Part shown: positions 1-64,000 of the stretch, one piece after another | Numbering within the stretch: the stretch's first letter is position 1 | Layout of the letters: the number at the start of each line of letters is the position of its first letter | DNA from: an uncultured Clostridia bacterium | GTDB lineage: Bacteria > Bacillota > Clostridia > TANB77 > CAG-508 | NCBI GenBank assembly: GCA_944390535.1 | Contig: CALXQV010000043.1 | Coordinates: forward strand, 7,056-71,055 | Reading direction: 5' to 3' | DNA: 64,000 nucleotides | Program-made: the position numbers and the translations under genes | Notes under the pieces: model-generated | Database searches by the model: none | What the model was told of the DNA's origin: nothing | Seen by the model: only the letters and a program-made list of their open reading frames with translations

Positions 1-390
1 ATCTAACTTTAAATCATTTTTTAAAGAGCGTAATTTTTCTTCTCCCCATTCATCATAGATTGTCATATAATACTTAGCATCTAGTGGTACATAATTATAT
101 ATTTTTTCTGGAAAATTTATTGGAAATGGAACTATATCAAATTCTTCTTGCTTTATTCCTGCCTCAGACATAGCATATTTTATACATTCCATTCTTTCAA
201 AATATGTAAGTGGATTTGCACTTTTGGTTGACCTATGAGGATTACTTGAAGTATATTTTGTCAACTCCACTTCTGGATTACAAATTCCTATAACCAAATG
301 TTCACATCTTTCTTTTCCAGCCAATAAGTATTTCATATGATCATTATGTAACAATTGAAATCTGCCATGTATAACCCCTACTTTATCCAT
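1..390 (-). CDS. cytidylyltransferase-like nucleotidyltransferase (NMN/NaMN adenylyltransferase-type), 3' end outside window
   Basis: Manual translation from ATG at 390: MDKVGVIHGRFQLLHNDHMKYLLAGKERCEHLVIGICNPE... The GRFQxxHxxH motif matches the (H/T)xGH nucleotidyltransferase signature. SD AAAGGAG lies ~8 nt upstream. The frame is open to position 1. Confidence 0.6.
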   Translation of the reverse strand, partial: MDKVGVIHGRFQLLHNDHMKYLLAGKERCEHLVIGICNPEVELTKYTSSNPHRSTKSANPLTYFERMECIKYAMSEAGIKQEEFDIVPFPINFPEKIYNYVPLDAKYYMTIYDEWGEEKLRSLKNDLKLD

Positions 391-496
391 TTTATTTTAA
401 GCTCCTTTCACTACATTATTTTATTTTATATTATATAGCATACGTTCTTCGTTGTAAAATGAATTTTTCATTTGCAGTTATTCGTTATAGTTATTT

Positions 497-1375
497 CTAA
501 TTAGCTATGAATCTATTTTTTATTATTTGTATAAACGTATTTAGATTATCGAATTTATTATCATTATTAATATATATTCCGAACTCAATTGGATTTATCG
601 TAAATTCTGTATCTAATATACATAAATTATTTTTTATTATTTCTTCAGAAACAAATTCTTTTGTAACTAAACCTATTCCTTTATTATTTTTTATAACTTC
701 AGCAATTGTTTTATAAGTAATATTTTTTATATTTTTTAAATCTTCATATTTACAATTTACTGATTCTAAAAAATTACGAGATGTTTCCGATGTTTGTCTT
801 GGCATATATATAGTAACATTTTTGATATCTTTTAATGTGACTTTTTTATTTTTCCATTTAGAATCTCCACTTGCTATTAGAATATCATTCCAATATCCCA
901 ATTTTAAAAATTTTATATTTTTGCTATGATTTTTTGCTTTTATTTTTTTTGAAAAAATAATGTCTAATTCTTTATTTTTTAACTCTGAAATCATCTGTTC
1001 ATTTTCGTGATTTATTACATTTATTTTAGATTTATTCTGCTTTATATAATATTCGCTTATACATTCACTAAAAATTGTATTTAATATTGTTGAATGAATA
1101 CCTAAATTAATATCTCTGATTCCACAATATTTAGATTCTATGTTTATCAATAAATTAGTAGCTTCTTTTATATCTTGATATAAAGATTGGCCTTCTTTTG
1201 TTAATATTACTCCATGATTGCTTCTTCTTAACAACTTTACTTGTAACATATTTTCTAAATTTTTTATATGTTTAGTAACAGCTGGTTGCGTTAAATTTAA
1301 TTTTATACTTGCTTTCGTTATATTTTTTTCATTTGCTACTGTTAAAAATATTTTATATAATTCTAAATTTACCAT
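497..1375 (-). CDS. LysR family transcriptional regulator
   Basis: 292 aa. N-terminal HTH (ITKASIKLNLTQPAVTKHIKNLE) plus a substrate-binding-type C-terminal half, typical LysR length. Confidence 0.85.
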   Translation of the reverse strand: MVNLELYKIFLTVANEKNITKASIKLNLTQPAVTKHIKNLENMLQVKLLRRSNHGVILTKEGQSLYQDIKEATNLLINIESKYCGIRDINLGIHSTILNTIFSECISEYYIKQNKSKINVINHENEQMISELKNKELDIIFSKKIKAKNHSKNIKFLKLGYWNDILIASGDSKWKNKKVTLKDIKNVTIYMPRQTSETSRNFLESVNCKYEDLKNIKNITYKTIAEVIKNNKGIGLVTKEFVSEEIIKNNLCILDTEFTINPIEFGIYINNDNKFDNLNTFIQIIKNRFIAN

Positions 1376-1589
1376 TATTCTCTCTCCCTTTTCTTATATT
1401 ATCTTACATACAATTTTAGAAAAAAATTTGAATAAATTTCTATTGCCATCTCTTCCCTTTTTGGTTGATTTTAGCATATTTTTCTATAAAAATAAAGCAA
1501 TTCTATACTTTACAATGTAACTTGCTTTTTTAACCATTTAAATACTATTCTTAATTATTGCTATGCTTTCATCTCTTCTAATTCCTTTT

Positions 1590-1815
1590 ACTGGGTATAC
1601 TTTTGTTCAGTTGTATTCTCGTAATAAGGTGGTTAAGGCTTATGCTTGCAAGCAATGTGTTTTTATATATTAAAAAGTCAGCATGACTTTCTAATATATA
1701 AATAAGAACCTGACCCGACATAGCAATCGAAGATTGCAGTCGGGTACCCCAGAACCTTGTTGTCTAAGACAATAAAAATAGACATCATAAAATCAAATTT
1801 TTGGTGTCTATTTAT
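1590..1815. ncRNA. candidate structured small RNA next to tcdA (6S-like possibility, unproven)
   Basis: 440-nt non-coding gap with several stable hairpins: TATATATTA..AGTCA-GCA-TGACT..TAATATATA, CCCGAC..GCAATC-GAA-GATTGC..GTCGGG, and GCTTGCAAGC. ACTGGGTA can pair with TACCCCAG as a closing helix, and a terminator hairpin ends the region. Strand and identity are unresolved. Confidence 0.25.
1776..1813. terminator. hairpin terminator, usable in both directions (3' of tcdA)
   Basis: 12-bp stem AAATAGACATCA/TGGTGTCTATTT with T-rich tracts on both strands immediately after the stem. Confidence 0.6.
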
Positions 1816-1818
1816 TGT

Positions 1819-2511
1819 TTATTTTTTTATTATATCTTTAATCACTTCACCTGCTATTATCATGCCTGCAACAGATGGAACAAAAGAAATACTCCCTGGT
1901 GTTCTAGCCTCATTAGTATGTTTTATTGGTTCTTCTTTAGAATATAACACTTTTAAATCTTGTATATTTCTTTTTTTCAATTCTTTTCTCATCACTTTTG
2001 CAAGCGGACATACTGTTGTTTTATAAATATCTGTTATTTCAAATCTGGTGGGATCTAATTTATTCCCTGTTCCCATACAAGAAATAATTGGAACTGTTTC
2101 CTCTTTTGCTTTTTCAATTAGTTTTAATTTGGTTGTCACCGTATCTACTGCATCTACTACATAATCGATACCATGATGAATTAGCATCTCTTCTCCATTT
2201 GTCATGTCTTGTGGCATATACGTTTCTACATTTACTCTTGGATTGATAGACAAAATCCTTTCTTTCATACAGTTTACTTTCATTTTCCCTATATTCTCAA
2301 CTGTACCATGAATTTGTCTATTTAAGTTACTAGGAGAAATCACATCATTATCTACTAAAATGATATTTTCTACTCCTGCTCTTATTAATCCCTCTACTAC
2401 AAACGAACCCACACCACCTATGCCATATACCATCACCTTGCTATTTGCTAATTTTTGTAGGTTCTCTTTTCCTATTAATAACGCTGTTCTTGATTTCCAA
2501 TCTTCTTCCAT
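1819..2511 (-). CDS. tcdA: tRNA threonylcarbamoyladenosine dehydratase (ThiF/E1-like)
   Basis: 230 aa. Rossmann motif VMVYGIGGVGSFVVEGLIRAGV and NLNRQIH, typical of TcdA/CsdL (YrvM). Confidence 0.85.
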   Translation of the reverse strand: MEEDWKSRTALLIGKENLQKLANSKVMVYGIGGVGSFVVEGLIRAGVENIILVDNDVISPSNLNRQIHGTVENIGKMKVNCMKERILSINPRVNVETYMPQDMTNGEEMLIHHGIDYVVDAVDTVTTKLKLIEKAKEETVPIISCMGTGNKLDPTRFEITDIYKTTVCPLAKVMRKELKKRNIQDLKVLYSKEEPIKHTNEARTPGSISFVPSVAGMIIAGEVIKDIIKK

Positions 2512-2525
2512 CTGCTTCTTCTTTC

Positions 2526-3389
2526 TTATTCTTTATTTTGTAATTGTGAAAGTTTATTAAATAACTTTTCACTATATTGTTTTTGTAAAAATAATCTTGC
2601 GACTTTTTTTACAATTTGCATATTAGCTATACTTCCGTCTTTAAACTCTATTCTAAGCTTATAGCTAATCAAACCTTTTTTTAATTTTTTTACTTGTATA
2701 TCCTCAAATTTTACACTGAATCCATTTTTTATAGATTTACTACTTAATTTTGATAATTCAAAGAAATATAATTTTTCCTCACCAAAATACAAAATATATT
2801 GTATATAGTTTGATAATGAGAAATATCCATATAAGAAATACTCTTTCATTGTTGGCACCATTTGTGCTAATACATAATTTTCTTCTTTTAAATGATTTAA
2901 TTTTAAAAATTCTCTAACTGTTTCTCCATTAAATTTTCCTAAATTAAATTCTTTTATTTCTATTTTTTCTCCCTCAATAAATCCACTTGTATCTGTTTCT
3001 TCTACTGCCATATTTTCTTTCAATTTCGTAACTTCTTTTTTAGCTCTAAAAAATCCAATAACAGCTCCCACACCATATATGATTACTAATAAAATATTCA
3101 ATCTAAAATTGAAAAGGTAAATTACAATATATAATATGATATTTGTAATCATAAAATATCGATTAAATGTTTTTTTAAATAATACTTTTTTACTTCTTTT
3201 AGAAAGTTTACCCGCTATCATACCTCCTAATATAGGGGATAAAAACAGCATGATAAAGGTTGGGATATATGCTCCACTGGTGGCATATAAAACCATAATG
3301 GTAGCAATCATTAATAACTCTGTAAATACGATTAAAGATGCTCCATATCTTAATAAAAAAGAACTTTGTGTTGTTTCTATTGTACTCAA
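2526..3389 (-). CDS. membrane protein of unknown function (4 predicted TM helices plus a soluble C-terminal domain)
   Basis: 287-aa ORF with a hydrophobic N-terminal half and a charged C-terminal half. No family recognised. Confidence 0.6.
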   Translation of the reverse strand: MSTIETTQSSFLLRYGASLIVFTELLMIATIMVLYATSGAYIPTFIMLFLSPILGGMIAGKLSKRSKKVLFKKTFNRYFMITNIILYIVIYLFNFRLNILLVIIYGVGAVIGFFRAKKEVTKLKENMAVEETDTSGFIEGEKIEIKEFNLGKFNGETVREFLKLNHLKEENYVLAQMVPTMKEYFLYGYFSLSNYIQYILYFGEEKLYFFELSKLSSKSIKNGFSVKFEDIQVKKLKKGLISYKLRIEFKDGSIANMQIVKKVARLFLQKQYSEKLFNKLSQLQNKE

Positions 3390-3519
3390 CTCCTTTTTTG
3401 TTTTTTATCATTTTATACTATTCTAATTGCTTTGTAAATAGTTTTCTATATAACATTGATTATTCCACATTCCTATTATATAATGCATTTATTAAAACAT
3501 ACAAATAAAGGAGCTTTTC

Positions 3520-5124
3520 ATGTTAAGAATTCAAAATATAAAAATCAGGAAAAATCTATCTGAAAAAGAATTAATCGATTTTGTGCTTGATAAATATCAT
3601 ATTCATTCATCTGACATGTTAAAATGGAATATTTTTAAAAAGTCTATTGATGCTAGAAAAAAAGAAGATATCTTTTTCAATTATACGATTGATATAGAAG
3701 TAAAAGATGAATCCAAATACCCCCATATTTTAAAAGTCGAACTATCAGATATTGAACAAGATATAAAAAAACAGATTTCAATAAATGCTTTACATTCTTT
3801 AAAAGCTTGTCCTTCTCCTGTCATTGTTGGTGCAGGTCCAGCAGGCTTGTTTTGTGCTTTAACACTTGTACAACATGGTATATGTCCTACCATTGTCGAG
3901 CAAGGAAAAACAGTAGAAGATAGGCAAAAAGATGTAGATTCTTTTTTACATCACACCTGCTTAAATCCATTTTCTAATGTACAATTTGGTGAAGGTGGTG
4001 CTGGTACTTTTTCTGATGGAAAATTAACAACTGGAATTCATAACCCTTTATGTCAAAAGGTTTTAAAAGAATTTGTTCAATTTGGTGCACCTGAAGAAAT
4101 TTTATATGTATCCAAACCACATATTGGCACAGATAAATTAATTACGATTATTAGAAATATGAGAAATTATATATTATCAAAAGGTGGTAAATTTTATTTC
4201 AATACAAAATTTATCAATTTTACTACCAAAAATAATCGTATCTGTTCTGTACAATTAGAAAACTTAGAAAACCATACAATCTTTGAACTGTCTACCAATC
4301 ATCTTATCTTAGCAATTGGTCATAGTTCTAGAGATACTTTTGCGTTATTACATCAAAAGGGAATTGAAATGGAAAAGAAAAATTTTTCTGTGGGTGTTAG
4401 AATTGAACACCTACAAGAACATATTAATATAGCACAATATGGGAAACATCCAAAATTACAATTACCTCCTGCTGAATATAAATTAGCATATCATTCTCCA
4501 AGCGGTCGTTCTTGTTATACATTTTGTATGTGTCCTGGAGGAACAGTCATTGCTTCTTCTAGTGAAAAAAATACCATTGTTACGAATGGTATGAGTACCT
4601 ATTTACGAAATGGTAAAAATGCAAATTCTGCTTTATTGGTAAATGTAACACCTGAAGACTTTACAGATACTTCTCCTTTGGCTGGTATTTACTTCCAAAA
4701 AGATTTAGAAGAAAAAGCATTTGTATTAGGTGGTTCAAATTATCATGCACCTATACAAAGAGTAGAAGACTTTTTAAATAATCAAACATCTTCTACTCTG
4801 GGGTTGGTCACACCTTCTTATTTACCTGGAACCACTTTATCAAACTTAAATGATATTCTTCCAAATTTTGTTTCTACTACATTAAAGGAAGGTATCCTAT
4901 ATTTTGATAAACGATTAAAAGGATTTGCTCACCCTGACAGTATTTTAACTGGTGTTGAAACGAGAAGTTCTTCTCCTGTAAAAATTCCTAGAAATGTCCA
5001 GTTTGTATCTAATATAGAAGGCATATATCCTTGTGGAGAAGGTGCAGGATATGCAGGCGGTATCATGTCTGCCGCAGTTGATGGAATTAAGACAAGTTTA
5101 TCTATTTTAGGGGCTATGAATTAG
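3520..5124 (+). CDS. NAD(P)/FAD-dependent oxidoreductase (COG2509-type uncharacterised FAD dehydrogenase)
   Basis: 534 aa. Dinucleotide-binding motif VIVGAGPAGLFCAL and C-terminal GEGAGYAGGI. SD AAAGGAG precedes the ATG. Confidence 0.8.
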   Translation: MLRIQNIKIRKNLSEKELIDFVLDKYHIHSSDMLKWNIFKKSIDARKKEDIFFNYTIDIEVKDESKYPHILKVELSDIEQDIKKQISINALHSLKACPSPVIVGAGPAGLFCALTLVQHGICPTIVEQGKTVEDRQKDVDSFLHHTCLNPFSNVQFGEGGAGTFSDGKLTTGIHNPLCQKVLKEFVQFGAPEEILYVSKPHIGTDKLITIIRNMRNYILSKGGKFYFNTKFINFTTKNNRICSVQLENLENHTIFELSTNHLILAIGHSSRDTFALLHQKGIEMEKKNFSVGVRIEHLQEHINIAQYGKHPKLQLPPAEYKLAYHSPSGRSCYTFCMCPGGTVIASSSEKNTIVTNGMSTYLRNGKNANSALLVNVTPEDFTDTSPLAGIYFQKDLEEKAFVLGGSNYHAPIQRVEDFLNNQTSSTLGLVTPSYLPGTTLSNLNDILPNFVSTTLKEGILYFDKRLKGFAHPDSILTGVETRSSSPVKIPRNVQFVSNIEGIYPCGEGAGYAGGIMSAAVDGIKTSLSILGAMN

Positions 5125-6259
5125 CCCTGATTTCTTTTACGATATTTGTTAAAGTCTCTACCAAATATTGGACATCTTCTTTGGTATTTTCTTCTCCAAA
5201 AGTGACACGTAATGTTCCATCGGCAAATTCATTTGTTAAACCAATAGCTGTTAATACATGTGATGGCATACTACTTCCTGAGGAACAAGCACTTCCAGCA
5301 GATGCACATATTCCTTTTTCATCCAATTTCATTAGTAATTCACTACCATTTATTCCCTTAAACGATATATTACTATTTCCTGGCAATCGATATTCCATAG
5401 AACCATTTATTTTGATGTCTGGAATTTGCTGTTGTATTTGAGAAAAATAGAAATCTCTTAATTCTTTTAATTTATGAATGTGAAGTTCCATATCTTCTTT
5501 TGCAATTTTACAAGCTTCTCCTAGTCCAACCATTCCTGGTACATTTTCGGTTCCTGCTCTTTTATCTCTTTCTTGATGTCCTCCATCTATCAAGTTTTTA
5601 AACGCTATCTGTTGATTAACATATAATGCTCCTATCCCTTTTGGTGCACCTATTTTGTGTCCTGATAAAGATAACATGTCAATATTCATTTCTTTTACAT
5701 CAATCTTCACATTTCCACAAGCTTGCACTGCATCTGTATGAAACATAATCCCTTTTTCTTTTGTGATTTTTCCTATTTTTTCTATTGGTTCAATTGTTCC
5801 AATTTCATTATTTGCAAACATAATACTAATTAATACGGTATCTTTTGTTATGGCATTTACCAATTCCTCTATACGAATTCTTCCCTCTTTATCAACATTT
5901 AAATATGTGACTTGAAATCCATTTTCTTCTAATGTTTTACAAGTATTTAATATCGCATGATGTTCTATTTTTGTGGTAATGACATGTTTTCCTCTATTTT
6001 CATTTAAATACATAATTCCTTTTAAAGCTGTATTATCACTTTCTGTTCCACCACTTGTAAAGTAAATTTCATTTTTATCACAATTGATTAAATCTGCCAC
6101 TTGTTTTCTGGCTTGTTCTATTCCTACTTTTGCTGTTCTTCCTAGTGTATATAGTGATGATGGATTTCCATATGCCTCTACAAAATATGGAAACATTTTA
6201 TCCACCACCTGTTTTTTTACCTTTGTTGTTGCTGCATGATCAAAATATCTTATTTTCAT
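5114..6259 (-). CDS. nifS: cysteine desulfurase (NifS/IscS class V aminotransferase)
   Basis: 381 aa. PLP-lysine motif SLSGHKIGAPKG and active-site loop SAGSACSSG. Confidence 0.9.
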   Translation of the reverse strand: MKIRYFDHAATTKVKKQVVDKMFPYFVEAYGNPSSLYTLGRTAKVGIEQARKQVADLINCDKNEIYFTSGGTESDNTALKGIMYLNENRGKHVITTKIEHHAILNTCKTLEENGFQVTYLNVDKEGRIRIEELVNAITKDTVLISIMFANNEIGTIEPIEKIGKITKEKGIMFHTDAVQACGNVKIDVKEMNIDMLSLSGHKIGAPKGIGALYVNQQIAFKNLIDGGHQERDKRAGTENVPGMVGLGEACKIAKEDMELHIHKLKELRDFYFSQIQQQIPDIKINGSMEYRLPGNSNISFKGINGSELLMKLDEKGICASAGSACSSGSSMPSHVLTAIGLTNEFADGTLRVTFGEENTKEDVQYLVETLTNIVKEIRANS

Positions 6260-6340
6260 TTTTATTCTTCCTTTCTCATTTACAAAAAGGTTAAAATTTT
6301 AACTTTTAACCTTTTCAAAAAACTCCTATCCTATTTTATG

Positions 6341-7204
6341 CTAATTTTCTTTGATTATTTCTTTTATTTTATTGATTTCCTTTCTAGTTGTTTCATATCC
6401 ATATTGATAGCAACTATCTAGCTTTTTTATATCTAATAATCCTGTTTTATCTGTTCCAATAGTTAAGATATAATCACTTTGTTTTAAATTTTCTTCTGCT
6501 ATTTTGTTTCCCATTAAATCAATTGTCCTCATGGCTATATCCATATAATTACTATCTTCTGTTATATCATCTGCCTTAAAATTAACGGCTAGTACTTTTT
6601 CCATTCCCTGCTTTTTTACTTCTAATACTGGCACATTATTCAATGCGCCTCCATCTAGAAATTTATGTTCTTTAAAATCACATGGGCAAAATACTGCTGG
6701 AAAACTACTTGTCGCTCTTAGTGCTTTTCCAATACTGATGTCTCCTATATATTTTTTATATGCATTTTTTTCTTTTGGGATATGATTTGTAAAAATATAT
6801 TCTTTTCCATCTTTTATATCTACCGCTGGTATCGATATCGGTATTTTTTTAATCTGGGAAATTGTTTTGATTCCTTTTTCTCTTGCTAACACATTAAAAA
6901 GCTCCTCAATATCTTCTCCTTTTCTAAAGCCTGCATTCTCCTTTTTGAATACTTGACTAATTTGTGAAAATACTGAATTTGAAGTAGTTCCCACTATCTT
7001 TTTAGCATATTTCTTGAATAAAAAATAAATATCTTCTGGAGAATATCCTAAGGCATATAGTCCTGCAATTAATGCCCCTGAACTCGTTCCTCCAATGGCT
7101 TCTATTTTGATACCACTTTCCTCTAAGGCTTTTAACACACCTGCATGAGCAATTCCTCTAATTCCTCCTCCTGATAACGCAATCCCTAATTTCACTTTTT
7201 TCAC
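6341..7204 (-). CDS. patatin-like phospholipase family protein
   Basis: 287 aa. Oxyanion GGGIRG, nucleophile GTSSG and a DGG motif. Confidence 0.85.
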   Translation of the reverse strand: MKKVKLGIALSGGGIRGIAHAGVLKALEESGIKIEAIGGTSSGALIAGLYALGYSPEDIYFLFKKYAKKIVGTTSNSVFSQISQVFKKENAGFRKGEDIEELFNVLAREKGIKTISQIKKIPISIPAVDIKDGKEYIFTNHIPKEKNAYKKYIGDISIGKALRATSSFPAVFCPCDFKEHKFLDGGALNNVPVLEVKKQGMEKVLAVNFKADDITEDSNYMDIAMRTIDLMGNKIAEENLKQSDYILTIGTDKTGLLDIKKLDSCYQYGYETTRKEINKIKEIIKEN

Positions 7205-7347
7205 CTTTTCTCTTTTTTATATAGTATTGCCTATTTATGCTATTTTTAATCAGATGTTCTCATGTAGTTTTATCATTTTTCTAATTTTGGAATTTGTTAA
7301 TCAATAATTCATAAATTCAAGAATAACTCTTTACATATATTTCGAAA

Positions 7348-7526
7348 AAACATCCCACTTCTCCTATGTATATATATTATATTTTAAGCGGGTTTCGTGG
7401 GGACCGACACACTACATACTCTTATTAAATCAGTGACAGTCCCGTGGGAACTGATTTGATTAGAGTATGTAAAGTGTTGGGATAGCGAAAAATATAATAT
7501 ATATACATAGGAAAATTGGGATGTTT
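7348..7526. repeat. long-hairpin intergenic repeat, family B, copy 1
   Basis: The ~139-nt core (7368-7506) is near-identical to 57876-58014. It is flanked by copy-specific 20-nt inverted arms (7348-7367 / 7507-7526, 2 mismatches). Confidence 0.8.
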
Positions 7527-7581
7527 AAATGGTGAATGTAACTAGAAATTCATGTACAAAAAAATAGATTCAAAATTGAAT

Positions 7582-9321
7582 CTATTTTGTATAGTAAAAC
7601 TCTCCATATCCATATTCTACTTTATAATACTCTTTTATAAACTCTGGTTCTTTTACTCCATTTAATGTATAGGTTGGCTCTACAATGACTTCACCCTTAG
7701 CATTTATCACACCCCATTTGCCATCTAATTTTATTCCTGCATATCCATAAGAATTTAAGTCTGTTGCTTTATCATAGATGTAATCTACTACTACGTTTCC
7801 AGACTTATCAACAAATCCCCATTTTCCTTCTTGAGATTTTGCATAAATTTCATGATTAGATAGTATGTCTGTGTTTTCTTTTTCTTTTCCTTCTAAGTCA
7901 AAATACCTTGTTTCCGTACTATTATATACTTTCACATAGTTTTCTTCTACTTGAACAACTGCATTTGTCATATCACATAATTGTTCAAATTCTTTATTAT
8001 ATACTTGTGTAGAATTGTTTTCTGATAGTCTTGTAACAATATAATCTGTCCCTTCTACTTTTTCTATGGAATCATATTGTATTTCTATCATTGGCTCTTC
8101 TTTATCATTAATAACACCTACTTTTCCTCCTGTTAGAGAAACAATGAAATCGTTGTCATATAAATAATTAATGTATGCATAATTTTGTTTTGTTATTTGT
8201 TTTCCCTCTTTGTCAAGAATACTATATACAGAACCTTGTGTGCTATCTATTTTTATTTGATAATTTTCATTTGCTGTTTCTAGTATATATACATTGCTTT
8301 CTATTTCTGCTAGATTCCCATCTTCTTGATATACTTCTACATTTCCTTCTGCATTAGTTGCATATATATACTTTCCTGTGCTATCAATTTGTGAAAACTC
8401 TACTGGTATGATAACGTTTCCCTCTAAAGTTGCTACACCATATCGTTTTGTTTTTTCTAATGTTAAGGTATTGCTTTCACTATTATATGATATGGATTGA
8501 TATCCATTTTCTATCATTTGTTCTTGATTTTTTACCATTCCATATTGCCCATTTTGTGCGACAATAAGGTATATATTGTTATCATCTTTTATATTCATGA
8601 TTCTAGAAACTTCGGTATATTCTGGTTCTAGCAAGACATTCCCATCAATATCCACATATCCATGTCGATATCCATTTTCTGTTGTATTAGAAACAATGTA
8701 TCCTGCACGTTTATATCCTTGCTCCTCTGTTGTATAATTATCTACTGCAATTTGGTCGTATTCTGGCTTTACTAATGTATTTCCTTTGTTATTGATGACA
8801 CCATATTTTTCTTCAAACTGTACTAATAATTCTCCTTCTTTATATGGTAGACCTTCTATCGATTCATAAATCGGTTGTGTGATAACTTTTCCTTCTAAAT
8901 TAATTAGTCCTACTTTTTCATCTTTTACATATGTTAATAGATTTTTTTCATACATTAAATCACTTGCAATATTTTTCAAACTGATTGGTTCTATTTGTGC
9001 ATATTCTGAAAATATTTGTTCATGATTTTGATTCAATACTTTTGTATCATGATTTTCATCATAGCATATAAAGACTGCCTTTTGTGGATTTGGTATAATG
9101 ACATTTGCATATTCTGGCTGAATAACAGTATCTCCATTTTTATTGATAACACCATATTTTCCATCTTGTCTTAATACGAAATACGCATAATCTTCAACTG
9201 AAATTTTTTCAATTTCATATTCTCTTCCATTTTTTTCGATTTGTTTATATATAAACCAACCTGCAATAGCAATCATGACTAACAAAACAATTACTATCAT
9301 GGCTATATTTTTTTTCTTCAT
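7582..9321 (-). CDS. WG (KWG) repeat-containing membrane-anchored protein
   Basis: 579 aa. N-terminal TM helix, then many repeats of the type DGKYGVINKNGDTVIQPEY / KWGFVDKSGNVVVDYIYD. Confidence 0.8.
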   Translation of the reverse strand: MKKKNIAMIVIVLLVMIAIAGWFIYKQIEKNGREYEIEKISVEDYAYFVLRQDGKYGVINKNGDTVIQPEYANVIIPNPQKAVFICYDENHDTKVLNQNHEQIFSEYAQIEPISLKNIASDLMYEKNLLTYVKDEKVGLINLEGKVITQPIYESIEGLPYKEGELLVQFEEKYGVINNKGNTLVKPEYDQIAVDNYTTEEQGYKRAGYIVSNTTENGYRHGYVDIDGNVLLEPEYTEVSRIMNIKDDNNIYLIVAQNGQYGMVKNQEQMIENGYQSISYNSESNTLTLEKTKRYGVATLEGNVIIPVEFSQIDSTGKYIYATNAEGNVEVYQEDGNLAEIESNVYILETANENYQIKIDSTQGSVYSILDKEGKQITKQNYAYINYLYDNDFIVSLTGGKVGVINDKEEPMIEIQYDSIEKVEGTDYIVTRLSENNSTQVYNKEFEQLCDMTNAVVQVEENYVKVYNSTETRYFDLEGKEKENTDILSNHEIYAKSQEGKWGFVDKSGNVVVDYIYDKATDLNSYGYAGIKLDGKWGVINAKGEVIVEPTYTLNGVKEPEFIKEYYKVEYGYGEFYYTK

Positions 9322-9335
9322 ATTGATTCCCTACC

Positions 9336-10661
9336 TTATTCTTCGTTTTCTTCTTCCTCTGTTTCTATGACATTATTTTTACACGCTTTTACTTTTAGTA
9401 TTCTTTTATCTTCATATTCTTCAATTTTATATGTGACTTTTTGTGTTTCTATTACTGGTTTTTCTTCATCTTCAGGGATTCTTCCTAATTCTTCTTGTAA
9501 AAATCCTGATATGGTATCATAGTCTCCTTCTGGGATTCCTGCATCTAGTAATTTATTGACATCATAAATTGGTAGACTTCCTGATAATATATAGGTATTT
9601 TCATCTATTTTTTCATATTCTTTTTCCTCTTTGTCATATTCATCATATATGTCTCCTACCAATTCTTCTAATATGTCTTCCATTGTTACCAATCCTGCTG
9701 TTCCTCCATATTCATCTACAATAATCGCAATTTGCATTTTGTTTTTTTGTAATTCTTTGAATACTTCATTGATTAATCTGTTTTGTGATATAAAATATGC
9801 TTCTTTTACGACATTTTTTACTTTAAAATTCTTTTTATTAATATTTTTTAATACATCTTTTACATATAAAATTCCTTTAATTTCATCAATCGTTTCATCA
9901 TATACAGGTATTCTACTGTATCGATATTCTTCTTTTGATAACTCATTTAATAATTCTTCATTACTGATTCCAATATCTACTGCAAAAATGTCTTTTCTAT
10001 GTCTCATAATTTCAGATACTGTAATATCATTAAATTCAAAAACATTATTGATTAATTCTTTTTCTTCCTCTTTGATAGTTCCTTTTTCTTCTCCTTGGTT
10101 TACCATCATTTTAATTTCTTCTTCTGTTACGGTTTCTTCTTCATTTTCTCCTACTCCAAATAATTTTGATATTCCATTTGTTACAACTGTTAATAATTTT
10201 ACAAATGGTGCTGTCACAATAGAAATGGCTCTAATAACACCTATTGTTGCAAAAGATATTTTTTCATAATGTTTCATTGCTAGTCGTTTTGGTACTAGTT
10301 CTCCAAAAACAAGTGTAAAGAAAGATAATATAATGGTTATGATAATAATTGATATACTTTTCCATACGCCTATACTAACTGCTGGTATCCAATTATTTAA
10401 TATTGGTGCTAACATATCTGCAAAGGTTTCTGATGCAAATGCACTTGATAAAAATCCTGCCAAAGTAATTCCTATTTGAATGGTTGCTAAGAATTTACTT
10501 GGTTCTTTTAACATTTTTTCGATTTGTTTTGCTTTTTTATTTCCTTCTTTTGCTTGCTTTTCTATTTTGGCATCATTTAACGATATAAATGCAATTTCAC
10601 TTGCTGCAAAGTATGCATTTAATAAGATTAATATAACTAATACAATTAATTGTGAAAACAT
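9336..10661 (-). CDS. hemolysin family protein / CNNM(DUF21)-CBS-CorC_HlyC transporter
   Basis: 441 aa. N-terminal DUF21 TM region, CBS pair and C-terminal CorC/HlyC-type domain. Confidence 0.85.
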   Translation of the reverse strand: MFSQLIVLVILILLNAYFAASEIAFISLNDAKIEKQAKEGNKKAKQIEKMLKEPSKFLATIQIGITLAGFLSSAFASETFADMLAPILNNWIPAVSIGVWKSISIIIITIILSFFTLVFGELVPKRLAMKHYEKISFATIGVIRAISIVTAPFVKLLTVVTNGISKLFGVGENEEETVTEEEIKMMVNQGEEKGTIKEEEKELINNVFEFNDITVSEIMRHRKDIFAVDIGISNEELLNELSKEEYRYSRIPVYDETIDEIKGILYVKDVLKNINKKNFKVKNVVKEAYFISQNRLINEVFKELQKNKMQIAIIVDEYGGTAGLVTMEDILEELVGDIYDEYDKEEKEYEKIDENTYILSGSLPIYDVNKLLDAGIPEGDYDTISGFLQEELGRIPEDEEKPVIETQKVTYKIEEYEDKRILKVKACKNNVIETEEEENEE

Positions 10662-10799
10662 GAATTATACGCTCCTTTTGTTTATCTTTTTTATTTTTTA
10701 CTTTTCTTGTATATTCTATCAAAATTTATTTTTTTATTCAATAGATTTCTATGTTTCTACGCAGAAAATTCTTCATTTCAAAATTTATTTTTAAAAGAC

Positions 10800-10824
10800 A
10801 AAAAAGCACCACATTAGTGGCACT
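10800..10824 (-). terminator. intrinsic terminator after 10934-12163
   Basis: On the minus strand: AGTGCCAC-TAAT-GTGGTGCT followed by TTTTTT. Confidence 0.6.
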
Positions 10825-10933
10825 ATGGTACTTAGATTTTTTATTGCATATCTATCATTAATTGTTTTCTCTATTTACTCGCTTTTAAAATATATTTAAA
10901 TGAATTCTATTACTGCTTTCCCAAACTTCATTC

Positions 10934-12163
10934 CTACAAATATAAAATTGGGCGGAAAGAAATATAATTACCAGTAGAAGTATCGATAGTTTTATTATCA
11001 TGACGGTAGCTCGGGTTACCACCACTAAAGGCATAACAACCACCTCTAGTAGCATAAGGATAATAAGTACTACAAGTACTTTCTGTCACCCATTCTATAC
11101 AATTTCCTGCTATATCATATATATTTAACTGTATATCTCCTGATAATCCTGTTGTTCGTTTTGATGAACTAATTAATTTTCCATCTCGTCTCGAATAATT
11201 ACTTTCTCCATATTTCTGTATAAACAAGATTGCTGTATCCCATGCATAACTATTCATTAAGTCACTATTAATTTCTTCATACAAATCTTGACAGGCAGTT
11301 GCTGCATTTGGTTGATTAATCATCGTCCACGCGCTTTTATTATACTTACTTTCTGCTTTGCCACTGCTCTCTCTGCTTGCTTCAAATCTTGCGATATAAT
11401 ATCCTTCATTTTTCCTAACACTTTCTATAAATCCCTCTATGTCTTTTGCTATTGTATTAGCATATCTACTTTCAACATGTTCTTCTGGCGTTTCTTCTTT
11501 GAAAAATCCTGAATATTCTGTTGGTATCCCTGATGAGTCAAAATCATATCTTCCTAATAATATCTTTTTTTCTCCATTTATTCCTTTTACATCATCGATT
11601 GTTCCATCTTCTCCTAAAATCCCATCTACTGGTATCCATACATATTGGTTTCCACCCTTTGTATTATTTAAGTCATCTCCTTCTACATCTGATATAACTA
11701 ATCCTCCTGTTACAGTACTTCCTTCTACATGGTAAAATCCTTCTGGTATTCTTACTCCTTCTACTACTGTACCTAAGTTTTCTTCTATTGTTATACTTCC
11801 ATCACTATTTATTGTATATTCTCTCTTTGATTCAAATGTTACTGTTAAGGTTTCATCTCCATTATCTATTACTGTTGTATTGTATCCATTCATTTTTAAT
11901 TCTTCTTGTAACTCTGTAGCACTTGCTCCTTTTCCTTCATTATCCACCATCACTCCATTATATGCTATTTTGATTGCTTCTTTTTCTTCTTCTATCTGTG
12001 TTTTATCACTTGCTTGGCTAGCCTTTGTTAAAATCCCATTGTCTCCTGTTAATGTAGCAATTGTTACCCCTGCTAAAATTAACAACACAATCATTGTGAT
12101 AACCAATGCAATTAAAGTAATACCATTATTCCTTTTCTTTTCCTTATTTTTTAGTTTTTTCAT
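10934..12163 (-). CDS. exported protein with pilin-like N-terminal segment and FGE/SUMF1-type (C-type lectin fold) C-terminal domain
   Basis: 409 aa. N-terminus NGITLIALVITMIVLLILAGVTIATLTGDNGILTKAS. C-terminal motifs YIARFEAS, NIYDIAGNCIEWVTE, RGG and ISFRPILY resemble formylglycine-generating-enzyme family signatures. Paralog of 37589-39313. Confidence 0.8.
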   Translation of the reverse strand: MKKLKNKEKKRNNGITLIALVITMIVLLILAGVTIATLTGDNGILTKASQASDKTQIEEEKEAIKIAYNGVMVDNEGKGASATELQEELKMNGYNTTVIDNGDETLTVTFESKREYTINSDGSITIEENLGTVVEGVRIPEGFYHVEGSTVTGGLVISDVEGDDLNNTKGGNQYVWIPVDGILGEDGTIDDVKGINGEKKILLGRYDFDSSGIPTEYSGFFKEETPEEHVESRYANTIAKDIEGFIESVRKNEGYYIARFEASRESSGKAESKYNKSAWTMINQPNAATACQDLYEEINSDLMNSYAWDTAILFIQKYGESNYSRRDGKLISSSKRTTGLSGDIQLNIYDIAGNCIEWVTESTCSTYYPYATRGGCYAFSGGNPSYRHDNKTIDTSTGNYISFRPILYL

Positions 12164-12379
12164 TTTTTATCCCCTCTCTTTTGTTTATTTTTTGCTTTAT
12201 TAATTTAGTATTTACTTAGTAAACTTATTTATGCTTAGTTTTTTAACTTTTAAAATACTTTTTATTTTCTTATATTTCTTTAATAATTAATATTTACATT
12301 CTTATCTTCATATTAAAATATGATGGCTTTTTCTTTTTTCAATCTTGCACTATTTACAAAAGTAGTTTTTGTTATTTTT

Positions 12380-12408
12380 ATTCTATTCGTTTTATTGAAT
12401 TAAGTCAA
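12380..12408 (-). promoter_or_regulatory. candidate fixed sigma-A promoter facing 10934-12163, outside the invertible segment
   Basis: Minus strand: TTGACT (12408-12403), 17-nt spacer, TAGAAT (12385-12380). The same hexamers and spacing occur at the paralogous locus. Confidence 0.4.
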
Positions 12409-12441
12409 TATATTGTCGTATTATATTTCTTATATTTTGCT

Positions 12442-12649
12442 TAGATTTCACTACTCTAAGAATTTATACATTCTTCAAAAACCTCTAAACTTCACGTTTT
12501 TCTTGAGTTATATGAATTAAAAAATCTTCTAATTTTCAAATTTTATTAATAGATTTTTACAGGAATTTTTTTGCATAATTTTATTGACTTTTATATATTT
12601 TATTGTTAGAATCGAATTATGAAAATGCTTCTTAGAGTAGTGAAATCTA
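12442..12649. promoter_or_regulatory. putative invertible DNA switch (inverton) bounded by 21-bp perfect inverted repeats
   Basis: TAGATTTCACTACTCTAAGAA (12442-12462) and its exact reverse complement (12629-12649) flank 166 bp that contain a strong promoter. The architecture is duplicated at 39497-39697. Confidence 0.65.
12584..12612 (+). promoter_or_regulatory. near-consensus extended -10 promoter inside the invertible segment, facing away from 10934-12163
   Basis: TTGACT (12584-12589), 17-nt spacer, TGtTAGAAT (12604-12612). Confidence 0.6.
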
Positions 12650-12738
12650 GGAATATTTTCTCTAAATTAGTGAATTAAAAATTTCTATTTTGCTGTTTTT
12701 TATAGAAAAAAGGAAACTAATAAAGTTCCCTTAATACA

Positions 12739-14010
12739 TTACATACCTGTTACTGGTAAAATTCTTTTACTCGTTACTTCTTTTTTATCTACTATTTTTT
12801 CAATTTCTGGTTTTTCTTCTTTATGATTGTTTACTGTCACTGTTATTTCTTCATTTAAGTTTATATCTATTTCAATTAATTCTTCATAAAGTTCATATCC
12901 ACCAATTGTTTTGGTTTCTTTTATATAATATTTACCTGGAATTATATTTTCTATTTCTATTTTTCCATTCTCATCTGTTTCTAAATTTGTATACATTACA
13001 TTTTTATTTTCATCTAATAGCTGAAATTCTACACCCTGTAATTTTTCTTCTGTTTCTTCATCTTCTTTTATTATGATTAATTTTGTTTTATTTTTATTAT
13101 AATAGTCTTTTATTTCTCCTGTTCCATCTTCATAAGTTGATCCAGTTAATGCATAATCTTGTAAATTACCATTTGGGGCTTTTCCATACAAAATTGGTTT
13201 TGTCTCTATCTTTGTTTCTATATGAATTTGAATCGTTTTATCTTCTATCATTTGTTTTATAGGAATTAATAATTTAAAAGTTTCATTTGCATGAAATTCT
13301 TGTTTTTCTTTATTGGTTTCATCTGTTATTTTAACACCTTCAATTTCTTGACCATTTTCATCTGTTACATATACGTTATAATTGTCTATATTTGTTTTAC
13401 TATTTACTTTATACGTTTTGGATACATATTGTGTTTCTAATGTATCTTGTTCCCAATATTCTTCTAATTTTTGAATATCTACTTTATTAGAAATCTGTAC
13501 TTCAGTAGAGCTATTCGCTGCATTTACAATTTGATACATGGCATTTAATGTTCTTTGTCCTGCTTCTCCAATTGGTGCATAATCACTTAATTGGTTTCCA
13601 TGAATATAGCTATAAATCGCATGTTTTGTTGCTGTAAATGCTTCTTTTTCATTAGCAACCTCTAATTTTCCTATAGATTTATATGGATACCCATTTGTTA
13701 CAATTTTCCAAAGCATAACATCTTGTATTGCTTTCTCAATAGAAACTGTATAATTACCTTCCTCTGCTCCAGGTTTTGTTTTATCTAGACAATACGCTGG
13801 ATATCGTTTTCCTTCATGTTCATATTCAATATAGGTAGTTTTTACCACTATTCCTTTATAGGTAAGTAAGTTTCCACAATCTCCTACTGCATATACATTT
13901 ACTGTATTTAAATTAGTTGCTATAACTGAATTTGTAAAGTTTAAGAAGTTCAATGTCATAATAGCAAATATGACACATATGATTTTTAGTCCCTTTTTTA
14001 TTTTATTCAA
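12739..14010 (-). CDS. surface adhesin/pilin-like protein: thioester (TQXA-type) domain plus Cna-B/SpaA-type domain, LPVTG at C-terminus
   Basis: 423 aa. Signal peptide, then the AYCLDKTKPGA, NGYP and FTATKHAIY motifs (TED-like), the Cna-B-like block LQGVEFQLLDENKNV...GKYYIKETKTIGGYEL, and an ending of ILPVTGM-stop. Confidence 0.75.
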   Translation of the reverse strand: MNKIKKGLKIICVIFAIMTLNFLNFTNSVIATNLNTVNVYAVGDCGNLLTYKGIVVKTTYIEYEHEGKRYPAYCLDKTKPGAEEGNYTVSIEKAIQDVMLWKIVTNGYPYKSIGKLEVANEKEAFTATKHAIYSYIHGNQLSDYAPIGEAGQRTLNAMYQIVNAANSSTEVQISNKVDIQKLEEYWEQDTLETQYVSKTYKVNSKTNIDNYNVYVTDENGQEIEGVKITDETNKEKQEFHANETFKLLIPIKQMIEDKTIQIHIETKIETKPILYGKAPNGNLQDYALTGSTYEDGTGEIKDYYNKNKTKLIIIKEDEETEEKLQGVEFQLLDENKNVMYTNLETDENGKIEIENIIPGKYYIKETKTIGGYELYEELIEIDINLNEEITVTVNNHKEEKPEIEKIVDKKEVTSKRILPVTGM

Positions 14011-14029
14011 ATACTTTTCACTTTCCTTT

Positions 14030-14566
14030 CTATTTTTCTTTTTCTACGCCTTGTATACATCTTCTGTACTCTGGTTCATTTTCTACACAAGTAATTAGTG
14101 TAATTGTATTTTCTTCTGTTGGCTCTAAAAGACTCCAATCTGTATTTTTTATTATCTCATGTTTTGTTACTATATAGATTTTTTCTATATTTCCATAGGT
14201 ATATGTAATTTCATCTCCTTCTTGTAATTCTTTTAATCGCCCAAAATAGTTATTTTTATATCCTCTATTATGTGCTGCTAAACATATATTTCCTAAATTT
14301 TTAGAAGATTCTTCAAAATGTCCAACATAATCTTCTAAGATTTTTTGGCTAGTTCCTTCTTGTATAGGTGCCTTTAAAGCTATTTTATCTATTTGAATAT
14401 ACCAGTTATCTAACGTATTTACTTCATCTAGATTGCTAGTATTATCTTCTTCTAAATTTTTTGAATCAATTGTTTGATTTTGAATTAAATTTTCTTGTGT
14501 TGTAAAATCGACTTTAAATTCTATTGTTTGTAATCTTAAAATGTCACTATGAAATAAACTATTCAT
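14030..14566 (-). CDS. sortase (cysteine transpeptidase); true start probably upstream at a non-ATG codon
   Basis: 178 aa from the first ATG. Catalytic His (LAAHN) and Cys (TLITC), with a conserved Arg near the C-terminus. The membrane anchor is encoded in frame upstream (see finding). Confidence 0.85.
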   Translation of the reverse strand: MNSLFHSDILRLQTIEFKVDFTTQENLIQNQTIDSKNLEEDNTSNLDEVNTLDNWYIQIDKIALKAPIQEGTSQKILEDYVGHFEESSKNLGNICLAAHNRGYKNNYFGRLKELQEGDEITYTYGNIEKIYIVTKHEIIKNTDWSLLEPTEENTITLITCVENEPEYRRCIQGVEKEK

Positions 14567-14830
14567 GATAAAAAATATGATGATTGAAATAATAAAAGAT
14601 AATATATTTATAAATTTACTAGTATATATAATAATAAAACGCTCTCCTTAAAAAATATATCTTGATTTTTTTGAAATTCAATTTGACTAAATTTTTTGAT
14701 TAAATTTCTTTGATTAAATTTTTTGGATAATAAATATTTGAACCTAAAAATGTGTAACATGTTACATGTATATAATAATACAATTTTTTCCATTTGTAAA
14801 GAATTTTTCATCGCAAATTTCGACATTACT

Positions 14831-15027
14831 AGAATAATAGCGGGCTTTTTAACATTTTTACATTTCTCGCTTCGCGAGTACTTTTCTCTACTTTTCTAAT
14901 TTAACTATATAATTTTAAGTTCTCAAAGAAGCGTAAAGATTAGTCGACGCGAAAAATTGCTTTGCAATTTTTCTGTGCAATGTTGTTTTTTGTTGAATAG
15001 AAAAAAGCAATTTTTCCTATTCAAGAA
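14831..15027. repeat. multi-hairpin intergenic repeat, family A, short (module-deleted) copy
   Basis: Aligns with both ends of the copies at 23078-23400 and 53263-53590 but lacks the ~130-bp internal block. Confidence 0.8.
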
Positions 15028-15072
15028 CAAAAAAGGGCAATCCTAGGTTCTCTAGAACGCCCTCTCCTGTTT

Positions 15073-15300
15073 TCACGACATTTCCTCTAGAATCCATTGA
15101 ATTCTAACTATTACTGTAAACGGACTTTCTCGCAGGTTTTCAATGTGCGATTTTAAACAAATAATTTGTCTTTCGTCTAAAATCTTTATTTGTTCCTCTG
15201 GGTCCGTGGCTTCTGGTAAGCCGCACTTTTGTTGGTACGCTTTATATAGCATACCAATTTCTTCTTTTAGGTTTTCATACCGCTGTCTTATTTCGTTCAT
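15073..15300 (-). CDS. small hypothetical protein (75 aa) downstream of the two-component system
   Basis: ATG at 15300 is preceded by the strong SD AAGGAGG at 7 nt. MNEIRQRYENLKEEIGMLYKAYQQKCGLPE... No family assigned. Confidence 0.55.
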   Translation of the reverse strand: MNEIRQRYENLKEEIGMLYKAYQQKCGLPEATDPEEQIKILDERQIICLKSHIENLRESPFTVIVRIQWILEEMS

Positions 15301-15375
15301 AATGTCCTCCTTGTGAAACTCTACACAATATTTTCCTAAGTAGTATATCACTTCTTCTTCTTCTTTATGTCAATC

Positions 15376-16869
15376 TTATATTTCTAAATCTAATTCAAAG
15401 TAAAATTCCACACCATTTTCTTTATTGATAACGCCATAATCATTTTTATAATTTATCATAATAGCCTTTACAAAAGATAGTCCTATTCCTGTTCCTCCAT
15501 CTGCTCTGTTTCGAGATTCATCTACTTTATAAAAACGATTCCAAATTCTTGTTAAATCTTCTTCTTTGATATTCATACCTGTATTAAATACTTTTATTCT
15601 GACTTTATTTTTTTCTATATTTACCACATTTTCTATTACAATCGTTTTTTTACCATTTACCTCTTCAACATGTTTGATAGCATTTGTTAAATAATTGGTA
15701 ATCACTTGCTCTATATAGAAATCGTCTGCAATAACATCAATTTCTTCTGGTGATTTTAATTCTACTTCTACTTGTTTTTCTTTTAGCATAACTTGTGATT
15801 TTCTAATCACTTCTTTTTCTAATTCCACTAGATTAAACTTTTTATCAGAGAATTCTCGTTTTCCATATTCTAGTTTCATTAGCTCTAATAATTGTTTTAC
15901 CAATTTGTCCATTTTATTCGTTTCGTCTAAGATAACTTCCGCATAAAATTTTCTACTCTCATCATCTGTATTGACATTTTCTAGTAACCCTTCACTATAC
16001 CCTTGTATCAAGGCAATTGGTGTTTTTAACTCATGTGATACATCTGATATGAAGCTTTTTCTCATCTCGTCAATCTTTGATTTTTCTTCAATATCTTTTT
16101 CTAACTCTATATTTGTTCTTCGCAATTGTTTAATTGTTCTTTCTAGTTTATCTGACATTAAATTGATACTTTTTCCTAAGTTGTTAATTTCGTCATCTGC
16201 ATCAGTTATTCGATATTTATGACTAAAATCTAAATTAGACATATTTTTCGCAATTGTATTTAATTCTAGTATAGGGTCTGTAAATTTTCTACTAACAAAA
16301 TTGACAATAACTGCTGAAATTAAAATGGTAAATCCTGCTATTAAGTATAAAAAGTTATTAGATATTTTTACACTTTCTTCTATTGAAGATACAGGAATAC
16401 GGATATATAATAAATAGCCATTGTCTAATTTTGCGGATAATAAAACATATGAAATTCCAGTTTTATTTTCTTTTAATCTCCTTATAATAAATTTGTTGTT
16501 TTCTTCAATTAACTCTCCTGCATTGATTGCATTTGTCATGGCATTCATTTCCCCAAAAGTTGATAAAAAATCCTTATTAGAGGTAAAGACATTTATATCA
16601 TCATCATCTTTTATTAAAATATCAAAATTGTTTTTAATTGCTAATTTTTCTAATTCCGAATTGATATCGATGTCTGTTGGGCTATTATAATATTCATTAA
16701 TGACTTGATATACTTCTTTTAAATCATTTGTTTTGGTATATAAATAAAATTGTCCAAACACAAAATTATTTACTACGATTAGAAACAATATGATTAACAA
16801 TATAATCAATGATACCATGAGAAATAATTTTACTCTTACAGATTTTAATGCATTTTTTATTTTTTCCAT
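15376..16869 (-). CDS. sensor histidine kinase (TM-HAMP-HisKA-HATPase)
   Basis: 497 aa. H-box SHELKTPIA, N-box YLTNAIKH and G-box GGTGIGLSF. Confidence 0.9.
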   Translation of the reverse strand: MEKIKNALKSVRVKLFLMVSLIILLIILFLIVVNNFVFGQFYLYTKTNDLKEVYQVINEYYNSPTDIDINSELEKLAIKNNFDILIKDDDDINVFTSNKDFLSTFGEMNAMTNAINAGELIEENNKFIIRRLKENKTGISYVLLSAKLDNGYLLYIRIPVSSIEESVKISNNFLYLIAGFTILISAVIVNFVSRKFTDPILELNTIAKNMSNLDFSHKYRITDADDEINNLGKSINLMSDKLERTIKQLRRTNIELEKDIEEKSKIDEMRKSFISDVSHELKTPIALIQGYSEGLLENVNTDDESRKFYAEVILDETNKMDKLVKQLLELMKLEYGKREFSDKKFNLVELEKEVIRKSQVMLKEKQVEVELKSPEEIDVIADDFYIEQVITNYLTNAIKHVEEVNGKKTIVIENVVNIEKNKVRIKVFNTGMNIKEEDLTRIWNRFYKVDESRNRADGGTGIGLSFVKAIMINYKNDYGVINKENGVEFYFELDLEI

Positions 16870-16892
16870 TTCTATCCTATCCTTCTGTAAAT

Positions 16893-17570
16893 TTATTTTA
16901 CTTCAAACTTATATCCAACACCTCTCATTGTTTGAATATACTTTCCTTTTTTTCCTAGTTTATGTCTTATTTTCTTAATATGACTATCAATGGTTCTAGA
17001 ATCTCCATAATAATCATAATTCCATACATTATTTAATATTTTATCTCTTGATAATGCGATATTTTCATTTTCTACTAGATATGTTAATAATTCATATTCT
17101 CTTAAACTAAGTTCAATTGGTTTTCCATCAACCTTTACTGTTCTTCCTTCTTTGTCAATTTCAATTCCACCATAGTCTTTTACTTCTTTTTCATCTTGAT
17201 GTGTTCTTTTTAATATTGCTTCAACACGTGCCACTAGAATTTTCGGACTAAATGGTTTTGATATATATTCATCAACTCCTAGTTCAAATCCAAACAATTC
17301 ATCTTGCTCCTCTCCTCTTGCTGTTAACATGATAATTGGTACTTTTGAAGTTTGTCTGATTTGTCTTAATACTGACCATCCATCTAATTTTGGCATCATA
17401 ACATCTAATAATATTAAGTTGATTTTATTTTTGTTTTCTTCAAATACCGCTAATCCTTTTTCCCCATCTTCTGCTTCTAATATACTATACCCTTTTGCTA
17501 CTAAAAAATCTTTTATCAGTTTTCTCATTCTTTGTTCATCATCTACTACTAAAATATAGTTATTTGACAT
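16893..17570 (-). CDS. OmpR-family response regulator
   Basis: Receiver domain (ILVVDDE ... LDVMMPKLDG) plus a winged-helix output domain. Start set at the ATG preceded by AGGAG (MSNNYILVV) rather than the longer ORF start at 17606. Confidence 0.9.
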   Translation of the reverse strand: MSNNYILVVDDEQRMRKLIKDFLVAKGYSILEAEDGEKGLAVFEENKNKINLILLDVMMPKLDGWSVLRQIRQTSKVPIIMLTARGEEQDELFGFELGVDEYISKPFSPKILVARVEAILKRTHQDEKEVKDYGGIEIDKEGRTVKVDGKPIELSLREYELLTYLVENENIALSRDKILNNVWNYDYYGDSRTIDSHIKKIRHKLGKKGKYIQTMRGVGYKFEVK

Positions 17571-17724
17571 ATCTATCACTCCTATTTGTTCTTTTTTATT
17601 ATACATTATACATAGGTTTTATGTCTATATTGTGAACACTATTTTATTATTATATTTACTTTCAAAAATTTCCTTTCATAGACAGCAAAATAACTACACC
17701 AATATCTAGTGTAGTTATCTACTT

Positions 17725-18819
17725 TTAGCTTTTGACATATACTGTTTTCGTATCATAAGACAAAGCAATATTCTCTTCATTTAATATTTTCATGATTTTT
17801 GTGTTAATATCTTCTACCTCTTTTAAATAACTTGCATAATCTACTGAATTGGTATATGTATAAATCAATATATTCATTCCATTATTCGTTATTTGGTCAA
17901 ATTTTACAATAATAGAATCATCATAGATATTTTCTCTTTCTTGTAACATTTTTTCAATTCTTGTTTTTAACAAGTCTAATTTTTGTAATGGTGTATCTAA
18001 TTCTACACATAGATTTGTCTTATATCTTCTTTTCTCCATCTTGCTCCAATTTGTTACAGATGCATCTGCAATCATCGCATTGGGAATATTGACTAATGCA
18101 TTTTCAAAGGTTCGAATTCTCGTTGTTCTAAATGTGATATCTTCTATGGTTCCTTCATAATTTTCCATTTCAATCCAGTCACCAACCACAAATGGCTTAT
18201 CTATAAAAATGACCATTCCACCAAATAAATTCTTAGCAGTATCTTGTGCTGCAAGTGTTACAATAACACCACCTAATCCTAATCCAGCAACCAATCCTGT
18301 TAAATTGATTTCTAAGATTGCTAATATGAAAAATATCGCAATTACATAAATCAGTACTCTTGTCACTTTTAGTACAAATTCAAAAACAGAATCTTCCATT
18401 TTTTGGTTTAAGCTTTTTCTTAATTTTTTTCCTAGCGTTGTTTTAATGGTAAAACTATTTGCTAATCCCACTGCAAACTCTATGACACTGATAATTTTAA
18501 AAGCTTTTGTTACTATGTCCATTACTTGTTCATTAATTTGTAATGGTACTTTTAAAAAGACAATTGCTAAATAAATTCCTAGTATAATAAAAAATACTTT
18601 TAATGGTTTAAAAAATGCACTTTCTTTTATTTCTTTTGCTTTTTTACTTCTTATTTTAAACACACGTATTATCATATAAGAAAAAGTGCCACTAAGTATT
18701 CTAAAAAATACTATAATTCCAATGGCTATGAAAATATCTATCATTTGTATAGATGTTATTCTTGCCCAAAATTCAGTTAACTGTTCCATATGCTCCTCCA
18801 TATTTTTTCTATACGACAA
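17725..18819 (-). CDS. mechanosensitive ion channel (MscS) family protein
   Basis: 364 aa. TM helices followed by the MscS beta-domain signature (FGGMVIFIDKPFVVGDWIE). The start is uncertain: TTG at 18819 or ATG at 18789. Confidence 0.85.
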   Translation of the reverse strand: MSYRKNMEEHMEQLTEFWARITSIQMIDIFIAIGIIVFFRILSGTFSYMIIRVFKIRSKKAKEIKESAFFKPLKVFFIILGIYLAIVFLKVPLQINEQVMDIVTKAFKIISVIEFAVGLANSFTIKTTLGKKLRKSLNQKMEDSVFEFVLKVTRVLIYVIAIFFILAILEINLTGLVAGLGLGGVIVTLAAQDTAKNLFGGMVIFIDKPFVVGDWIEMENYEGTIEDITFRTTRIRTFENALVNIPNAMIADASVTNWSKMEKRRYKTNLCVELDTPLQKLDLLKTRIEKMLQERENIYDDSIIVKFDQITNNGMNILIYTYTNSVDYASYLKEVEDINTKIMKILNEENIALSYDTKTVYVKS

Positions 18820-18888
18820 GGTTAAATTTCTTATATTTTTGTGATAGCTAAAACAATTTTATTTTGTAAAACCTCTTTTTTATAATTC

Positions 18889-19013
18889 AATTTGAAAGAG
18901 AATCGGTATTTGTCTAGGCAACCAAATTTTAAATTTATGAGGCGTACGTTTTGTACGTTGAATAAATTTAAAATTTAGGTTAACAACGACAAATGGTGAT
19001 TATCTTTCAAATT
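18889..19013. repeat. long imperfect palindrome overlapping the rpoD stop codon (terminator-like hairpin)
   Basis: ~57-nt arms AATTTGAAAGAGAATC... / ...GATTATCTTTCAAATT are matched in blocks around an apical CGTAC-GTTTT-GTACG hairpin. Confidence 0.6.
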
Positions 19014-20245
19014 TAGCTCATGTAATCTCTAAGCTTCTTACTCCTACTAGGATGTCTCAATTTCCTTAAAGCCTTTGCTTCAATTTGTCTAATTCTTTCT
19101 CTTGTTACTTGAAATTCTCTACCTACTTCTTCTAAAGTTCTTGATTTTCCATCTTCTAAACCAAATCTCAATTTTAAAACTTTTGCTTCTCTTGGTGTTA
19201 ATGTATTCATAACCTCTTCTAATTGTTCTCTAAGCATAGTATATGCTGCTGAATCCTGAGGTGCTGGAGAATCATCATCTTGTATAAAATCTCCTAAATG
19301 GCTATCATCTTCTTCTCCAATTGGTGTCTCTAAAGATACTGGATCTTGTGCAATTTTTTGAATCTCTATTACTTTTTCCACTGGTATTTCCATTTCATTT
19401 GCAATTTCTTCTGGGGTAGGTTCTCTACCTAATTGTTGTAACAAATGTCTAGAAGTTCTAATCAATTTGTTGATTGTTTCTACCATATGAACAGGAATTC
19501 TGATTGTTCTTGCTTGGTCTGCAATTGCCCTTGTAATCGCTTGTCTAATCCACCAAGTTGCATAGGTACTAAATTTAAATCCTTTTGTATAATCAAATTT
19601 TTCAACAGCTTTAATTAATCCCATGTTTCCTTCTTGTATTAAATCTAAGAATAACATGCCTCTTCCTACATATTTTTTTGCAATACTAACAACTAATCTT
19701 AAATTTGATTCTGCTAATTTTTGTTTTGCATCTTCATCTTCTTGTAATACTTTTTTTGCTAAGTCTAATTCTTCATCAAAAGTAAGTAATGGAATCCTTC
19801 CGATTTCTCTCAAATACATTCTTACAGGGTCATCAACATTAATTCCTTCATAACTTGTATCTGTAATTTCATCTAATTTTAACTCTTCTACTTCTTTTAA
19901 ATCTTCAATGTCTGGTTCCTCATCCATATCATCTTGTAGTAAATCCACACCTAACTCTTCAAAAGCATCAAATACTTTATCAATTTGATCTGGATTGACA
20001 TCATCTAATTCAGATGCTAAGTCCCCATATGTAATGGTTCCCTTTTCTTTTGCTTTTTTTAGGATATTATTTACTTTTTCTTCTTTTAATTTTTTTGTTT
20101 CTTCTGATTCTTCTACTTGTTCTTCTTTTTTTGATTTTTCTACTTCTTCTGCTTTCTTGTGTGCTTTTTTTCTTACTTTTTCAATTTTTTCTTTGATTTG
20201 TTCTTGTTTTAATTCTTCTTGTTTATTCTCTTCTTTTTTTGCCAT
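19013..20245 (-). CDS. rpoD: RNA polymerase primary sigma factor
   Basis: 410 aa. Acidic/lysine-rich N-terminus, region 2 ([17 protein letters not shown]) and region 4 ([26 protein letters not shown]). Confidence 0.95.
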
Positions 20246-20252
20246 TTTATCA

Positions 20253-20314
20253 CATTCCTTTCTTAATGTGAAAATCTGGTTGGAAAAAAATTGAATTTCA
20301 ATTATTTTTCAACC
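20253..20314 (-). promoter_or_regulatory. conserved hairpin-plus-SD leader motif (family C) directly upstream of rpoD
   Basis: GGTTGAAAAATAATTGA-AAT-TCAATTTTTTTCCAACC, then CAGATTTTCACATTAAGAAAGGAATG on the minus strand. A second copy lies at 62317-62374. Confidence 0.4.
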
Positions 20315-20324
20315 TAATTCACCC

Positions 20325-22112
20325 CTATCTAATTTTTGCTAACCTAATAATAATATCACTAAGCTCTTTTTCTAATTCTTTTTTTTCATTTTCTTCAGTT
20401 GGATTTTCTAACAACTCTAAAATTTCAAATTTTCTTTCATTTAATTTATCTTTTTCATAACTTTGTATAATGTCATCAATTGCTTTTTCTACATCTTCAA
20501 TCCCATAATCTTCTGCCATTATCATGGTAATATGATTTTGCTCTTCTTCTGATAAATCATTCATTATACTATTTATATTACTATTTCCATTTTCAAATTC
20601 TTCATACAGTTTTTTCGCAATCTTCTTGTCTATCTCATACTTGAAATCTTCAATTGTAATATTTTGTTTTATAATTTGATAAATATTGTTATCCCCTGAT
20701 AATAAGATAGCTAAAATCGTATTTTCTCTTCTCTTCGTAGCTTCTGATACATTGTCTATTTCTTTTTTTTCTATGTGTCTTACTACGACTTTGGGCTTAT
20801 TTAAAAGTTTTTCATCTTTAACCTCTTTATATGTCAATTTATTAACTTCTGCATAAATTGCTTCTTTTGAGACATCATATTCTTTTGCTATCTTTTCAAT
20901 ATAGACTTCTCTTTCCATATTATTGTCAATCTTTGAAATCAATTTGGCAATTTCATTTAAAAACTTTATTTTGTCATTTGTACTTTCTAAGTCCAAAGAT
21001 TGCCTTAATATTTTGACTTTAAATTCAATCACAGAAATTGCTTTGTCAACCAAATTTTGAAATCTTGCATTTCCATATTTGATAACATATTCATCAGGAT
21101 CTTTTGCTCCGTCCATTTGTAAGACACGAATGTCACATCCCATATTTTGTAATATTTCCATTGCTCTTACTTTTGCAGTTTGTCCAGCCTCGTCTGAATC
21201 ATAGCTTAAAATAATTTGTTCTGTATGATTTCTTAGTAAATATCCTTGTTGCTGGGTTAGTGCTGTACCTAAAGAAGCAACAACATTGTGGATTTCTCTT
21301 TGATGAAGAGAAATCACATCCATATACCCTTCTACAATCAATAATTTTTTCTTGATGTCATATTTTTTTGCAACATTTAGTCCATATAAATGTCTTCCCT
21401 TGCTATATACTACATTTTCTGGTGAATTGATATATTTGGGTTTTGAGTCATCTAGTACTCTTCCTCCAAATGCAATGACTCTCCCTCTAACATCACAAAT
21501 AGGAAACATTAATCTGTTACGATATCTATCAATATATTGACCTTTTTCATTTTTATTCACTAAGCCAGACTCTAAAATTTCTCTATCTTCAAAACCTTGT
21601 TTTTTCAGTTCTCTATACAATTCATCAAATTTTCCTGAAAATCCGATTTGAAAAGATTTTAATGTTTCATTTGATAATTTTCTTTTCTTTATGTATTCTT
21701 GAGCCATTTTAGACTCTGGTTTATATAAGTTTTCATGATAATACTTTGCTGTAAATTCATTCACTTTATAGACTTTCGCTTTTAAAAGTTCTTTAGCTGA
21801 ATCTGCATTATTTTCTAATGTTGGTAACTGTATATTTGCTCTTTCTGCTAATAGTTGTACTGCTTCTACAAAATTGATTCCTTCAATCTTTGTTAAAAAT
21901 GTAAATACATTTCCACCTACACCACAACCAAAACAGTGAAATATTTGTTTTTCTGGAGATACTGAAAATGAGGGTGATTTTTCATTGTGAAAAGGACATA
22001 AGCCAAAATAATTTCTGCCACTTCTCTTTAGTCTTACATATTGTGATATCACATCTACAATATCATTTGACTGTCTTACATCATCAATGATTTCATCACT
22101 ATATCTTGCCAT
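20325..22112 (-). CDS. dnaG: DNA primase
   Basis: 595 aa. Zinc ribbon CPFHNEKSPSFSV...FHCFGCG, Toprim domain (EGYMDV) and a position upstream of rpoD. Confidence 0.95.
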   Translation of the reverse strand: MARYSDEIIDDVRQSNDIVDVISQYVRLKRSGRNYFGLCPFHNEKSPSFSVSPEKQIFHCFGCGVGGNVFTFLTKIEGINFVEAVQLLAERANIQLPTLENNADSAKELLKAKVYKVNEFTAKYYHENLYKPESKMAQEYIKKRKLSNETLKSFQIGFSGKFDELYRELKKQGFEDREILESGLVNKNEKGQYIDRYRNRLMFPICDVRGRVIAFGGRVLDDSKPKYINSPENVVYSKGRHLYGLNVAKKYDIKKKLLIVEGYMDVISLHQREIHNVVASLGTALTQQQGYLLRNHTEQIILSYDSDEAGQTAKVRAMEILQNMGCDIRVLQMDGAKDPDEYVIKYGNARFQNLVDKAISVIEFKVKILRQSLDLESTNDKIKFLNEIAKLISKIDNNMEREVYIEKIAKEYDVSKEAIYAEVNKLTYKEVKDEKLLNKPKVVVRHIEKKEIDNVSEATKRRENTILAILLSGDNNIYQIIKQNITIEDFKYEIDKKIAKKLYEEFENGNSNINSIMNDLSEEEQNHITMIMAEDYGIEDVEKAIDDIIQSYEKDKLNERKFEILELLENPTEENEKKELEKELSDIIIRLAKIR

Positions 22113-22292
22113 TCTTTTCTCCTTTCCTAAAATATTTCACATTACTATACATAATTATATTATTCGACGTATTTTACATAAATCCTTCTTCTTGTTCAAA
22201 AAAAACATTTTATAAAACATAAACATGCAAAAAATGCACTTTCAAATATCAGATAACATTCAAAGTACATTTTCTTTTTTTTGTTTACATTT

Positions 22293-22955
22293 TTAATTAT
22301 TCATCAACATGATTTTATTGTCCATTTTATTCACAATTTTAGCATAATTGACCAATTCTTTTGAAGTTTTTTTATTGACTTCTTTATCAGTTTTATATTT
22401 CATTTTATGTTCTAAACTAGCCCAGAAATCCATTGCCATTGTTCGTATTTGTATCTCTACTTTTACATATATTGTTTGTTTTGATAAAGTAACTGGTACT
22501 TTTACAACCATATGATAACTTGCATATCCACTTTCTTTTGGATGATTTACATAGTCTTTTTCTTTTTCAATATGAATTCCTGGTATTTCTTCAATTAAAT
22601 TTCTAATTTTGAATATGTCATCTTTTAATTGACATATAATTCGGACTCCTGCTATATCATTAATGTCTTCTATCATTTTTTTATATGTAAGTTTATATCC
22701 TTTTTTCTTCATTTTGTTTATAATACTTTCTGGCTGTTTTATTCTTGTGTTAATATGATCAATTAAATCATAGTTATAAAATACTTTAAATTCTTTTTGT
22801 ATGATATGCATTTTGGTTTCTAATTCTGTAATTGCCATCTCATAGATGGTCATTATTTTTTCAAATGTATTGGTCTTTTCTTCTATTTTTCCATCATAGC
22901 TCAAAAAATTTTTTATTTCTGCAATTCCCAATTCTTTGACTTTATCTTTTTTCAT
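22293..22955 (-). CDS. GTP pyrophosphokinase, small alarmone synthetase (RelQ/RelP type)
   Basis: 220 aa. RelA/SpoT synthetase motifs GVRIICQ, SGYASYH and EIQIRTMAMDFWASLEHK. Confidence 0.85.
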   Translation of the reverse strand: MKKDKVKELGIAEIKNFLSYDGKIEEKTNTFEKIMTIYEMAITELETKMHIIQKEFKVFYNYDLIDHINTRIKQPESIINKMKKKGYKLTYKKMIEDINDIAGVRIICQLKDDIFKIRNLIEEIPGIHIEKEKDYVNHPKESGYASYHMVVKVPVTLSKQTIYVKVEIQIRTMAMDFWASLEHKMKYKTDKEVNKKTSKELVNYAKIVNKMDNKIMLMNN

Positions 22956-23077
22956 ATTTCATCACAACTCCTCATAGGATATTTATGTTTGCTCCTATTT
23001 AGTATATGCATATATTATCCTATAATTGTTTCTAAAACATATTTATATTGTGTTTTTTTCATGAACACTTGTAAAAG

Positions 23078-23400
23078 AGAACAATAGCGGGCTTTCTTAA
23101 ACATTTTCTCTATTCATAATATTTTAAAGCCCGCGTTATTGTTCGGCGCCAAATTTTACGCAAGTAAAATTTGTGTGCAATCGTTAGAGCGAAGCGATGT
23201 TCTTGAAAAGGAAAACCTCGATTTTTCCTTTTCAAGTGACAAATCTCGCTTCGCGAGAACTCTTCTCTAATTTTCTAATTTGACTATATATATTTAAGTA
23301 ATAGAAAAAACGTAAAGTGTCGACGTGAAAAATTGCTTTGCAATTTTTCTGTGCAATGTTATTTTTTTTAGAATAGGAAAATTCGATTTTTCCTATTCTA
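23078..23400. repeat. multi-hairpin intergenic repeat, family A, full-length copy
   Basis: ~323 bp, roughly 85-90% identical by eye to 53263-53590. Contains at least 5 hairpins. Confidence 0.85.
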
Positions 23401-23427
23401 AAAAAAATAAAAGCCAAATTGGCTTTT
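23401..23427 (-). terminator. intrinsic terminator after 23426-24691
   Basis: Minus strand: AAAAGCC-AATTT-GGCTTTT followed by ATTTTTTTT. The stem overlaps the stop codon. Confidence 0.65.
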
Positions 23428-24691
23428 ATCTAGGTTCATCTCTCCATTTTGCTTTTTTCACATTCGGTGTTTCTTTTGCACTTGCTATTTTATATTCTAC
23501 AGTAGACGCATTTTCTTTATTGTTCCCTTTTTGTCTTTTTTCAATTGACCTATTAATTGCATGAATATATTGTCCTCTATCTTTTACCTTCTTTTTACTT
23601 AGATTTCCTATCAGGCCTGATTCAATACATTGTGCAATTGTATCCATTTCTCTAGTACTTAACTTAGACAATATACGAAGATATCTTCCTCTTTCTCCAT
23701 CAGGCAAGTCCCTTACAGTAGAAATAAATTGACGCACAGTATACATTTCTTGATCTTGTTTTTTCAAACTATCTTTTATCTTTCCTCGTGTTAAATTTGT
23801 TAGAGCAGGCGTATATTTATTTAAAAAATCCAAATACTTTTCAATTTCTTTGTCTGTGATATTTCCTAAATCAGATGGTGAAAACAGCTCTACTGATTCT
23901 CCCTGTTTTTTCGCTTCTTTTGATGATTCCTCTGCTATTTTTTCTAAGAAAATATCTGTAACATATTCTTTATCAAATTTATTTTCTTCACTATCCTTTA
24001 ATAAACTAAGATATTCTTCTTCAATTTTTTGAGGCATTTTTGCTCTCATCATCTCATCTAATGGAATAATTTTCTCCATTGAATAAATACTCATTGCTCC
24101 ATTACGCTCATGATACATAATAGCAAAATTTTTAGCAATTACTTTATACAATTCGCGTTTAACATCATCTGTCATTTCCTCCCCCACTAAACTATTTTGG
24201 ATTTTCATCGATAGGATATCTTGTTGTTCAACTGTTTTTAGCGAATTATATAATTTTGTAAGTAATGTACAAGCCCCCTCTTTTTGTGCTTCTTCATTTT
24301 TTAATGTAGTAGCTACTTCTATCGCATCCTTCTGTGATAAATTGGAATTTTCTATTACATATAATGTTACAGCATCTGATGCTTCTTTTGCGATTGTCGC
24401 TGCTACATTAGCTGAAACTTGTGGAGAGTCTGTGGCTTTTCGTGCTGATTGATCTATTGCTCGTTGTGGAATTCGAGAATCGGCATTTACTCTTCTCATA
24501 ATCACATCTCTATCCTCTGGATGTTCTGTTAATGCTCTTATGATTGTTTCTGCTTGTCTTTCTATTCGTTCTTCTGGTGTTAAGTTTTCATCTGTTGTTG
24601 GTTCTATAACCTGTTTTTCAACAATTTCCTCTACTGTTTTCCTTCCTAGAAACTTTTCTTGGAATCTTTTACCTAAATCTTTTAATTTCAT
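23426..24691 (-). CDS. hypothetical protein (421 aa), translationally close-coupled to adhE
   Basis: Long ORF with an SD (GGGGA) 7 nt upstream, starting 10 nt after the adhE stop. No recognisable domain. Confidence 0.7.
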   Translation of the reverse strand: MKLKDLGKRFQEKFLGRKTVEEIVEKQVIEPTTDENLTPEERIERQAETIIRALTEHPEDRDVIMRRVNADSRIPQRAIDQSARKATDSPQVSANVAATIAKEASDAVTLYVIENSNLSQKDAIEVATTLKNEEAQKEGACTLLTKLYNSLKTVEQQDILSMKIQNSLVGEEMTDDVKRELYKVIAKNFAIMYHERNGAMSIYSMEKIIPLDEMMRAKMPQKIEEEYLSLLKDSEENKFDKEYVTDIFLEKIAEESSKEAKKQGESVELFSPSDLGNITDKEIEKYLDFLNKYTPALTNLTRGKIKDSLKKQDQEMYTVRQFISTVRDLPDGERGRYLRILSKLSTREMDTIAQCIESGLIGNLSKKKVKDRGQYIHAINRSIEKRQKGNNKENASTVEYKIASAKETPNVKKAKWRDEPR

Positions 24692-24701
24692 TCTCTATCC
24701 C

Positions 24702-27314
24702 CTACTTTATTTCTTTTCCATAATAACTGTCTAATAAGATTTGTTTGATTTCTGATACTAATGGTACTCTTGGATTTGCAGTTGTACATTGATCTTCAAA
24801 TGCTCTATCTGCTAACATATCTACTTTTGCTAAAAAGTCTTGCTCATCAATTCCTGCATCTTTAAATGATTTTGGAATATTCATATGTTCATTCATTTCT
24901 TTTATTTTCTCAATTAAACTGCTAATTCCTTCTTCTTGTGTTTTTGCTTTTAATCCAACTTTTTTCGCAATTTCATAATATTTTTTATCTGCTATAAAAT
25001 ATTCATATTTAGGGAATGAAACAAATTTTGTTGGTTTCGTACTATTGTATCTTACCACATATGGTAATAATATCGCATTAATTCTTCCATGTGGTAAATG
25101 GAATTCTGCACCAATTTTATGAGCAATTGAGTGGTTTACTCCTAAGAAAGCATTTGTAAATGCCATACCTGCAATTGTACTAGCATTATGCATTTTTTCA
25201 CGTGCTAATTTATTTGTTCCATCATCATATGCTTGTTCTAGATATTCAAATACCAATTCTACTGCTTTTTCTGCTAACCCATCTGTATAGTCTGATGCCA
25301 TATTAGAAACATAAGCCTCTAATGCGTGTGTTAACACATCCATACCTGTATCTGCTGTAATAGATTTTGGTAAACTCATGACTAAGTCTGGATCTACAAT
25401 AGCAACATCTGGTGTTAATTCATAGTCTGCTAATGGATATTTTTTATTTTTCTCTTTATCTGTAATAACAGCAAATGATGTTACTTCTGAACCTGTACCA
25501 GAGGTTGTTGGAATGGCTACCATTTGACATTTTTCTCCTAATTTAGGGAATTTATAAGTACGTTTTCTGATATCCATAAATTTCAATTTTAATCCTTCTG
25601 CATCTGCTTCTGGATGTTCATAGAATAACCACATTCCTTTTGCTGCATCAATTGGACTTCCTCCGCCTAATGCAATAATGACATCTGGTTTGAAGTTTTT
25701 CATAGCCTCTACACCCTTCATAATGGTATCAAATGATGGGTCTGCTTCTACTTCACTAAAAATTTCTGAATGTACATATTGTTGTCTATTTCTTAAATGA
25801 TATAAAATTTTATCTACATATCCTAATTTTACCATTCCTGGATCTGTTACAATAAATGCTCTTTCAATATTTGGCATTTTCTCTAAGTAAGCAATTGAAC
25901 CTGCTTCAAAATATATTTTTTCTGGAACTTTAAACCATTGCATATTAACCCTCCTATTTGCAACTCTTTTTACATTAATTAAGTTTACTGATGATACATT
26001 GGCTGTTGTAGAATTTCCACCAAATGAGCCACAACCTAATGTTAATGATGGCATATTGGTATTATATATATCACCGATTGCTCCATGTGTTGATGGAGAG
26101 TTTACGATAATTCTTCCTGCTTTCATCGTTTCTGAGAATTTCAAAATCGTATCTTTATTTTCAGAATGGATAACTGCTGAATGTCCTAATCCACCAAATT
26201 CTAGCAATTTTTCTGCTAATGGTATTCCTTCGTTTTCATCTTTTACTACATAATATGTTAGTACTGGACTTAATTTTTCTTTAGAAAATGGATATTCTTT
26301 TCCAACTCCTGTTTCAGGAACAACAATTACTTTTGTGTCTTCTGGAATTTCAAATCCAGCTTCTTTTGCAATTGTATGAGGATATTGTCCTGGTACATGT
26401 GATTTTAATTTGTAATCTCCACTTTCTGTTTTTTCAAACATACCATTTACTAGTTTTTCTTTTTCTTCTTTATTCACAAAATAGCATCCTGCTTTTTTCA
26501 TTAATTCTTCAAACCTTTTTTGAAGTTCCTTATCAATAATAACAGCTTGTTCTGATGCACAAATCATTCCATTGTCAAATGCTTTTGACATGACTAAATC
26601 ATTTACAGATGTTTCTAATTTTGCTGTTTTATCAATATAGCATGGAACATTTCCAGGTCCTACACCCAAAGCTGGTTTACCACAAGAATAAGCGGATTTG
26701 ACCATGCCTGTCCCTCCAGTTGCTAAAATTAAGTTAACATCTGGATGATTCATTAACAATCTTGTTGCTGTAACACTTGGTTTATCAATCCATAAAATAC
26801 AATTTTCTGGTGCTCCTGCTTTTACAGCTGCATCCCTTAAAATTGTTGCTGCCTCTACACTACATTTTTGTGCAGATGGGTGGAATCCAAATATGATAAC
26901 ATTTCTTGTTTTAGCTGATATAATAGATTTAAACATCGTTGTTGATGTTGGGTTTGTAACAGGTGTTACGCCTGCTATAATTCCAACTGGTTCTGCAATT
27001 TCTACATAGTCATCCTCTACATTTTCATCTATAATCCCTACTGTTTTTTCATATTTGATACTATGATATATATATTCTGTCGCAAACATATTCTTTGTAA
27101 TCTTGTCTTCATAGATACCTCTTCCTGTTTCTTCTACTGCCATTTTTGCTAGCCTCATATGATTTTCAAGTCCTGCCATTGCCATTGCCTTTGTAATGTT
27201 ATTGACTGTTTCTTGGTCTAATTTTAAATATTCTTGAGATGCTACCTTAGCTTTTTCTACTAAGTCATTAATCATTTGTTCAATCTCTTTTTCTTCTTTT
27301 ACATTATCACTCAT
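24702..27314 (-). CDS. adhE: bifunctional acetaldehyde-CoA / alcohol dehydrogenase
   Basis: 870 aa. N-terminal ALDH domain (catalytic Cys in FDNGMICASEQ) and C-terminal Fe-ADH domain (GGGSPIDAAK, HSIAHK). Confidence 0.95.
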   Translation of the reverse strand: MSDNVKEEKEIEQMINDLVEKAKVASQEYLKLDQETVNNITKAMAMAGLENHMRLAKMAVEETGRGIYEDKITKNMFATEYIYHSIKYEKTVGIIDENVEDDYVEIAEPVGIIAGVTPVTNPTSTTMFKSIISAKTRNVIIFGFHPSAQKCSVEAATILRDAAVKAGAPENCILWIDKPSVTATRLLMNHPDVNLILATGGTGMVKSAYSCGKPALGVGPGNVPCYIDKTAKLETSVNDLVMSKAFDNGMICASEQAVIIDKELQKRFEELMKKAGCYFVNKEEKEKLVNGMFEKTESGDYKLKSHVPGQYPHTIAKEAGFEIPEDTKVIVVPETGVGKEYPFSKEKLSPVLTYYVVKDENEGIPLAEKLLEFGGLGHSAVIHSENKDTILKFSETMKAGRIIVNSPSTHGAIGDIYNTNMPSLTLGCGSFGGNSTTANVSSVNLINVKRVANRRVNMQWFKVPEKIYFEAGSIAYLEKMPNIERAFIVTDPGMVKLGYVDKILYHLRNRQQYVHSEIFSEVEADPSFDTIMKGVEAMKNFKPDVIIALGGGSPIDAAKGMWLFYEHPEADAEGLKLKFMDIRKRTYKFPKLGEKCQMVAIPTTSGTGSEVTSFAVITDKEKNKKYPLADYELTPDVAIVDPDLVMSLPKSITADTGMDVLTHALEAYVSNMASDYTDGLAEKAVELVFEYLEQAYDDGTNKLAREKMHNASTIAGMAFTNAFLGVNHSIAHKIGAEFHLPHGRINAILLPYVVRYNSTKPTKFVSFPKYEYFIADKKYYEIAKKVGLKAKTQEEGISSLIEKIKEMNEHMNIPKSFKDAGIDEQDFLAKVDMLADRAFEDQCTTANPRVPLVSEIKQILLDSYYGKEIK

Positions 27315-27461
27315 AAATACCCTCCTCTTCGAGCATTATCTATTTGCTCTATGTTTTATAAAACCTTTTATTCTCTTCTTTAAAAGATTCCAATAAGTCT
27401 ATTATATATAATTGGAATGAAATGTCAATAATATCCAAAAGATATTTTGCAGTTTTTTTGA

Positions 27462-27491
27462 CAAAAAAATACAAGCCCTTTTATGCTTGTA
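27462..27491 (-). terminator. intrinsic terminator after the M23 peptidase gene
   Basis: Stem TACAAGC/GCTTGTA with an 8-nt loop, followed on the minus strand by a run of T. Confidence 0.6.
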
Positions 27492-27493
27492 CT

Positions 27494-28501
27494 TTATTTT
27501 TTATATAAATATTCTTGTGGATTTACCGTTTCTCCATTGACTCTAATTTCCAAATGTAAATGTGGTCCTGTTGAATTACCTGTTGAACCAACTGCTGCTA
27601 TCACATCTCCAGCTTTCACTGTGTCTCCTTTCTTTACATACATTTTACTTGTGTGTGCATACCAAGTTTCTACACCATTTCCATGATCTACTTTTACTAG
27701 ATATCCATAAGATCCACTGTATTCTGCACTAATAACTGTACCATCTGCTACAACTTTTATGTCTGTACCAGTTACTGCTGAAATATCTAAACCTGTATGT
27801 GTAGATTTTCTAATAGAACTACTTACCCCATATCTAGAAGTAATCTTTCCTTGAATTGGCGTTACAGCTAATTTAATACCATTAATGCTTGGTAACGCAT
27901 TCCATTTTTTCTCTTCTTCTTTTTGTTGTTCTATCTCTTCTATGGTACTTTGCACTGTTTCTTCCACATTTACTTTTGCTACTTCTAAATCTGATGTATC
28001 AACTTCTTCTACATTTTGTGTATATTTTTCTACAACACTTAAATTAATTTCTCCACTATCATTTTCTTTTTTAATTTCATTTACTAATTCTTCTGCCTCT
28101 TCACTTGTATTTACCTTTTCAACAACGGTTTCTTGTACAGCTATTTCATAATATTTATACGTAACCGTTATTTCATCTTTTAACTCTTCTACAAATGTTT
28201 CCTCCTCTGTATTTTCTGTTCTACTTATTAACTTTAACTCATATTCTGGTTGTTCCTTTAGCGTAATACCTTCCACTGTTTTATTGGTATTTTCTGTGAT
28301 TTCTTGTTTTAATGCTTCTTCTAAAGCTTGTTTATTATCTACATAACCAATTTCTTCACCAGAAATACTTACTTTATACATTGGTTTATATTTTATTAAA
28401 ATTATCGCGATAATAATCCCCAAAGCAATCATCGTTATGTTAAAAAATTTTAGAAGTTCTTTTGTATAAAATTTTAGTTTCTTGTTTAAAATAAACTTCA
28501 C
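27494..28501 (-). CDS. M23 family metallopeptidase (LytM-type peptidoglycan endopeptidase), membrane anchored
   Basis: 335 aa. HTGLDI ... GSTGNSTGPHLHLEI motifs and an N-terminal TM helix. Confidence 0.85.
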   Translation of the reverse strand: MKFILNKKLKFYTKELLKFFNITMIALGIIIAIILIKYKPMYKVSISGEEIGYVDNKQALEEALKQEITENTNKTVEGITLKEQPEYELKLISRTENTEEETFVEELKDEITVTYKYYEIAVQETVVEKVNTSEEAEELVNEIKKENDSGEINLSVVEKYTQNVEEVDTSDLEVAKVNVEETVQSTIEEIEQQKEEEKKWNALPSINGIKLAVTPIQGKITSRYGVSSSIRKSTHTGLDISAVTGTDIKVVADGTVISAEYSGSYGYLVKVDHGNGVETWYAHTSKMYVKKGDTVKAGDVIAAVGSTGNSTGPHLHLEIRVNGETVNPQEYLYKK

Positions 28502-28733
28502 TCTCCTTTATATTTTTTACGCGACTAATCTATATTATACTATATATTTTGGCTTTTTTCAAACTTTGTATACATAATCCTGGATAAAAAAGCAAAATTA
28601 TTCAGAATTTCTTTAATTCTTACCTGCTTATTCATATTTTTTCTCACAAAATCTCTTTTTTACTAATTTTTTCTTCATTTTACATATACTCCCACATTAT
28701 ATATCTCTATTTTCAGCTTTTAATCGGAAATCC

Positions 28734-28762
28734 TTGACTTTTTTCATATATTATTATATAGT
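28734..28762 (+). promoter_or_regulatory. candidate sigma-A promoter of the XRE regulator gene
   Basis: TTGACT (28734-28739), 17-nt spacer, TATAGT (28757-28762). Confidence 0.45.
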
Positions 28763-28835
28763 ATTTCCGTAGACTATATGGTAAACATATACTTTGTATT
28801 TGTTTGGAATTAAAAAAATTAGGAAGGTGATATAT

Positions 28836-29165
28836 ATGGCTTTAGATTATAATATTATTGGTCAAAGAATTAAACAAGCAAGGCTTGCTAAAAATTATAC
28901 ACAAGAAGAATTATCTGAAAAAATAGATGTTTCTGTTGCATTTTTAAGTAGAGTTGAAAGAGGTAATTCTCATATTAATTTAAAAAGATTAACACAAATT
29001 TGCAATTTGCTAGATGTTACAGAAGGATATATTCTAAGCGGTACTTCTAGTGATTCAGAAAATTATCTATCTAAAGAATTCTCTGACCTTCTAAGTAGCT
29101 GTCCTGCACATAAACAAAGATTAATTTATAAAATCGCTAAAGACATTGCAGAATCTGATGTTTAA
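28836..29165 (+). CDS. XRE-family helix-turn-helix transcriptional regulator
   Basis: 109 aa from the ATG preceded by AGGAAGG. HTH_3 pattern IGQRIKQARLAKNYTQEELSEKIDVSVAFLSRVERG. Confidence 0.8.
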   Translation: MALDYNIIGQRIKQARLAKNYTQEELSEKIDVSVAFLSRVERGNSHINLKRLTQICNLLDVTEGYILSGTSSDSENYLSKEFSDLLSSCPAHKQRLIYKIAKDIAESDV

Positions 29166-29196
29166 AACCAATATTTAAAAATATTGGTTTTTTGTT
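29166..29196 (+). terminator. intrinsic terminator after the XRE gene
   Basis: AACCAATATTT / AAATATTGGTT stem followed by TTTTTG. Confidence 0.6.
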
Positions 29197-29381
29197 GCAT
29201 TTACAACAGATTTTTTTACATTTTATTCATATGATACATTTAATCAATATATGAATAATGGAATTTATCTATTATCTTTATACCAAAGATACTGTATTTA
29301 TCATTACTTGAATCATACCATCATTATTTTTCTTAAAATCGACATTTTTTTACAAGTTTATAAAATTATTTTGATTTTCAA

Positions 29382-29410
29382 TTGATTATATTTCATACAT
29401 GTGGTATTAT
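29382..29410 (+). promoter_or_regulatory. candidate extended -10 promoter for pflB
   Basis: TTGATT (29382-29387), 17-nt spacer, TGgTATTAT (29402-29410), ~105 nt upstream of the pflB ATG. Confidence 0.4.
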
Positions 29411-29521
29411 ATTATGTGGTCAAAAAGATAATAATAAAAAAAGAAAGATAAAATGAATGTATTGATAATGATTATTCATTATATTCTATTTTATTCTTAA
29501 ATAAGGAGGTTTTTTAATATT

Positions 29522-31759
29522 ATGAAATTTGAGCAATGGAATGGATTTGAAAAAGGTGATTGGCAAAATGAAATTAATGTAAGAAACTTTATTAAAAAAA
29601 ATTATACACCTTATGAAGGAGATGCTACTTTTTTAGCTGGACCTACAAATAAAACAAAAAAATTGTGGGACGAGGTATTAGAACTTTATAAAAAAGAAAA
29701 AGCTTCTAAAGGTAGTGTACTAGATATAGACACCAAAACAGTTTCAGATGTCAATGCACATAACCCTGGATACATTGATAAAGATTTGGAAGAAATCGTA
29801 GGGCTTCAAACAGATGCTCCTTTGAAAAGAGCCATTATGCCTTATGGAGGAATTCGTATTGTTGAAAAGGCTTGTGAAGCTTATGACAAAAAAGTAGATG
29901 AAGAAGTTGAAAACATTTTCCATCATTATAGAAAAACACATAATGATGGTGTATTTAGTGTTTACACGCCAGACATCAGAGCTGCTAGAAGTTCTCACCT
30001 TATTACTGGTTTACCTGATGGATATGGTAGAGGAAGAATTATCGGTGATTATAGAAGAGTTGCACTTTATGGTGTTGATGTGTTAATTGAAGAAAAGAAA
30101 AAAGACTTAGATATGTTAGATGTTGATTGTTTAACTGAAGAAGTCATTCGTGAAAGAGAAGAAATTAGCGAACAAATTAAAGCATTAAATGATTTAAAAG
30201 CAATGGCTGCAAAATATGGTTTTGATATTTCTAAACCTGCCAATAACAGTAAAGAAGCTGTTCAATGGTTATATTTTGGATATTTAGGATCTATAAAATC
30301 CCAAGATGGTGCTGCGATGAGTCTTGGTAGAACTTCTACTTTCTTAGATATTTATTTTGAAAGAGATTTAGCAAATGGAAGTATTACAGAAGAAGAAGTG
30401 CAAGAAATTATGGACCATTTCGTTATGAAATTAAGATTGGTTCGTTTCTTAAGAACACCTGAATACAATGCCTTATTTAGTGGAGATCCTGTATGGGTAA
30501 CAGAAAGTATTGGCGGTATGGGAATTGATGGAAGAACTTTAGTTACTAAAAACTCTTTTAGAATTCTTCATACTTTAGAAAATTTAGGACCAGCTCCAGA
30601 ACCAAACTTAACAGTTTTATGGTCTGTAAATTTACCAGATGGATTTAAAAGATATACATCAGATTTATCTATTAAAACATCTTCTATTCAGTATGAAAGT
30701 GATGATTTAATGAGAATCACCTTAGGAGATGATTATGGAATTGCTTGTTGTGTTTCTCCTATGAAAATCGGTAAACAAATGCAATTCTTTGGAGCAAGAG
30801 CAAATTTAGCAAAAACTTTATTATATGCTATCAATGGTGGTAGAGATGAAATCTCTGGAAAACAAATCACACCAAAATTTGCTCCAATTACATCAGAATA
30901 TTTAGACTATGATGAAGTCATGGAAAAATTCAAACAAATGATGGATTATGTAGCAAAAATTTATATCAAAGCATTAAATGCCATTCATTATATGCATGAT
31001 AAATATTGTTATGAAGCAATTGAAATGGCACTTCATGATAAAGATATATTAAGAACAATGGCTTGTGGTATCGCTGGTTTATCTGTTGTTGCTGATTCTC
31101 TTTCTGCTATTAAACATGCAAAAGTAAAAGTTATCAGAGATGAAACTGGACTTGCTACTGATTTTGAAGTAGAAGGAGATTTCCCTAAATTTGGTAATGA
31201 TGATGAAAGAGTCGATCGTATTGCAGTTGATATTGTTAAAACTTTTATGAATAAATTAAGAAGATATCCAACTTATAGAAATTCTAAACACACTTTATCT
31301 ATTCTTACAATCACTTCAAATGTGGTTTATGGAAAGGCTACAGGAAATACACCTGATGGAAGAAGAATGGGGTCTCCATTCGGACCTGGTGCTAATCCAC
31401 TACATGGAAGAGATACCAATGGTGCTTTAGCTGTTATGAACTCTATTGCAAAATTACCATTTGATTCTGCTGAAGATGGAATTTCTTATACCTTCTCTAT
31501 CACACCTAAAACATTAGGAAAAGATGAAGATACAAGAATTACTAACTTAGTAAATATGCTAGATGGTTATTTTAAACAAACAGGTCATCACATTAATGTC
31601 AACGTTTTTGATAGAAGTTTATTAGAAGATGCTATGGAGCATCCAGAAAATTATCCTCAATTAACGATTAGAGTTTCTGGATATGCTGTAAACTTTACAA
31701 AATTAACAAGAGAACAACAATTAGATGTTATTAATAGAACAATTCATGAAAGAATTTAA
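29522..31759 (+). CDS. pflB: formate C-acetyltransferase (pyruvate formate-lyase)
   Basis: 745 aa. Active-site CC (GIACCVSP) and glycyl-radical motif RVSGYAV near the C-terminus. Confidence 0.95.
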
Positions 31760-31890
31760 GATTTAAAGGGATTAAAGAAAAATTCTTTAATCCCTATTTT
31801 TATGGTAAAGGTTAAAGTATTTTTATGAAAATACTATTCTTTAACAAAAACTTTTTGTTTTATTAGCATAGGTTAAATAAAGGAGCTATT

Positions 31891-32646
31891 ATGGAAAATA
31901 ATAAAAACTCTCAAAATAATGAAAAAGATATAAGATATTATGCAAAAGTACATTCAATAGAGACCTTTGGTGCAGTTGATGGTCCAGGAATTCGCTTTGT
32001 ATTATTTCTTCAAGGATGTCATTTACAATGTAAATATTGCCACAATCGTGACACTTGGGATATGAAAGAAGGAACATATCAATCTGTTGATGATATTTAT
32101 AAAATGATTTTAAAATACAAAAATTACATTACCCCAAATGGTGGTGTTACTGTTTCTGGTGGAGAACCTTTATTACAAGTCAAATTTTTAATAGAATTAT
32201 TTACAAAGTTAAAAAAGAAAAAAATTCACACTTGTATTGATACCTCAGGAATGGTAGCATTAACAGAAGATGTCAAGCAGTTACTAGGTCTAACTGATTT
32301 AGTTTTATTAGATATTAAACATATTGATAGTGGAAAGTGTAAAAATTTAGTAGGATTTGATAACAAATTAGAATTAGAATTTGCAAAATACTTAAGTGAC
32401 AATCATATACCAATATGGATTAGACAAGTATTAGTTCCTGGCTATACAGATGATGAAAAAGATTTACGAACATTAAAAAAATTTATTTCTACTTTAGATA
32501 CAGTTCAAAAAATAGAAATTTTGCCATATCACAGTATTGGTAAATATAAATGGACAAAATTAGGATTGAAATATGATTTAGAAACCATTACAGATGCTAC
32601 GAGTGATGATGTAAAACGTGCAAAAGCAATTTTAGGAATTAGCTAA
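31891..32646 (+). CDS. pflA: pyruvate formate-lyase activating enzyme (radical SAM)
   Basis: 251 aa. Contains the radical-SAM CxxxCxxC cluster motif (CHLQCKYCHN) and the GGVTVSGGEP motif. Lies immediately downstream of pflB. Confidence 0.95.
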   Translation: MENNKNSQNNEKDIRYYAKVHSIETFGAVDGPGIRFVLFLQGCHLQCKYCHNRDTWDMKEGTYQSVDDIYKMILKYKNYITPNGGVTVSGGEPLLQVKFLIELFTKLKKKKIHTCIDTSGMVALTEDVKQLLGLTDLVLLDIKHIDSGKCKNLVGFDNKLELEFAKYLSDNHIPIWIRQVLVPGYTDDEKDLRTLKKFISTLDTVQKIEILPYHSIGKYKWTKLGLKYDLETITDATSDDVKRAKAILGIS

Positions 32647-32755
32647 AAGGGAATTTGGGGACGGACTCATTTTTCCCTTTTTTATATTCTATATTTTTTG
32701 AATTTTTACTGATATCAAAAAAGGGAAAAATGAGTCCGTCCCCAAATTCCCTTTT
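32645..32755. terminator. perfect 39-bp-arm palindrome between convergent genes (back-to-back terminators)
   Basis: AAAAGGGAATTTGGGGACGGACTCATTTTTCCCTTTTTT (32645-32683) and its exact reverse complement (32717-32755). Each arm alone folds as AAAGGGA..TCCCTTT followed by a T run. Confidence 0.75.
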
Positions 32756-32757
32756 TG

Positions 32758-33693
32758 TTACATTCCTAACAATTTTAATTCAACATTTTCCATTTTGTAT
32801 TTTCCTTGAACTAGCTTAAATTCTACTAACGTGTCTTCTAATGTTTCTTTATTTTGTCTTAAATCTGTTGTAAAATATAACTTGATTTGTGAAATTTCTA
32901 GATTATTTTTTACAATTTCTTTAAATGTCTCTGCCATATGTTTTTCATCTTCACATATTAAAATTAATTGTGGCATTGCGACAAACCCTGAGTCTCCTAG
33001 CACATAGTTTTCATAGAATTCTTTATATAGTCTCATTCTTTCTACAAGTTTTTTCTCCCAATCTGGCTCTCTTCTGATAACTTCAAAAACAAATTGAATT
33101 GATTTTTTATTCTTTGTAAGTTTTACTGCCCCACCACTTGCTTTAAATAGCTTTCCTGAAATTTTGGCCGTGATGGCTGGTTTTACGATATAACTATCAA
33201 ATGCTTTTACTTTTCTTAAATATGCAATTAATGTTTGGTTTCCAGCTAGTCTCTTTTTTATCATTGGTACGGGTTTTGTATTATCAGATGGTTGCCACTT
33301 ACAATCAATTTCTTTAGAGTTTAATAAATATTTTCCCATCTTTTCTAAACAATAAATTCTATAGATTCCTTTACCTTCATCAGAAGTAAAGTAATATCTT
33401 GTTAATATTTTAGATTTTACTAGTTGGTCTAGTTTGTTATTTAATTTATCTTGTGACTTAGGGTCAATTCCTTTGATTTCTAGCATTTGATACAATTGTC
33501 TTGATGTGATAAATTCAAATTCATTCACTAAGTCTAAAATTGCAAAATGGATTTCATTGATATGTCCTATATTAATCTTATGTACGATTTGGTTCATTGA
33601 CACATATCCATCTTTTCCGTCGAAAGTTTTAATTTCACCTTCTCTAATAGCAAATGGAGATACTTGTGCCTTGATTTCATTATCTTTTACCAT
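32758..33693 (-). CDS. hypothetical protein, possible winged-helix N-terminal region (weak resemblance to replication-relaxation family)
   Basis: Start set at the ATG preceded by AGGAGGGA (MVKDNEIK). The motif AILDLVNEFEFITSRQLYQML resembles the wHTH of PF13814-type proteins. This is a low-confidence product call. Confidence 0.55.
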   Translation of the reverse strand: MVKDNEIKAQVSPFAIREGEIKTFDGKDGYVSMNQIVHKINIGHINEIHFAILDLVNEFEFITSRQLYQMLEIKGIDPKSQDKLNNKLDQLVKSKILTRYYFTSDEGKGIYRIYCLEKMGKYLLNSKEIDCKWQPSDNTKPVPMIKKRLAGNQTLIAYLRKVKAFDSYIVKPAITAKISGKLFKASGGAVKLTKNKKSIQFVFEVIRREPDWEKKLVERMRLYKEFYENYVLGDSGFVAMPQLILICEDEKHMAETFKEIVKNNLEISQIKLYFTTDLRQNKETLEDTLVEFKLVQGKYKMENVELKLLGM

Positions 33694-33748
33694 TTTTATT
33701 TTCCCTCCTATAAATTTAGAATTATCTATATTTTTTATAATAAACCAC

Positions 33749-34546
33749 TTATTGTTCAATTAACAATTTTACTTTTTTCTTTTCTTTATCTATTTTTTTG
33801 ATATATACATCTACTTTTTGCCCATATTGATATCCTTCTTCATATTCTGCCATTCCCACTAAGTTTGGTGTTAATTCGATAAAAATACCATTTTTATTTT
33901 TTTCTGTTTCTCGAATAATTCCTCGTACTTTCATTCCAGAAGTGAAATTTTTAATGTTTTCTTCCCATGTTCCTAAGGTCTCTTTATATGACAAACTAAC
34001 TTTTCCTGTATATCTATCTATACATTTTACCACAACATTTACTTTTTGTCCAATTTTTAGCCTTTCATAGGGTGTTTTGATTCTCGCTACAGATAAATCT
34101 TCTATATGTGCTAGTCCAACAACACCGCCTCCAATTTCAATAAATGCTCCATATGGTCTAATATTTTTTACAATTCCTGTAACATTTTCACCAACTTGCA
34201 TATCTTTTTTTATATATTGCAGAGTTTCTTGTTGAACACTTTTTCTAGATAGAAATACTGTATTAGCATTTTCAATGTTTTCTATTTTAAATTGTACATA
34301 TTTATGCACTTTTCCTGTACATAATCTTTCATCTGGCAAGCCATCTTGACTATTTTCTACTTCACTTCTTGGGATAATTCCCTCTATGTTATTCCCTAAT
34401 TCAATATGTAAGTTATATTTTTCATCACAGCTTTTTACAATTCCTTGAATGGTTTTATTTTCTTGTTGATATTTTTGTATCTTTTGTAAGTTTAGATTTT
34501 CTATCTCTTCATTCCAACCTTCTGGCACAAATCGAAATGTATTCAT
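33749..34546 (-). CDS. S1 RNA-binding domain protein (three S1-like repeats)
   Basis: 265 aa. Central canonical S1 motif GENVTGIVKNIRPYGAFIEIGGGVVGLAHIEDL. Confidence 0.8.
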   Translation of the reverse strand: MNTFRFVPEGWNEEIENLNLQKIQKYQQENKTIQGIVKSCDEKYNLHIELGNNIEGIIPRSEVENSQDGLPDERLCTGKVHKYVQFKIENIENANTVFLSRKSVQQETLQYIKKDMQVGENVTGIVKNIRPYGAFIEIGGGVVGLAHIEDLSVARIKTPYERLKIGQKVNVVVKCIDRYTGKVSLSYKETLGTWEENIKNFTSGMKVRGIIRETEKNKNGIFIELTPNLVGMAEYEEGYQYGQKVDVYIKKIDKEKKKVKLLIEQ

Positions 34547-34770
34547 TTGTTTTCTCCTTCATCTTATGTGTTTTAGCATATTATATAGTTTATTAAAAAT
34601 TTTTTCAATGTTTTTTTATGACTTTATCAAAATAATACAATTATTTGATACTTTTTGCTTATTTAACTCTATTTCTGAACTACTAATATCTCAATATATA
34701 AATCTTTTTCAAAATACATTTTAACATTATATCATTTATATATCATCTTGAATATATGTAGATATATCTT

Positions 34771-35268
34771 TTAATCAAAATATGTACTAATCTCTTCTAG
34801 TCCTTCAAAATCTTTTTGTCTACAAATATCATATACAACAATTGAGACAGAATTTGATAAATTTAAAGAACGTAAAGTTGGTCTCATAGGAATTCGAATC
34901 GTTTTATCTATATATTTTTGTAACACATCTTCTGGCAATCCTTTTGTTTCTTTTCCAAATAACACAAAAATTTCTTCCATATTTTTAAAATTAGGTTCAG
35001 AATATACATGTTTTCCCTTTGTGGTTACAAAAAACATATGATGATTTTCTGGTTGATATGTTTTTAAGAATTCTTTAAAAGATATATGCTCCTCGATATC
35101 TAACTTGTCCCAATAATCTAATCCTGCTCTTTTGACAGCTTTTTCTGAAATGCTAAATCCTAAAGGATGTACCAAATGTAGTTTAGCACCAATTGCTGCG
35201 CAGGTTCTTGCAATATTTCCTGTATTTTGTGGTATTTCTGGTTCTACTAATACAACATGTAATTTCAT
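34771..35268 (-). CDS. trmL: tRNA (cytidine/uridine-34-2'-O)-methyltransferase, SPOUT family
   Basis: 165 aa. NTGNIARTCAA and LNLSNSVSIVVYD motifs. Confidence 0.85.
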   Translation of the reverse strand: MKLHVVLVEPEIPQNTGNIARTCAAIGAKLHLVHPLGFSISEKAVKRAGLDYWDKLDIEEHISFKEFLKTYQPENHHMFFVTTKGKHVYSEPNFKNMEEIFVLFGKETKGLPEDVLQKYIDKTIRIPMRPTLRSLNLSNSVSIVVYDICRQKDFEGLEEISTYFD

Positions 35269-35411
35269 TTTTCATTACTCCCTTTATGTTTTCTTGGATA
35301 CGCCAAAAAGAGGTCTTATTTCATTTTGGATATACAAATTTCTTGGTTAAATCGTTATTTTTCTCTTAGGTCTGTCCCTTTTGGACAATTTTTGTCCATT
35401 TTGGCATGTCC

Positions 35412-36227
35412 CTAACGTATCAATTTTTGCCTTACATATTCATATAATATAACACCTGTTGCAACAGAAGCATTTAAACTTTCTGTTTTTCCAAGCATAG
35501 GTATTTTTACTTTTTTATCTGCTATGTTTTGTATTTTTTCTTCTACTCCATTTGCTTCATTTCCTATCACAATTACTTTTTTCTTGTAATCAATATCATA
35601 AATACTATTATCTGTTTGTAATGATGTTACAACAATTTGGAATTTATGTTTTTTGATTTGTTTCAATGTCTTTTCTAAATCTTCACATTCGATAATTTTG
35701 ACCCTAAATATGGCTCCCATTGTTGAACGTACTACTTTTGGATTATAGCTATCTGCTGTTCCTTTTGATACTAAGATTTGGTTGATTCCTATACTATCCA
35801 CTGTTCTTAAAATGGTTCCTAAGTTTCCTGGGTCTTGAATATCATCTAGTGCAACAATGATATCTTGTGTAGCATCAATTTCCTGCATTTCAGCACCTGC
35901 AACCATTGATTTGGTTGCATTTTTTTCTACAATGGCTAATATCCCTTGTGGATTGGTTACATCTGTTAAACTTTCAAATAATTTGCTTGTTACATAAACA
36001 CATTCTTGTTTGGCAATTTCATACATAAGGTCTTTTGGGATATTTGATGTTTTTTCACAATCATCACAAATTACCACTTGCTTGATATTTGCTTTTTCAT
36101 TGATGGCTTCTTCTATAATCTTAATACCTTCAATGATATATTCATTATTTAAATCTCTATATTTTTTATCTTTTAATTTTTTAATGTGTTTGATAAATTC
36201 ATTATCTTTACTTGATATTACTTGCAT
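35412..36227 (-). CDS. TrmH-family RNA 2'-O-methyltransferase (RlmB-like)
   Basis: 271 aa. SPOUT motifs DPGNLGTILRT, VIGNEANG and SLNASVATGVILYE. Confidence 0.85.
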   Translation of the reverse strand: MQVISSKDNEFIKHIKKLKDKKYRDLNNEYIIEGIKIIEEAINEKANIKQVVICDDCEKTSNIPKDLMYEIAKQECVYVTSKLFESLTDVTNPQGILAIVEKNATKSMVAGAEMQEIDATQDIIVALDDIQDPGNLGTILRTVDSIGINQILVSKGTADSYNPKVVRSTMGAIFRVKIIECEDLEKTLKQIKKHKFQIVVTSLQTDNSIYDIDYKKKVIVIGNEANGVEEKIQNIADKKVKIPMLGKTESLNASVATGVILYEYVRQKLIR

Positions 36228-36288
36228 AAATGCCTCCAGTTTTATCTATACATATATCATTTCCATTTTGACAAATTTTATGATATTT

Positions 36289-37407
36289 CTATTTCATTTT
36301 TATTAATTCATATTCAGAACTTCCCAAGCCAATTTTTTCTCCATGTTCAATTTGACTTTCCCAATTTGTATCAGGGTGATTGATATGAAAATGGTCATGT
36401 CCTTCCACTTGTTTATCCATATTTTCTCCTAATGCACTATTATGAAATACCTCTTGCTTGTTAACTAAATCTGCACAAGCTTTGTCTAATGCTACCATAT
36501 CAAATGAAGCTAACATACCAATATTAGGAACAATCGGTGCATCATTTTCTGCATGACAATCACAGTTTGGTGAAACATCACAAATTAAACTAATATGAAA
36601 TTGTGGTCTATCTTTTACAACAGCTAATGCATATTCTGCCATCTTTTTATTTAAAATATCTGCTGATTCGTCATTTGGTGATTTAATCGCATCAAAATTA
36701 CAGATTCCGATACATCTACCACATCCCACACATTTATTATGATCTATCACTGCTTTCCCCTCTTCATTATATGAAATCGCACCATGTGCACAAATTTTAA
36801 TACATTGTTTACACTTCTTGCATTTTTCTAAAATGACTTCTGGTTTTCCACTACTATGCATCTCCATTTTTCCAGCTCTTGAACCACAACCCATTCCAAT
36901 GTTTTTAATTGCTCCACCAAAACCTGCTCCTTCATGTCCTTTGAAATGGTTTAAAGATATGACAATATCCGCATCCATAATGGCTCTTCCAATTTTTGCA
37001 GATGTTACATATTCTCCATCAATATCTACATAAGTTTCATCTGTTCCTTTCAGACCATCTGCAATTATCACATGACAACCTGTTGAAAATGGACTAAACC
37101 CATTCACATATGCTGCCTCCAAATGGTCTAGTGCATTTTTTCTTCCCCCAACATATAAGGTATTGCAGTCTGTTAAAAATGGCTTTCCTCCTAGTTCTTT
37201 TACTACATCTGCCACCACTTTTGCATAATTTGGTCTTAAATATGCTAAGTTTCCTGGTTCTCCAAAATGAATTTTGATAGCAACATATTTATTTTTAAAA
37301 TCAATATTTTCAATTCCTGCTTTTTTCATTAATTTTTCTAATTTTTGTAATAAGTTATATCCTGGTCTTGCTCTAAAGTCTGTAAAATATACTTTTGATT
37401 TTTCCAT
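36289..37407 (-). CDS. DUF362 domain protein with 2x[4Fe-4S] ferredoxin insert
   Basis: Start at the ATG preceded by GAAGGAA (MEKSKVYFTDF). Cys clusters CKKCKQCIKIC and CVGCGRCIGIC. Confidence 0.8.
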   Translation of the reverse strand: MEKSKVYFTDFRARPGYNLLQKLEKLMKKAGIENIDFKNKYVAIKIHFGEPGNLAYLRPNYAKVVADVVKELGGKPFLTDCNTLYVGGRKNALDHLEAAYVNGFSPFSTGCHVIIADGLKGTDETYVDIDGEYVTSAKIGRAIMDADIVISLNHFKGHEGAGFGGAIKNIGMGCGSRAGKMEMHSSGKPEVILEKCKKCKQCIKICAHGAISYNEEGKAVIDHNKCVGCGRCIGICNFDAIKSPNDESADILNKKMAEYALAVVKDRPQFHISLICDVSPNCDCHAENDAPIVPNIGMLASFDMVALDKACADLVNKQEVFHNSALGENMDKQVEGHDHFHINHPDTNWESQIEHGEKIGLGSSEYELIKMK

Positions 37408-37588
37408 ATAAATTCCTTCTTTCATATACTTAGTACTTAATATGTTTAGTAGAAATGTAGTATAAATTAATTCTTTATAATGCAAAAACAATCATACACT
37501 AATTTCTATTTGTATGATTGTATTTTATAACTTTTTTTGCATTTTAGCAATATTTTTCTTATATATATTATTTCATATATATTAGATT

Positions 37589-39313
37589 TTATCTTATTGT
37601 GAGACATATACGAAATCCGTTGCCACTAGGACTACCATTATATCCTGCAGTAGTAGCAAAGGTAAATAAACCTACATTCGTATTTTTATAATATCCTCCT
37701 CGTTGAAAAAACGGAAATGCATCTCCATCTTTAATACCTACAAATCGAGATAATACTGAATACCATGAACCAGTTTCACTTTCTGATGTTGATGTCTCTG
37801 TTGTTGCATCTCCAAATATTCTATTTATATTTACATTATAATTATCTGTTGAACTATTTGAAGTCGCCATCTGATACACTGTTGCGTATTTTGTGCTTTC
37901 TTTTTTATTATTTGTTTTATTATCTATTGAGGCAAATGAATTCCCATATGTCTGAGTAGAATCTGCAACATAGCTTGCTATATATTCATATGCCCCTCCT
38001 ACCATATCATATATTCCATATTCATTTCCTGTTGTGCTTTGTAATTTGTTTTTTGATGGTGTTGCTCCACTTGCTCCTCCAGTATAATAACCACTACTAC
38101 TATTTTTTGTTATTGCTGTTCCATTTCTTCCATATTTACTTTCTGTTAAATATGCTACTACTCCCCATTCACTATTTTTCATCAGATGGCTCTCTTTATC
38201 TCTATCATAGTCATATCCTTTGGTATACATTGTTCCTATTGTTGTACTCCTATAACTGGTTACTCCTGGTATTGATTTTATTGTTGTACCACTTTGGCTC
38301 ACCTCATATTTAGCTACCCATATTCCTTCTAATTTACTATCCCATTCTCCTTGTGAAAATCCTGTTAAAGTACCATTTTCAAATACTGGATGTACTCTTA
38401 ATTTATTTTTTCCTACTGCTACACCTGTTACAGGTTCTCCTAAATCACTTGGTGTTTTTCCTTCTATATTTACAATTCCTCTTGCATCACTATATCCTAC
38501 AATTCCTTCTGTTTTTGTGTTATCTGCTCTATATGCTTCTTTATGTTCTGGCGTATCAAAATATATAATTCTATATGCATATCTTGGTATCCATACCCAA
38601 TAACTACCATCTTTTGTTTTTGCATTTGCCCAATGGCTTGTTCCTCCTGATGCTGTTGTTCCAGCTTGTACTGTATATTGATACCAGTTATTTTCATCAA
38701 ATTCTGCTTCTCCTTCTTCTATTTCTGTTCCATCTTCTTCCCAATATACTTTTTTCATATCACTTGTCATTTTTGGCTCATTTGGTGTTGTTGCTATATC
38801 ATAACTTGTACCAGTTAAAAATTCTATCTCTATTAGCCCATTTGCTCTTGTAAAGGCAGGTTCTTTTGATACTTCTGGGGTTTTTTCTGGCTCTCTTATT
38901 GTATATTCTGTTACATTTCCCATTTTGTCTACAAAATAACTTCTCCCATTATCATAATTTTCTGTTATGGTTACAATGTATCCTTCCGTTCCCTCTTCAT
39001 TTGTTCCTGGCTCTACTATATATTTTCCATCAGTAAAATATTCTCCTAATTCTTTTTCCAAATTTTCTTGAATAACTTCATCTCCATCTGCTTTTGCTAG
39101 CGCTCCTAGCGCAGATAGCTCCACTTTTTCCTTTTCATCTGCTAGTTCTGTTTTCTCACTTGCTTCACTCGCTTTTGCTAATATTCCATTTTCCCCTGTT
39201 AGTGTTGCAATTGTTACGCCTGCTAATATAAGTAACACAATAATAGTTATGACTAATGCAATTAACGTAATCCCATTATCTATTTTACTTTTTTGTCTCT
39301 TTATTTTACTCAA
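37589..39313 (-). CDS. exported protein with pilin-like N-terminal segment and FGE/SUMF1-type C-terminal domain (paralog of 10934-12163)
   Basis: 574 aa, TTG start with a GGGGGA SD. N-terminus NGITLIALVITIIVLLILAGVTIATLTGENGILAKAS. C-terminal motifs WVAKYEVS, GIYDMVGGAYEYI, RGG and NGFRICL. Confidence 0.8.
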   Translation of the reverse strand: MSKIKRQKSKIDNGITLIALVITIIVLLILAGVTIATLTGENGILAKASEASEKTELADEKEKVELSALGALAKADGDEVIQENLEKELGEYFTDGKYIVEPGTNEEGTEGYIVTITENYDNGRSYFVDKMGNVTEYTIREPEKTPEVSKEPAFTRANGLIEIEFLTGTSYDIATTPNEPKMTSDMKKVYWEEDGTEIEEGEAEFDENNWYQYTVQAGTTASGGTSHWANAKTKDGSYWVWIPRYAYRIIYFDTPEHKEAYRADNTKTEGIVGYSDARGIVNIEGKTPSDLGEPVTGVAVGKNKLRVHPVFENGTLTGFSQGEWDSKLEGIWVAKYEVSQSGTTIKSIPGVTSYRSTTIGTMYTKGYDYDRDKESHLMKNSEWGVVAYLTESKYGRNGTAITKNSSSGYYTGGASGATPSKNKLQSTTGNEYGIYDMVGGAYEYIASYVADSTQTYGNSFASIDNKTNNKKESTKYATVYQMATSNSSTDNYNVNINRIFGDATTETSTSESETGSWYSVLSRFVGIKDGDAFPFFQRGGYYKNTNVGLFTFATTAGYNGSPSGNGFRICLTIR

Positions 39314-39431
39314 CCTTTTAAATCCCCCTTCTTTCGTTTTTTATTTCTACATAGTTTTCCTTTGTTTTACATTTTTGTAAATACTATTTGTTTCTTATTA
39401 TTTCTACTTATATGATAATCTATTCCTTTTT

Positions 39432-39460
39432 ATTCTACTTACTTTGTATAAATAAGTCAA
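39432..39460 (-). promoter_or_regulatory. candidate fixed sigma-A promoter facing 37589-39313, outside the invertible segment
   Basis: Minus strand: TTGACT (39460-39455), 17-nt spacer, TAGAAT (39437-39432). Confidence 0.4.
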
Positions 39461-39496
39461 TATATTGTCGTATTATATTTCCGCTTTTTTACTTGA

Positions 39497-39697
39497 ATTT
39501 CAATACTCTAGGAACATACAGTACTTTTCAAAACATTGGTATTTTAAGCTTATAAGGTTTTTACTATTTTAAAAACGCTTTTAATTCTTAAATTTTATAT
39601 ATGTTTTTTTCTTAATTTTTTTCGTATCTTTTTATTGACTTTATTAATCTATATTGTTAAAATTTAGATGTAAAAAATGTTCCTAGAGTATTGAAAT
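39497..39697. promoter_or_regulatory. putative invertible DNA switch (inverton) bounded by 21-bp perfect inverted repeats
   Basis: ATTTCAATACTCTAGGAACAT (39497-39517) and its exact reverse complement (39677-39697) flank 159 bp that contain a strong promoter. Confidence 0.65.
39635..39663 (+). promoter_or_regulatory. near-consensus extended -10 promoter inside the invertible segment, facing away from 37589-39313
   Basis: TTGACT (39635-39640), 17-nt spacer, TGtTAAAAT (39655-39663). Confidence 0.6.
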
Positions 39698-39802
39698 CTA
39701 CGAACATTTTTATTTTTTAATGTATTTGAACTATAAATTCTCTTTCTATTTTTAAGTCATTTTTTTATTTTTACCTAGTCGTATTCATAACAATTATTAG
39801 CA

Positions 39803-39840
39803 AAAATAGGTACTCAATTTTAATTTTGAATACCTATTTT
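39803..39840. terminator. hairpin terminator 3' of mfd
   Basis: AAAATAGGTACTCAA / TTGAATACCTATTTT stem (1 mismatch), A/T-flanked on both sides. Confidence 0.55.
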
Positions 39841-39881
39841 TATTAAATTATATCATGAGACATAACTTCAAATATATTAAA

Positions 39882-42800
39882 CTATATTAACTTAGTCATT
39901 CTGTTTTTTAATAAATTTAAGAACTCTGTTACATCATTCAAAATCTTTATTTCGTTATCTGTACCAATTTCTAAAGTAATCATAGGTTTAATCCCTGCTG
40001 AAAATTTTAATCTGTTTCCATATTCTTTCACTAATTCTACCACATCATATTCAAATTGACTTTCTTCAAAAGTAAAAACAACCGCTGTTTTCTTGCTTGC
40101 AATTTTAGAAATATGAAATGTTTTTGCTAAATATTTAATTCTTGCAATATCAATCAAATTCTCTAATTCAGCTGGCATGTTACCAAATCTATCAATAATT
40201 TCATCAATCACATTTTGAATATCCTCTTCATTTTTACATAACGCAATATCTTGATAAATTTCAATTTTTTGATTAGCATCTGAAATATAGTCATCTGGAA
40301 TATAGCTTGTAACATTCAAATCTATTTGAATATCTACCTCTGGTTTTATTTCAATTCCCTTCATTTCTTTGATAACTTCATCTAATAAGTTACAATATGT
40401 ATCATAACCAACTTGCTCCAAATGTCCTGATTGAATTTCTCCTAGTAAACTTCCTGCTCCTCTAATTTCTAAATCACGCATGGCAATTTTAAAACCTGAG
40501 CCAAACTCTGTAAATTCTTTGATTGCTTTTAATCTTTTATCTGCTACTTCTGATAACAATTTGTCTCGTTTATAAGTAATATATGCATAGGCTTGCCTAT
40601 CACTTCTTCCTACTCTTCCTCGTATTTGATATAACTGTGCTAGTCCCATTCTATCTGCATTTTCAACAATAATGGTGTTCGCATTTGGAATATCAATTCC
40701 AGATTCCAAAATAGTTGTACATACCAATACATTTGATTTCTTTTGAATAAAATCATTCATAATTTCTTCAATCTGGTTTCCTGACATTTGTCCATGTGCA
40801 TAAGAAACTTCAGCCTCTGGTACTAATCTTGATATCTCATCCGCTTTCCTTTGGATATTTTCCACATTGTTAAAGATATAAAATACTTGACCATCTCTTT
40901 CTAATTCCTTGGTTATTGCTTCTTTTATGACTTCTTTATCATATTCTAATACATAGGTTTGTACAGGTCTTCTATTTTGTGGTGGTTCATATATAACAGA
41001 CATATCTCTTACTCCCACAATAGACATATGTAATGTTCTTGGAATTGGTGTGGCTGTCATTGTTAACACATCCACATTGGTTTTATATTGTTTAATCTTT
41101 TCTTTATCTTTTACACCAAATCGATGCTCTTCATCGATAATGAGTAATCCTAAGTCTTTAAATTCCACATCTTTGCTAAGGATTCTGTGTGTTCCAATAA
41201 CAACATCTACTTCTCCCAATTTTAAACCTTTTATCACTTCTTTTTGATATTTTGCAGATTTAAATCTGTTTAGAATTTCTACTTTTATAGGATATTCTTT
41301 CATTCTTTCTTTAAATTCTTGATATTGTTGTTCTGCTAAAACGGTTGTTGGTGCTAAATATGCCACTTGTTTTTGGTCCATAACCGCTTTAAATGCTGCC
41401 CTTATAGCTACTTCTGTTTTACCATATCCAACATCCCCACATAATAATCTATCCATTGGTTTTGGCTCTTCCATATCTTTTTTAACTTCTTCTATGCAAC
41501 GTAGTTGGTCATCTGTTTCTTGGTATGGAAATTTTGATTCAAATTCATTTTGCCAAGGGGTATCTTTACTAAAGTTAAATCCTTGTGATTTTTCTCTCTT
41601 AGCATATAATTCGATTAATTCTGTTGCCACTTCTCGTAAATTTTTCTTGACCCTTGTTTTGGTATTTTCCCATTCTTTGCTTCCTAATCGATTAATCTTA
41701 GGACTGATTTTGTCTCCACCTACATATTTTCGAATCATATCCATTTGATTGGTTGGTACATATAAAATATCATCATTTTTGTATTTAATTTTAATATAGT
41801 CTTTAATGGTTCCATCTGCTTTAATCGTATTGACACCAATATAGATACCAATTCCATAGGTTTTATGAACGACATAATCTCCTATTTTTAAATCAGCAAA
41901 TACAACCTTTTCACCTTCACTATATGCGGAATGAACTGCTTTTCTTTTTCTCTTTTCCCCACTAATCAATTCATCTGCTGAAATAACTAATTGATTAATT
42001 TCATAATTTTCAAAACCAGAAGATATTTTCCCAATTCCTATGGTAACAACTTTTTCGACTGTTTTTACCACAATGGTTTTGTCTAATTTTTCTTCTATGT
42101 TACAAATAATATTTTCTTTTTCTAGGATTTCCTTTAATTTTTTTGCCTTTTCTTTATTCTCTACTAAGATATATACACTCTTTTTTTGCTTTAAGGCTTC
42201 TTTCAATTCTTGGAATAGATTTTCAATCTCACTTTTATAAAAGTTAACTTCTCGATATTGGAAAACATATTTTTCTGCTTGTTTATTGGTTATACTATCT
42301 TGTTTTTCTAAATAAATTAAGTTTCTTTTTCCATTTTTTAAACTGTCTTCAATTTCTTCATATTCAGCTGTGTTTTCTAAACTTTGAGGAATCATTTTTC
42401 CTTTTTCTATCAAAGCATTAAATAAATTTTTTCTATCTTGTTTTATATTGTCTGTTCTTTGTTCTATTTTTCTTTCTTCATCTAATGCAATAATATATTT
42501 ATCAGATAAATAGTCTAATAAAGTAACAGAATGTGTATAGAAACAATCAAAATATTTATCCATTTTACTGATATAGTTCCCGCCAATAATTTGCTCTATA
42601 TCTTCTTCTATAATTTCTTCTTGTTTTTCATTCATGCTTAAATTTTTAATCTGTTCACATACTCGGTCTATCGGTTGTTCTAATATATATTCATGCGCTG
42701 GATAAATCTCTACTTTTTCTAAAGTGTTAATAGACCTTTGGCTAACGATGGCAAAATTTCTAATAGAGTCTACTTCATCTCCCCAAAATTCTATTCTAAC

Positions 42801-43343
42801 ACCAATTTTATCAGAAACAGAAATATCTAAAATACCACCTCTAATGCTAAATTGCCCTCTTCCTTCTATTAAATCACATCTCACATATCCTAAATTGACT
42901 AATGTTTTCTTTATATCTTCTAAAGAATAGATATCTCCTACTTTAAAATGTAATAGATTTTTAAATAGAACTTCTTTTGGCGGTAATTTTTGCATTAAAG
43001 CTTCTATTGTTGTCACAATGATTGGATTTCTTTTTTCTCTTATTTTACTTAATACTTCTATTCTTTCATATGGCAAATCTTTGCTTTCTGCAATATAGTC
43101 ATATGTGACAATTTCCTTTTTAGGGAAGATGTCTCCTCTATCTGTAAAAGCTTTTATATTGTTGACAATTTCTTTTGCTTGAATCTCATTATATGTAACA
43201 ATAAGGATTGGTCTTTTGGCATATTCATTGATACCAGCTAATATTTCTACCATTCCTACGCCAGTTAAGCCCGATAACATAATCGGACTTTTTTCATTTT
43301 CAATTTGGTTTATTAATGTCACAAACTTTCCGAGATTTTCCAA
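39882..43343 (-). CDS. mfd: transcription-repair coupling factor
   Basis: 1153 aa. CarD/RNAP-interacting domain, superfamily-2 helicase motifs (LLCGDVGYGKTEVA, DEEHRFG) and TRCF C-terminal domain. Only a TTG start is available in frame. Confidence 0.95.
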   Translation of the reverse strand: MENLGKFVTLINQIENEKSPIMLSGLTGVGMVEILAGINEYAKRPILIVTYNEIQAKEIVNNIKAFTDRGDIFPKKEIVTYDYIAESKDLPYERIEVLSKIREKRNPIIVTTIEALMQKLPPKEVLFKNLLHFKVGDIYSLEDIKKTLVNLGYVRCDLIEGRGQFSIRGGILDISVSDKIGVRIEFWGDEVDSIRNFAIVSQRSINTLEKVEIYPAHEYILEQPIDRVCEQIKNLSMNEKQEEIIEEDIEQIIGGNYISKMDKYFDCFYTHSVTLLDYLSDKYIIALDEERKIEQRTDNIKQDRKNLFNALIEKGKMIPQSLENTAEYEEIEDSLKNGKRNLIYLEKQDSITNKQAEKYVFQYREVNFYKSEIENLFQELKEALKQKKSVYILVENKEKAKKLKEILEKENIICNIEEKLDKTIVVKTVEKVVTIGIGKISSGFENYEINQLVISADELISGEKRKRKAVHSAYSEGEKVVFADLKIGDYVVHKTYGIGIYIGVNTIKADGTIKDYIKIKYKNDDILYVPTNQMDMIRKYVGGDKISPKINRLGSKEWENTKTRVKKNLREVATELIELYAKREKSQGFNFSKDTPWQNEFESKFPYQETDDQLRCIEEVKKDMEEPKPMDRLLCGDVGYGKTEVAIRAAFKAVMDQKQVAYLAPTTVLAEQQYQEFKERMKEYPIKVEILNRFKSAKYQKEVIKGLKLGEVDVVIGTHRILSKDVEFKDLGLLIIDEEHRFGVKDKEKIKQYKTNVDVLTMTATPIPRTLHMSIVGVRDMSVIYEPPQNRRPVQTYVLEYDKEVIKEAITKELERDGQVFYIFNNVENIQRKADEISRLVPEAEVSYAHGQMSGNQIEEIMNDFIQKKSNVLVCTTILESGIDIPNANTIIVENADRMGLAQLYQIRGRVGRSDRQAYAYITYKRDKLLSEVADKRLKAIKEFTEFGSGFKIAMRDLEIRGAGSLLGEIQSGHLEQVGYDTYCNLLDEVIKEMKGIEIKPEVDIQIDLNVTSYIPDDYISDANQKIEIYQDIALCKNEEDIQNVIDEIIDRFGNMPAELENLIDIARIKYLAKTFHISKIASKKTAVVFTFEESQFEYDVVELVKEYGNRLKFSAGIKPMITLEIGTDNEIKILNDVTEFLNLLKNRMTKLI

Positions 43344-43547
43344 GCTCTCCTAATATTGTATTCATTTTCTTCTCCTTGTTTGTTTGATTTTTATATTATA
43401 CTACATTTTTTCAGAAAGATAAATAGTTTGCAACTACATTTTTTGATTATTTATTTGAACATTGGAGACATGTAAATCATTCCATTTTCTAGGAATAAAT
43501 TGCTAAATATGGCATATACTAAACATTGTATAAAGGAGCGATTTATT

Positions 43548-44447
43548 ATGAATGATTACCCATTTATTCCCTATTACAATTTTGAAACTGTATGCAATCA
43601 GCAACCCATCACCTTTCCCCCTCAACATCAATCTGTTCAACCAGGTATAGAAAGTGAAATGAATCCACTTCCTATTTTTGATAATCAACACTATGTACCA
43701 AGTGGTAAATTGCAGGGAAAAGTCGCTATTATTTCTGGTGGTGATAGTGGAATTGGTAGAGCTGTTAGTGTTCTATTTGCAAAAGAAGGATCAGATATTG
43801 TTATTGTTTACTTAAATGAACATGAAGATGCTAAATACACCAAAGAAGTCATTGAATATTATGGCAGAAAATGTCTATTAATTGCATGTGATTTAAGAAA
43901 AGAAGAAGCCTCTAATCAAGTCATTACTGAAACTTTAAAAACCTTTGGCAAAGTCGATATATTAGTTAACAATTGTGGTGTACAATTCCCACAAAATAGT
44001 ATATTAGATATTTCTAGTGAGCAATTAAAAAATACTTTTGAGACAAATATTTTTTCTTTTTTCTATCTAACAAAAGCTGTGCTTCCTTATTTAGAAAGCA
44101 ATGCTAGTATTATTAATACTTCTTCTATTACAGCTTTTGATGGAAAGAAAAACTTGATTGATTATTCTGCTACAAAAGGCGCTATTACTGTTTTTACTAA
44201 GTCACTAGCCTTATCTTTAGCAGATAGTAACATACGTGTAAATGCTGTGGCACCTGGTCCTATTTGGACACCACTAATTCCTGCTTCCTTTACAGCTGAA
44301 GAAGTTTCTATTTTTGGAACAGAAACACCATTAAAAAGAGCAGGTCAGCCTTTTGAACTTGCCCCTGCTTATCTATATCTAGCTTCTGATGATTCTCGCT
44401 ATGTTACTGGTCAAATTATTCATGTCAATGGTGGTACTATTGTGTAA
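43548..44447 (+). CDS. SDR family oxidoreductase (YhdF/general-stress-protein-39 type)
   Basis: Start at the ATG preceded by AAAGGAG. TGxxxGIG-type motif ISGGDSGIGRA, with NNCG and YSATKGA catalytic motifs. Confidence 0.85.
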   Translation: MNDYPFIPYYNFETVCNQQPITFPPQHQSVQPGIESEMNPLPIFDNQHYVPSGKLQGKVAIISGGDSGIGRAVSVLFAKEGSDIVIVYLNEHEDAKYTKEVIEYYGRKCLLIACDLRKEEASNQVITETLKTFGKVDILVNNCGVQFPQNSILDISSEQLKNTFETNIFSFFYLTKAVLPYLESNASIINTSSITAFDGKKNLIDYSATKGAITVFTKSLALSLADSNIRVNAVAPGPIWTPLIPASFTAEEVSIFGTETPLKRAGQPFELAPAYLYLASDDSRYVTGQIIHVNGGTIV

Positions 44448-44482
44448 ACATTGGGAATGTGTCAAACCATTTCCAATGTTTA
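44447..44482. terminator. shared hairpin terminator between convergent SDR and topB genes
   Basis: AAACATTGGGAATG / CATTTCCAATGTTT stem (one G-U pair) overlapping both stop codons. Confidence 0.55.
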
Positions 44483-46483
44483 CATTTTAACCACCAATTT
44501 ATTAAATTTACTATGAATATAATTTTCTAACTTTGTCATAAATTCATCTGGTTTAATTTCTTTTTTTGCTACCATGTCTAATCCCTTTTCCCAACTAGCT
44601 GTTAATTTGGGATTTAACATATCTGGCATAGACTGCATAACAATATCATAGATATATTCTCCTTTTTGACTAGGTGTAATAATTTGTGTTTTACTATTAA
44701 TTTCTATGTAATTAATTTTTTCCAATTTTTTGATAATTTCTCCTCTTGTTGCACTTGTACCAATTCCAGCACCTTTTATTTGTTCCCTCAATTCCTCTTC
44801 TTCTATTAATTTTCCTGCATTTTCCATTGCTAAAATAATAGAACCTGAGTTATATCTATTCGGTGGTGAAGTTTCTGCTTCCTTGATTTCAAAGTTTTTT
44901 ATCAAAACCTCTTGTCCTTTTTTTAATTTTTTCAAAACCTCTAAATCTGATACTTTATTTTCACTATTTTCCTTTTCTTTATCTGTATTTTCCACATCTT
45001 GCTCACTATTTGTGGATTTCTTCTTTTTATTTTCTTTATCTACTGGTTTTAAGATTTCTAAAAATCCTTGGTTGATACATACTCTTCCACTTGTAGTAAA
45101 GGTTTCTCTTTTTTCTTTATCCATTTCTACTTCAATTGTTAATTGTATTTTATTGTATTCTGCTGGTGGATAGAAAATTGCTAAGAAACGTTTTACAATC
45201 ACTAAATAAATATCTTTTTGCAACTGTGGTAAACCATCAAAATTTTCATATCCTTGTCCTGTTGGAATAATGGCATAGTGGTCTGTAATTTTACTATCAT
45301 TCACATATTTTGTTTTTGCTAAATTCGTAGAATATTTTTCTTGTACCATTTTTTTAATATATCCTTGTATTTCTTCATCTTTACATCCTTTTGCAATTCC
45401 ATTTAAGTTTTTATTGATTTCTTTACTAACTGCTGTTGATAACACCCTTGCATCTGTTCTAGGATATGTCACTAATTTTTTTTCATATAAATTTTGAATA
45501 ATCTCTAATGTTTCATCTGGCTTTATTTTAAATCTCTTGGTACATTCATTTTGGATTTCTGCTAAGTTGAATAATAATGGGGCATTTTCTTTTTGTTTAG
45601 ATTTTTTCAGTTCTGTTATAACTGCTTTTTTGTCACTTAACTGTTGTATAAATGCTTTGGCATCTGTTTCTTTTTTGAATCCTGTTTCATTATATAGTTT
45701 GGGAGATTCCCATACAATGGATTTTTCTGTTGCTTTCCAGTCTGCCTTAAAGGAAGCTTGTTCTTCTCCAAATTCTCCTATAATTTTATAATATTTTGTT
45801 TTTACAAAATTCCTTATTTCTCTTTCGCGAGATACCACCATTCCTAACACACAAGTCATAACTCTTCCAACAGAAATAGATGCCCTATCTTCTTGAATAT
45901 TTTGGGCTAATCTTCTTCCAAATATGATAGATAACAGTCTAGAAAAATTAATTCCAATCAAATAATCTTCCTTTGCCCTTAAATAGGCACTATCTGATAA
46001 ACTATCATATTCTGACATGTCTTTTGCTTCTCGAATCCCTCTTAAGATTTCTTCTTCTGTTTGTGAATCTATCCATACCCTTTTCATTTTTGCTTTTGGA
46101 TTTGGTTTTGCCATCATAAACACAAGTCTTTGTATATATTCTCCTTCTCTTCCAGAGTCTCCCGCGTTATATATTTCTTCTATATCTTCTCTTTGTAATA
46201 ATTGTTGTACAATATGAAATTGATTTTGTACTTGTGGTATAATTTCATATTTCCATTCCTCTGGAATAAATGGTAATGTATCTAATCTCCAAAGCTTTAA
46301 TTTTTCATCATATTTTTCTGGATAACTCATAGTCACTAAATGACCTACACACCATGTAATAATCCAATCACTAGATTCTAAGTAACCATTTTTCCTGCTA
46401 GTTGTTATTTTTAATGCCTTTGCAAATTCCATTGCCACAGATGGCTTTTCTGTTATAATTAATTTCTTACTCAATGTAATCAT
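44480..46483 (-). CDS. topB: type IA DNA topoisomerase (topoisomerase III)
   Basis: 667 aa. Toprim N-terminus (LIITEKPSVA), DxD-type acidic motif (AGDSGREGE) and catalytic Tyr region (LVTYPRTDAR). Confidence 0.9.
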   Translation of the reverse strand: MITLSKKLIITEKPSVAMEFAKALKITTSRKNGYLESSDWIITWCVGHLVTMSYPEKYDEKLKLWRLDTLPFIPEEWKYEIIPQVQNQFHIVQQLLQREDIEEIYNAGDSGREGEYIQRLVFMMAKPNPKAKMKRVWIDSQTEEEILRGIREAKDMSEYDSLSDSAYLRAKEDYLIGINFSRLLSIIFGRRLAQNIQEDRASISVGRVMTCVLGMVVSREREIRNFVKTKYYKIIGEFGEEQASFKADWKATEKSIVWESPKLYNETGFKKETDAKAFIQQLSDKKAVITELKKSKQKENAPLLFNLAEIQNECTKRFKIKPDETLEIIQNLYEKKLVTYPRTDARVLSTAVSKEINKNLNGIAKGCKDEEIQGYIKKMVQEKYSTNLAKTKYVNDSKITDHYAIIPTGQGYENFDGLPQLQKDIYLVIVKRFLAIFYPPAEYNKIQLTIEVEMDKEKRETFTTSGRVCINQGFLEILKPVDKENKKKKSTNSEQDVENTDKEKENSENKVSDLEVLKKLKKGQEVLIKNFEIKEAETSPPNRYNSGSIILAMENAGKLIEEEELREQIKGAGIGTSATRGEIIKKLEKINYIEINSKTQIITPSQKGEYIYDIVMQSMPDMLNPKLTASWEKGLDMVAKKEIKPDEFMTKLENYIHSKFNKLVVKM

Positions 46484-46559
46484 CCTTTTATTTTTTCATT
46501 ATATCGTGTTCAAATGTTATATCATATTTTTCTCGTTGGTTGAAATTTATTACCTATTT

Positions 46560-47345
46560 TTATTTTATTGTTTTCATATAATGAACAACTTTACGATATA
46601 TGTTTTGATATTGCTCCATGGTTTCTGGATTATGAAACATAAATCGGTTATATATCTTTTCTATATAATTTTGTTGCTTGATAAATTCAATACTTTCTGG
46701 AAAGTTAAAATCAAAAATATAGGCAAAATGTCCCACTAAACTATCAGCACTTGTTTTTCTCTTATGATAATCAATTCTTCCATTTTCCATAAATTCTTTA
46801 TAAATTTCTTCAGTAATGACATCATCTGATAAATCAGCTTTTTCCCAAGCTGTTTCTTTCTTCTCATATGTTAATATATTTAATATATCCATCTTATCAC
46901 TATCTCTTACGATTTTGATATGTAATAACTCTCTAGTTGTTAGGTTATCTGGAATATCTAATTTATCTTTATTATGATAATAAATGGCATTTTTAATAAT
47001 ATGATCATATTGATTATCTTCTATAAATTTTCGAATCATTCCATCTTGTTTATTAAATAACACATGAACACCATATTCCCCATGATTTACACTTTTTTTA
47101 TCATTAAATGTATTAAATTGCTTAATTTGTTCAAATCTTCCTATATCATGAAGCAATCCTATTAACTCTGCCAATTTTACATCTTCCTCCGCAAGTTCTA
47201 ATTTTGTAGCTAATTTTTTGGCAACTTGTGAAACTCTTTCTATATGCTCAATTTTCATCTTTATTTTATCATTTTTCACATCATATGGTTTTACATATTC
47301 TGCAAATGCTTTTTTAGCTTTTAGAATATCTATCATGATTTTCAC
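46560..47345 (-). CDS. HD domain phosphohydrolase
   Basis: 261 aa. H...HD motif (GLLHDIGR) and a downstream H/D residue pattern. Confidence 0.8.
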   Translation of the reverse strand: MKIMIDILKAKKAFAEYVKPYDVKNDKIKMKIEHIERVSQVAKKLATKLELAEEDVKLAELIGLLHDIGRFEQIKQFNTFNDKKSVNHGEYGVHVLFNKQDGMIRKFIEDNQYDHIIKNAIYYHNKDKLDIPDNLTTRELLHIKIVRDSDKMDILNILTYEKKETAWEKADLSDDVITEEIYKEFMENGRIDYHKRKTSADSLVGHFAYIFDFNFPESIEFIKQQNYIEKIYNRFMFHNPETMEQYQNIYRKVVHYMKTIK

Positions 47346-47441
47346 CTCGTTATGTATTCTATCATTTTCATTTTATTATTTCAATAGTTACAATTCAGTA
47401 ACATTTAAGATACGGATTTCTCAATAATTCGCCTTTTTCTC

Positions 47442-47470
47442 TTGAAACTCTTAGTTTTTTGTTATATAAT
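47442..47470 (+). promoter_or_regulatory. candidate sigma-A promoter of leuS
   Basis: TTGAAA (47442-47447), 17-nt spacer, TATAAT (47465-47470). Confidence 0.5.
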
Positions 47471-47507
47471 ACGGGCTATATAACATTTGAAAGGACGGAT
47501 AAAAATT

Positions 47508-49931
47508 ATGTCTTATAACTTTAAAGAAATAGAAAAAAAATGGCAAGATAAATGGTATGCTGAAGGAACATTTAATGCAAAAGATGACTTCACAATGAAA
47601 AAATGGTTTGGATTAATTGAATTTCCATATCCATCAGGTCAAGGTCTTCATGTAGGACACCCTAGAAGTTATACTGCATTAGATATCATTGCTAGAAAAA
47701 GAAGAATGCAAGGATATAATGTATTATTCCCTATTGGATTTGATGCTTTTGGATTACCAGCTGAAAATTATGCGATTAAAAATCATATTCATCCAAAAAT
47801 AACAACTGAAAAAAATGTTAATCATTTTAGAGAGCAATTAAAAGCAATTGGTTTCTCTTTTGACTGGTCAAGAGAAATTAACACAACTGACCCAGAATAT
47901 TATAAATGGACACAATGGATTTTTATTCAATTATATAAACATGGATTAGCTTACAAGGCTACAATGCCAATAAACTTCTGTACAGGTTGTAAAGTAGGAC
48001 TGGCTAATGAAGAAGTTGTCAATGGTGTTTGTGAAAGATGTGGTAGTCCTGTTGTTCAAAAAGAAAAAAGTCAATGGATGTTACGAATTACAAAATATGC
48101 CCAAAGATTAATTGATGATTTAGATGATGTTGATTATTTAGACAAAATTAAAGCACAACAAAAAAATTGGATTGGTCGTTCTGAAGGTGCTGAAGTTACT
48201 TTCAAAATAGCAAACTCTGATGAGACCTTAACTGTTTATACCACTAGACCAGACACTTTATTTGGTGCTACCTATATGGTTGTCGCTCCAGAACATCATA
48301 TCATTGATAAACTTTCTGATAAAATTACCAATATGGATGAAATTGAAGAATATAAACATCAAGCATCTTTAAAATCTGATTTTGAAAGAGCCGAATTAAA
48401 TAAAGAAAAAACAGGTTGTGAAATTAAAGGTATCAAAGCAATTAATCCTTTGACAAATGAAGAAATTCCTATTTGGATTTCTGATTATGTTTTAATTACT
48501 TATGGTACTGGTAGCATTATGGCTGTTCCTGGACATGATACACGTGACCATGAATTTGCTAAAAAATTCAATCTACCAATTGTTCAAGTCATTAAACCAA
48601 TTGATGAAACAATCCCATGTGATATTAATGAAGAAGCCTTTACTGATGTAGAAACAGGTATATTAATCAATTCTGGATTTTTGAATGACTTACCTGTTAT
48701 AGAAGCTAAGAAAAAAGTAATTCGCTATTTAGAAGATAAGCATATTGGTAAAAAACAAGTAAATTATAAATTGCGTGATTGGGTATTTTCTAGACAACGT
48801 TATTGGGGTGAACCAATCCCTATGGTTTATTGTGAAAAATGTGGTTGGGTTCCAATTCCAGAAAATGAATTACCTTTGAAATTACCTGATGTAGAAGATT
48901 ATGAGCCAAGTGAAAATGGAGAATCTCCTCTAGCAAGACATACAGACTGGGTAAATACCATTTGTCCTCATTGTGGAGGAGAAGCAAAAAGAGAAACAGA
49001 TACAATGCCTCAATGGGCTGGTTCTTCTTGGTATTATCTAAGATATATGGATGCTCACAATGATAAGGCTTTAGCTTCAAAAGAAGCTTTAGAATACTGG
49101 TCACCTGTTGATTGGTATAATGGTGGTATGGAACATACAACACTTCACTTATTATATTCAAGATTTTGGCATAAATTCCTATATGATATCGGTATTGTTC
49201 CAACAAAAGAGCCATATCAAAAACGTACTTCTCATGGAATGATTTTAGGAAGTAATGGAGAAAAAATGTCTAAATCTAAGGGAAATGTTGTTAATCCAGA
49301 TGATATCGTTGATGAATTTGGTGCAGATGCCTTTAGAGTTTATGAAATGTTTATGGGACCTTTTGATCAAACTGCTCCATGGTCTATGGAAAGTATCAGA
49401 GGTTGCGCAAAATTTTTAGATAGAGTTTGGAATCTTCAAAATTTATTAGTAGATGGTGAAACCTATTCTCCAAAATTTGAAAAAGAAATGCATAGAGCAA
49501 TTAAAAAGGTATCTAATGATATTGATGAAATGAAATTTAATACTGCTGTTTCAACCTTTATGACTTTAGTAAATGATTTCTATAAAGAAAAAGCCATTAA
49601 CAAAGCAGAATTGAAAACCTTTTTACAATTATTAAATCCTTTTGCACCTCATATGACAGAAGAACTTTGGCAAACTGTCCTAGGTGGTAAAGAAATGTTG
49701 GCTTATATGGAATGGCCTAAATATGATGAAGAAAAAACAATTGCTGATGAAATTACTTTGCCTATACAGTTTAATGGTAAATTAAAAGCAACCGTTACTA
49801 TTTCTTTAGATGAGCCAGAAGAAACTGTTAAAGAAAAAGTACATGAAGCTGTTAAGGATAAATTGGAAAATAAAACGATTATTAAAGAAATTTATGTTAA
49901 AAATAAGATTTATAATATTGTTGTGAAATAA
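47508..49931 (+). CDS. leuS: leucine--tRNA ligase
   Basis: Start at [12 protein letters not shown], preceded by GAAAGGA. HIGH-type motif (GLHVGH), KMSKS motif and CP1 editing domain. Confidence 0.95.
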
Positions 49932-49937
49932 TTTTTT

Positions 49938-49974
49938 AAAGCCTATTAGTTATAAAAGCACACTAATAGGCTTT
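49938..49974. terminator. bidirectional terminator between leuS and 49974-50327
   Basis: 13-bp perfect stem AAAGCCTATTAGT / ACTAATAGGCTTT with T-rich flanks on both strands. Confidence 0.65.
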
Positions 49975-50327
49975 TATGTATTTTGAATTTTTGAATTTAA
50001 GATATAAAGTTCGTGATCATGTTTTTCTACTATATTTTCGCATTTTGTGATTCTTCTATCTTGCTTTTCAATATTTTCTGTATTTACTTTAAATGCATCA
50101 AATAAGGCTACTAGTTTTTCTCCATGTTCTACTTCTATTCTAGCAACAGAACCACTAATATTACGTTCTTCTTGTTTGATTTCTTTTATCTCTTGTTGCA
50201 TTTCTACTATTTGCCTTTTCATGACTAATATTTCTTCCTGTATTTTAGGTACATCTTTCACTTTTTCTTTTGTTTCTATTACTTCTTGATATATTTTTAG
50301 TAGCAATTCTTGATTTGTATCACTCAT
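49974..50327 (-). CDS. hypothetical coiled-coil protein (117 aa)
   Basis: ATG at 50327 is preceded by AAAGGAGGGA. Heptad-rich sequence QEEILVMKRQIVEMQQEIKEIKQEE. Confidence 0.55.
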   Translation of the reverse strand: MSDTNQELLLKIYQEVIETKEKVKDVPKIQEEILVMKRQIVEMQQEIKEIKQEERNISGSVARIEVEHGEKLVALFDAFKVNTENIEKQDRRITKCENIVEKHDHELYILNSKIQNT

Positions 50328-50578
50328 ATCTTCCCTCCTTTCTTTTTTTGCTATTATATATTCTAAAAGCCCTCCTGTCAACAAAAACTTTTCGACAAAT
50401 TTCTACATTTGTATTTTAAATTATTATTCATTTTCAGTTTTTGGCTCTGTTTTATTTTTTATAAAATTTATTCTTATTTGTCATTAAAGTGTAAAAAACA
50501 TTTAATCAAATTGAAATATTCTTTTTCTTTTCTTATAGTATAATATGGTTAGATAATTATAAACTAAGGAGAACTAAA

Positions 50579-51682
50579 ATGAGTATAAAATCTGACTTAA
50601 AAAAAGATGGAATTGAAGTTACTCAAAAATTAGATACTTTAAAGATTAATTCTATTGCAAAAAATATTGCTTCTAAATTATGCCAAACCTTTCCTTATTA
50701 TGGTTTAAACGAAAATGAGCTATTTATAAAATTATCAAGACTTGATATGTATAAAGCAAAAATGCCTGAAGGAATGGCTGAAGCAAATTACTATTATAAA
50801 AATACTTCTATTTATTTTAATGAACATATTCCTGAAGAAGATATGGAAGAATTTGCGATTCACGAATGTATTCATTATCTTCAAGAGGTAAAAGATAAAA
50901 GAAATTATCTGTTAAAAATGGGATTATGTGATTATACAGAGTTTAAAATTTATGGATTAGGATTAAATGAAGCAGCTGTTCAATTAATGTCATCAAAAGT
51001 GATTGGTATTCCAAAAGATTACGTAAAATATTTTGGAATTAGTTTTGAAACAACAAGCCCTTCGTATTATCCTTTAGAATGTTGTTTAGTAAATCAATTA
51101 GCTTTTATAACAGGTGAAGATATTCTATTTAAAAGTACCCTAAATAGTGATGATGATTTTAAGATAAAATTTTCCAAATTAACTTCACAAAAAGCTTTTA
51201 TAGCAATTCAAAATGCAATTGATGATATTTTATTTGCAGAAGAAGATATTATTAAATTAAATAACAAAATTGCTTTAATTGATGATAGAAATAAAAAAAT
51301 AGATGATATGGTAAAAAGGATTGATGAATTAAAAGAAAAAATAAAAATAACCTTTTTAAGAACACAAAATTTAATCATTTCTAGCTATTTTGATAAGGCC
51401 TTTTTAAATATCACAAATTTGGAGGAATTAGAAACATACAGAAAAAAATTGTATGATATAAAATCTTATTTAGGTTTTGCAGAAGGCTATACATTTTTCA
51501 ATGATTATTATGTTGAAAAAATGTCCCAGTTAGAACATAAATATAACATATTAGAAAATGGTGGTATTGAAACAGCAATCAATATAAGAACAAAAAATGA
51601 AAATAAAATTATGACTTTATTTAAAACACTTAAGAGATTGCTTTTAGGTAAATCTTTTGAAAGAAAAAATAACGATATATAA
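50579..51682 (+). CDS. hypothetical protein with HExxH metallopeptidase-like motif and coiled-coil C-terminal half
   Basis: 367 aa. FAIHECIHYLQE (HExxH). SD AAGGAG precedes the start. Confidence 0.65.
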   Translation: MSIKSDLKKDGIEVTQKLDTLKINSIAKNIASKLCQTFPYYGLNENELFIKLSRLDMYKAKMPEGMAEANYYYKNTSIYFNEHIPEEDMEEFAIHECIHYLQEVKDKRNYLLKMGLCDYTEFKIYGLGLNEAAVQLMSSKVIGIPKDYVKYFGISFETTSPSYYPLECCLVNQLAFITGEDILFKSTLNSDDDFKIKFSKLTSQKAFIAIQNAIDDILFAEEDIIKLNNKIALIDDRNKKIDDMVKRIDELKEKIKITFLRTQNLIISSYFDKAFLNITNLEELETYRKKLYDIKSYLGFAEGYTFFNDYYVEKMSQLEHKYNILENGGIETAINIRTKNENKIMTLFKTLKRLLLGKSFERKNNDI

Positions 51683-51757
51683 GAAGCCTAACCTTGTTGT
51701 ATACGGAAAAATCTTATATATAGCCAAAATAAAAGTCGATTTTTCCGATACAATAAA

Positions 51758-51802
51758 AAAAGTAGGAGAATCTCAAACTTGCTTTGAGAGGTGCCTACTT
51801 TT
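51758..51802. terminator. bidirectional terminator between convergent genes
   Basis: Nested stems AAAAGTAGG..TCTCAAA / TTTGAGA..CCTACTTTT followed by TTTTAT, with an A-run upstream. Confidence 0.6.
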
Positions 51803-51863
51803 TTATATTAGAATTGATTTGTTCTGTAATGTTAGCCCTATCTATTTTTACTGGCATATCGTT

Positions 51864-53126
51864 TTAGTTTTTATTTAGTATATTTTTTATTATATTTTTT
51901 GATGCTTCTCTTCCTGAATATGCAGCCCATGCAACGGTTCCTTTAACTCCTGCCAAATCTCCTCCTGCATAAATTTTAGAATTAGAAGTTTTAAATTCTT
52001 CATCAATTTCTATATTTCCCCATTTATTTAAGTTTAATCCTAAATCTTTTACATAGTCTTGTGGCCTTGAACCTAAAGCCATAATGATGTAGTCAACATC
52101 TACTTGATAATTACTATTTTCAATATTAACAGGAGATAATCTAGTTTCCCCTTCTTTTTGAACTAATTTTGTTTTAATTAATTCTACTTTTTCTACTTTT
52201 TGATTTCCAAATATTTTTACAATATTATTTTGGAAAGCAAATTGAATTCCTTCATTTTTAGCATCTTGTATCTCTTTCTTCTCTGCTGGCATTTGTTCTT
52301 CTGCTCTTCTATAAACTACTGTTACTTCTTTTGCTCCTAATTTATTAATCGTTCTAGCACAATCCATTGCCACATTTCCTCCACCAGTTACAATCACCTT
52401 TTTTCCTTTGTAGTCAGGATGTAAATTGTATTCTAGCAGTTCATTTCCGCCAAAAACACCTTCTAAATTTTCTCCTTCTACTCCCATTTTAGAAGAAACA
52501 TTGGCACCAATACTTAAAAATATAGCATCATATTCTTTTTCTATATCATCTAATGTAAAATCTTTTCCAAGTTCTTTATGATATTTTACTTCTATTCCCA
52601 AATCTAAAATATCTTTTACGGTATTTTCTACAATCTCTTTTGGTAGTCTAAAGCTAGGAATTCCAAACATTAATAATCCACCTAAATAATCATATTTTTC
52701 ATATATCGTAACTTGTATTCCTTCTTTTGCTAGAAAAGCAGCACAAGTTAATCCTGCTGGTCCTCCTCCAATAATCGCTACTTTTTTATTCTTTTTAGAC
52801 ACTTTATCATAGCAATCTGATAAATGATATCCTAGTTCATGAACTTTGTCAAACGTATATGCTTCTAATTCTCCTATGGAAACAGGTTCTCCTTTTATTC
52901 CCCTTACACAAGCTCCTTGGCATTGCTTTTCATGTGGACATATTCTTCCACATATTCCTTGTAAGACAGTTGTTTTAGATAGAATTTTATAAGCTTCCAA
53001 ATATTCTTCTTTTTTTAATGCTTGTATAAAAGAAGGAATATCATTTTGCAATGGGCATCCTTTTAAAGAACATGGTTTTACTTTACAATTTAAACAATAA
53101 TTTATCTTTTCTTCTATTTCTTTCAC
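51864..53126 (-). CDS. glutamate synthase small-subunit-like NAD(P)H oxidoreductase (GltD/NfnB family)
   Basis: 420 aa. N-terminal Fe-S Cys clusters (CLNCKVKPC, CGRICPHEKQCQGAC) and two dinucleotide folds (VAIIGGGPAGLTCA, VIVTGGGNVAMDCA). Confidence 0.85.
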   Translation of the reverse strand: MKEIEEKINYCLNCKVKPCSLKGCPLQNDIPSFIQALKKEEYLEAYKILSKTTVLQGICGRICPHEKQCQGACVRGIKGEPVSIGELEAYTFDKVHELGYHLSDCYDKVSKKNKKVAIIGGGPAGLTCAAFLAKEGIQVTIYEKYDYLGGLLMFGIPSFRLPKEIVENTVKDILDLGIEVKYHKELGKDFTLDDIEKEYDAIFLSIGANVSSKMGVEGENLEGVFGGNELLEYNLHPDYKGKKVIVTGGGNVAMDCARTINKLGAKEVTVVYRRAEEQMPAEKKEIQDAKNEGIQFAFQNNIVKIFGNQKVEKVELIKTKLVQKEGETRLSPVNIENSNYQVDVDYIIMALGSRPQDYVKDLGLNLNKWGNIEIDEEFKTSNSKIYAGGDLAGVKGTVAWAAYSGREASKNIIKNILNKN

Positions 53127-53262
53127 TTTATTTATTCCTCTTTTCCTTGTTTTCTAGTAAACTTTTAGAAATTCAATCCTAGGTTCCCTATATCGTATTT
53201 TGAAATACAGTATAAGCAACCACATATTACAAAACAAAAAACTTCATATTGTTTCATATTTA

Positions 53263-53590
53263 AGAACAATAGCGGGCTTTCTTAAACATTTTCTCTATTC
53301 ATAATATTTTAAAGCCCGTGTTATTGTTCGTGTGCCAAATTTTACGTAAGTAAAATTTGTGTGCAATCGTTAGAGCGAAGCGATGTTCTTGAATAGGAAA
53401 AAACGATTTTTCCTATTCAAGAACAAATCTCGCTTCGCGAGAACTTTTCTCTACTTTTCTAATTTAACTATATATCTTTAAGTTCTCAAAGAAGCGTAAA
53501 GATTTGTCGACGCGAAAAATTGCAAGGCAATTTTTCTGTGCAATGTTGTTTTTTTATTGAATAGGAAAAAGTGATTTTTCCTATTCAATA
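53263..53590. repeat. multi-hairpin intergenic repeat, family A, full-length copy
   Basis: ~328 bp, collinear with 23078-23400. The hairpins are preserved by compensatory substitutions. Confidence 0.85.
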
Positions 53591-53704
53591 AAAAGAATTG
53601 ATACAATCAATCCTTCTTTAAATATTTTACATTGTTTACAATATTAAGTCAATAAAAATGACTTATCGGTATCAATATTTAGAGATTTATCTAGTTATAG
53701 AAAA

Positions 53705-54259
53705 TCAAAAATTCTCTATAGCATCCACTACTTTTTGTAAATCCTTAATAAAATCTATTTTTTTAGTCTCATCTCTTAACAGTGCTGCTGGGTGCCAAGT
53801 AGGCATATAGTGTATCCCTTTCTTTTCTAGCCATTTTCCCCTAGAAGCTGTAATTCCATATTCCTTTCCTAAAATATTTTTCAATGCCACACTTCCTAAC
53901 AACACAATAATCTTTGGCTGTACTAAAATTACCTGGTTTCTTAAATAATTCAAGCAAGCTGTTGCCTCATCTTCTTCTGGATTTCGGTTAGAAGGTGGTC
54001 TACATTTTACAACATTCGCAATATACACTTCTTCTCTATTAATCCCCAATGTCTCAAATGCTAAATCCATTAATTTTCCTGCTCTTCCTACAAAAGGCTC
54101 TCCTAATCTATCTTCATCTGCTCCTGGTCCTTCTCCAATAAACATTAATTTTGCCTGTTTATTTCCTGTTCCAAATACAATATGTTGTCTTGCTTTGCAT
54201 AATTTACATTTATTACAATCTTTAATTGATTCTTCTAATTCTTCCCATGTTTCAAACAT
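53705..54259 (-). CDS. uracil-DNA glycosylase, family 4
   Basis: 184 aa. Fe-S Cys residues and motifs GEGPGADED and GEPFVGRAG. Confidence 0.9.
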   Translation of the reverse strand: MFETWEELEESIKDCNKCKLCKARQHIVFGTGNKQAKLMFIGEGPGADEDRLGEPFVGRAGKLMDLAFETLGINREEVYIANVVKCRPPSNRNPEEDEATACLNYLRNQVILVQPKIIVLLGSVALKNILGKEYGITASRGKWLEKKGIHYMPTWHPAALLRDETKKIDFIKDLQKVVDAIENF

Positions 54260-54279
54260 CTTTTTACATCCTTTATCTA

Positions 54280-55170
54280 TTATTTTAATTCTATCACTGC
54301 TGTTTCTGTATTATATGCTTTCTTTTCTATGCGATAAGAGTGTATCTTATCTAAATGGCAAACACTACAAATCCCTGAATCTATAATATTTTCTGGTTTT
54401 AATCCTTCATTTTGTAGAAGAACTTTATTAATAAGAACCGTATCTACATTCCATTTTTTATGTTTTTCTGTCTCCTCTATAAAATCTGTTAGTTGAATGG
54501 TTGTTACTTTATTATTTTGTTCTATATCTATAAAATTAACATTTTCCAAATCGAAAAATTCATTTTGAAACTGATTTTTTACATCTTCCTCTACCTCAAA
54601 ATGGCATTTTCGAATACTTGGACAAATACAACATAATATATCTTGTGGATTACTACCAAATTCTTTTACCATTTTTTGAACTGTTTTAACAGAAATTCTC
54701 TGTAATGTTCCTCTCCATCCAGAATGTGTGTTAGCAATCACACCTTTTACTGGGTCAAAAAATAATAATAAAATACAATCTGCATTGGTTGTCGCCAATG
54801 CTAAATTTCTCTTGTTTGTCATTAAGCCATCTTCTATCCCTTCTTCTGTCAGACTAAAATCTGGTCCATTTACATTTACTTTTCTTTCCACAATTTTTAT
54901 ACTATCTGTATGATTTTGATTTGCCTGTACAATGTGTATATCATCACACCCTATACCATGACATAGTTTTCTATATGATTCTTTTGCTAGTTGGATCCTT
55001 TCTGGTGGTGCTAGTTGGTTATTTACTGTTGTTGTTTTAAATCCAACATCTAATCCTAATGCATATCCATGAGTAATTGTATCTTTATACTCTAACAATT
55101 TTCTAAATTGTAAATATTCTATTTCATTATCTTTTACATGAATCACATATTGATTCGATAGATCTTCCAT
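54280..55170 (-). CDS. pgeF: peptidoglycan editing factor PgeF (YfiH/laccase-domain, DUF152)
   Basis: 296 aa. Motifs TNADCILLLFFDP, HSGWRGT and C-terminal GICSVCH..HSYR. Confidence 0.85.
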   Translation of the reverse strand: MEDLSNQYVIHVKDNEIEYLQFRKLLEYKDTITHGYALGLDVGFKTTTVNNQLAPPERIQLAKESYRKLCHGIGCDDIHIVQANQNHTDSIKIVERKVNVNGPDFSLTEEGIEDGLMTNKRNLALATTNADCILLLFFDPVKGVIANTHSGWRGTLQRISVKTVQKMVKEFGSNPQDILCCICPSIRKCHFEVEEDVKNQFQNEFFDLENVNFIDIEQNNKVTTIQLTDFIEETEKHKKWNVDTVLINKVLLQNEGLKPENIIDSGICSVCHLDKIHSYRIEKKAYNTETAVIELK

Positions 55171-55199
55171 CTTTTCTCATCCTTTCTGAGAGATCAATT

Positions 55200-56501
55200 C
55201 TAGTCTTTTACTAGGTTTAATTCATCATATTTTCTTTCTTCTTTAGAATATTCATCTGGTTTTAATCCTACTCTTGTTTTCATGTATTTTCCTAATAAGA
55301 AATAGATAATTGTAAATAAAATACCGATAATGATCATACAATATGCTGTTGTCATTTTATCTAGCAAAAATGATGCTACTAATCCTGCTAACATTCTAAA
55401 TACATTTCTAAATAAATTATATGCTGCAAATATTTTTGTATCTATTTTTTCATTCGCAAAATTTCTTAAATATTTATCAATGATTGTATGAAACATTCCC
55501 ATTCCAAAATCATATGCTAAAAACAAAAGTACAATAAAGGCTAATAAAATAATATATTGTTCTGCTCCTATACCAAAAATACCTGATAACATTGTAGTAA
55601 TAGAAAGTATCATACAAATAACATATAAAGAACGATTTCTAAATTTATTATGAAATTGTGCTTGTTTTTTAGAAGCATAAGAAGCTACTAATCCACCTAT
55701 TGCAGCAATAATTCCTATCATAAATGAAGATAATCCGATATCCTCTTGCAAACTTACATGATATGTTTGTAAAATGGATAATAGTGCATATATTAATGAG
55801 GCACATAATATTAAAGCTTTCAACCTTTCTGACTTTAATATAAAAGTAAATCCATCTTTTACATTTTGTATTTCTGTTTTATATATTTCTAAAACATTTC
55901 CTTTTTTCTTTTTTTGAATTGGTTCTATAAAACCAATAGATAAGATGGTAACAATAATTAGAAATATTAATGATAATATAACTGGTAAATAGCCATTTAT
56001 CACAAATAATGCACCTGCTACCACCTTTGAAATAGCATTAAGTGCATAATATCCTGATGCACCTTTTGCACTAATTTTAGAATAGATTTGACTTTTGTAT
56101 CTTGATGGTGGAATTGATTCATTTAATAAACTCGGTTCTGCCACATTTTTTATGGCAAATGATACGCTACTAAAAAATTCTGCAATAATTAAATCAAATA
56201 AACTTCCACTCATCATAATAATAGCCATATACATACAATTCAAAACATTTCCTAAAACAACACTATTTTTTCTTCCTAAGAACTCTACGATAACATTTGC
56301 TGGAAGTTGTAAAATAATACCAAAAAATGCATAAAATGTGCTTTTTAGCATAACATCTGCTGCACTAATTCCTTTTATTTGCGTCAGAAATAGAAAATCA
56401 ATTGTATAAAAGAATAAATAATCCCAAGCCAATTTTTTATATGTTGGAAAGATTCTCATATTGGTCTTTCGCATCATTCGCACTTGTTCTTTATTATCCA
56501 T
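55200..56501 (-). CDS. MFS transporter
   Basis: 433 aa, ~12 TM helices. Paralog of the upstream gene, with starts and ends overlapping by 8 nt. Confidence 0.85.
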   Translation of the reverse strand: MDNKEQVRMMRKTNMRIFPTYKKLAWDYLFFYTIDFLFLTQIKGISAADVMLKSTFYAFFGIILQLPANVIVEFLGRKNSVVLGNVLNCMYMAIIMMSGSLFDLIIAEFFSSVSFAIKNVAEPSLLNESIPPSRYKSQIYSKISAKGASGYYALNAISKVVAGALFVINGYLPVILSLIFLIIVTILSIGFIEPIQKKKKGNVLEIYKTEIQNVKDGFTFILKSERLKALILCASLIYALLSILQTYHVSLQEDIGLSSFMIGIIAAIGGLVASYASKKQAQFHNKFRNRSLYVICMILSITTMLSGIFGIGAEQYIILLAFIVLLFLAYDFGMGMFHTIIDKYLRNFANEKIDTKIFAAYNLFRNVFRMLAGLVASFLLDKMTTAYCMIIIGILFTIIYFLLGKYMKTRVGLKPDEYSKEERKYDELNLVKD

Positions 56502-57804
56502 AGATTTCCTCCTCTTTTCCTTTGTTTTTTAATTCATCATATTGAAGTTCTTCTTTTGAATATTCTTCTGGCTTTAGCCCTACTCTTTTTTTCATATATT
56601 TACTCATCAATATGGTAAAGATAATTGTCAAAACACCTACAATTGTCATACAATAGGATATATTCATTCTATCTAGTAAAAATGAAGCTATAATACCAAT
56701 GACTGCACTTAATATGCTTTTTAAGAAATTTTTTGCCGTAAATATTTTTGTATCTATCTTTTCATTTGAGAAATTTCTTAAATATCTTTCTGTTAATGGA
56801 TAATATATTCCTTGACCAGAATAGCGAATCATGTATGTTATAACGATACATAAAATAAATATACTATACTGGTTTGCTATCATGCCACATATCCCTGCTA
56901 CTAAGATACTGACACCTATGATTCCTAATAAAGCACATAAAGATTTATTCCTATATTTTTCATGAAATGTTTCTTGTTGTTTTGCTATGATTCCTGAAAT
57001 AATTCCCAATACTGCAAAAATCATACACAAGTATTTTGCTGGTATATCAAAATTTTCTAATAGACTGACTTCATATGTTGCCATAAGACTGATGACACCA
57101 CCAGATACTGCTACAAATAAAATTAAAGCTTTTAATCTCTCTGATTTTAAAATAAATTTAAAAGAATCTTTTAATTCCTTTAACTGGTTAAATTCTTGCA
57201 TTTTATGTTTTTTATTCTCTGCCTGTGGCTCAATAAATCCCATAGATATGATGGTTACCATGATTGTTATGAAAAAAGATAATGTAATCGGGATATATGG
57301 ATTGATATCATAGAAAAATCCTGCTAATACAGTTGATACTGCATTAATGATATAATAATTGGCCATTCCTTTTTGACTAATTTTTGCAAAAATTTTACTT
57401 TTGTATCTAGAAGGCGGTATGGATTCATTTAACAGAGCTGGGTCTACGGATTCTTTAATTCCAAAAGCTAGTGATGACAATAATTCTGCCGTTATTAAAT
57501 TAAATAAATTTGTACTGAACATGACTACTAACATATAGATGCAATTTAAAAAATTGGCAAATATCATGCTTCTTTTTCTTCCCAAATATTCTATAACAAA
57601 TGTTGCTGGAATCTGCATAATAATTCCAAATAAGGCATAAAAAGAATCGATTAATACAACATCTGCTGGATGAATGTGTTTACATTGTGTTAAGAACAAA
57701 AAATTAGTCGTGTAAAAAAATATATAATCCCAGCTAAGTGTTTTATATATTGGAAATAGTTTCATGTTTCGTTTTCTCATCTGTATTTTTTCTTTTTCTT
57801 TCAT
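56494..57804 (-). CDS. MFS transporter (tandem paralog)
   Basis: Start set at MKEKEKIQMRKRNMKLFPIYK (SD GAGGAA), which aligns with the paralog N-terminus. The longer ORF start at 57849 lies inside the family B hairpin. Confidence 0.8.
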   Translation of the reverse strand: MKEKEKIQMRKRNMKLFPIYKTLSWDYIFFYTTNFLFLTQCKHIHPADVVLIDSFYALFGIIMQIPATFVIEYLGRKRSMIFANFLNCIYMLVVMFSTNLFNLITAELLSSLAFGIKESVDPALLNESIPPSRYKSKIFAKISQKGMANYYIINAVSTVLAGFFYDINPYIPITLSFFITIMVTIISMGFIEPQAENKKHKMQEFNQLKELKDSFKFILKSERLKALILFVAVSGGVISLMATYEVSLLENFDIPAKYLCMIFAVLGIISGIIAKQQETFHEKYRNKSLCALLGIIGVSILVAGICGMIANQYSIFILCIVITYMIRYSGQGIYYPLTERYLRNFSNEKIDTKIFTAKNFLKSILSAVIGIIASFLLDRMNISYCMTIVGVLTIIFTILMSKYMKKRVGLKPEEYSKEELQYDELKNKGKEEEIYG

Positions 57805-57848
57805 ATCATTCCTCTTCTGTTTTAATTTTCGTTTTTCATTTTTATACA

Positions 57849-58041
57849 TTTCAGTTCAGGGGGGATTTTGCGGAGGTATATATATTATATTTTAAGCGGG
57901 TTTCGGGGAGACCTACACGCTACATACTCTTATTCAATCAGTGACAGTCCCGTGGGAGCTGATTGAATTAGAGTATGTAAAGTGTTGGGATAGTGAAAAA
58001 TATAATATATATACCTCCGCAAAATCCCCCCTGAACTGAAA
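57849..58041. repeat. long-hairpin intergenic repeat, family B, copy 2
   Basis: The core 57876-58014 matches 7368-7506. The outer 27-nt arms (57849-57875 / 58015-58041) are perfectly complementary and unrelated to those of copy 1. Confidence 0.85.
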
Positions 58042-58053
58042 CTTTTATATCTA

Positions 58054-61000
58054 CTATGAATTGTAATGAATTTCTTTTTCCATTTTTCTTATTATATCAT
58101 CTTTTGACAATTTGTGAATAGGTTGATAGGTATTTTCTTTTTGTTTTGGGTCAAATCTACATATAGATTTATATTCACAATATTCACATGGTGTTTTTCC
58201 ATCTTTATAGTATGGTTTTAAATCAATATTCCCATCAAAAATTTCTTTTGCAATTTCTTTTATTGTTTGATAAATATATTTTTGTAATACAGAAAATTCT
58301 TCTTGTTTTACACCATTTGTCCATTTTTCAATCACTTCACCTGATTTACTAATCGCTGCTGGAACCATTTTAGAAGTTCCTGTTGTCAAAGAATTGTCAT
58401 TCATTTTTATCACTTTTACATCAGCAACAATTAATCCTTTCATTTTGAAATTTTTTCTAATCAGTTCTTCTATCTCTTCATCTGTTATTTTTTTCTCTGC
58501 TTTTATCATTTGCTCTAATAATGAAAAATAGAATACACCTGCTGGAATCAAATCTTCTTCCTGACATACAGCATCTGCATAAGTTAATAATTGGATTTGC
58601 AAACCTGCATATACTTCATTTAAGTCAATATTTTTGCTTGAAGATTTATAGTCAATAATTCTTAGATAGTTTCCATCTTCCTCTTGTGCTAAATCAATCC
58701 TGTCAATCTTTCCTGTAATTTCAATTCTTTTTCCATCCTCTAATGCTAACGTAATTGGTTTGTATTCTCCTTTTGTATCAAATGCTACTTCTGTTCCTTT
58801 AATGGAGAAATCACTATAAATCAGTGTTTGAATAATATATTTTAATGCTTTACTGACAATTTTCTTTAGCCTTCGTACTAAAATAGTATATTTTACTGTT
58901 GCCTTGAATATATAGTTTTTCGATAATTCTAAATTTTCATCAATGATTTTAGAGACTATTTTTTGAATATCTACTTCTTCCAATTCTGCTAGGTTTAAGT
59001 TATTTTCGTGCACATATTGAAAAAATTCATCAATTGTTTCATGCATAAAAGACCCTGTATTAAAACTTTGAATTTTTAATTCTTCTCTTGGTTTTACTTT
59101 TAAACCATATTGCAGATAATATGAAAATGGACATCTTCTATATTGTTCCAACCTAGATACGCTTGTATGTAACGTATTTCCATACAACTTGTCCATATTT
59201 TCTTTATTCAGCTTTTTAGGTACATTTGTATATGTTAATCCTTCCATGTCTTGCTCTAATCTTGTATGCCAATTTCCATTTTGTTGATACCAATCATATA
59301 CAACATACCATAAGTTTTCTATATCTTCTTTATTTTTTAATTGGTATAGCTTTTCTAATAATTCCTCATATGTAATATTTTGATTAACAATCTCATAATG
59401 TTTCTTTACCACATCACTTTGTTCTTCTAATTTTGGAAATAGTTTTTTTATTTTATGGATAAATATAGAAGGTCTTAAAGCTCTTCCCTCTCCATCAGAA
59501 GAAGCATAGGATAAATACATTTCTTGTTCTGCTGTGGTAAATGCTTTATATATATTAAAATTTTCTTCATATATGTTCTCTAAAGTTCCATTGGCTAATT
59601 CTATACCATCATGTTTTAATTGTTCTCTGTCTGCATCATTTAAAAATCCTTCTTCTTTGTTGACACTTGGAAAAATACCATCATTTAAACCAATCATACA
59701 TACAACTTCTACTTTATGGCTTCTTGTTCTGTCAACATCTCCTAATGTTACTTGGTCTAGCGTTGCTGGAATTTTACCTAATTCACTATTTTTTAGTCCG
59801 ATTTTTAAAATTCGGCTATATGTATCAATTGTCATTGTATCTTGTTCAAATACTAAAACAATCTCATCTAACACCTCTAGAATGATATGATAACTTTCAA
59901 TATATTCATTGGCTAAGTCTATGAATCCATTTTCTTCTAACCATTTTACTTTTTGACTAATCTTTTCTTCTATATTTTGTTGTTGTAAAAACAGATAAAT
60001 TTGTTTTGTGATATTACTTGCTGTTTTTTCTTTATCAATAGTCTTTTTTAGCATATATAATGGTTCTATTACTTGTTTTCTAATTTCATTTAATCTTTCA
60101 ATTTGTTGTTTTTTTCCTTCATCTTCTAGTTCATATTTAAAATCTTCTTTCCATTTGTTTTTCTTAATTCCCCATTTGGTACAATAATTTTCTAATTGAA
60201 ATATTTCCTCTTCTTCTAAATCTAAAAATCCTAATTTTATATAATGAAACATCGCTTCTTTTGTATAATTCGTAGTAAAAATATCAAATATAGAAAGTAG
60301 ATATTGTACAATACTATTTTGGTTTAAATCTCTTTTTTCATCAATAAATACAGGTATATCATATTTTGAAAAAATACTCCTTACCAATGAATTATACATA
60401 TCAATGTTTTTCGTAATGACAGCTATGTCCCTATATCTTAAATTTTTTTCTCTTACAAGTTTACAGATGATTTTCGCTACATTTTCAATTTCTGAATACC
60501 TGTTTTTTGCTAAAAATAGATGGATGTTTTCCACATTTTCTGCATAATTTGTGGATTTTGTATGACACATGTTTTCACTTAAGATTTGTAATTCTTTATT
60601 TTTTAAACGATACTGGTTTTGCAGATTAACAGGTTCTTCAAGTTTAAAATGGTTTTCATCTATGATTCTGATTAATTTTTTTAAGGTTTGCTTATTAGAA
60701 TAAAACACATCTACATCTGGATTGGTTTCCATTTCTAGATTATCTATACATATGGTTATATTTACTTGTTTTGCATATTGTATCAGTTGTTTTATAATTT
60801 CATATTCTTGTGCCGTATATCCTGAAAATTCGTCAATATAGATAATGCTGTTTTTTATCCAAGCAATATGTTCTATATGTTTTGCCAAAAAATCTAATAG
60901 TTCTGTTTCTTCAATATAATGATTTGAAATTTGTTCCTCATAATTTTGATATAGTAAACAAACATCTTTCAATTTTGTTTTTAAATAGGTATCTTCTATT

Positions 61001-61419
61001 TTATCTAATTCTTGATATAAGGCTTCTAATGTAATACCATGCTTTTTTAATTCTGTGATACTTTGAATACCAATTTCTATATTTTCATCACTTTTTCCTA
61101 AAAATTGAAATTCTTTTTGATGCCTAGATAGTATGGAATAAATAAGCATCGCTTTTCCACATTTCGATAAAGTGGTTTTATTTCTTCCTCCAATTTCATT
61201 TAACACTCTATTTGCCATTCGACTAAATGTAATGACTTCTGCATGAATAACTGCTTTTTGTTTTAAAAAGTGCATTAAATTTTTTTCTGCTGTAAATGAA
61301 AATTGTTCTGGCGTAATATAATATATATTTTCTTCTTTTTCTATTAAATTTGCAATTTCTGAAAAACATAAACTACTTTTTCCCGTTCCTGTTTTTCCGT
61401 AAATAATTCTTAGGCTCAT
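58054..61419 (-). CDS. addB: helicase-exonuclease AddAB, subunit AddB
   Basis: 1121 aa. N-terminal Walker A GKTGTGKS, and a C-terminal RecB-type nuclease with Fe-S Cys ligands (RRCPFSYY ... CEYCEYKSIC). Confidence 0.9.
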   Translation of the reverse strand: MSLRIIYGKTGTGKSSLCFSEIANLIEKEENIYYITPEQFSFTAEKNLMHFLKQKAVIHAEVITFSRMANRVLNEIGGRNKTTLSKCGKAMLIYSILSRHQKEFQFLGKSDENIEIGIQSITELKKHGITLEALYQELDKIEDTYLKTKLKDVCLLYQNYEEQISNHYIEETELLDFLAKHIEHIAWIKNSIIYIDEFSGYTAQEYEIIKQLIQYAKQVNITICIDNLEMETNPDVDVFYSNKQTLKKLIRIIDENHFKLEEPVNLQNQYRLKNKELQILSENMCHTKSTNYAENVENIHLFLAKNRYSEIENVAKIICKLVREKNLRYRDIAVITKNIDMYNSLVRSIFSKYDIPVFIDEKRDLNQNSIVQYLLSIFDIFTTNYTKEAMFHYIKLGFLDLEEEEIFQLENYCTKWGIKKNKWKEDFKYELEDEGKKQQIERLNEIRKQVIEPLYMLKKTIDKEKTASNITKQIYLFLQQQNIEEKISQKVKWLEENGFIDLANEYIESYHIILEVLDEIVLVFEQDTMTIDTYSRILKIGLKNSELGKIPATLDQVTLGDVDRTRSHKVEVVCMIGLNDGIFPSVNKEEGFLNDADREQLKHDGIELANGTLENIYEENFNIYKAFTTAEQEMYLSYASSDGEGRALRPSIFIHKIKKLFPKLEEQSDVVKKHYEIVNQNITYEELLEKLYQLKNKEDIENLWYVVYDWYQQNGNWHTRLEQDMEGLTYTNVPKKLNKENMDKLYGNTLHTSVSRLEQYRRCPFSYYLQYGLKVKPREELKIQSFNTGSFMHETIDEFFQYVHENNLNLAELEEVDIQKIVSKIIDENLELSKNYIFKATVKYTILVRRLKKIVSKALKYIIQTLIYSDFSIKGTEVAFDTKGEYKPITLALEDGKRIEITGKIDRIDLAQEEDGNYLRIIDYKSSSKNIDLNEVYAGLQIQLLTYADAVCQEEDLIPAGVFYFSLLEQMIKAEKKITDEEIEELIRKNFKMKGLIVADVKVIKMNDNSLTTGTSKMVPAAISKSGEVIEKWTNGVKQEEFSVLQKYIYQTIKEIAKEIFDGNIDLKPYYKDGKTPCEYCEYKSICRFDPKQKENTYQPIHKLSKDDIIRKMEKEIHYNS

Positions 61420-61434
61420 AAAAATTCTCCTTTT

Positions 61435-62316
61435 TTATGCTTCTCTTCTCCAATAAAACAAGTATTGTTGTGCTAGTCCTGCTAAATCCCCAAATTTTTC
61501 TTTTGCGATTTTTTCTATTTGTTTTTTACTTACTTTTGTTTCATCTTCTTTTTGAATATATAAGTCATTCATTACTCTTCTTACCCATACATCTATTGGG
61601 AATACCTCTAAACGTTTTAAGTCAGAAAATAGTAATATGCAATCTGCAACTTTGGGTCCTACTCCTGAAAGTGTTAATAATCTATCCCTTACTTCTATGG
61701 TATTGGGGTTTTCTTTTAACTCTTTTAAGTCTACTTTTTTTTCTAATATCATTTTTGTTGTTTCATATAGTCGAACATCTCTAAATCCTAATCCTAACTC
61801 TCGATATGTTTTGATTGTCACATCTTTTAACTCTTCTGGTGTTGGAAAGGTATAATAGTTTTTTCCTTTCCATGTTATCTGTTTTCCATATGTTTTTGAT
61901 AATCGTTCGATAATCCCTTTTATTCTTGGTATATTATTATTGGCAGATATAATAAAAGATATAATGGTTTCCCATAAATCTTGATTTAAAATTCTAATAC
62001 CTTTTCCATATTGAATACTTGTTTCTAAATACTTATCTTTTTTGGCTAATGTTTCTTTTATTGTTTCATAATTTCTATCTAAGTCAAAATATGTATATAT
62101 TTCATCTTTTAAATTCCCACTTCCACATATACCTGAAAATATATAGTCTTTTCCTTTTTTCTTTATATTTACTACATTTTCTTTCCATATGCCTGTATAA
62201 CTTCCATCTTCTTGCTCATTCCATCGAAAACATTGTCCACATTCAAATATGTCTTTTAAACAAAATGTTTCTGGATTTTTTAATATATATTGTTGTTCTT
62301 TCATTTTTAACTTCAT
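61435..62316 (-). CDS. ogg: 8-oxoguanine DNA glycosylase / AP lyase (OGG1-type, HhH-GPD)
   Basis: 293 aa. OGG_N-type motif FECGQCFRW, HhH motif LSGVGPKVADCILLF and catalytic Asp downstream. The alternative start at 62304 (MKEQQ) has better SD spacing. Confidence 0.85.
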   Translation of the reverse strand: MKLKMKEQQYILKNPETFCLKDIFECGQCFRWNEQEDGSYTGIWKENVVNIKKKGKDYIFSGICGSGNLKDEIYTYFDLDRNYETIKETLAKKDKYLETSIQYGKGIRILNQDLWETIISFIISANNNIPRIKGIIERLSKTYGKQITWKGKNYYTFPTPEELKDVTIKTYRELGLGFRDVRLYETTKMILEKKVDLKELKENPNTIEVRDRLLTLSGVGPKVADCILLFSDLKRLEVFPIDVWVRRVMNDLYIQKEDETKVSKKQIEKIAKEKFGDLAGLAQQYLFYWRREA

Positions 62317-62374
62317 TCCTTCTCAATGCACAAATCTGGTTGGAAAAGAATTAACATGTAATTATTTTTCAACC
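62317..62374 (-). promoter_or_regulatory. conserved hairpin-plus-SD leader motif (family C) directly upstream of ogg
   Basis: GGTTGAAAAATAATTA-CATG-TAATTCTTTTCCAACC, then CAGATTTGTGCATTGAGAAGGAATG on the minus strand. Matches 20253-20314. Confidence 0.4.
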
Positions 62375-62523
62375 TTTTACTCCTAATTTGCTTAAATTAT
62401 ATCACATAACAAAAAATTACTCTATACTTTCGTATAAAGTAATGTTTAATTTATTAATTATCATGATATCATCACAAAATTCCATGCTTTTTTGCATTTT
62501 TATCACAGAATTCCAGTTTGGTA

Positions 62524-63630
62524 CTAATTCCTTTCAAATTTTGTTCTATATTCGCTTTTATTTACATATTGCATAATCTGTCCTTGCATGCCAATTACCA
62601 AATCTTTGTTACCATCTAATGTATTAAATTTTAATATCGTATAGTCTGCATATAGATATTCTGTACTTCCTCCATCACTATAATATCCTATTTCACAAAA
62701 TCCATATTTTTCATCTTGTTTTATCTGGTCCAGCATATCTTGAACAGTTATAGCAGCTTGTTTTAAAGCATCTTCTAGAGAATATCCCATATCCTCTTCT
62801 ATGATAATCATGACATCTCCTGCAATGGTATAGATACCAAAATCTGTATTATCAAATTGGTTCATTTCTGCCACTCTTTTCACACCCATATCTTTTCTAC
62901 CTTCATATATTAACTCAAAACGCTTTTCATATGCTGAACTTTCTAAAGTATATTCACAAATGATAGGTAGCTCTGTCACTTCTATCAAATATGGTTCCAT
63001 AGTAACTTGTACCATATTGTCTTTTGTTTTTCGTTTCATTGTCCAATGTACACAATCATATCTTCCTGTTTCTTCTCCATTTACTGTAATTTTATAATAT
63101 CCATAAAATGCTTGGTATTCTTCTGATGTTGCATCGCTACTTGGCACTTTTATATTTACTGTATTTTCACCTTCAAAAACTGTTTCTTTTACATCTTTTC
63201 CCTGTACAAATTCTACTTGTATATGATTTTCTTTTCCCTCTTCTATGACTAAAATTGATAAACTAGCTGTATGACGATTATTCACTTTTTCTATAAATTC
63301 ATCTATCTGATTCTCATTTTGTATATTTCCATTTTCAATCCTAACGGTCTCTTGGTTTTCTTCTTGTAATTGAATACATTGTACCGTTGCTATTATCTGT
63401 CTACCAAAAAGCTTCATACACATTTCTTCAATCATGTCTGTATTAGAAACATAATATACTTCTACTGTATACCCTAATCCTTGATATGTTCCATTACCTA
63501 AATCATTTGCAAATATTGGTAATTTTCCTTGTTGTACTTGATGATACTCTGCATAGACAATACCTCCATACACGATGACACATACAGCAAAAATGATACC
63601 AATCCCTATCATTATTTTCTTTTTCATCAT
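62524..63630 (-). CDS. hypothetical exported/membrane-anchored protein
   Basis: 368 aa with an N-terminal hydrophobic segment MMKKKIMIGIGIIFAVCVIVYGG. No family recognised. Confidence 0.65.
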   Translation of the reverse strand: MMKKKIMIGIGIIFAVCVIVYGGIVYAEYHQVQQGKLPIFANDLGNGTYQGLGYTVEVYYVSNTDMIEEMCMKLFGRQIIATVQCIQLQEENQETVRIENGNIQNENQIDEFIEKVNNRHTASLSILVIEEGKENHIQVEFVQGKDVKETVFEGENTVNIKVPSSDATSEEYQAFYGYYKITVNGEETGRYDCVHWTMKRKTKDNMVQVTMEPYLIEVTELPIICEYTLESSAYEKRFELIYEGRKDMGVKRVAEMNQFDNTDFGIYTIAGDVMIIIEEDMGYSLEDALKQAAITVQDMLDQIKQDEKYGFCEIGYYSDGGSTEYLYADYTILKFNTLDGNKDLVIGMQGQIMQYVNKSEYRTKFERN

Positions 63631-63648
63631 ACCACCTTTTCCTTTCTA

Positions 63649-64000
63649 TTATTTAGACAATTTCTTTTTTGTTTTTAGTTGGTATTTTATGAAAAAAATA
63701 ATAGTCATTATGAAAAATATAATCGATATTCCCAACATGGTGATTCCTATATATGTATTCTGATTTTGCACAGTATCTTCTTTTCTGATTTCCTGCTTTA
63801 TCTCATCTTCTTGTATTATTGTATTGCTTACTGTTTCATTTTTGAGTTCTTCTGTTTTATTTCCTGTTTCTCCTTTTGTTGTGTTTTCCTCTTGTATAAT
63901 ATCTTGTATTTCTTTATGCTGTTCATTATCTTGGAAATCTTCATAATTTGTGGCACTATCTTCTTGCAAACTATTTTGTGTCTCACTTGCTTCTTCTTTT
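63649..64000 (-). CDS. hypothetical acidic protein with C-terminal TM anchor, 5' end probably outside window
   Basis: The frame stays open from 63969 to the window edge (KEEASETQNSLQEDSA...). The C-terminus is GITMLGISIIFFIMTIIFFIKYQLKTKKK. Confidence 0.5.
   Translation of the reverse strand, partial: KEEASETQNSLQEDSATNYEDFQDNEQHKEIQDIIQEENTTKGETGNKTEELKNETVSNTIIQEDEIKQEIRKEDTVQNQNTYIGITMLGISIIFFIMTIIFFIKYQLKTKKKLSK

Follow-up and report, generated by a model that had tools for sequence, protein, structure and literature searches.

A putative invertible promoter switch upstream of pilin-like protein genes in uncultured Clostridia

A short intergenic segment upstream of gene A is enclosed by perfect inverted repeats and carries a promoter-like sequence that points away from the gene, which raises the question of whether the segment inverts in nature and what inversion would do to the gene. 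A preliminary description of the window (the whole 64-kb stretch of DNA analyzed here) proposed that the 166 bp between two 21-bp repeats form a promoter switch captured in its OFF orientation, and that the same layout recurs in front of a paralogous gene, here called gene B. We have followed up this proposal by searches within the window, by comparison with public assemblies and by folding of the predicted transcripts.

Repeats and promoters at two loci

A repeat search recovers exactly the arms that had been claimed at locus A (Table 1), each 21 nt in length, 100% complementary and spaced by 166 nt, and the recurrence at locus B is borne out by a second pair of 21-nt arms, again 100% complementary, with a spacing of 159 nt. 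Perfect inverted repeats with arms of 14 nt or more and a gap of 30-1000 number eight pairs in the window, whereas Markov-1 shuffles give 1.5, and the longest arm over 100 shuffles was 17 nt; given that the shuffles never exceed this length, the 21-nt arms are not a product of chance, in keeping with the earlier argument against a chance palindrome. When up to 3 mismatches are allowed, the core ATTTCA[C/A]TACTCTA[A/G]GAA is found at only four sites in the 64-kb window, and these are the four arms of loci A and B.

The anatomy of the repeats resembles that of a recombination site. In the gene-proximal repeat of locus A, TAGA and TCTAAGAA arms surround the asymmetric centre TTTCACTAC, and the general layout of the sites is (T)TCTTAGA, 9 nt, TCTAAGAA, with a centre of the form TTTCA(A/C)TAC. 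Both arms of locus A have the centre TTTCACTAC, and TTTCAATAC is found in both arms of locus B and of three elements from other genomes (L007-L009); the difference between loci is thus C versus A, and the arms agree within a locus. The exception is L022, an element from a related species, where the first base of the centre is unlike between the two arms, and a further copy of locus B (L006) illustrates that arm positions can differ within one repeat pair. A centre that is the same within a pair and differs between loci is the pattern expected if central strand exchange needs homology, and judging from this site anatomy a tyrosine recombinase is the probable enzyme. The preliminary description had noted that no recombinase gene is present in the window, and we also found none among the 40 open reading frames (ORFs) that were compared with Pfam or among the remaining ORFs, which were read by eye; the inference of a trans-acting enzyme therefore stands. 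One candidate from another genome was rejected: a tyrosine recombinase is encoded ~1 kb beyond the regulated gene of L008 (PF00589, E=5.7e-42, one frameshift repaired), directly before an IS91-type transposase, and is therefore probably part of that element.

Inside each segment lies a predicted near-consensus promoter, P2, which faces the gene in one orientation of the segment and is conserved in six loci. It agrees with the consensus at 10/12 positions at each locus and has an extended -10 box, confirming the promoter that had been described at locus A. The equally good promoter-like sequence P1 had been overlooked; it is located on the gene strand, 33 nt beyond the proximal repeat, with a 10/12 match, and its aligned position is constant in 6/6 loci. 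P1 and P2 are the two best sigma-70-like matches at both loci (the region scanned at locus A was 12100-12800), and these, like all promoter and terminator calls made here, are predictions from consensus or energy. The assignment of the present orientation as OFF consequently holds in one respect, that P2 points away from the gene, and needs revision in another, in that expression is possibly basal and not silent: P1 is unaffected by inversion, so that the gene may be expressed at a basal or separately controlled level in the 'OFF' state, and the two states may be low and high and not off and on.

The -35 box of P1 and the sequence upstream of it are overlapped by a block that is identical at 29/29 positions between the two loci (12401-12429 and 39453-39481; alignment columns 252-280), and past this conserved block the leaders of A and B are not alignable. 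The identity of the block stands out, as genes A and B are old paralogs. On its sequence, it is a candidate UP element or a candidate binding site for a trans-acting factor. Rfam gave no match on the locus or on the whole window, and there is accordingly no Rfam riboswitch in the long leader. Two other elements were considered and set aside: a palindrome overlapping the P1 -35 box at A and B, which might have been an operator, is not conserved in the other loci, and a small ORF beginning within the P2 transcript at locus A has no conserved counterpart in B.

Table 1. Positions in the window of the features of loci A and B (promoters and terminators are predictions)
Feature	Position	Strand	Basis
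Regulated gene A, 409 aa; pilin-like N-terminal anchor NGITLIALVITMIVLLILAGV..., divergent FGE-sulfatase-like C-terminal domain	10934..12163	-	
P1, locus A; fixed promoter-like TTGACT-17-TAGAAT, outside the segment, toward gene A	12380..12408	-	10/12 consensus match
29-nt block TAAGTCAATATATTGTCGTATTATATTTC; overlaps the P1 -35 box and adjoining upstream sequence	12401..12429	.	Alignment
Gene-proximal inverted repeat and putative recombination site, locus A	12442..12462	.	Repeat search
Invertible segment, locus A, 166 bp; P2 away from gene A	12463..12628	.	Repeat search; flipped junction in L004
P2, locus A; predicted invertible promoter TTGACT-17-(TG)TTAGAAT	12584..12612	+	Promoter scan; most conserved interior part in six loci
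OFF-orientation terminator-like hairpin, locus A; U-rich 3' side	12621..12660	+	Folding: -13.9; -12.6 kcal/mol, z -2.6
Gene-distal inverted repeat and putative recombination site, locus A	12629..12649	.	Repeat search
Predicted intrinsic terminator of the upstream adhesin gene; distal boundary of the switch module	12710..12732	-	Terminator scan
Regulated gene B, 574 aa; paralog of A, C-terminus weakly FGE-like	37589..39313	-	
P1, locus B; TTGACT-17-TAGAAT	39432..39460	-	Promoter scan
Gene-proximal inverted repeat, locus B	39497..39517	.	Repeat search
Invertible segment, locus B, 159 bp; P2 away from gene B	39518..39676	.	Repeat search
P2, locus B; TTGACT-17-(TG)TTAAAAT	39635..39663	+	Promoter scan
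OFF-orientation hairpin, locus B; arms 39673-39687 / 39697-39711, then U-run	39673..39718	+	Folding: -12.2 kcal/mol, z -3.9
Gene-distal inverted repeat, locus B	39677..39697	.	Repeat search

Conservation and orientation in public assemblies

A scan for the repeat pair across 185,579 species, each represented by one genome, recovered three more elements, L007-L009, in three uncultured Clostridia/Eubacteriales metagenome-assembled genomes (MAGs). The preliminary description had itself proposed related loci as the place where the idea of a switch could fail, and in these three MAGs the arrangement of repeat, promoter and repeat is kept. The gene downstream of the element in L008 encodes a protein of 717 aa with the same N-terminus as A and B, followed by PARCEL/DUF285 repeats, and that in L009 encodes a protein of 338 aa, again with the same N-terminus; the gene side of L007 is cut off by a contig end. 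On the other side of the L007 switch there is an NRPS gene, on the strand faced by P2.

When six loci, L022 included, are aligned in the sense of the gene, a conserved module of ~290 bp becomes apparent, past which the leaders are not alignable. It begins with a distal flank ending in AAAAAxxTTC(C/T)TAG and the first repeat, continues through an AT-rich interior, poorly conserved save for the P2 region, to the second repeat, and ends with an A-rich tract, the block GAAATAxAATACGAC...ATTGACTTAATTC and a -10 box, TA(G/A)AAT. Wherever the gene side can be seen, the module stands at a fixed distance upstream of one gene family, and the distal side in most loci holds merely the 3' end of an unrelated gene.

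The orientation of the segment was compared among contigs retrieved from public assemblies encoding exactly the same proteins, together with the elements found by the scan. The window orientation was found in five further assemblies of locus A (L001, L002, L003, L013 and L030, the last a 98% ortholog) and in two of locus B (L005 and L006), and in total it accounts for 12 of the 14 classifiable copies (window A and B, L001-L003, L013, L030 and L005-L009). The remaining two are flipped: L004, which is partial and lies at a contig end, and L022, which is complete. Both orientations therefore exist in nature, with that of the window far commoner, and the earlier proposal that the segment inverts is supported by a flipped junction and by a full flipped element.

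The flipped junction is found in L004 (ENA ERZ28614620, scaffold_21030), a contig that carries gene A and starts 33 nt inside the element. It reads ...TTATTGTTAGAATCGAATTATGAAAATGC / TTCTTAGAGTAGTGAAATCTA / AGCAAAATATAAG..., such that the end of the segment with the P2 -10 box is joined to the gene-proximal flank, and its first 100 nt are identical to the window flipped in silico, whereas the unflipped window does not match them. The contig with the upstream adhesin gene from the same sample (L016) ends 32 nt short of the distal repeat; taken together, the two ends indicate that the assembly was broken on both sides of the switch in that sample. The position of the L004 end fits a branch in a k=55 graph (33 + 21 + 1 = 55), although this is a hint only. 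In L022 (ERZ16268096), from a related species, the whole element is flipped and P2 is aimed at the gene, giving a tandem arrangement of P2 (2049-2077, +), P1 (2146-2174, +) and the gene (2501-2821, +).

A further contig, L010, is ambiguous: it is a low-coverage contig of 1.8 kb with a distal-type flank on both sides and arms that are 96% complementary, a fold-back of the kind that assemblers can produce from mixed orientations. Look-ups by neighboring gene yielded no further flipped copies. Among JGI metagenomes, a scan with the proximal-junction pattern gave 0 matches and one with a relaxed repeat-pair pattern gave only L010 and an unrelated sequence (L011); a scan of IMG/VR gave 0 matches.

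An orientation-dependent fold

The P2 start site was set 7 nt after the -10 box and the predicted transcripts were folded. In the OFF orientation the transcripts of all six loci fold into a stem of 14-15 bp with a 9-nt loop, followed by a U-run (-12.2 to -18.2 kcal/mol, z -2.6 to -6.5), and at locus A this hairpin begins ~3 nt past the predicted start site, at about +4 of the transcript. The stem is composed of the terminal A-run of the segment with 2-3 nt more, the outer repeat and the distal flank. In the ON orientation, whether flipped in silico or, for L022, as found, the six loci give only -2.4 to -4.9 kcal/mol (z +0.45 to -1.4), with locus A at -4.5 kcal/mol (z +0.1) and locus B at -2.4 kcal/mol (z +0.45), and the structure that remains is CUUAGA/UCUAAG, 6 bp with A's after it. 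The hairpin at the right repeat had been described before, and it is real and longer than first drawn, at -12.6 to -13.9 kcal/mol; the accompanying claim that an OFF-oriented P2 transcript would meet a terminator-like hairpin at once agrees with the fold predicted in six loci. The statement that the flank of the left repeat has no complement did not survive, as a weak 6-bp partner exists there (CTTAGA/TCTAAG), followed by A's and not by U's.

On the alignment, the stem pairing is satisfied in 92.4% of cells; sliding the partner lowers this to 61% or less. Compensatory changes (UG...CA, CU...AG, UU...AA) occur at two positions of the stem immediately beyond the repeat core, although the covariation is modest, its score being reached in 29/500 shuffles. 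Of the two ends of the segment, only the one near P2 has extended complementarity to the distal flank and the opposite end has none, which favors a role in RNA over one in binding of a protein such as the recombinase. The hairpin has only about 3 G-C pairs. A simple terminator scan of the A and B regions did not flag it, on account of its 9-nt loop. As A's precede the hairpin and U's follow it, read-through from the upstream gene could be halted there as well.

Mechanism, alternatives and regulated proteins

We consider it likely that both loci are invertons in which a recombinase drives a promoter switch with an orientation-gated terminator, P1 being basal and the outcome a low/high toggle. 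In this scheme a recombinase encoded elsewhere in the genome would invert the ~160-bp segment between the two copies of its site, presumably reversibly within one population, and the segment would carry a strong extended -10 promoter, P2. In the window orientation P2 would fire away from the pilin-like gene and its transcript would fold from ~+4; as the hairpin is formed from the A-run of the segment, the distal repeat and its flank, the product would be only an RNA of ~45 nt. The same hairpin would also keep transcription of the upstream gene from running through. Once the segment is inverted, the hairpin is just 6 bp followed by A's, so that transcription from P2 would pass the repeat, the 29-nt block and P1 and continue into the gene. 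P1 probably gives basal or separately regulated expression, as does the fixed start site TSS4 at the cmr switch of Clostridioides difficile, and the switch would thereby toggle between low and high levels of variable surface proteins sharing a pilin-like N-terminal anchor.

A broader version of this model is possible, and we offer it tentatively: the ~290-bp module may be a portable cassette that runs a regulon of modular surface proteins in this uncultured Clostridia lineage, with the recombination site acting as a bidirectional gated terminator and the 29-nt block as the dock of a second factor. If so, the C-terminal binding domains (FGE/lectin-like, PARCEL/LRR) would vary on a shared anchor, the OFF state would yield just the ~45-nt hairpin RNA with the gene insulated from upstream transcription, and the factor bound at the block would be a regulator of P1, or the block an accessory site of the recombinase, making the whole a two-input device.

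It is unlikely, in our estimation, that the inversion is real and P1 is nevertheless the promoter that matters, with the gene on in both states and the switch controlling something else, for instance the hairpin RNA or the insulation against read-through. The quality of P1 (10/12), its constant position in six loci and its place within the block identical between A and B are in keeping with such an arrangement, as are the A's and U's flanking the OFF hairpin, which could terminate in both directions, and the NRPS gene on the far side of L007, on the strand faced by P2. However, P2, with its extended -10 box, is the most conserved part of the interior, the module keeps a fixed distance before one gene family while its distal side mostly holds the 3' end of an unrelated gene, and the upstream gene at locus A has a separate terminator of its own. 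The cmr switch, moreover, combines a fixed with an invertible promoter, and there the fixed one is inactive without an activator (PMC8844915).

We regard as improbable, somewhat more so than the preceding case, that there is no programmed phase variation and that the flipped copies are rare strain-level inversions that became fixed, or chimeras, with the repeats kept for some other function, such as that of operator or terminator hairpins. No more than 2 among the 14 copies that could be classified are flipped, one of them at a contig end; the evidence consists of assembled contigs and not of reads, and L010 illustrates that assemblers can make odd fold-backs here. Yet the k-mers of de Bruijn assemblers are longer than the 21-nt repeat, so that real reads must underlie the L004 junction, which takes in 33 nt of the interior, the repeat and the flank, and flipped copies were found at two loci in two species. 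The asymmetric 9-nt centre is identical within pairs and the succession of arm, centre and arm is like that of recombinase sites, the combination of promoter and gated hairpin makes inversion functionally sensible, and RecA-type recombination over 21 bp is very inefficient. That the repeats are instead the terminal inverted repeats of a MITE with a chance outward promoter seems scarcely credible: like a MITE, the element is small, is bounded by inverted repeats and has several copies per genome, but there is no target-site duplication, the conserved module reaches past the repeats on both sides (into the distal flank and into the proximal block with P1), and it occupies the same position before one gene family wherever the gene is visible. 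The core sites number only four in 64 kb, with 3 further pairs in 185,579 species (one genome each), and what is seen is inversion in place and not presence or absence.

The favored model, a recombinase-driven promoter switch, has relatives among known systems. Like fimS, which controls type 1 fimbriae in E. coli, and the invertons catalogued with PhaseFinder, loci A and B have a predicted promoter between repeats, next to a surface gene, that inversion would redirect, and both orientations of the switch are known from natural DNA. Invertons are recognized by inverted repeats around an intergenic segment of <1 kb, as at A and B, and by the presence of both orientations in natural DNA, as seen in L004 and, for a related species, in L022. 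In contrast to fimS, which is flanked by fimB and fimE, there is no adjacent recombinase gene here, the repeats are longer (21 nt against 9 bp), the OFF transcript would meet a hairpin in the recombination site, and a fixed promoter is predicted between the switch and the gene. Another parallel is the Mpi-controlled set of polysaccharide promoters in Bacteroides fragilis, in which unlinked loci likewise share one repeat motif, a recombinase encoded elsewhere and variable surface targets. Mpi belongs to the serine recombinases and acts on another repeat motif; phylum and promoter type also differ, and the site with a 9-nt centre found here fits a tyrosine recombinase better. Several loci served by one trans-acting enzyme would be a trait shared with both the Mpi and the C. 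difficile RecV regulons.

Two C. difficile switches also invite comparison. At the RecV-dependent cmr switch (cmrRST) a promoter within the switch is active toward the gene only when ON, and TSS4, a fixed start between switch and gene, shows no activity by itself in reporter fusions and needs an activator (PMC8844915). Loci A and B are similar in their Clostridia host, the putative trans recombinase, the predicted promoter within the switch and the predicted fixed site between switch and gene; they differ in that no upstream riboswitch or promoter precedes the switch (no Rfam match), in that the targets are pilin-like surface proteins and not a signaling system, in a repeat sequence that is unrelated as far as can be told, and in the predicted OFF terminator, which is undescribed for cmr. 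The cwpV switch has 21-bp repeats around a segment of ~195 bp and an intrinsic terminator that forms at the junction of repeat and segment in one orientation, and most cells are OFF (PMC2784873). The 21-nt repeats and the terminator-like hairpin predicted at a repeat junction in one orientation only are shared features. The cwpV promoter, however, lies upstream and outside the switch, and its terminator stops transcription toward the gene, whereas here the predicted promoter is inside and the terminator would stop transcription directed away from the gene, and possibly read-through from upstream; as the promoter is inside the segment, these loci do not belong to the cwpV class.

We therefore regard the element as a genuine inverton in which the predicted promoter inverts as in fimS and cmr, and the orientation-gated terminator predicted by folding recalls that of cwpV. 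Surveys have catalogued thousands of invertons, including groups in Clostridia tied to tyrosine recombinases (PMC11892184; PMC11602134), and the kind is thus already known; the repeat strings themselves were not found in any searchable paper. The features of note are the terminator embedded in the recombination site and the layout with two promoters. Invertible promoters are a main route of surface variation in gut bacteria, and the characterized examples come nearly all from Bacteroidota, Enterobacteria and C. difficile; the present loci document a family of switches in low-GC Clostridia that are uncultured. These switches are seen in both orientations among public assemblies and are predicted to control members of a large family of modular, pilin-like surface proteins that has no name. 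Such switches break metagenome assemblies at these genes, which bears on how the gene content and expression of MAGs are read.

The proteins that would be controlled have a conserved N-terminus and divergent C-termini. The first 89 aa of A and B are 56% identical, and the shared N-terminus has the form NGITLIALVITxIVLLILAGVTIATLTGxNGIL, in which the Gly is followed by ITLIALV with Ala in place of Glu at +5 in both proteins. This module is similar to a prepilin signal. The N_methyl model gives protein A 17.9 bits (E=0.0022, cut-off 21.2) and protein B 10.9 bits, and neither has the class III N_methyl signal with Glu at +5 by which a type IV pilin is recognized. For the FGE-sulfatase domain PF03781, Pfam returns no match to protein A and a match to protein B of 16.9 bits (E=0.005) against a gathering score of 23.3. 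Across 32 aligned homologs, PF03781 is matched in 15 (best E=7.3e-6) and N_methyl likewise in 15, and some relatives in the databases have a precomputed PF03781 match. Sequence searches of the PDB with A and B were essentially empty, and the family profile found only weak matches to type IV pilins there (e.g. PilE1, E=0.0095). The label of pilin-like/FGE-domain protein used in the preliminary description is therefore reasonable for the family, although A and B themselves fall below the curated thresholds. A paper on a TANB77 'pilin' deals with a Tad-type cluster rather than with the present family.

The repeat pair is absent upstream of six distant members of the N-terminal family (L017-L021 and L024, three loci), and the paralog P0128 is encoded in an operon without a switch; possession of a switch thus does not extend to the whole protein family. 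The family itself is large: at E<1e-5, 3,020 clusters share the N-terminal module, which is widespread and has no name, and the family of the C-terminal domain of protein A comprises 1,399 clusters.

Sequences and genes adjoining the switches

Immediately outside the gene-proximal repeat of each invertible switch lies a 29-nt block (12401-12429 at switch A and 39453-39481 at switch B) that the two loci share at 100% identity, in contrast to their leaders and genes, which have diverged. The block overlaps the -35 box of P1, the fixed promoter-like site between switch and gene, and several of its positions are changed in other species. It may be bound by a trans factor that is specific to this genome.

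The genes immediately upstream of switch A encode a sortase and an adhesin that combines a thioester domain (TED) with an SpaA-fold, so that surface-protein genes of two different kinds stand side by side there; the adhesin-sortase pair has its own terminator (12710-12732). On L007, a switch-bearing contig from another Clostridia MAG, P2, the promoter-like site inside the invertible segment, faces, in the orientation captured, the strand of an NRPS-like gene that starts 260 nt past the distal repeat. If the predicted terminator-like hairpin at that repeat leaks, the L007 switch could toggle between two genes.

Features of the window and of two switch-bearing contigs from other Clostridia MAGs (L007, L008)
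Feature	Location	Strand	Description
Palindromic element, copy 1	window 7340-7535		outer arms 7362-7385/7489-7512, 24 nt, perfect inverted
Palindromic element, copy 2	window 57849-58041		outer arms 57849-57893/57997-58041, 45 nt, perfect inverted
Adhesin and sortase genes	window 12739-14566		TED + SpaA-fold adhesin; directly upstream of switch A
Gene left of long-stem hairpin	window 31891-32646	+	radical-SAM activase
Long-stem hairpin	window 32645-32755		39-bp perfect stem, 33-nt loop; between convergent genes
Gene right of long-stem hairpin	window 32758-33759	-
Paired hairpin, two copies	window 53389-53420 and 53557-53588		TTGAATAGGAAAAA...TTTTTCCTATTCAA; same intergenic region, 53126-53705
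NRPS-like gene	L007 760-4989	faced by P2 as captured	1,409 aa
Tyrosine recombinase gene, then IS91-type transposase gene	L008 about 1-1260	-	PF00589, Zn_Tnp_IS91 matches

A recombinase and a possible fold-back contig

The tyrosine recombinase on L008 (PF00589, E=5.7e-42; one assembly frameshift, at HSLRH|GFAT) and the transposase that follows it (Zn_Tnp_IS91, E=3e-31) lie approximately 1 kb beyond the gene under switch control, on its downstream side. Because of this pairing the recombinase was not adopted as the invertase; the two genes are probably an IS91-like module instead.

In the metagenome contig L010 (from ERZ1643249, 1818 nt), the switch element (253-455, within region 1-708) carries a distal-type flank on both sides, the two being inverted relative to each other. 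The arms (1-187 and 522-708) show 96% complementarity, and the 3' end of a glycosyltransferase-rubredoxin gene falls within them. Either the assembly folded back on itself because orientations or strains were mixed, or the contig carries a genuine inverted duplication of larger size.

Short reading frames among relatives of the N-terminal module

Many relatives of the pilin-like N-terminal module (database hits P0001-P0120; L022, L023) are called as short ORFs of 66-163 aa whose C-termini are odd, or lie at contig ends; in P0001 and P0003, for example, the FGE-like part resumes in another frame. These observations suggest frequent frameshifts or assembly breaks in such genes; the N-terminal coding module, being conserved, behaves as a repeat.

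Palindromic elements and hairpins

A palindromic element that forms a long hairpin occurs twice in the window. The copies have a core of approximately 135 nt in common (GTATATATATTATATTTT...AAAATATAATATATATAC), the palindromic interior of which is richer in GC, and their outer inverted arms are copy-specific, as though the element occupied the loop of a hairpin that was already there. Each copy has a gene end on one side and the next gene start on the other. The RNA fold reaches -107 kcal/mol (z -19.9), and comparison with Rfam gave no family match, only spurious matches to miRNA precursors.

The long-stem hairpin resembles a bidirectional terminator and is of unusual length. A hairpin beside the switch in L010 (TATAGGAAAAA...TTTTTCCTATA) resembles the paired hairpins of the window.

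Follow-up and report, generated by a model that had tools for sequence, protein, structure and literature searches.

Two genes in the window analysed here (the whole stretch of DNA, 64,000 nucleotides) probably encode exported ligand-binding proteins of the type diversified by diversity-generating retroelements (DGRs), orphaned from such an element and placed behind invertible promoters. The two proteins, of 574 and 409 aa, are members of a very large family in gut Clostridia. Each begins with a short basic leader and a hydrophobic segment that is the in-register counterpart of the type IV pilin alpha1-N helix, with Ala in place of Glu at +5, and continues through a small predicted alpha/beta head into a C-terminal C-type-lectin (CLec) domain of the formylglycine-generating enzyme (FGE) type. 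The last ~40-55 residues of this domain are the counterpart of the variable region (VR) in DGR variable proteins. The window species seems to have lost, or never to have possessed, the cassette of Avd, reverse transcriptase (RT) and template repeat (TR). A putatively invertible segment of ~200 bp with a strong sigma-70-type promoter precedes each gene; a recombinase encoded elsewhere would presumably invert these segments, and inversion would turn transcription on or raise it. As predicted from profiles and models, both genes encode surface-binding proteins and not enzymes.

The near-identity of the first ~45 residues of the two proteins, pointed out in the sequence-only reading, holds on closer comparison: only 3 of the 35 positions differ in GITLIALVIT[I/M]IVLLILAGVTIATLTG[E/D]NGIL[A/T]KAS, and BLASTP finds 59% identity over aa 14-89 (E 1e-22). 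The C-terminal halves show weak pairwise similarity (BLASTP, E 0.14). Profile-profile comparison with hhalign gives a probability of 99.95% and an E of 2.3e-38 over 346 columns, and the homology runs from the N-terminus into the FGE-like domain, as far as its first motifs, pairing YIARFEAS with WVAKYE, NSYAWD with KNSEWG and IYDMAGNCxEW with IYDxxGGAxEY. Since each protein falls into a subfamily of its own, their earlier description as paralogous is valid at the superfamily level only. The coordinates of both genes, their parts and their upstream elements are collected in Table 1.

Table 1 Features of the two genes and of their upstream regions (positions in the window; 29-mer, a 29-nt element found at both loci; IRs, inverted repeats).
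Feature	Position	Strand	Description
574-aa gene	37589-39313	-	ORF with TTG start; pilin-like N-terminus, head domain, beta-rich linker and FGE/C-type-lectin-like domain
N-terminal class-III-signal-like module, 574-aa protein	39179-39313	-	aa 1-45
FGE/C-type-lectin-like domain, 574-aa protein	37592-38641	-	about aa 225-574
VR-equivalent region, 574-aa protein	37592-37756	-	about aa 520-574; matches the VRs of orthologs L004 and L169
Fixed element between 574 inverton and gene	39432-39481	-	29-mer 39453-39481 over promoter-like TTGACT-17-TAGAAT 39432-39460
Inverton upstream of 574 gene	39497-39697	.	21-nt perfect IRs 39497-39517 and 39677-39697; 159-bp core
Promoter in 574 inverton	39635-39663	+	TTGACT-17-TAAAAT with TG extension, 10/12 consensus; faces away from the gene
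409-aa gene	10934-12163	-	ORF with ATG start; same N-terminal module and head, shorter FGE/C-type-lectin-like domain
FGE/C-type-lectin-like domain, 409-aa protein	10937-11650	-	about aa 172-409
VR-equivalent region, 409-aa protein	10937-11053	-	about aa 371-409
Fixed element downstream of 409 inverton	12380-12429	-	29-mer 12401-12429 over promoter-like TTGACT-17-TAGAAT 12380-12408
Inverton upstream of 409 gene	12442-12649	.	21-nt perfect IRs 12442-12462 and 12629-12649; 166-bp core
Promoter in 409 inverton	12584-12612	+	TTGACT-17-TAGAAT with TG extension; faces away from the gene

The family is large and apparently unnamed and undescribed. A search returned 20,648 cluster representatives at 50% identity (E<=1e-3), and two nucleotide scans yielded more than 570 confirmed matches each. 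Its members are mainly limited to uncultured, low-GC gut Clostridia, where homologs occur as several paralogs per small genome, scattered round the chromosome and not within a pil operon; one circular MAG of this clade (OZ007016.1, 1.57 Mb) has at least 3 paralogs. Viral contigs contain only 5 weak matches, so a phage origin of the family is rejected. Neither Pfam nor NCBIfam has a model specific for the family; no NCBIfam model reached threshold on the window proteins, and no Rfam family was found in the window. Our literature searches turned up no work on these organisms that connects DGRs to invertons or to type IV pilins.

The N-terminus and the question of a pilin

Both leaders are short and basic, end in Gly and are followed by ~20 hydrophobic residues (MSKIKRQKSKIDN-G-ITLIALVITIIVLLILAG and MKKLKNKEKKRNN-G-ITLIALVITMIVLLILAG). 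In the 574-aa protein, the first 45 residues consist of a basic leader of 13 aa, Gly14 and then ITLIALVITIIVLLILAG...LTGENGIL, with Ala at +5. When the N-terminal profile was searched against the PDB, pilins were the sole matches, in the register KG[F/I]TLI[E/A]L, and the profile alignments place the leaders in register with those of Geopilin, MshA, PilA and PilE1. The PilE1 match covers aa 13-96 (E 0.003), and the PHROG 'pilin' family matches the 409-aa protein over aa 2-124 (E 0.0013). The pilin-like nature that the sequence-only reading had seen in the N-terminus is therefore borne out, as is the substitution of Ala for the canonical Glu: the +5 residue is A in 159 of 171 homologs, S in 6, T in 4 and V in 2, and Glu in none.

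The AF2 model of the 574-aa protein has a pLDDT of 68 overall and of 80-93 across aa 50-210. Within the head, two helices (H43-74 and H82-92) are predicted, followed by four beta-strands, at a pLDDT of 80-93. Full-length Foldseek matches to the minor pilin FimU stayed below significance.

It is possible that the N-terminus is a mere uncleaved signal-anchor, in which case both would be type II membrane proteins with the lectin domain outside, as is the case for most DGR targets of cellular origin, and with no type IV filament. Several observations are in keeping with this explanation, including the absence of Glu5 in all 171 homologs, a predicted helix break at TGENG past the hydrophobic segment, where pilin alpha1 is continuous, and the presence of several paralogs per small genome, which is unusual among minor pilins. 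The N_methyl model (PF07963) scores 17.9 and 10.9 bits on the window proteins, under the Pfam cut-off of 21.2, and gives sub-threshold matches for 24/38 and 9/38 of their relatives. A crude motif test for genes of a prepilin peptidase, a pilus ATPase or platform, or a major pilin was negative in the window and beside all of ~170 homolog loci; the searches covered the window and about 1.6 Mb of related loci, and those for the GspE-type Walker A and PilD GxGDxK motifs returned nothing relevant. The sequence-only reading had proposed looking for just such genes, and in the window and at these loci that search came back empty. However, GITLIALVITIIVLLILAG is near-invariant over many species in proteins that are otherwise less than 40% identical, the pilin motif of Gly(-1) and +1 to +4 is matched in register, and the head region matches pilin profiles past the hydrophobic segment. 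Because the constraint on GITLIALVITIIVLLILAG far exceeds the need of a generic anchor, we disfavour the signal-anchor explanation, while granting it an appreciable chance of being correct.

Under the pilin interpretation, a prepilin peptidase would cut after Gly14, and a minor pilin without Glu5 at the filament tip would show its lectin domain outward; we judge the chances of this to be about even. Alternatively, an uncleaved N-terminal helix may keep the protein anchored in the membrane for display. Subunits without Glu5 are found at the tips of type 4 filaments (PMC10191384), modular pilins are an established concept (PMC8179133), and a 'GspG-type pilin' domain appears as a rare VR-holding domain in one survey (PMC11661182). 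By analogy, the absence of Glu5 from the window proteins would be compatible, among the roles of pilins, only with that of a tip-capping subunit. Since the window holds no pilus machinery, assembly into a pilus is still something that we infer. If the pilin interpretation is true, the string Gly-Ile-Thr-Leu-Ile-Ala could be used as a search rule for the tip adhesins of organisms not yet in culture.

Diversity-generating retroelements in relatives and their absence from the window

The 574/409 family was shown to be a family of DGR targets, as judged from the patterns of sequence mismatch in its relatives. Orthologs 72% and 50% identical to the window protein lie in the same mfd-X-DUF362 slot and are followed by Avd, reverse transcriptase and TR, and the mismatches between TR and VR are adenine-specific in these orthologs. 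At the P0086 loci VR and TR are 80% identical with A-to-N as the main mismatch; at P0003/L169, TR adenines account for 30 of the 33 mismatches, and they hold 86-100% of the mismatches in six further cis TR/VR pairs. An adenine-patterned TR is present in nine relatives (L004, L169, L025, L035, L031, L024, L008, L056 and L118), the last of which belongs to the 409 family and carries a VR/TR pair with A-specific changes beside truncated Avd and RT genes. Among 80 species-representative loci, about 16 have an Avd and/or RT match adjoining the homolog. The sequence-only reading had remarked that this fold serves as a binding scaffold in DGR variable proteins, and the remark turned out to apply to true orthologs, which are targets of DGRs with Avd, RT and adenine-mutated TR/VR.

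The window itself contains no match to RVT_1 or bAvd (Pfam), and neither blastn nor an adenine-tolerant scan found a TR in its 64 kb. Since Avd, RT and TR are missing, the two window genes can be regarded as orphaned DGR-type variable proteins, and their ligand-binding surface would therefore be frozen in the window species. In L004, the sequence after the DGR cassette can be aligned with the intergenic DNA on the downstream side of the 574 gene. Separately, a putative TR relic at 10794-10905, downstream of the 409 gene (63% over 114 nt), was rejected because it has no overlap with the VR-equivalent region and its local alignment score is at the level of shuffled sequences.

Both genes might nevertheless be active DGR targets that are rewritten in trans, so that they would be hypervariable as well as phase-variable. 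A trans target does exist in a related MAG, where the TR of L025 and the VR of L043, from one bin, are 91% identical and 11 of the 14 mismatches fall on TR adenines; the L043 gene, the target in question, has an inverton too. Moreover, when the 409 gene of the window is compared with that of L001, 5 of the 12 nucleotide differences fall within the last 120 nt. Against this explanation stand the lack of a TR in 64 kb even by the adenine-tolerant scan and the recovery of identical proteins, VR-equivalent region included, from several independent samples (at least two for the 574-aa protein, four for the 409-aa protein). In addition, differences in the 574 gene between strains of the species sit outside the VR-equivalent region, the VR of the window differs from the TRs of orthologs at many non-adenine positions, and an ortholog of the 574 gene at 84% identity likewise lacks a DGR, and has no inverton either. 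We consider rewriting in trans to be unlikely.

Across related species, the syntenic mfd-X-DUF362 locus carries a DGR, an inverton, or neither. Such a locus amounts to a natural experiment on the conditions that favour hypervariation over phase variation in a bacterium.

Invertons upstream of both genes

The consensus of the inverted repeats occurs at exactly 4 sites in the window, against 0.01 expected by chance, and these sites bound one segment upstream of each gene. We call the orientation of both invertons in the window OFF. A metagenome contig that encodes an identical 409-aa protein (L179) agrees with the ON model at 331 of 332 positions and gives no matches to the OFF model, and the -10 hexamer of its inverton promoter is turned toward the gene; the flipped junction was seen in this one contig, which ends inside the inverton. 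Because L179 bears the flipped junction, inversion occurs in nature, and since the promoter segment of at least one gene thus inverts, expression probably varies from cell to cell. Of the phase variation suggested earlier for both genes, the part concerning the 409 locus is thereby upheld, whereas the 574 inverton has a single orientation in all five assemblies of this species, with no flip seen. Apart from one assembly, the orientation of the invertons is uniform in all. Samples with this species are represented by the ENA assemblies ERZ28614620 (SAMEA6814450), ERZ28614405, ERZ24773265, ERZ24773488 and ERZ15848002.

Homologous invertons precede about 13 further homolog genes in other species. 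Between the core of the 574 inverton and the invertons preceding homologs elsewhere, identity is 60-74%, the position of the internal promoter is conserved among them, and the homologous core lies in either orientation among the tandem paralogs of L038 and also in L158. Not every family member has an inverton: among 83 upstream regions in the metagenome set for the 409 family, a single one carries it. No site-specific recombinase was found in the window by Pfam, or near the inverton loci by tblastn with Hin and XerD as queries, and a motif search for tyrosine recombinases returned nothing relevant.

At both loci, inverton and gene are separated by a fixed promoter-like site with a score of 10/12 and by a fixed 29-mer that is identical at the 574 and 409 loci and is also found in L068. 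Because this fixed site separates each inverton from its gene, a strict ON/OFF switch is not guaranteed. One could go further and propose that the inverted repeats arose by chance or are structural in nature (a terminator, for example, or the remnant of a mobile element), and that the fixed downstream promoter drives constitutive expression. The location of the fixed site and the single orientation in all assemblies but one are what this proposal would predict, but the flipped 409 junction in L179, the excess of the repeat consensus over chance, and the homologous cores in other species, with the same promoter position and both orientations, make it very unlikely.

We tentatively suggest that the members of the family may be modular type IV pilins without Glu5 that bear a CLec module at the tip, and that lineages may alternate between hypermutation by a DGR and invertible-promoter switching of fixed paralogs; we regard this as a possibility rather than a probability. 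If the members are such tip pilins, it is conceivable, though on balance doubtful, that the same adhesin gene and slot are used by both strategies, and that some genomes have both on one gene. The family would then join three routes of surface variation, namely modular pilins, DGR hypermutation and promoter inversion.

The C-terminal domain and known systems

Profile searches and a structural model place the C-terminal domain in the FGE/C-type-lectin fold, as a non-enzymatic member. TaqVP (5vf4), a DGR variable protein, is the sole significant match in the PDB, by sequence profile as well as by fold: the A2 profile matches it with an E of 2.8e-4, and the AF2 model of the 574-aa protein with a Foldseek E of 2e-5 and a probability of 1.0. 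This model has low AF2 confidence in its C-terminal third, and that of the 409-aa protein, with a pLDDT of 56 that falls under 50 in the lectin domain, was left out of the fold search. The matches to viral structures in Foldseek were all low-TM and tail-fibre-like, and uninformative. The Pfam FGE model PF03781 scores 16.9 bits on the 574-aa protein (E 0.0053, cut-off 23.3) and does not match the 409-aa protein; within the families it matches 18 of 38 proteins related to the 409-aa protein (best E 7e-6) and 9 of 38 in the 574 family (best E 3e-5). The FGE/C-type-lectin domain proposed in the sequence-only reading is confirmed by these family-level matches and by TaqVP, and structure prediction, which it had recommended, bears this out. 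Of the HMM searches that it had also recommended, those with PF03781 and PF07963 on the window proteins themselves ended below threshold or without a match, and the one with PF03781 succeeded at the level of the families.

Within the 574 family, column entropy peaks at the VR-equivalent region (about aa 520-574). That the domain is an enzyme tethered outside the cell, whether formylglycine-generating, a related oxidase or sulfatase-maturing, is extremely improbable: the similarity to PF03781 and that of the A3 profile to SUMF2 (1y4j, E 0.24) are weak, while the best match in both structure and sequence is a non-enzymatic DGR variable protein, neither window protein has on inspection a CxxxxC pair after the RGG motif, where we take the catalytic Cys pair of FGE to sit, and the segment after RGG is the most variable one and is mutagenized by DGRs in orthologs, which an active site would not tolerate.

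TaqVP of Thermus aquaticus (5vf4) shares with the window proteins the FGE-type CLec fold and a C-terminal VR, or its equivalent, after the RGG motif. TvpA of Treponema denticola is another DGR variable protein with an FGE-type CLec fold. Unlike TaqVP, the window genes come without Avd, RT and TR, and between samples no change is seen in their VR-equivalent regions; their proteins have a pilin-like N-terminus instead of a lipoprotein or Sec signal, and their promoter is invertible.

Invertons are known to control surface structures, including the capsule and fimbrial promoters of Bacteroides and the cwpV and flagellar switches of C. difficile. Surveys of invertons have been published (PMC11892184 and PMC11602134). 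The window resembles these classic invertons in its short perfect inverted repeats, a promoter core of ~160 bp, a recombinase that is not adjacent, a surface protein downstream and the occurrence of both orientations. It differs from them in having an extra fixed promoter-like element and the 29-mer between switch and gene, and here the switch is attached to a gene family that is a target of DGRs.

Among modular pilins, PilB and PilC of S. sanguinis, with a vWA and a lectin module, respectively, follow the layout of leader ending in Gly, alpha1-N-like segment, head and binding module (PMC8179133) that is predicted for the window proteins. The absence of Glu5, a hallmark of the tip-capping subunit (PMC10191384) and of tip pilins such as GspK/PulK, is common to the window proteins. 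Compared with these modular and tip pilins, Glu5 is missing from the window family as a whole, its N_methyl matches are sub-threshold, a helix break is predicted, and its paralogs are scattered, with no linked peptidase or assembly genes and outside any pil operon.

In Bacteroides, DGRs diversify the tip adhesins of type V pili through a CLec variable region (bioRxiv 10.1101/2024.11.15.621889); invertible promoters, Firmicutes and type IV pili are not mentioned in that work. If the window proteins are indeed pilins with a CLec module at the tip, they would represent a Gram-positive type IV counterpart of these DGR-diversified type V tips, from which they differ in phylum, pilus type and signal.

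Two homologous proteins with a lectin-like domain

Both open reading frames proposed in the sequence-only reading, here called the 574 and 409 genes after the lengths of their products, were confirmed, and the window contains no further ORF with an N-terminus of this type. In BLASTP, the two proteins match at 59% identity over residues 14-89 (E 1e-22), bearing out the shared N-terminus, and the remainder has weak pairwise similarity (E 0.14). We then compared family alignments made from database relatives (A2, the 574 family; A3, the 409 family). The two profiles match with a probability of 99.95% (E 2.3e-38, 346 columns), co-aligning VWIP, YIARFEAS/WVAKYE, NSYAWD/KNSEWG and IYDMAGNCxEW/IYDxxGGAxEY, including the motifs singled out earlier as hallmarks of formylglycine-generating enzymes (FGE). 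The proteins are therefore homologs, with a relationship that spans the N-terminus and most of the FGE-like domain. They belong to separate subfamilies, so the description "paralogous" is apt at the superfamily level alone.

Features of the window and of related loci (unprefixed coordinates are those of the window)
Feature	Coordinates	Strand	Remarks
574 gene	37589-39313	-	574 aa; TTG start, preceded by GGGGG ribosome-binding site
409 gene	10934-12163	-	409 aa
Thioester-domain/SpaA-fold adhesin gene	12739-14010	-	with sortase gene, directly upstream of 409 gene
Sortase gene	14030-14566	-	upstream of 409 gene
29-mer, 574 locus	39453-39481		
29-mer, 409 locus	12401-12429		
Palindromic element, two copies	7362-7512; 57849-58041		same orientation
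Inverted repeat	32645-32755		39-nt perfect arms, 33-nt loop; between convergent genes
ORF	32758-33759	-	
ORF	50579-51682	+	
ORF	62524-63630	-	
Direct repeat	L004:11703-11775; L004:14035-14107		73 nt, 88% identity
Template repeat	L025:1963-2122		
Variable region	L043:7406-7565		
Decaying cassette	L009:8417-9204		RT split
Decaying cassette	L118:7056-7588		truncated Avd of 80 aa and RT of 103 aa, TR still recognisable alongside

The Pfam FGE-sulfatase model (PF03781) scores the 574-aa protein below threshold (E 0.0053, 16.9 bits; cut-off 23.3) and does not match the 409-aa protein. At family level the assignment was upheld, with matches for 18/38 in the 409 family (best 7e-6) and 9/38 in the 574 family (best 3e-5). 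The top PDB match of the A2 profile (E 2.8e-4) is 5vf4, which is TaqVP, the variable protein of a diversity-generating retroelement (DGR) of Thermus aquaticus. The same entry is the sole significant Foldseek match (E 2e-5, probability 1.0) of the AlphaFold2 model of the 574-aa protein (pLDDT 68, last third low), and structure prediction thus agrees with the FGE/C-type-lectin fold proposed earlier. Past the RGG motif, both window proteins lack a CxxxxC cysteine pair like the catalytic pair of FGE, and the stretch after RGG varies more than any other in the family (column entropy 2.1-2.2 bits versus 0.4-1.9 elsewhere). It follows that the C-terminal domain is a scaffold for binding, as had been suggested, and no enzyme. 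In some long relatives, among them P0241 (4340 aa), a single giant protein contains as many as 11 stretches that match this lectin-like domain.

A pilin-like N-terminus

The proteins start with a short, basic leader whose last residue is Gly (Gly14), and the residues that follow, ITLIALVITIIVLLILAG, are near-invariant in ~170 otherwise highly diverged homologs. The N-terminal family profiles match type IV pilins only in the PDB (Geopilin, MshA, PilA and PilE1; E 0.003-0.2), in register with KG[F/I]TLI[E/A]L, in keeping with the resemblance to a class III signal first noted by eye. Residues 2-124 of the 409-aa protein match a PHROG "pilin" family, and AlphaFold2 predicts with high confidence a head made of a helix and a four-stranded sheet. 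The N_methyl model (PF07963), one of the checks suggested for this claim, stayed below the Pfam cut-off on the window proteins. The reported lack of Glu at position +5 extends to the homologs, which have A/S/T/V there and Glu in none.

The partner of Glu5 in type 4 filaments is the N-terminal amine of the next subunit up, and the subunit capping the tip complex lacks Glu5 (PMC10191384); modular pilins with grafted adhesive modules are established (PMC8179133). With these precedents, a Glu5-less modular tip pilin would be a coherent reading, and pilus-tip display is plausible. Nearly as likely, the N-terminus is an uncleaved signal-anchor, the usual arrangement among cellular DGR targets (PMC8144416); motif searches of the window and related loci for a prepilin peptidase, an assembly ATPase and a major pilin found none, and AlphaFold2 breaks the helix of the N-terminal segment at TGENG. 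The proteins are lectin-fold binders with an export-type, pilin-like N-terminus.

DGR ancestry and probable loss

The 574 gene is flanked by mfd and a DUF362 ferredoxin gene. In related species the same slot holds orthologs (P0086, 50% identical; P0003, 72% identical) followed by bAvd and RVT_1 genes. At one related locus, L004, the terminal 148 nt of the gene recur 285 nt downstream at 80% identity, with mismatches chiefly A-to-G/T/C. At another, L169, adenines of the template repeat (TR) account for 30/33 mismatches with the variable region (VR), and in 6 further cis TR/VR pairs they hold 86-100%. A tblastn survey with the reverse transcriptase (RT) and Avd sequences from the P0086 and P0003 loci found Avd and/or RT matches adjoining the homolog at ~16/80 species-representative loci, without exception in gut MAGs of uncultured Clostridia (human, rabbit and chicken). 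The 409 family shares this history: in L118, a VR/TR pair with 79% identity and A-specific changes adjoins truncated Avd and RT genes, and similar relics lie at 2 other loci. The orthologs and their adenine-specific mismatches thus give substance to the earlier remark on DGR variable proteins. Overall, the original observation is real, and its interpretation is supported and strengthened.

Throughout the 64-kb window, no RT, Avd or TR was found, and the L004 DNA past the DGR cassette aligns with the intergenic stretch that lies downstream of the 574 gene. We conclude that both window genes encode orphaned DGR-type variable proteins, descendants of DGR targets. Identical copies of the 574-aa protein came from at least two samples, and those of the 409-aa protein from four. 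Between strains, the 574 gene differs outside the VR-equivalent region; in the 409 gene 5/12 strain differences fall within the last 120 nt, which suggests selection on the binding face and not DGR-scale rewriting. That a DGR elsewhere in the genome acts on these genes in trans is improbable; its precedent is a pair in a related MAG, the TR of L025 and the VR of L043.

These two loci, both from Lapin-018 bin73, match at 91% identity with 11/14 mismatches at TR adenines. The L043 paralog is unlinked to the L025 DGR and is also preceded by an inverton with 29-nt inverted repeats (IRs); DGR diversification and an inverton are therefore compatible in one gene. In L004, the ortholog's TR-Avd-RT cassette sits between the two copies of a direct repeat, and recombination between these could delete the DGR precisely; no copy of the repeat remains in the window. 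Decaying DGRs are present at L009, L118, L112 and L130, and DGR loss therefore recurs in the family.

Invertons and relation to known systems

Upstream of each gene, 21-nt perfect IRs enclose a core of 159 or 166 bp; the IR consensus occurs in the window at these 4 sites only (0.01 expected by chance), and the upstream regions of the two genes share 76% identity. In each region the top promoter match falls within the core, close to one end, has a TG extension and is directed away from the gene (OFF). In other species ~13 further homologs are preceded by related IR pairs (arms 17-29 nt, cores 114-166 nt), many with a promoter at the equivalent position, and the tandem paralogs of L038 have the homologous core in both orientations.

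A contig encoding the identical 409-aa protein, L179, terminates inside the inverton. Its upstream bases agree with a flipped core at 331 of 332 positions and fail to match the orientation seen in the window. The 33 bases that precede the proximal IR correspond, in reverse complement, to the distal end of the core as it stands in the window, and they turn the TAGAAT -10 hexamer toward the 409 gene. Inversion at the 409 locus therefore occurs in nature. The promoter segment of the 574 gene is homologous to this inverting segment and is OFF in 5/5 assemblies. Phase variation, suggested earlier for both genes, thus has direct support at the 409 locus, with no flip seen at the other. Searches in the window and near related invertons (Pfam, motifs, tblastn with Hin/XerD queries) found no recombinase, so it presumably acts in trans.

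Both loci contain an identical 29-mer, GAAATATAATACGACAATATATTGACTTA, which is placed 33-36 nt past the proximal IR and overlaps a fixed promoter-like site (TTGACT-17-TAGAAT); the 29-mer recurs upstream of an L068 homolog. Possible roles are a regulator site, a recombinase-accessory site or a second promoter. Given the fixed site beside the inverton, the switch may adjust the level of expression and not act as a strict gate. An 84%-identical ortholog in the same slot has neither inverton nor DGR, and the slot thus has three states: inverton, DGR or neither.

Other elements were seen in the window. The copies of the palindromic element (G+C-rich, ~140 nt; local alignment score 121 over ~140 aligned nt) have 24-45-nt perfect inverted repeats (GTATATATATTATATTTT...) bounding a 103-nt core with a long hairpin. 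They contain no sigma-70-like promoter, match no Rfam family, and are candidates for a MITE/REP-like repeat or structured RNA. The 39-nt inverted repeat resembles a bidirectional terminator. The adhesin ends in LPVTGM-stop, a sorting motif without a hydrophobic tail, also in other assemblies. One of the three ORFs has a Replic_Relax-like domain (E 5.5e-6); the other two (~367 aa) match no Pfam family, and one of these has an N-terminal transmembrane segment.

At E<=1e-3 the family counts 20,648 cluster representatives, 474 of which reach 1e-30; its sources give it no name and no NCBIfam model matches it. A literature search for the union of DGR variable proteins, modular pilins and invertons found no paper. 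Neither the family nor its use of DGR and inverton in alternation at a single adhesin gene appears to have been described, and the components are of known kinds: modular pilins, invertible promoters and DGR variable proteins of the CLec/FGE fold. A GspG-type pilin domain is among the rare VR-holding domains of one DGR survey (PMC11661182).

Follow-up and report, generated by a model that had tools for sequence, protein, structure and literature searches.

A 201-bp element at positions 39497-39697 of a 64,000-nucleotide stretch of DNA from an uncultured gut Clostridia genome (the stretch analysed here, hereafter called the window) is probably a promoter switch that works by site-specific recombination (an inverton) and governs the gene of a pilin-like surface protein. 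The element, designated switch 2, is flanked on one side by the 3' end of mfd (39882-43343, - strand) and on the other by the 5' end of a gene for a 574-aa protein (Table 1). Its ends are formed by 21-nt arms, 100% complementary to each other and 159 nt apart, and the segment between them carries a promoter-like sequence, P_inv. This anatomy, exact arms flanking a promoter-bearing segment, had been described in an earlier note; when the arms, promoter, spacer and hairpin were read again, its coordinates and sequences were all found correct, as was its statement that the promoter, on the + strand, faces away from a gene on the - strand. An exact 21-nt inverted repeat of this kind is far above chance expectation: the window contains five perfect inverted repeats of 21 nt or longer at distances of 30-600 bp, and 60 first-order Markov simulations gave none. 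A sister element, switch 1, is found in the same arrangement upstream of the gene for a 409-aa pilin-like protein (10934-12163, - strand), with its invertible promoter at 12584-12612 (+ strand) and its fixed promoter at 12408-12380 (- strand).

Table 1. Positions of the main features of switch 2, its surroundings and its sister element in the window.
Feature	Position	Strand	Description
Gene-proximal repeat arm, switch 2	39497..39517		ATTTCAATACTCTAGGAACAT
Gene-distal repeat arm, switch 2	39677..39697		ATGTTCCTAGAGTATTGAAAT
Invertible segment, switch 2	39518..39676		159 bp; outside the promoter, 38% of columns invariant (n = 3 copies)
P_inv, invertible promoter-like element	39635..39663	+	TTGACT-17-TGtTAAAAT, extended -10, points away from the gene
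P_fix, fixed promoter-like element	39432..39460	-	TTGACT-17-TAGAAT, outside switch 2, facing the gene
28-nt block	39454..39481 and 12402-12429		AAGTCAATATATTGTCGTATTATATTTC; identical at both switches, just outside the proximal repeat
Dyad with flanking A and T runs	39673..39718	+	ATGTTCCTAGA-GTATTGAAA-TCTACGAACAT
Strong bidirectional hairpin	39797..39846		terminates mfd; -18.8 kcal/mol, z = -5.9
Regulated gene (putative)	37589..39313	-	574 aa
Switch 1 (sister)	12442..12649		arms 12442-12462 and 12629-12649, exact 21 nt

The two switches share the repeat core ATTTCA[A/C]TACTCTA[G/A]GAA, in agreement with the claim that they are built on the same inverted repeat. At the two positions where the cores differ (A/C and G/A), both arms of each switch have the matching variant. 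In switch 2 the proximal arm comprises a 9-bp asymmetric spacer, TTTCAATAC, and an inner half-site, TCTAGGAA. Two inverted half-sites around a spacer are the usual architecture of a recombinase core site, and each end of a switch appears to constitute one such full site, with the half-sites TTCYTAGA and TCTARGAA placed around the 9-bp asymmetric spacer. The distal dyad reads TTCTTAGA-GTAGTGAAA-TCTAGGAA in switch 1, TTCTTAGA-GTATTGAAA-TCTAGGAACAT in a third copy, L096, and TTTTCTTAGA-GTTCAATAC-TCTAAGAAAA in a fourth, L021 (see below for both). The outer half-sites on the proximal side are weaker, being TCTAAGCA in switch 1, TTCAAGTA in switch 2 and TCCAAGTA in L021; by reading, TTCAAGTA fits the TCTARGAA consensus poorly, and both outer half-sites of switch 1 fit it well.

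L096 was retrieved by searching metagenome contigs with the repeat pair, and its alignment with switch 1 and switch 2 yielded a footprint, defined as the columns invariant in all three independent copies. The invariant fraction was 0.81 in the left repeat, 0.76 in the right repeat, 0.88 in the T-run (UP block) plus -35, 0.83 in the extended -10 and 0.79 just outside the distal repeat, at the outer half-site. It was 0.33 in the promoter spacer, 0.38 in the remaining 108 nt of the segment and 0.14 in the sequence beyond. The three-copy alignment thus confirmed that the P_inv hexamers are kept between switches while the rest of the segment has diverged, and the pattern looks like what one would expect if a functional promoter were flanked by functional recombination sites. 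The hexamers themselves (TTGACT at 39635-39640, TGtTAAAAT at 39655-39663) agree with the consensus at 10 of 12 positions, with a TG before the -10, the top score in the region, which one other site also reaches. Since promoter-like matches are no more numerous here than in shuffles of this 28% G+C sequence (5 found versus 5.8 expected), the identification of P_inv rests on its conservation rather than on its match to the consensus.

In the contig that carries the third copy (ERZ1643249 NODE-50804, 1-720), each flank of the switch is of the distal type, and the two are inverted copies (95% identical) of the 3' end of a GT4(WecA-like)-rubredoxin gene. The contig is one of two things: a genuine inverted duplication around the switch, or a fold-back chimera in which two strains are joined; in a chimera, one junction would be that of the inverted state and the other would be window-type. 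No switch was found downstream of the 96% homologues of this flanking GT4-rubredoxin gene.

The orientation of switch 1 was scored in public assemblies holding the exact 409-aa protein. The window and three of these assemblies (L010, L011 and L012) share one orientation, and a further scaffold, L013 (ENA ERZ28614620 scaffold_21030, 1-60), has the switch inverted, with the promoter directed towards the 409-aa gene. The scaffold begins 33 nt inside the segment and reads TATTTTATTGTTAGAATCGAATTATGAAAATGC, then TTCTTAGAGTAGTGAAATCTA, then AGCAAAATATAAG onwards: here the repeat connects the gene-proximal flank to the -10 end of the inner promoter, and the flanks are identical, as in an inversion in situ. 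A break inside the segment is as expected at an assembly bubble. The inverted state of switch 1 in L013 indicates that this type of switch inverts in nature, and we infer that switch 2 does so as well.

Contigs covering switch 2 were sought with the 574-aa protein (exact and in a 99% variant), with mfd and with the neighbouring DUF362 gene. All five assemblies obtained (the window, L001, L002, L014 and L095) have the window orientation, and none has the opposite one; the look-up through the DUF362 gene contributed nothing new on orientation. A further contig, L108, does not reach the switch, as it breaks inside the gene. In the strain represented by L002 and L014, 2 of the 21 arm positions of switch 2 are mismatched. 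Inversion of switch 2 would create the junctions CTTTTTTACTTGAATTTCAATACTCTAGGAACATTTTTTACATCTAAATTTTAACAATA and GTTTTGAAAAGTACTGTATGTTCCTAGAGTATTGAAATCTACGAACATTTTTATTTT. Uniformity among consensus assemblies is weak evidence against inversion, because some proven switches of C. difficile sit at 0.5-4% inverted (PMC5903667). A conserved 22-mer of the cassette, TCAATATATTGTCGTATTATAT, had no match in the genomes of 185,579 species or in JGI metagenome contigs, so that the species is not represented in those sets, and the repeat pair had no match in viral contigs.

Besides P_inv, the 574-aa gene is faced by the fixed promoter-like element P_fix, whose -35 on the - strand is provided by the 28-nt block common to both switches. 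The switch 1 equivalent of P_fix has identical hexamers at the homologous place and a diverged spacer. A perfect 10-bp palindrome, CAATATATTG (39458-39467 and 12406-12415), overlaps the P_fix -35 and is, by its sequence, a candidate operator. The corresponding elements are also found in L021 (CASFHP010000021, 11168-11330), a shorter, promoterless cassette in a related MAG. In L021 the dyad sites are 69 nt apart around a bidirectional terminator and are followed by the P_fix block and then by a pilin-like leader, here fused to a DUF285/LRR domain in a coding region apparently split into two ORFs. The P_fix equivalent of L021 is TTAACT-17-TAAAAT and its palindrome, by reading, is AACATGTT, a symmetric double change relative to CAATATATTG. 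Because the repeat-bounded segment of L021 contains only the terminator, its gene must depend on the fixed promoter, an argument that this promoter is functional. Genes for a cohesin-domain protein and a sortase come after this cassette. With a conserved P_fix facing the gene, a simple ON/OFF reading of switch 2 is probably too strong: the "OFF" state probably corresponds to basal or regulated expression rather than to silence, and the 574-aa gene would seem to have no need of P_inv. The leader between P_fix and the start codon is unstructured. A cwpV-type terminator switch was considered and rejected, the only fixed promoter being downstream of switch 2 and the leader being without structure.

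On the opposite side, transcripts from P_inv in the window orientation would run into a hairpin formed by AAAAATGTTC (39673-39682) and GAACATTTTT (39702-39711), with ATTTTTT behind it. Its stem can be extended to 15 nt at 93% (39673-39687 with 39697-39711; -12.8 kcal/mol, z = -3.05). The earlier note had described this as a terminator-like structure that exists in one orientation only. That holds for the hairpin with its U-run, which is present in the RNA of the window orientation and gone from the modelled inverted RNA, but not for the dyad as such, which is found in every copy, the U-tail being confined to switch 2. The primary role of the dyad is more likely, to judge from its distribution, to be recombinase binding than termination. 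The strong hairpin that terminates mfd would also halt outward transcription from P_inv.

In the model that we favour, two TTCYTAGA-9-bp-TCTARGAA sites in inverted orientation would bound the 159-bp segment with its sigma-A-type promoter, and P_inv, with its extended -10, would be strong. In the window orientation P_inv would fire away from the gene into the hairpin and U-run, leaving the 574-aa gene with P_fix alone, probably under operator control. In the inverted orientation P_inv would read through the proximal repeat and P_fix into the gene and so create a high-expression subpopulation. The recombinase would be encoded outside the window and would probably serve switch 1 as well. Promoter activity, the type of recombinase and its action in trans are points that we infer.

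No recombinase domain was detected in ORFs of 100 aa or more across the 64-kb window, which reaches 24 kb from switch 2 in one direction and 39 kb in the other; nor was a recombinase gene found next to the L021 cassette. One remote recombinase with a regulon is plausible by analogy, the Cdi2/Cdi5 pair and RecV of C. difficile providing a precedent. The odd length of the spacer between the half-sites (9 bp) favours a tyrosine over a serine recombinase, and a serine invertase was judged less likely on the same ground. The spacers differ by one base between the two switches (TTTCAATAC in switch 2, TTTCACTAC in switch 1). If the enzyme is a tyrosine recombinase, this difference would disfavour recombination between switch 1 and switch 2, an event that would invert or delete 27 kb including sigA and dnaG. 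The TTCYTAGA-N9-TCTARGAA site offers a compact, sequence-defined motif for tracing the recombinase.

Among known systems, the Cdi switches of C. difficile (cwpV/Cdi1, flgB/Cdi4, cmrRST/Cdi6, Cdi2/Cdi5; RecV) are closest in lineage and size. They too occur in the class Clostridia as intergenic segments of ~150-230 bp with ~20-nt repeats, several per genome and mostly without an adjacent recombinase, although the host here is an uncultured gut Clostridia lineage and not C. difficile. The cwpV and flgB switches act after initiation, via a terminator or Rho, and have their promoter outside the switch; unlike these, the switches of the window have a putative promoter inside the segment and a second, fixed one downstream. 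Seven switches of 154-230 bp are known in C. difficile; a pair of them has identical repeats, and a remote tyrosine recombinase serves them (PMC5903667). The two that share their repeats, Cdi2 and Cdi5, resemble the switch 1/switch 2 pair, a likeness drawn from layout (PMC5903667). In the logic of shared repeats and a trans-acting recombinase, the closest counterpart is provided by the Mpi-controlled capsular polysaccharide loci of Bacteroides fragilis, where many promoter-bearing segments have a common repeat core and depend on one recombinase in trans (PMC5903667). Those loci differ from the present ones in phylum and in target genes. Mpi is a serine recombinase whose repeat consensus is ARACGTWCGT, and by reading this consensus is absent from the repeat ATTTCAATACTCTAGGAACAT.

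The fimS switch of E. coli is similar in design: a promoter in an invertible segment drives a pilin-type gene, and recombinase half-sites lie on either side of a short asymmetric core repeat, as is proposed for switch 2. It measures 314 bp and has 9-bp repeats, its recombinases FimB and FimE are encoded adjacent to it, and fimA is without a second fixed promoter; unlike fimS, switch 2 has no recombinase gene among its neighbours. Group 139 of the Clostridia invertons, with repeats of 13-25 nt, segments of ~206-228 bp and repeat motifs shared within the group, nearly always has a tyrosine recombinase within 5 kb (PMC11892184). This group, known from PhaseFinder-type surveys, resembles switch 2 in repeat length and layout; it differs in that switch 2 has no recombinase over the far greater distances given above.

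The 574-aa protein begins with a type-IV-pilin-like helix, GITLIALVITIIVLLILAGV (sub-threshold N_methyl match; PilE1 8pfb, E = 1e-3). Its C-terminal region is weakly FGE/C-type-lectin-like (Pfam FGE-sulfatase, sub-threshold, E = 0.005), and a PDB profile search returned 5vf4_A (E = 1.2e-4), which we take to be a DGR variable protein, and PvdO (0.14). In the AlphaFold model the N-terminal two-thirds are confident and pLDDT falls below 50 at residues 380-574. More than 7,800 metagenome homologues were found, none with a Pfam domain or a name. The N-terminus NGITLIALVITxIVLLILAGVTIATLTG occurs in the window only in the 574-aa and 409-aa proteins, which share 59% identity over their first 76 residues and can hardly be aligned beyond.

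The window is chromosomal, as its genes (sigA, dnaG, adhE, pflBA, mfd, topB, leuS and addB) indicate, and the immediate neighbourhood of switch 2 comprises mfd, the pilin-like gene, a DUF362 gene and SpoU methylases. The window Mfd is 88-94% identical (best segment) to the Mfd of several uncultured Clostridia MAGs of animal-gut origin (chicken, "BRZ" and other samples); Clostridium sp. CAG:343 and Candidatus Scatovivens are among the more distant relatives. Just upstream of switch 1 lie genes for a thioester-domain/SpaA-fold (TED-SpaA) adhesin of 423 aa and a sortase (12739-14566), which makes the region rich in surface-protein genes; a strong bidirectional terminator is found at 12710-12732.

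Orthologues of the 574-aa gene in related species also lie beside mfd and are followed downstream by bAvd and a reverse transcriptase gene (RVT_1). In these, the last ~150 nt of the gene are matched by a downstream template repeat. All 29 variable-region mismatches in one orthologue (L005, 4071-4511) and 24 of 29 in another (L006, 4000-4432) fall at adenines of the template repeat, and on this pattern both genes are bona fide DGR targets. At these two loci a small divergent XRE-type HTH gene occupies the place of the switch. The 574-aa protein of the window is a homologue of DGR targets; no template repeat for its gene was found in the 64 kb and no reverse transcriptase among the window ORFs. 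Upstream of the closest syntenic orthologues (L003, 84% identity; L018, L019 and L059) there is no cassette, the sequence there being unrelated and at most ~350 bp long. That the syntenic loci of the closest species lack the whole cassette suggests that it was acquired as a unit, and recently. Its occurrence in L021 before a different passenger domain suggests that its travelling companion is the conserved N-terminal leader and not any particular passenger domain.

Gut bacteria are well known to vary their surface by means of invertible promoters, and the switch itself is unsurprising. What deserves notice is the target, which belongs to a very large, unnamed family with a pilin-like N-terminus and a putative lectin-type variable domain. 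In the sister species the protein is hypermutated by a DGR, and at the window locus a flip-switch cassette is found instead of the retroelement. It is conceivable, if doubtful, that the cassette is portable among paralogous surface-protein genes, that at the mfd-linked locus it replaced DGR hypervariation, and that its copies answer to one remote recombinase. Such a cassette would consist of a dyad site, the promoter, a second dyad, the operator-bearing P_fix, the leader and the coding sequence of the pilin-like N-terminus, and would spread by recombination in the conserved N-terminal coding region. DGR hypervariation would then have given way to ON/OFF (or high/basal) variation, with the spacer differences keeping the copies apart. 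If the switch in front of the 574-aa gene is confirmed, one surface protein would be subject to two programmed diversification mechanisms in neighbouring uncultured Clostridia lineages of animal guts.

Several other readings of switch 2 were weighed. It may be an ex-inverton, locked or decaying, in which inversion is nil or negligible and the gene is expressed from P_fix alone, and this we regard as unlikely. The orientation shared by all five assemblies, the imperfect arms of L002 and L014 and the poor proximal outer half-site TTCAAGTA are what such a state would leave behind, and L021 shows that cassettes of this kind can decay, its sites persisting without the promoter. In the window strain, however, the arms are perfect, the promoter hexamers are kept across copies and the sister switch is active, and low-frequency switches look uniform in assemblies too (PMC5903667). 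There is also a small chance that the switch inverts with an output other than turning the gene ON and OFF, such as a choice between a regulated and a constitutive mode, a short terminated RNA, or an antisense transcript to the convergent gene. The conservation of P_fix, with the palindrome over its -35, in switch 1, switch 2 and L021 speaks for this, as does the direction of P_inv, which points at a convergent gene at both loci (mfd and the TED-SpaA adhesin); but outward transcripts should be halted short of the upstream genes by the hairpin with its U-run and by the strong bidirectional terminators at 39797-39846 and 12710-12732, and the regulated-versus-constitutive version refines the main model rather than contradicting it.

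It is very improbable that the element is a MITE, or a chance repeat, without any function in recombination. Several copies exist (switch 1, switch 2, L096 and L021) and the window has other repeated elements flanked by repeats, as would suit a MITE; by reading, however, there are no target-site duplications at switch 1 or switch 2, the inversion in L013 took place in situ with identical flanks, the copies are always joined to the same P_fix block and pilin-like leader, and conservation is confined to the sites and the promoter. Nor are many dispersed copies apparent, the cassette 22-mer being missing from the genome and metagenome sets named above. The MITE reading was rejected on the absence of target-site duplications and the in-situ inversion in L013.

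Other repeated elements also occur in the window. Positions 57849-58041 and 7348-7526 hold two intergenic copies, 91% identical, of an unrelated class with 45-nt perfect arms in one case and 38-nt arms at 95% in the other, and with 103 nt between the arms of each pair that are comparatively G+C-rich and contain a palindrome of their own. They may represent a MITE, some structured RNA or a different class of invertible element; an Rfam search over the whole window returned no family. A further intergenic element of ~130-330 bp is repeated at 14831-15033, 23078-23410 and 53263-53597, with copies up to 99% identical, and ends in palindromes of the type TTGAATAGGAAAAA...TTTTTCCTATTCAA; a similar palindrome, TATAGGAAAAA...TTTTTCCTATA, flanks the switch in L096. 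Finally, a 44-nt, 95% complementary, G+C-rich hairpin at 32640-32760, between pflA and a gene with a weak Replic_Relax match (32758-33759), is probably a strong bidirectional terminator.
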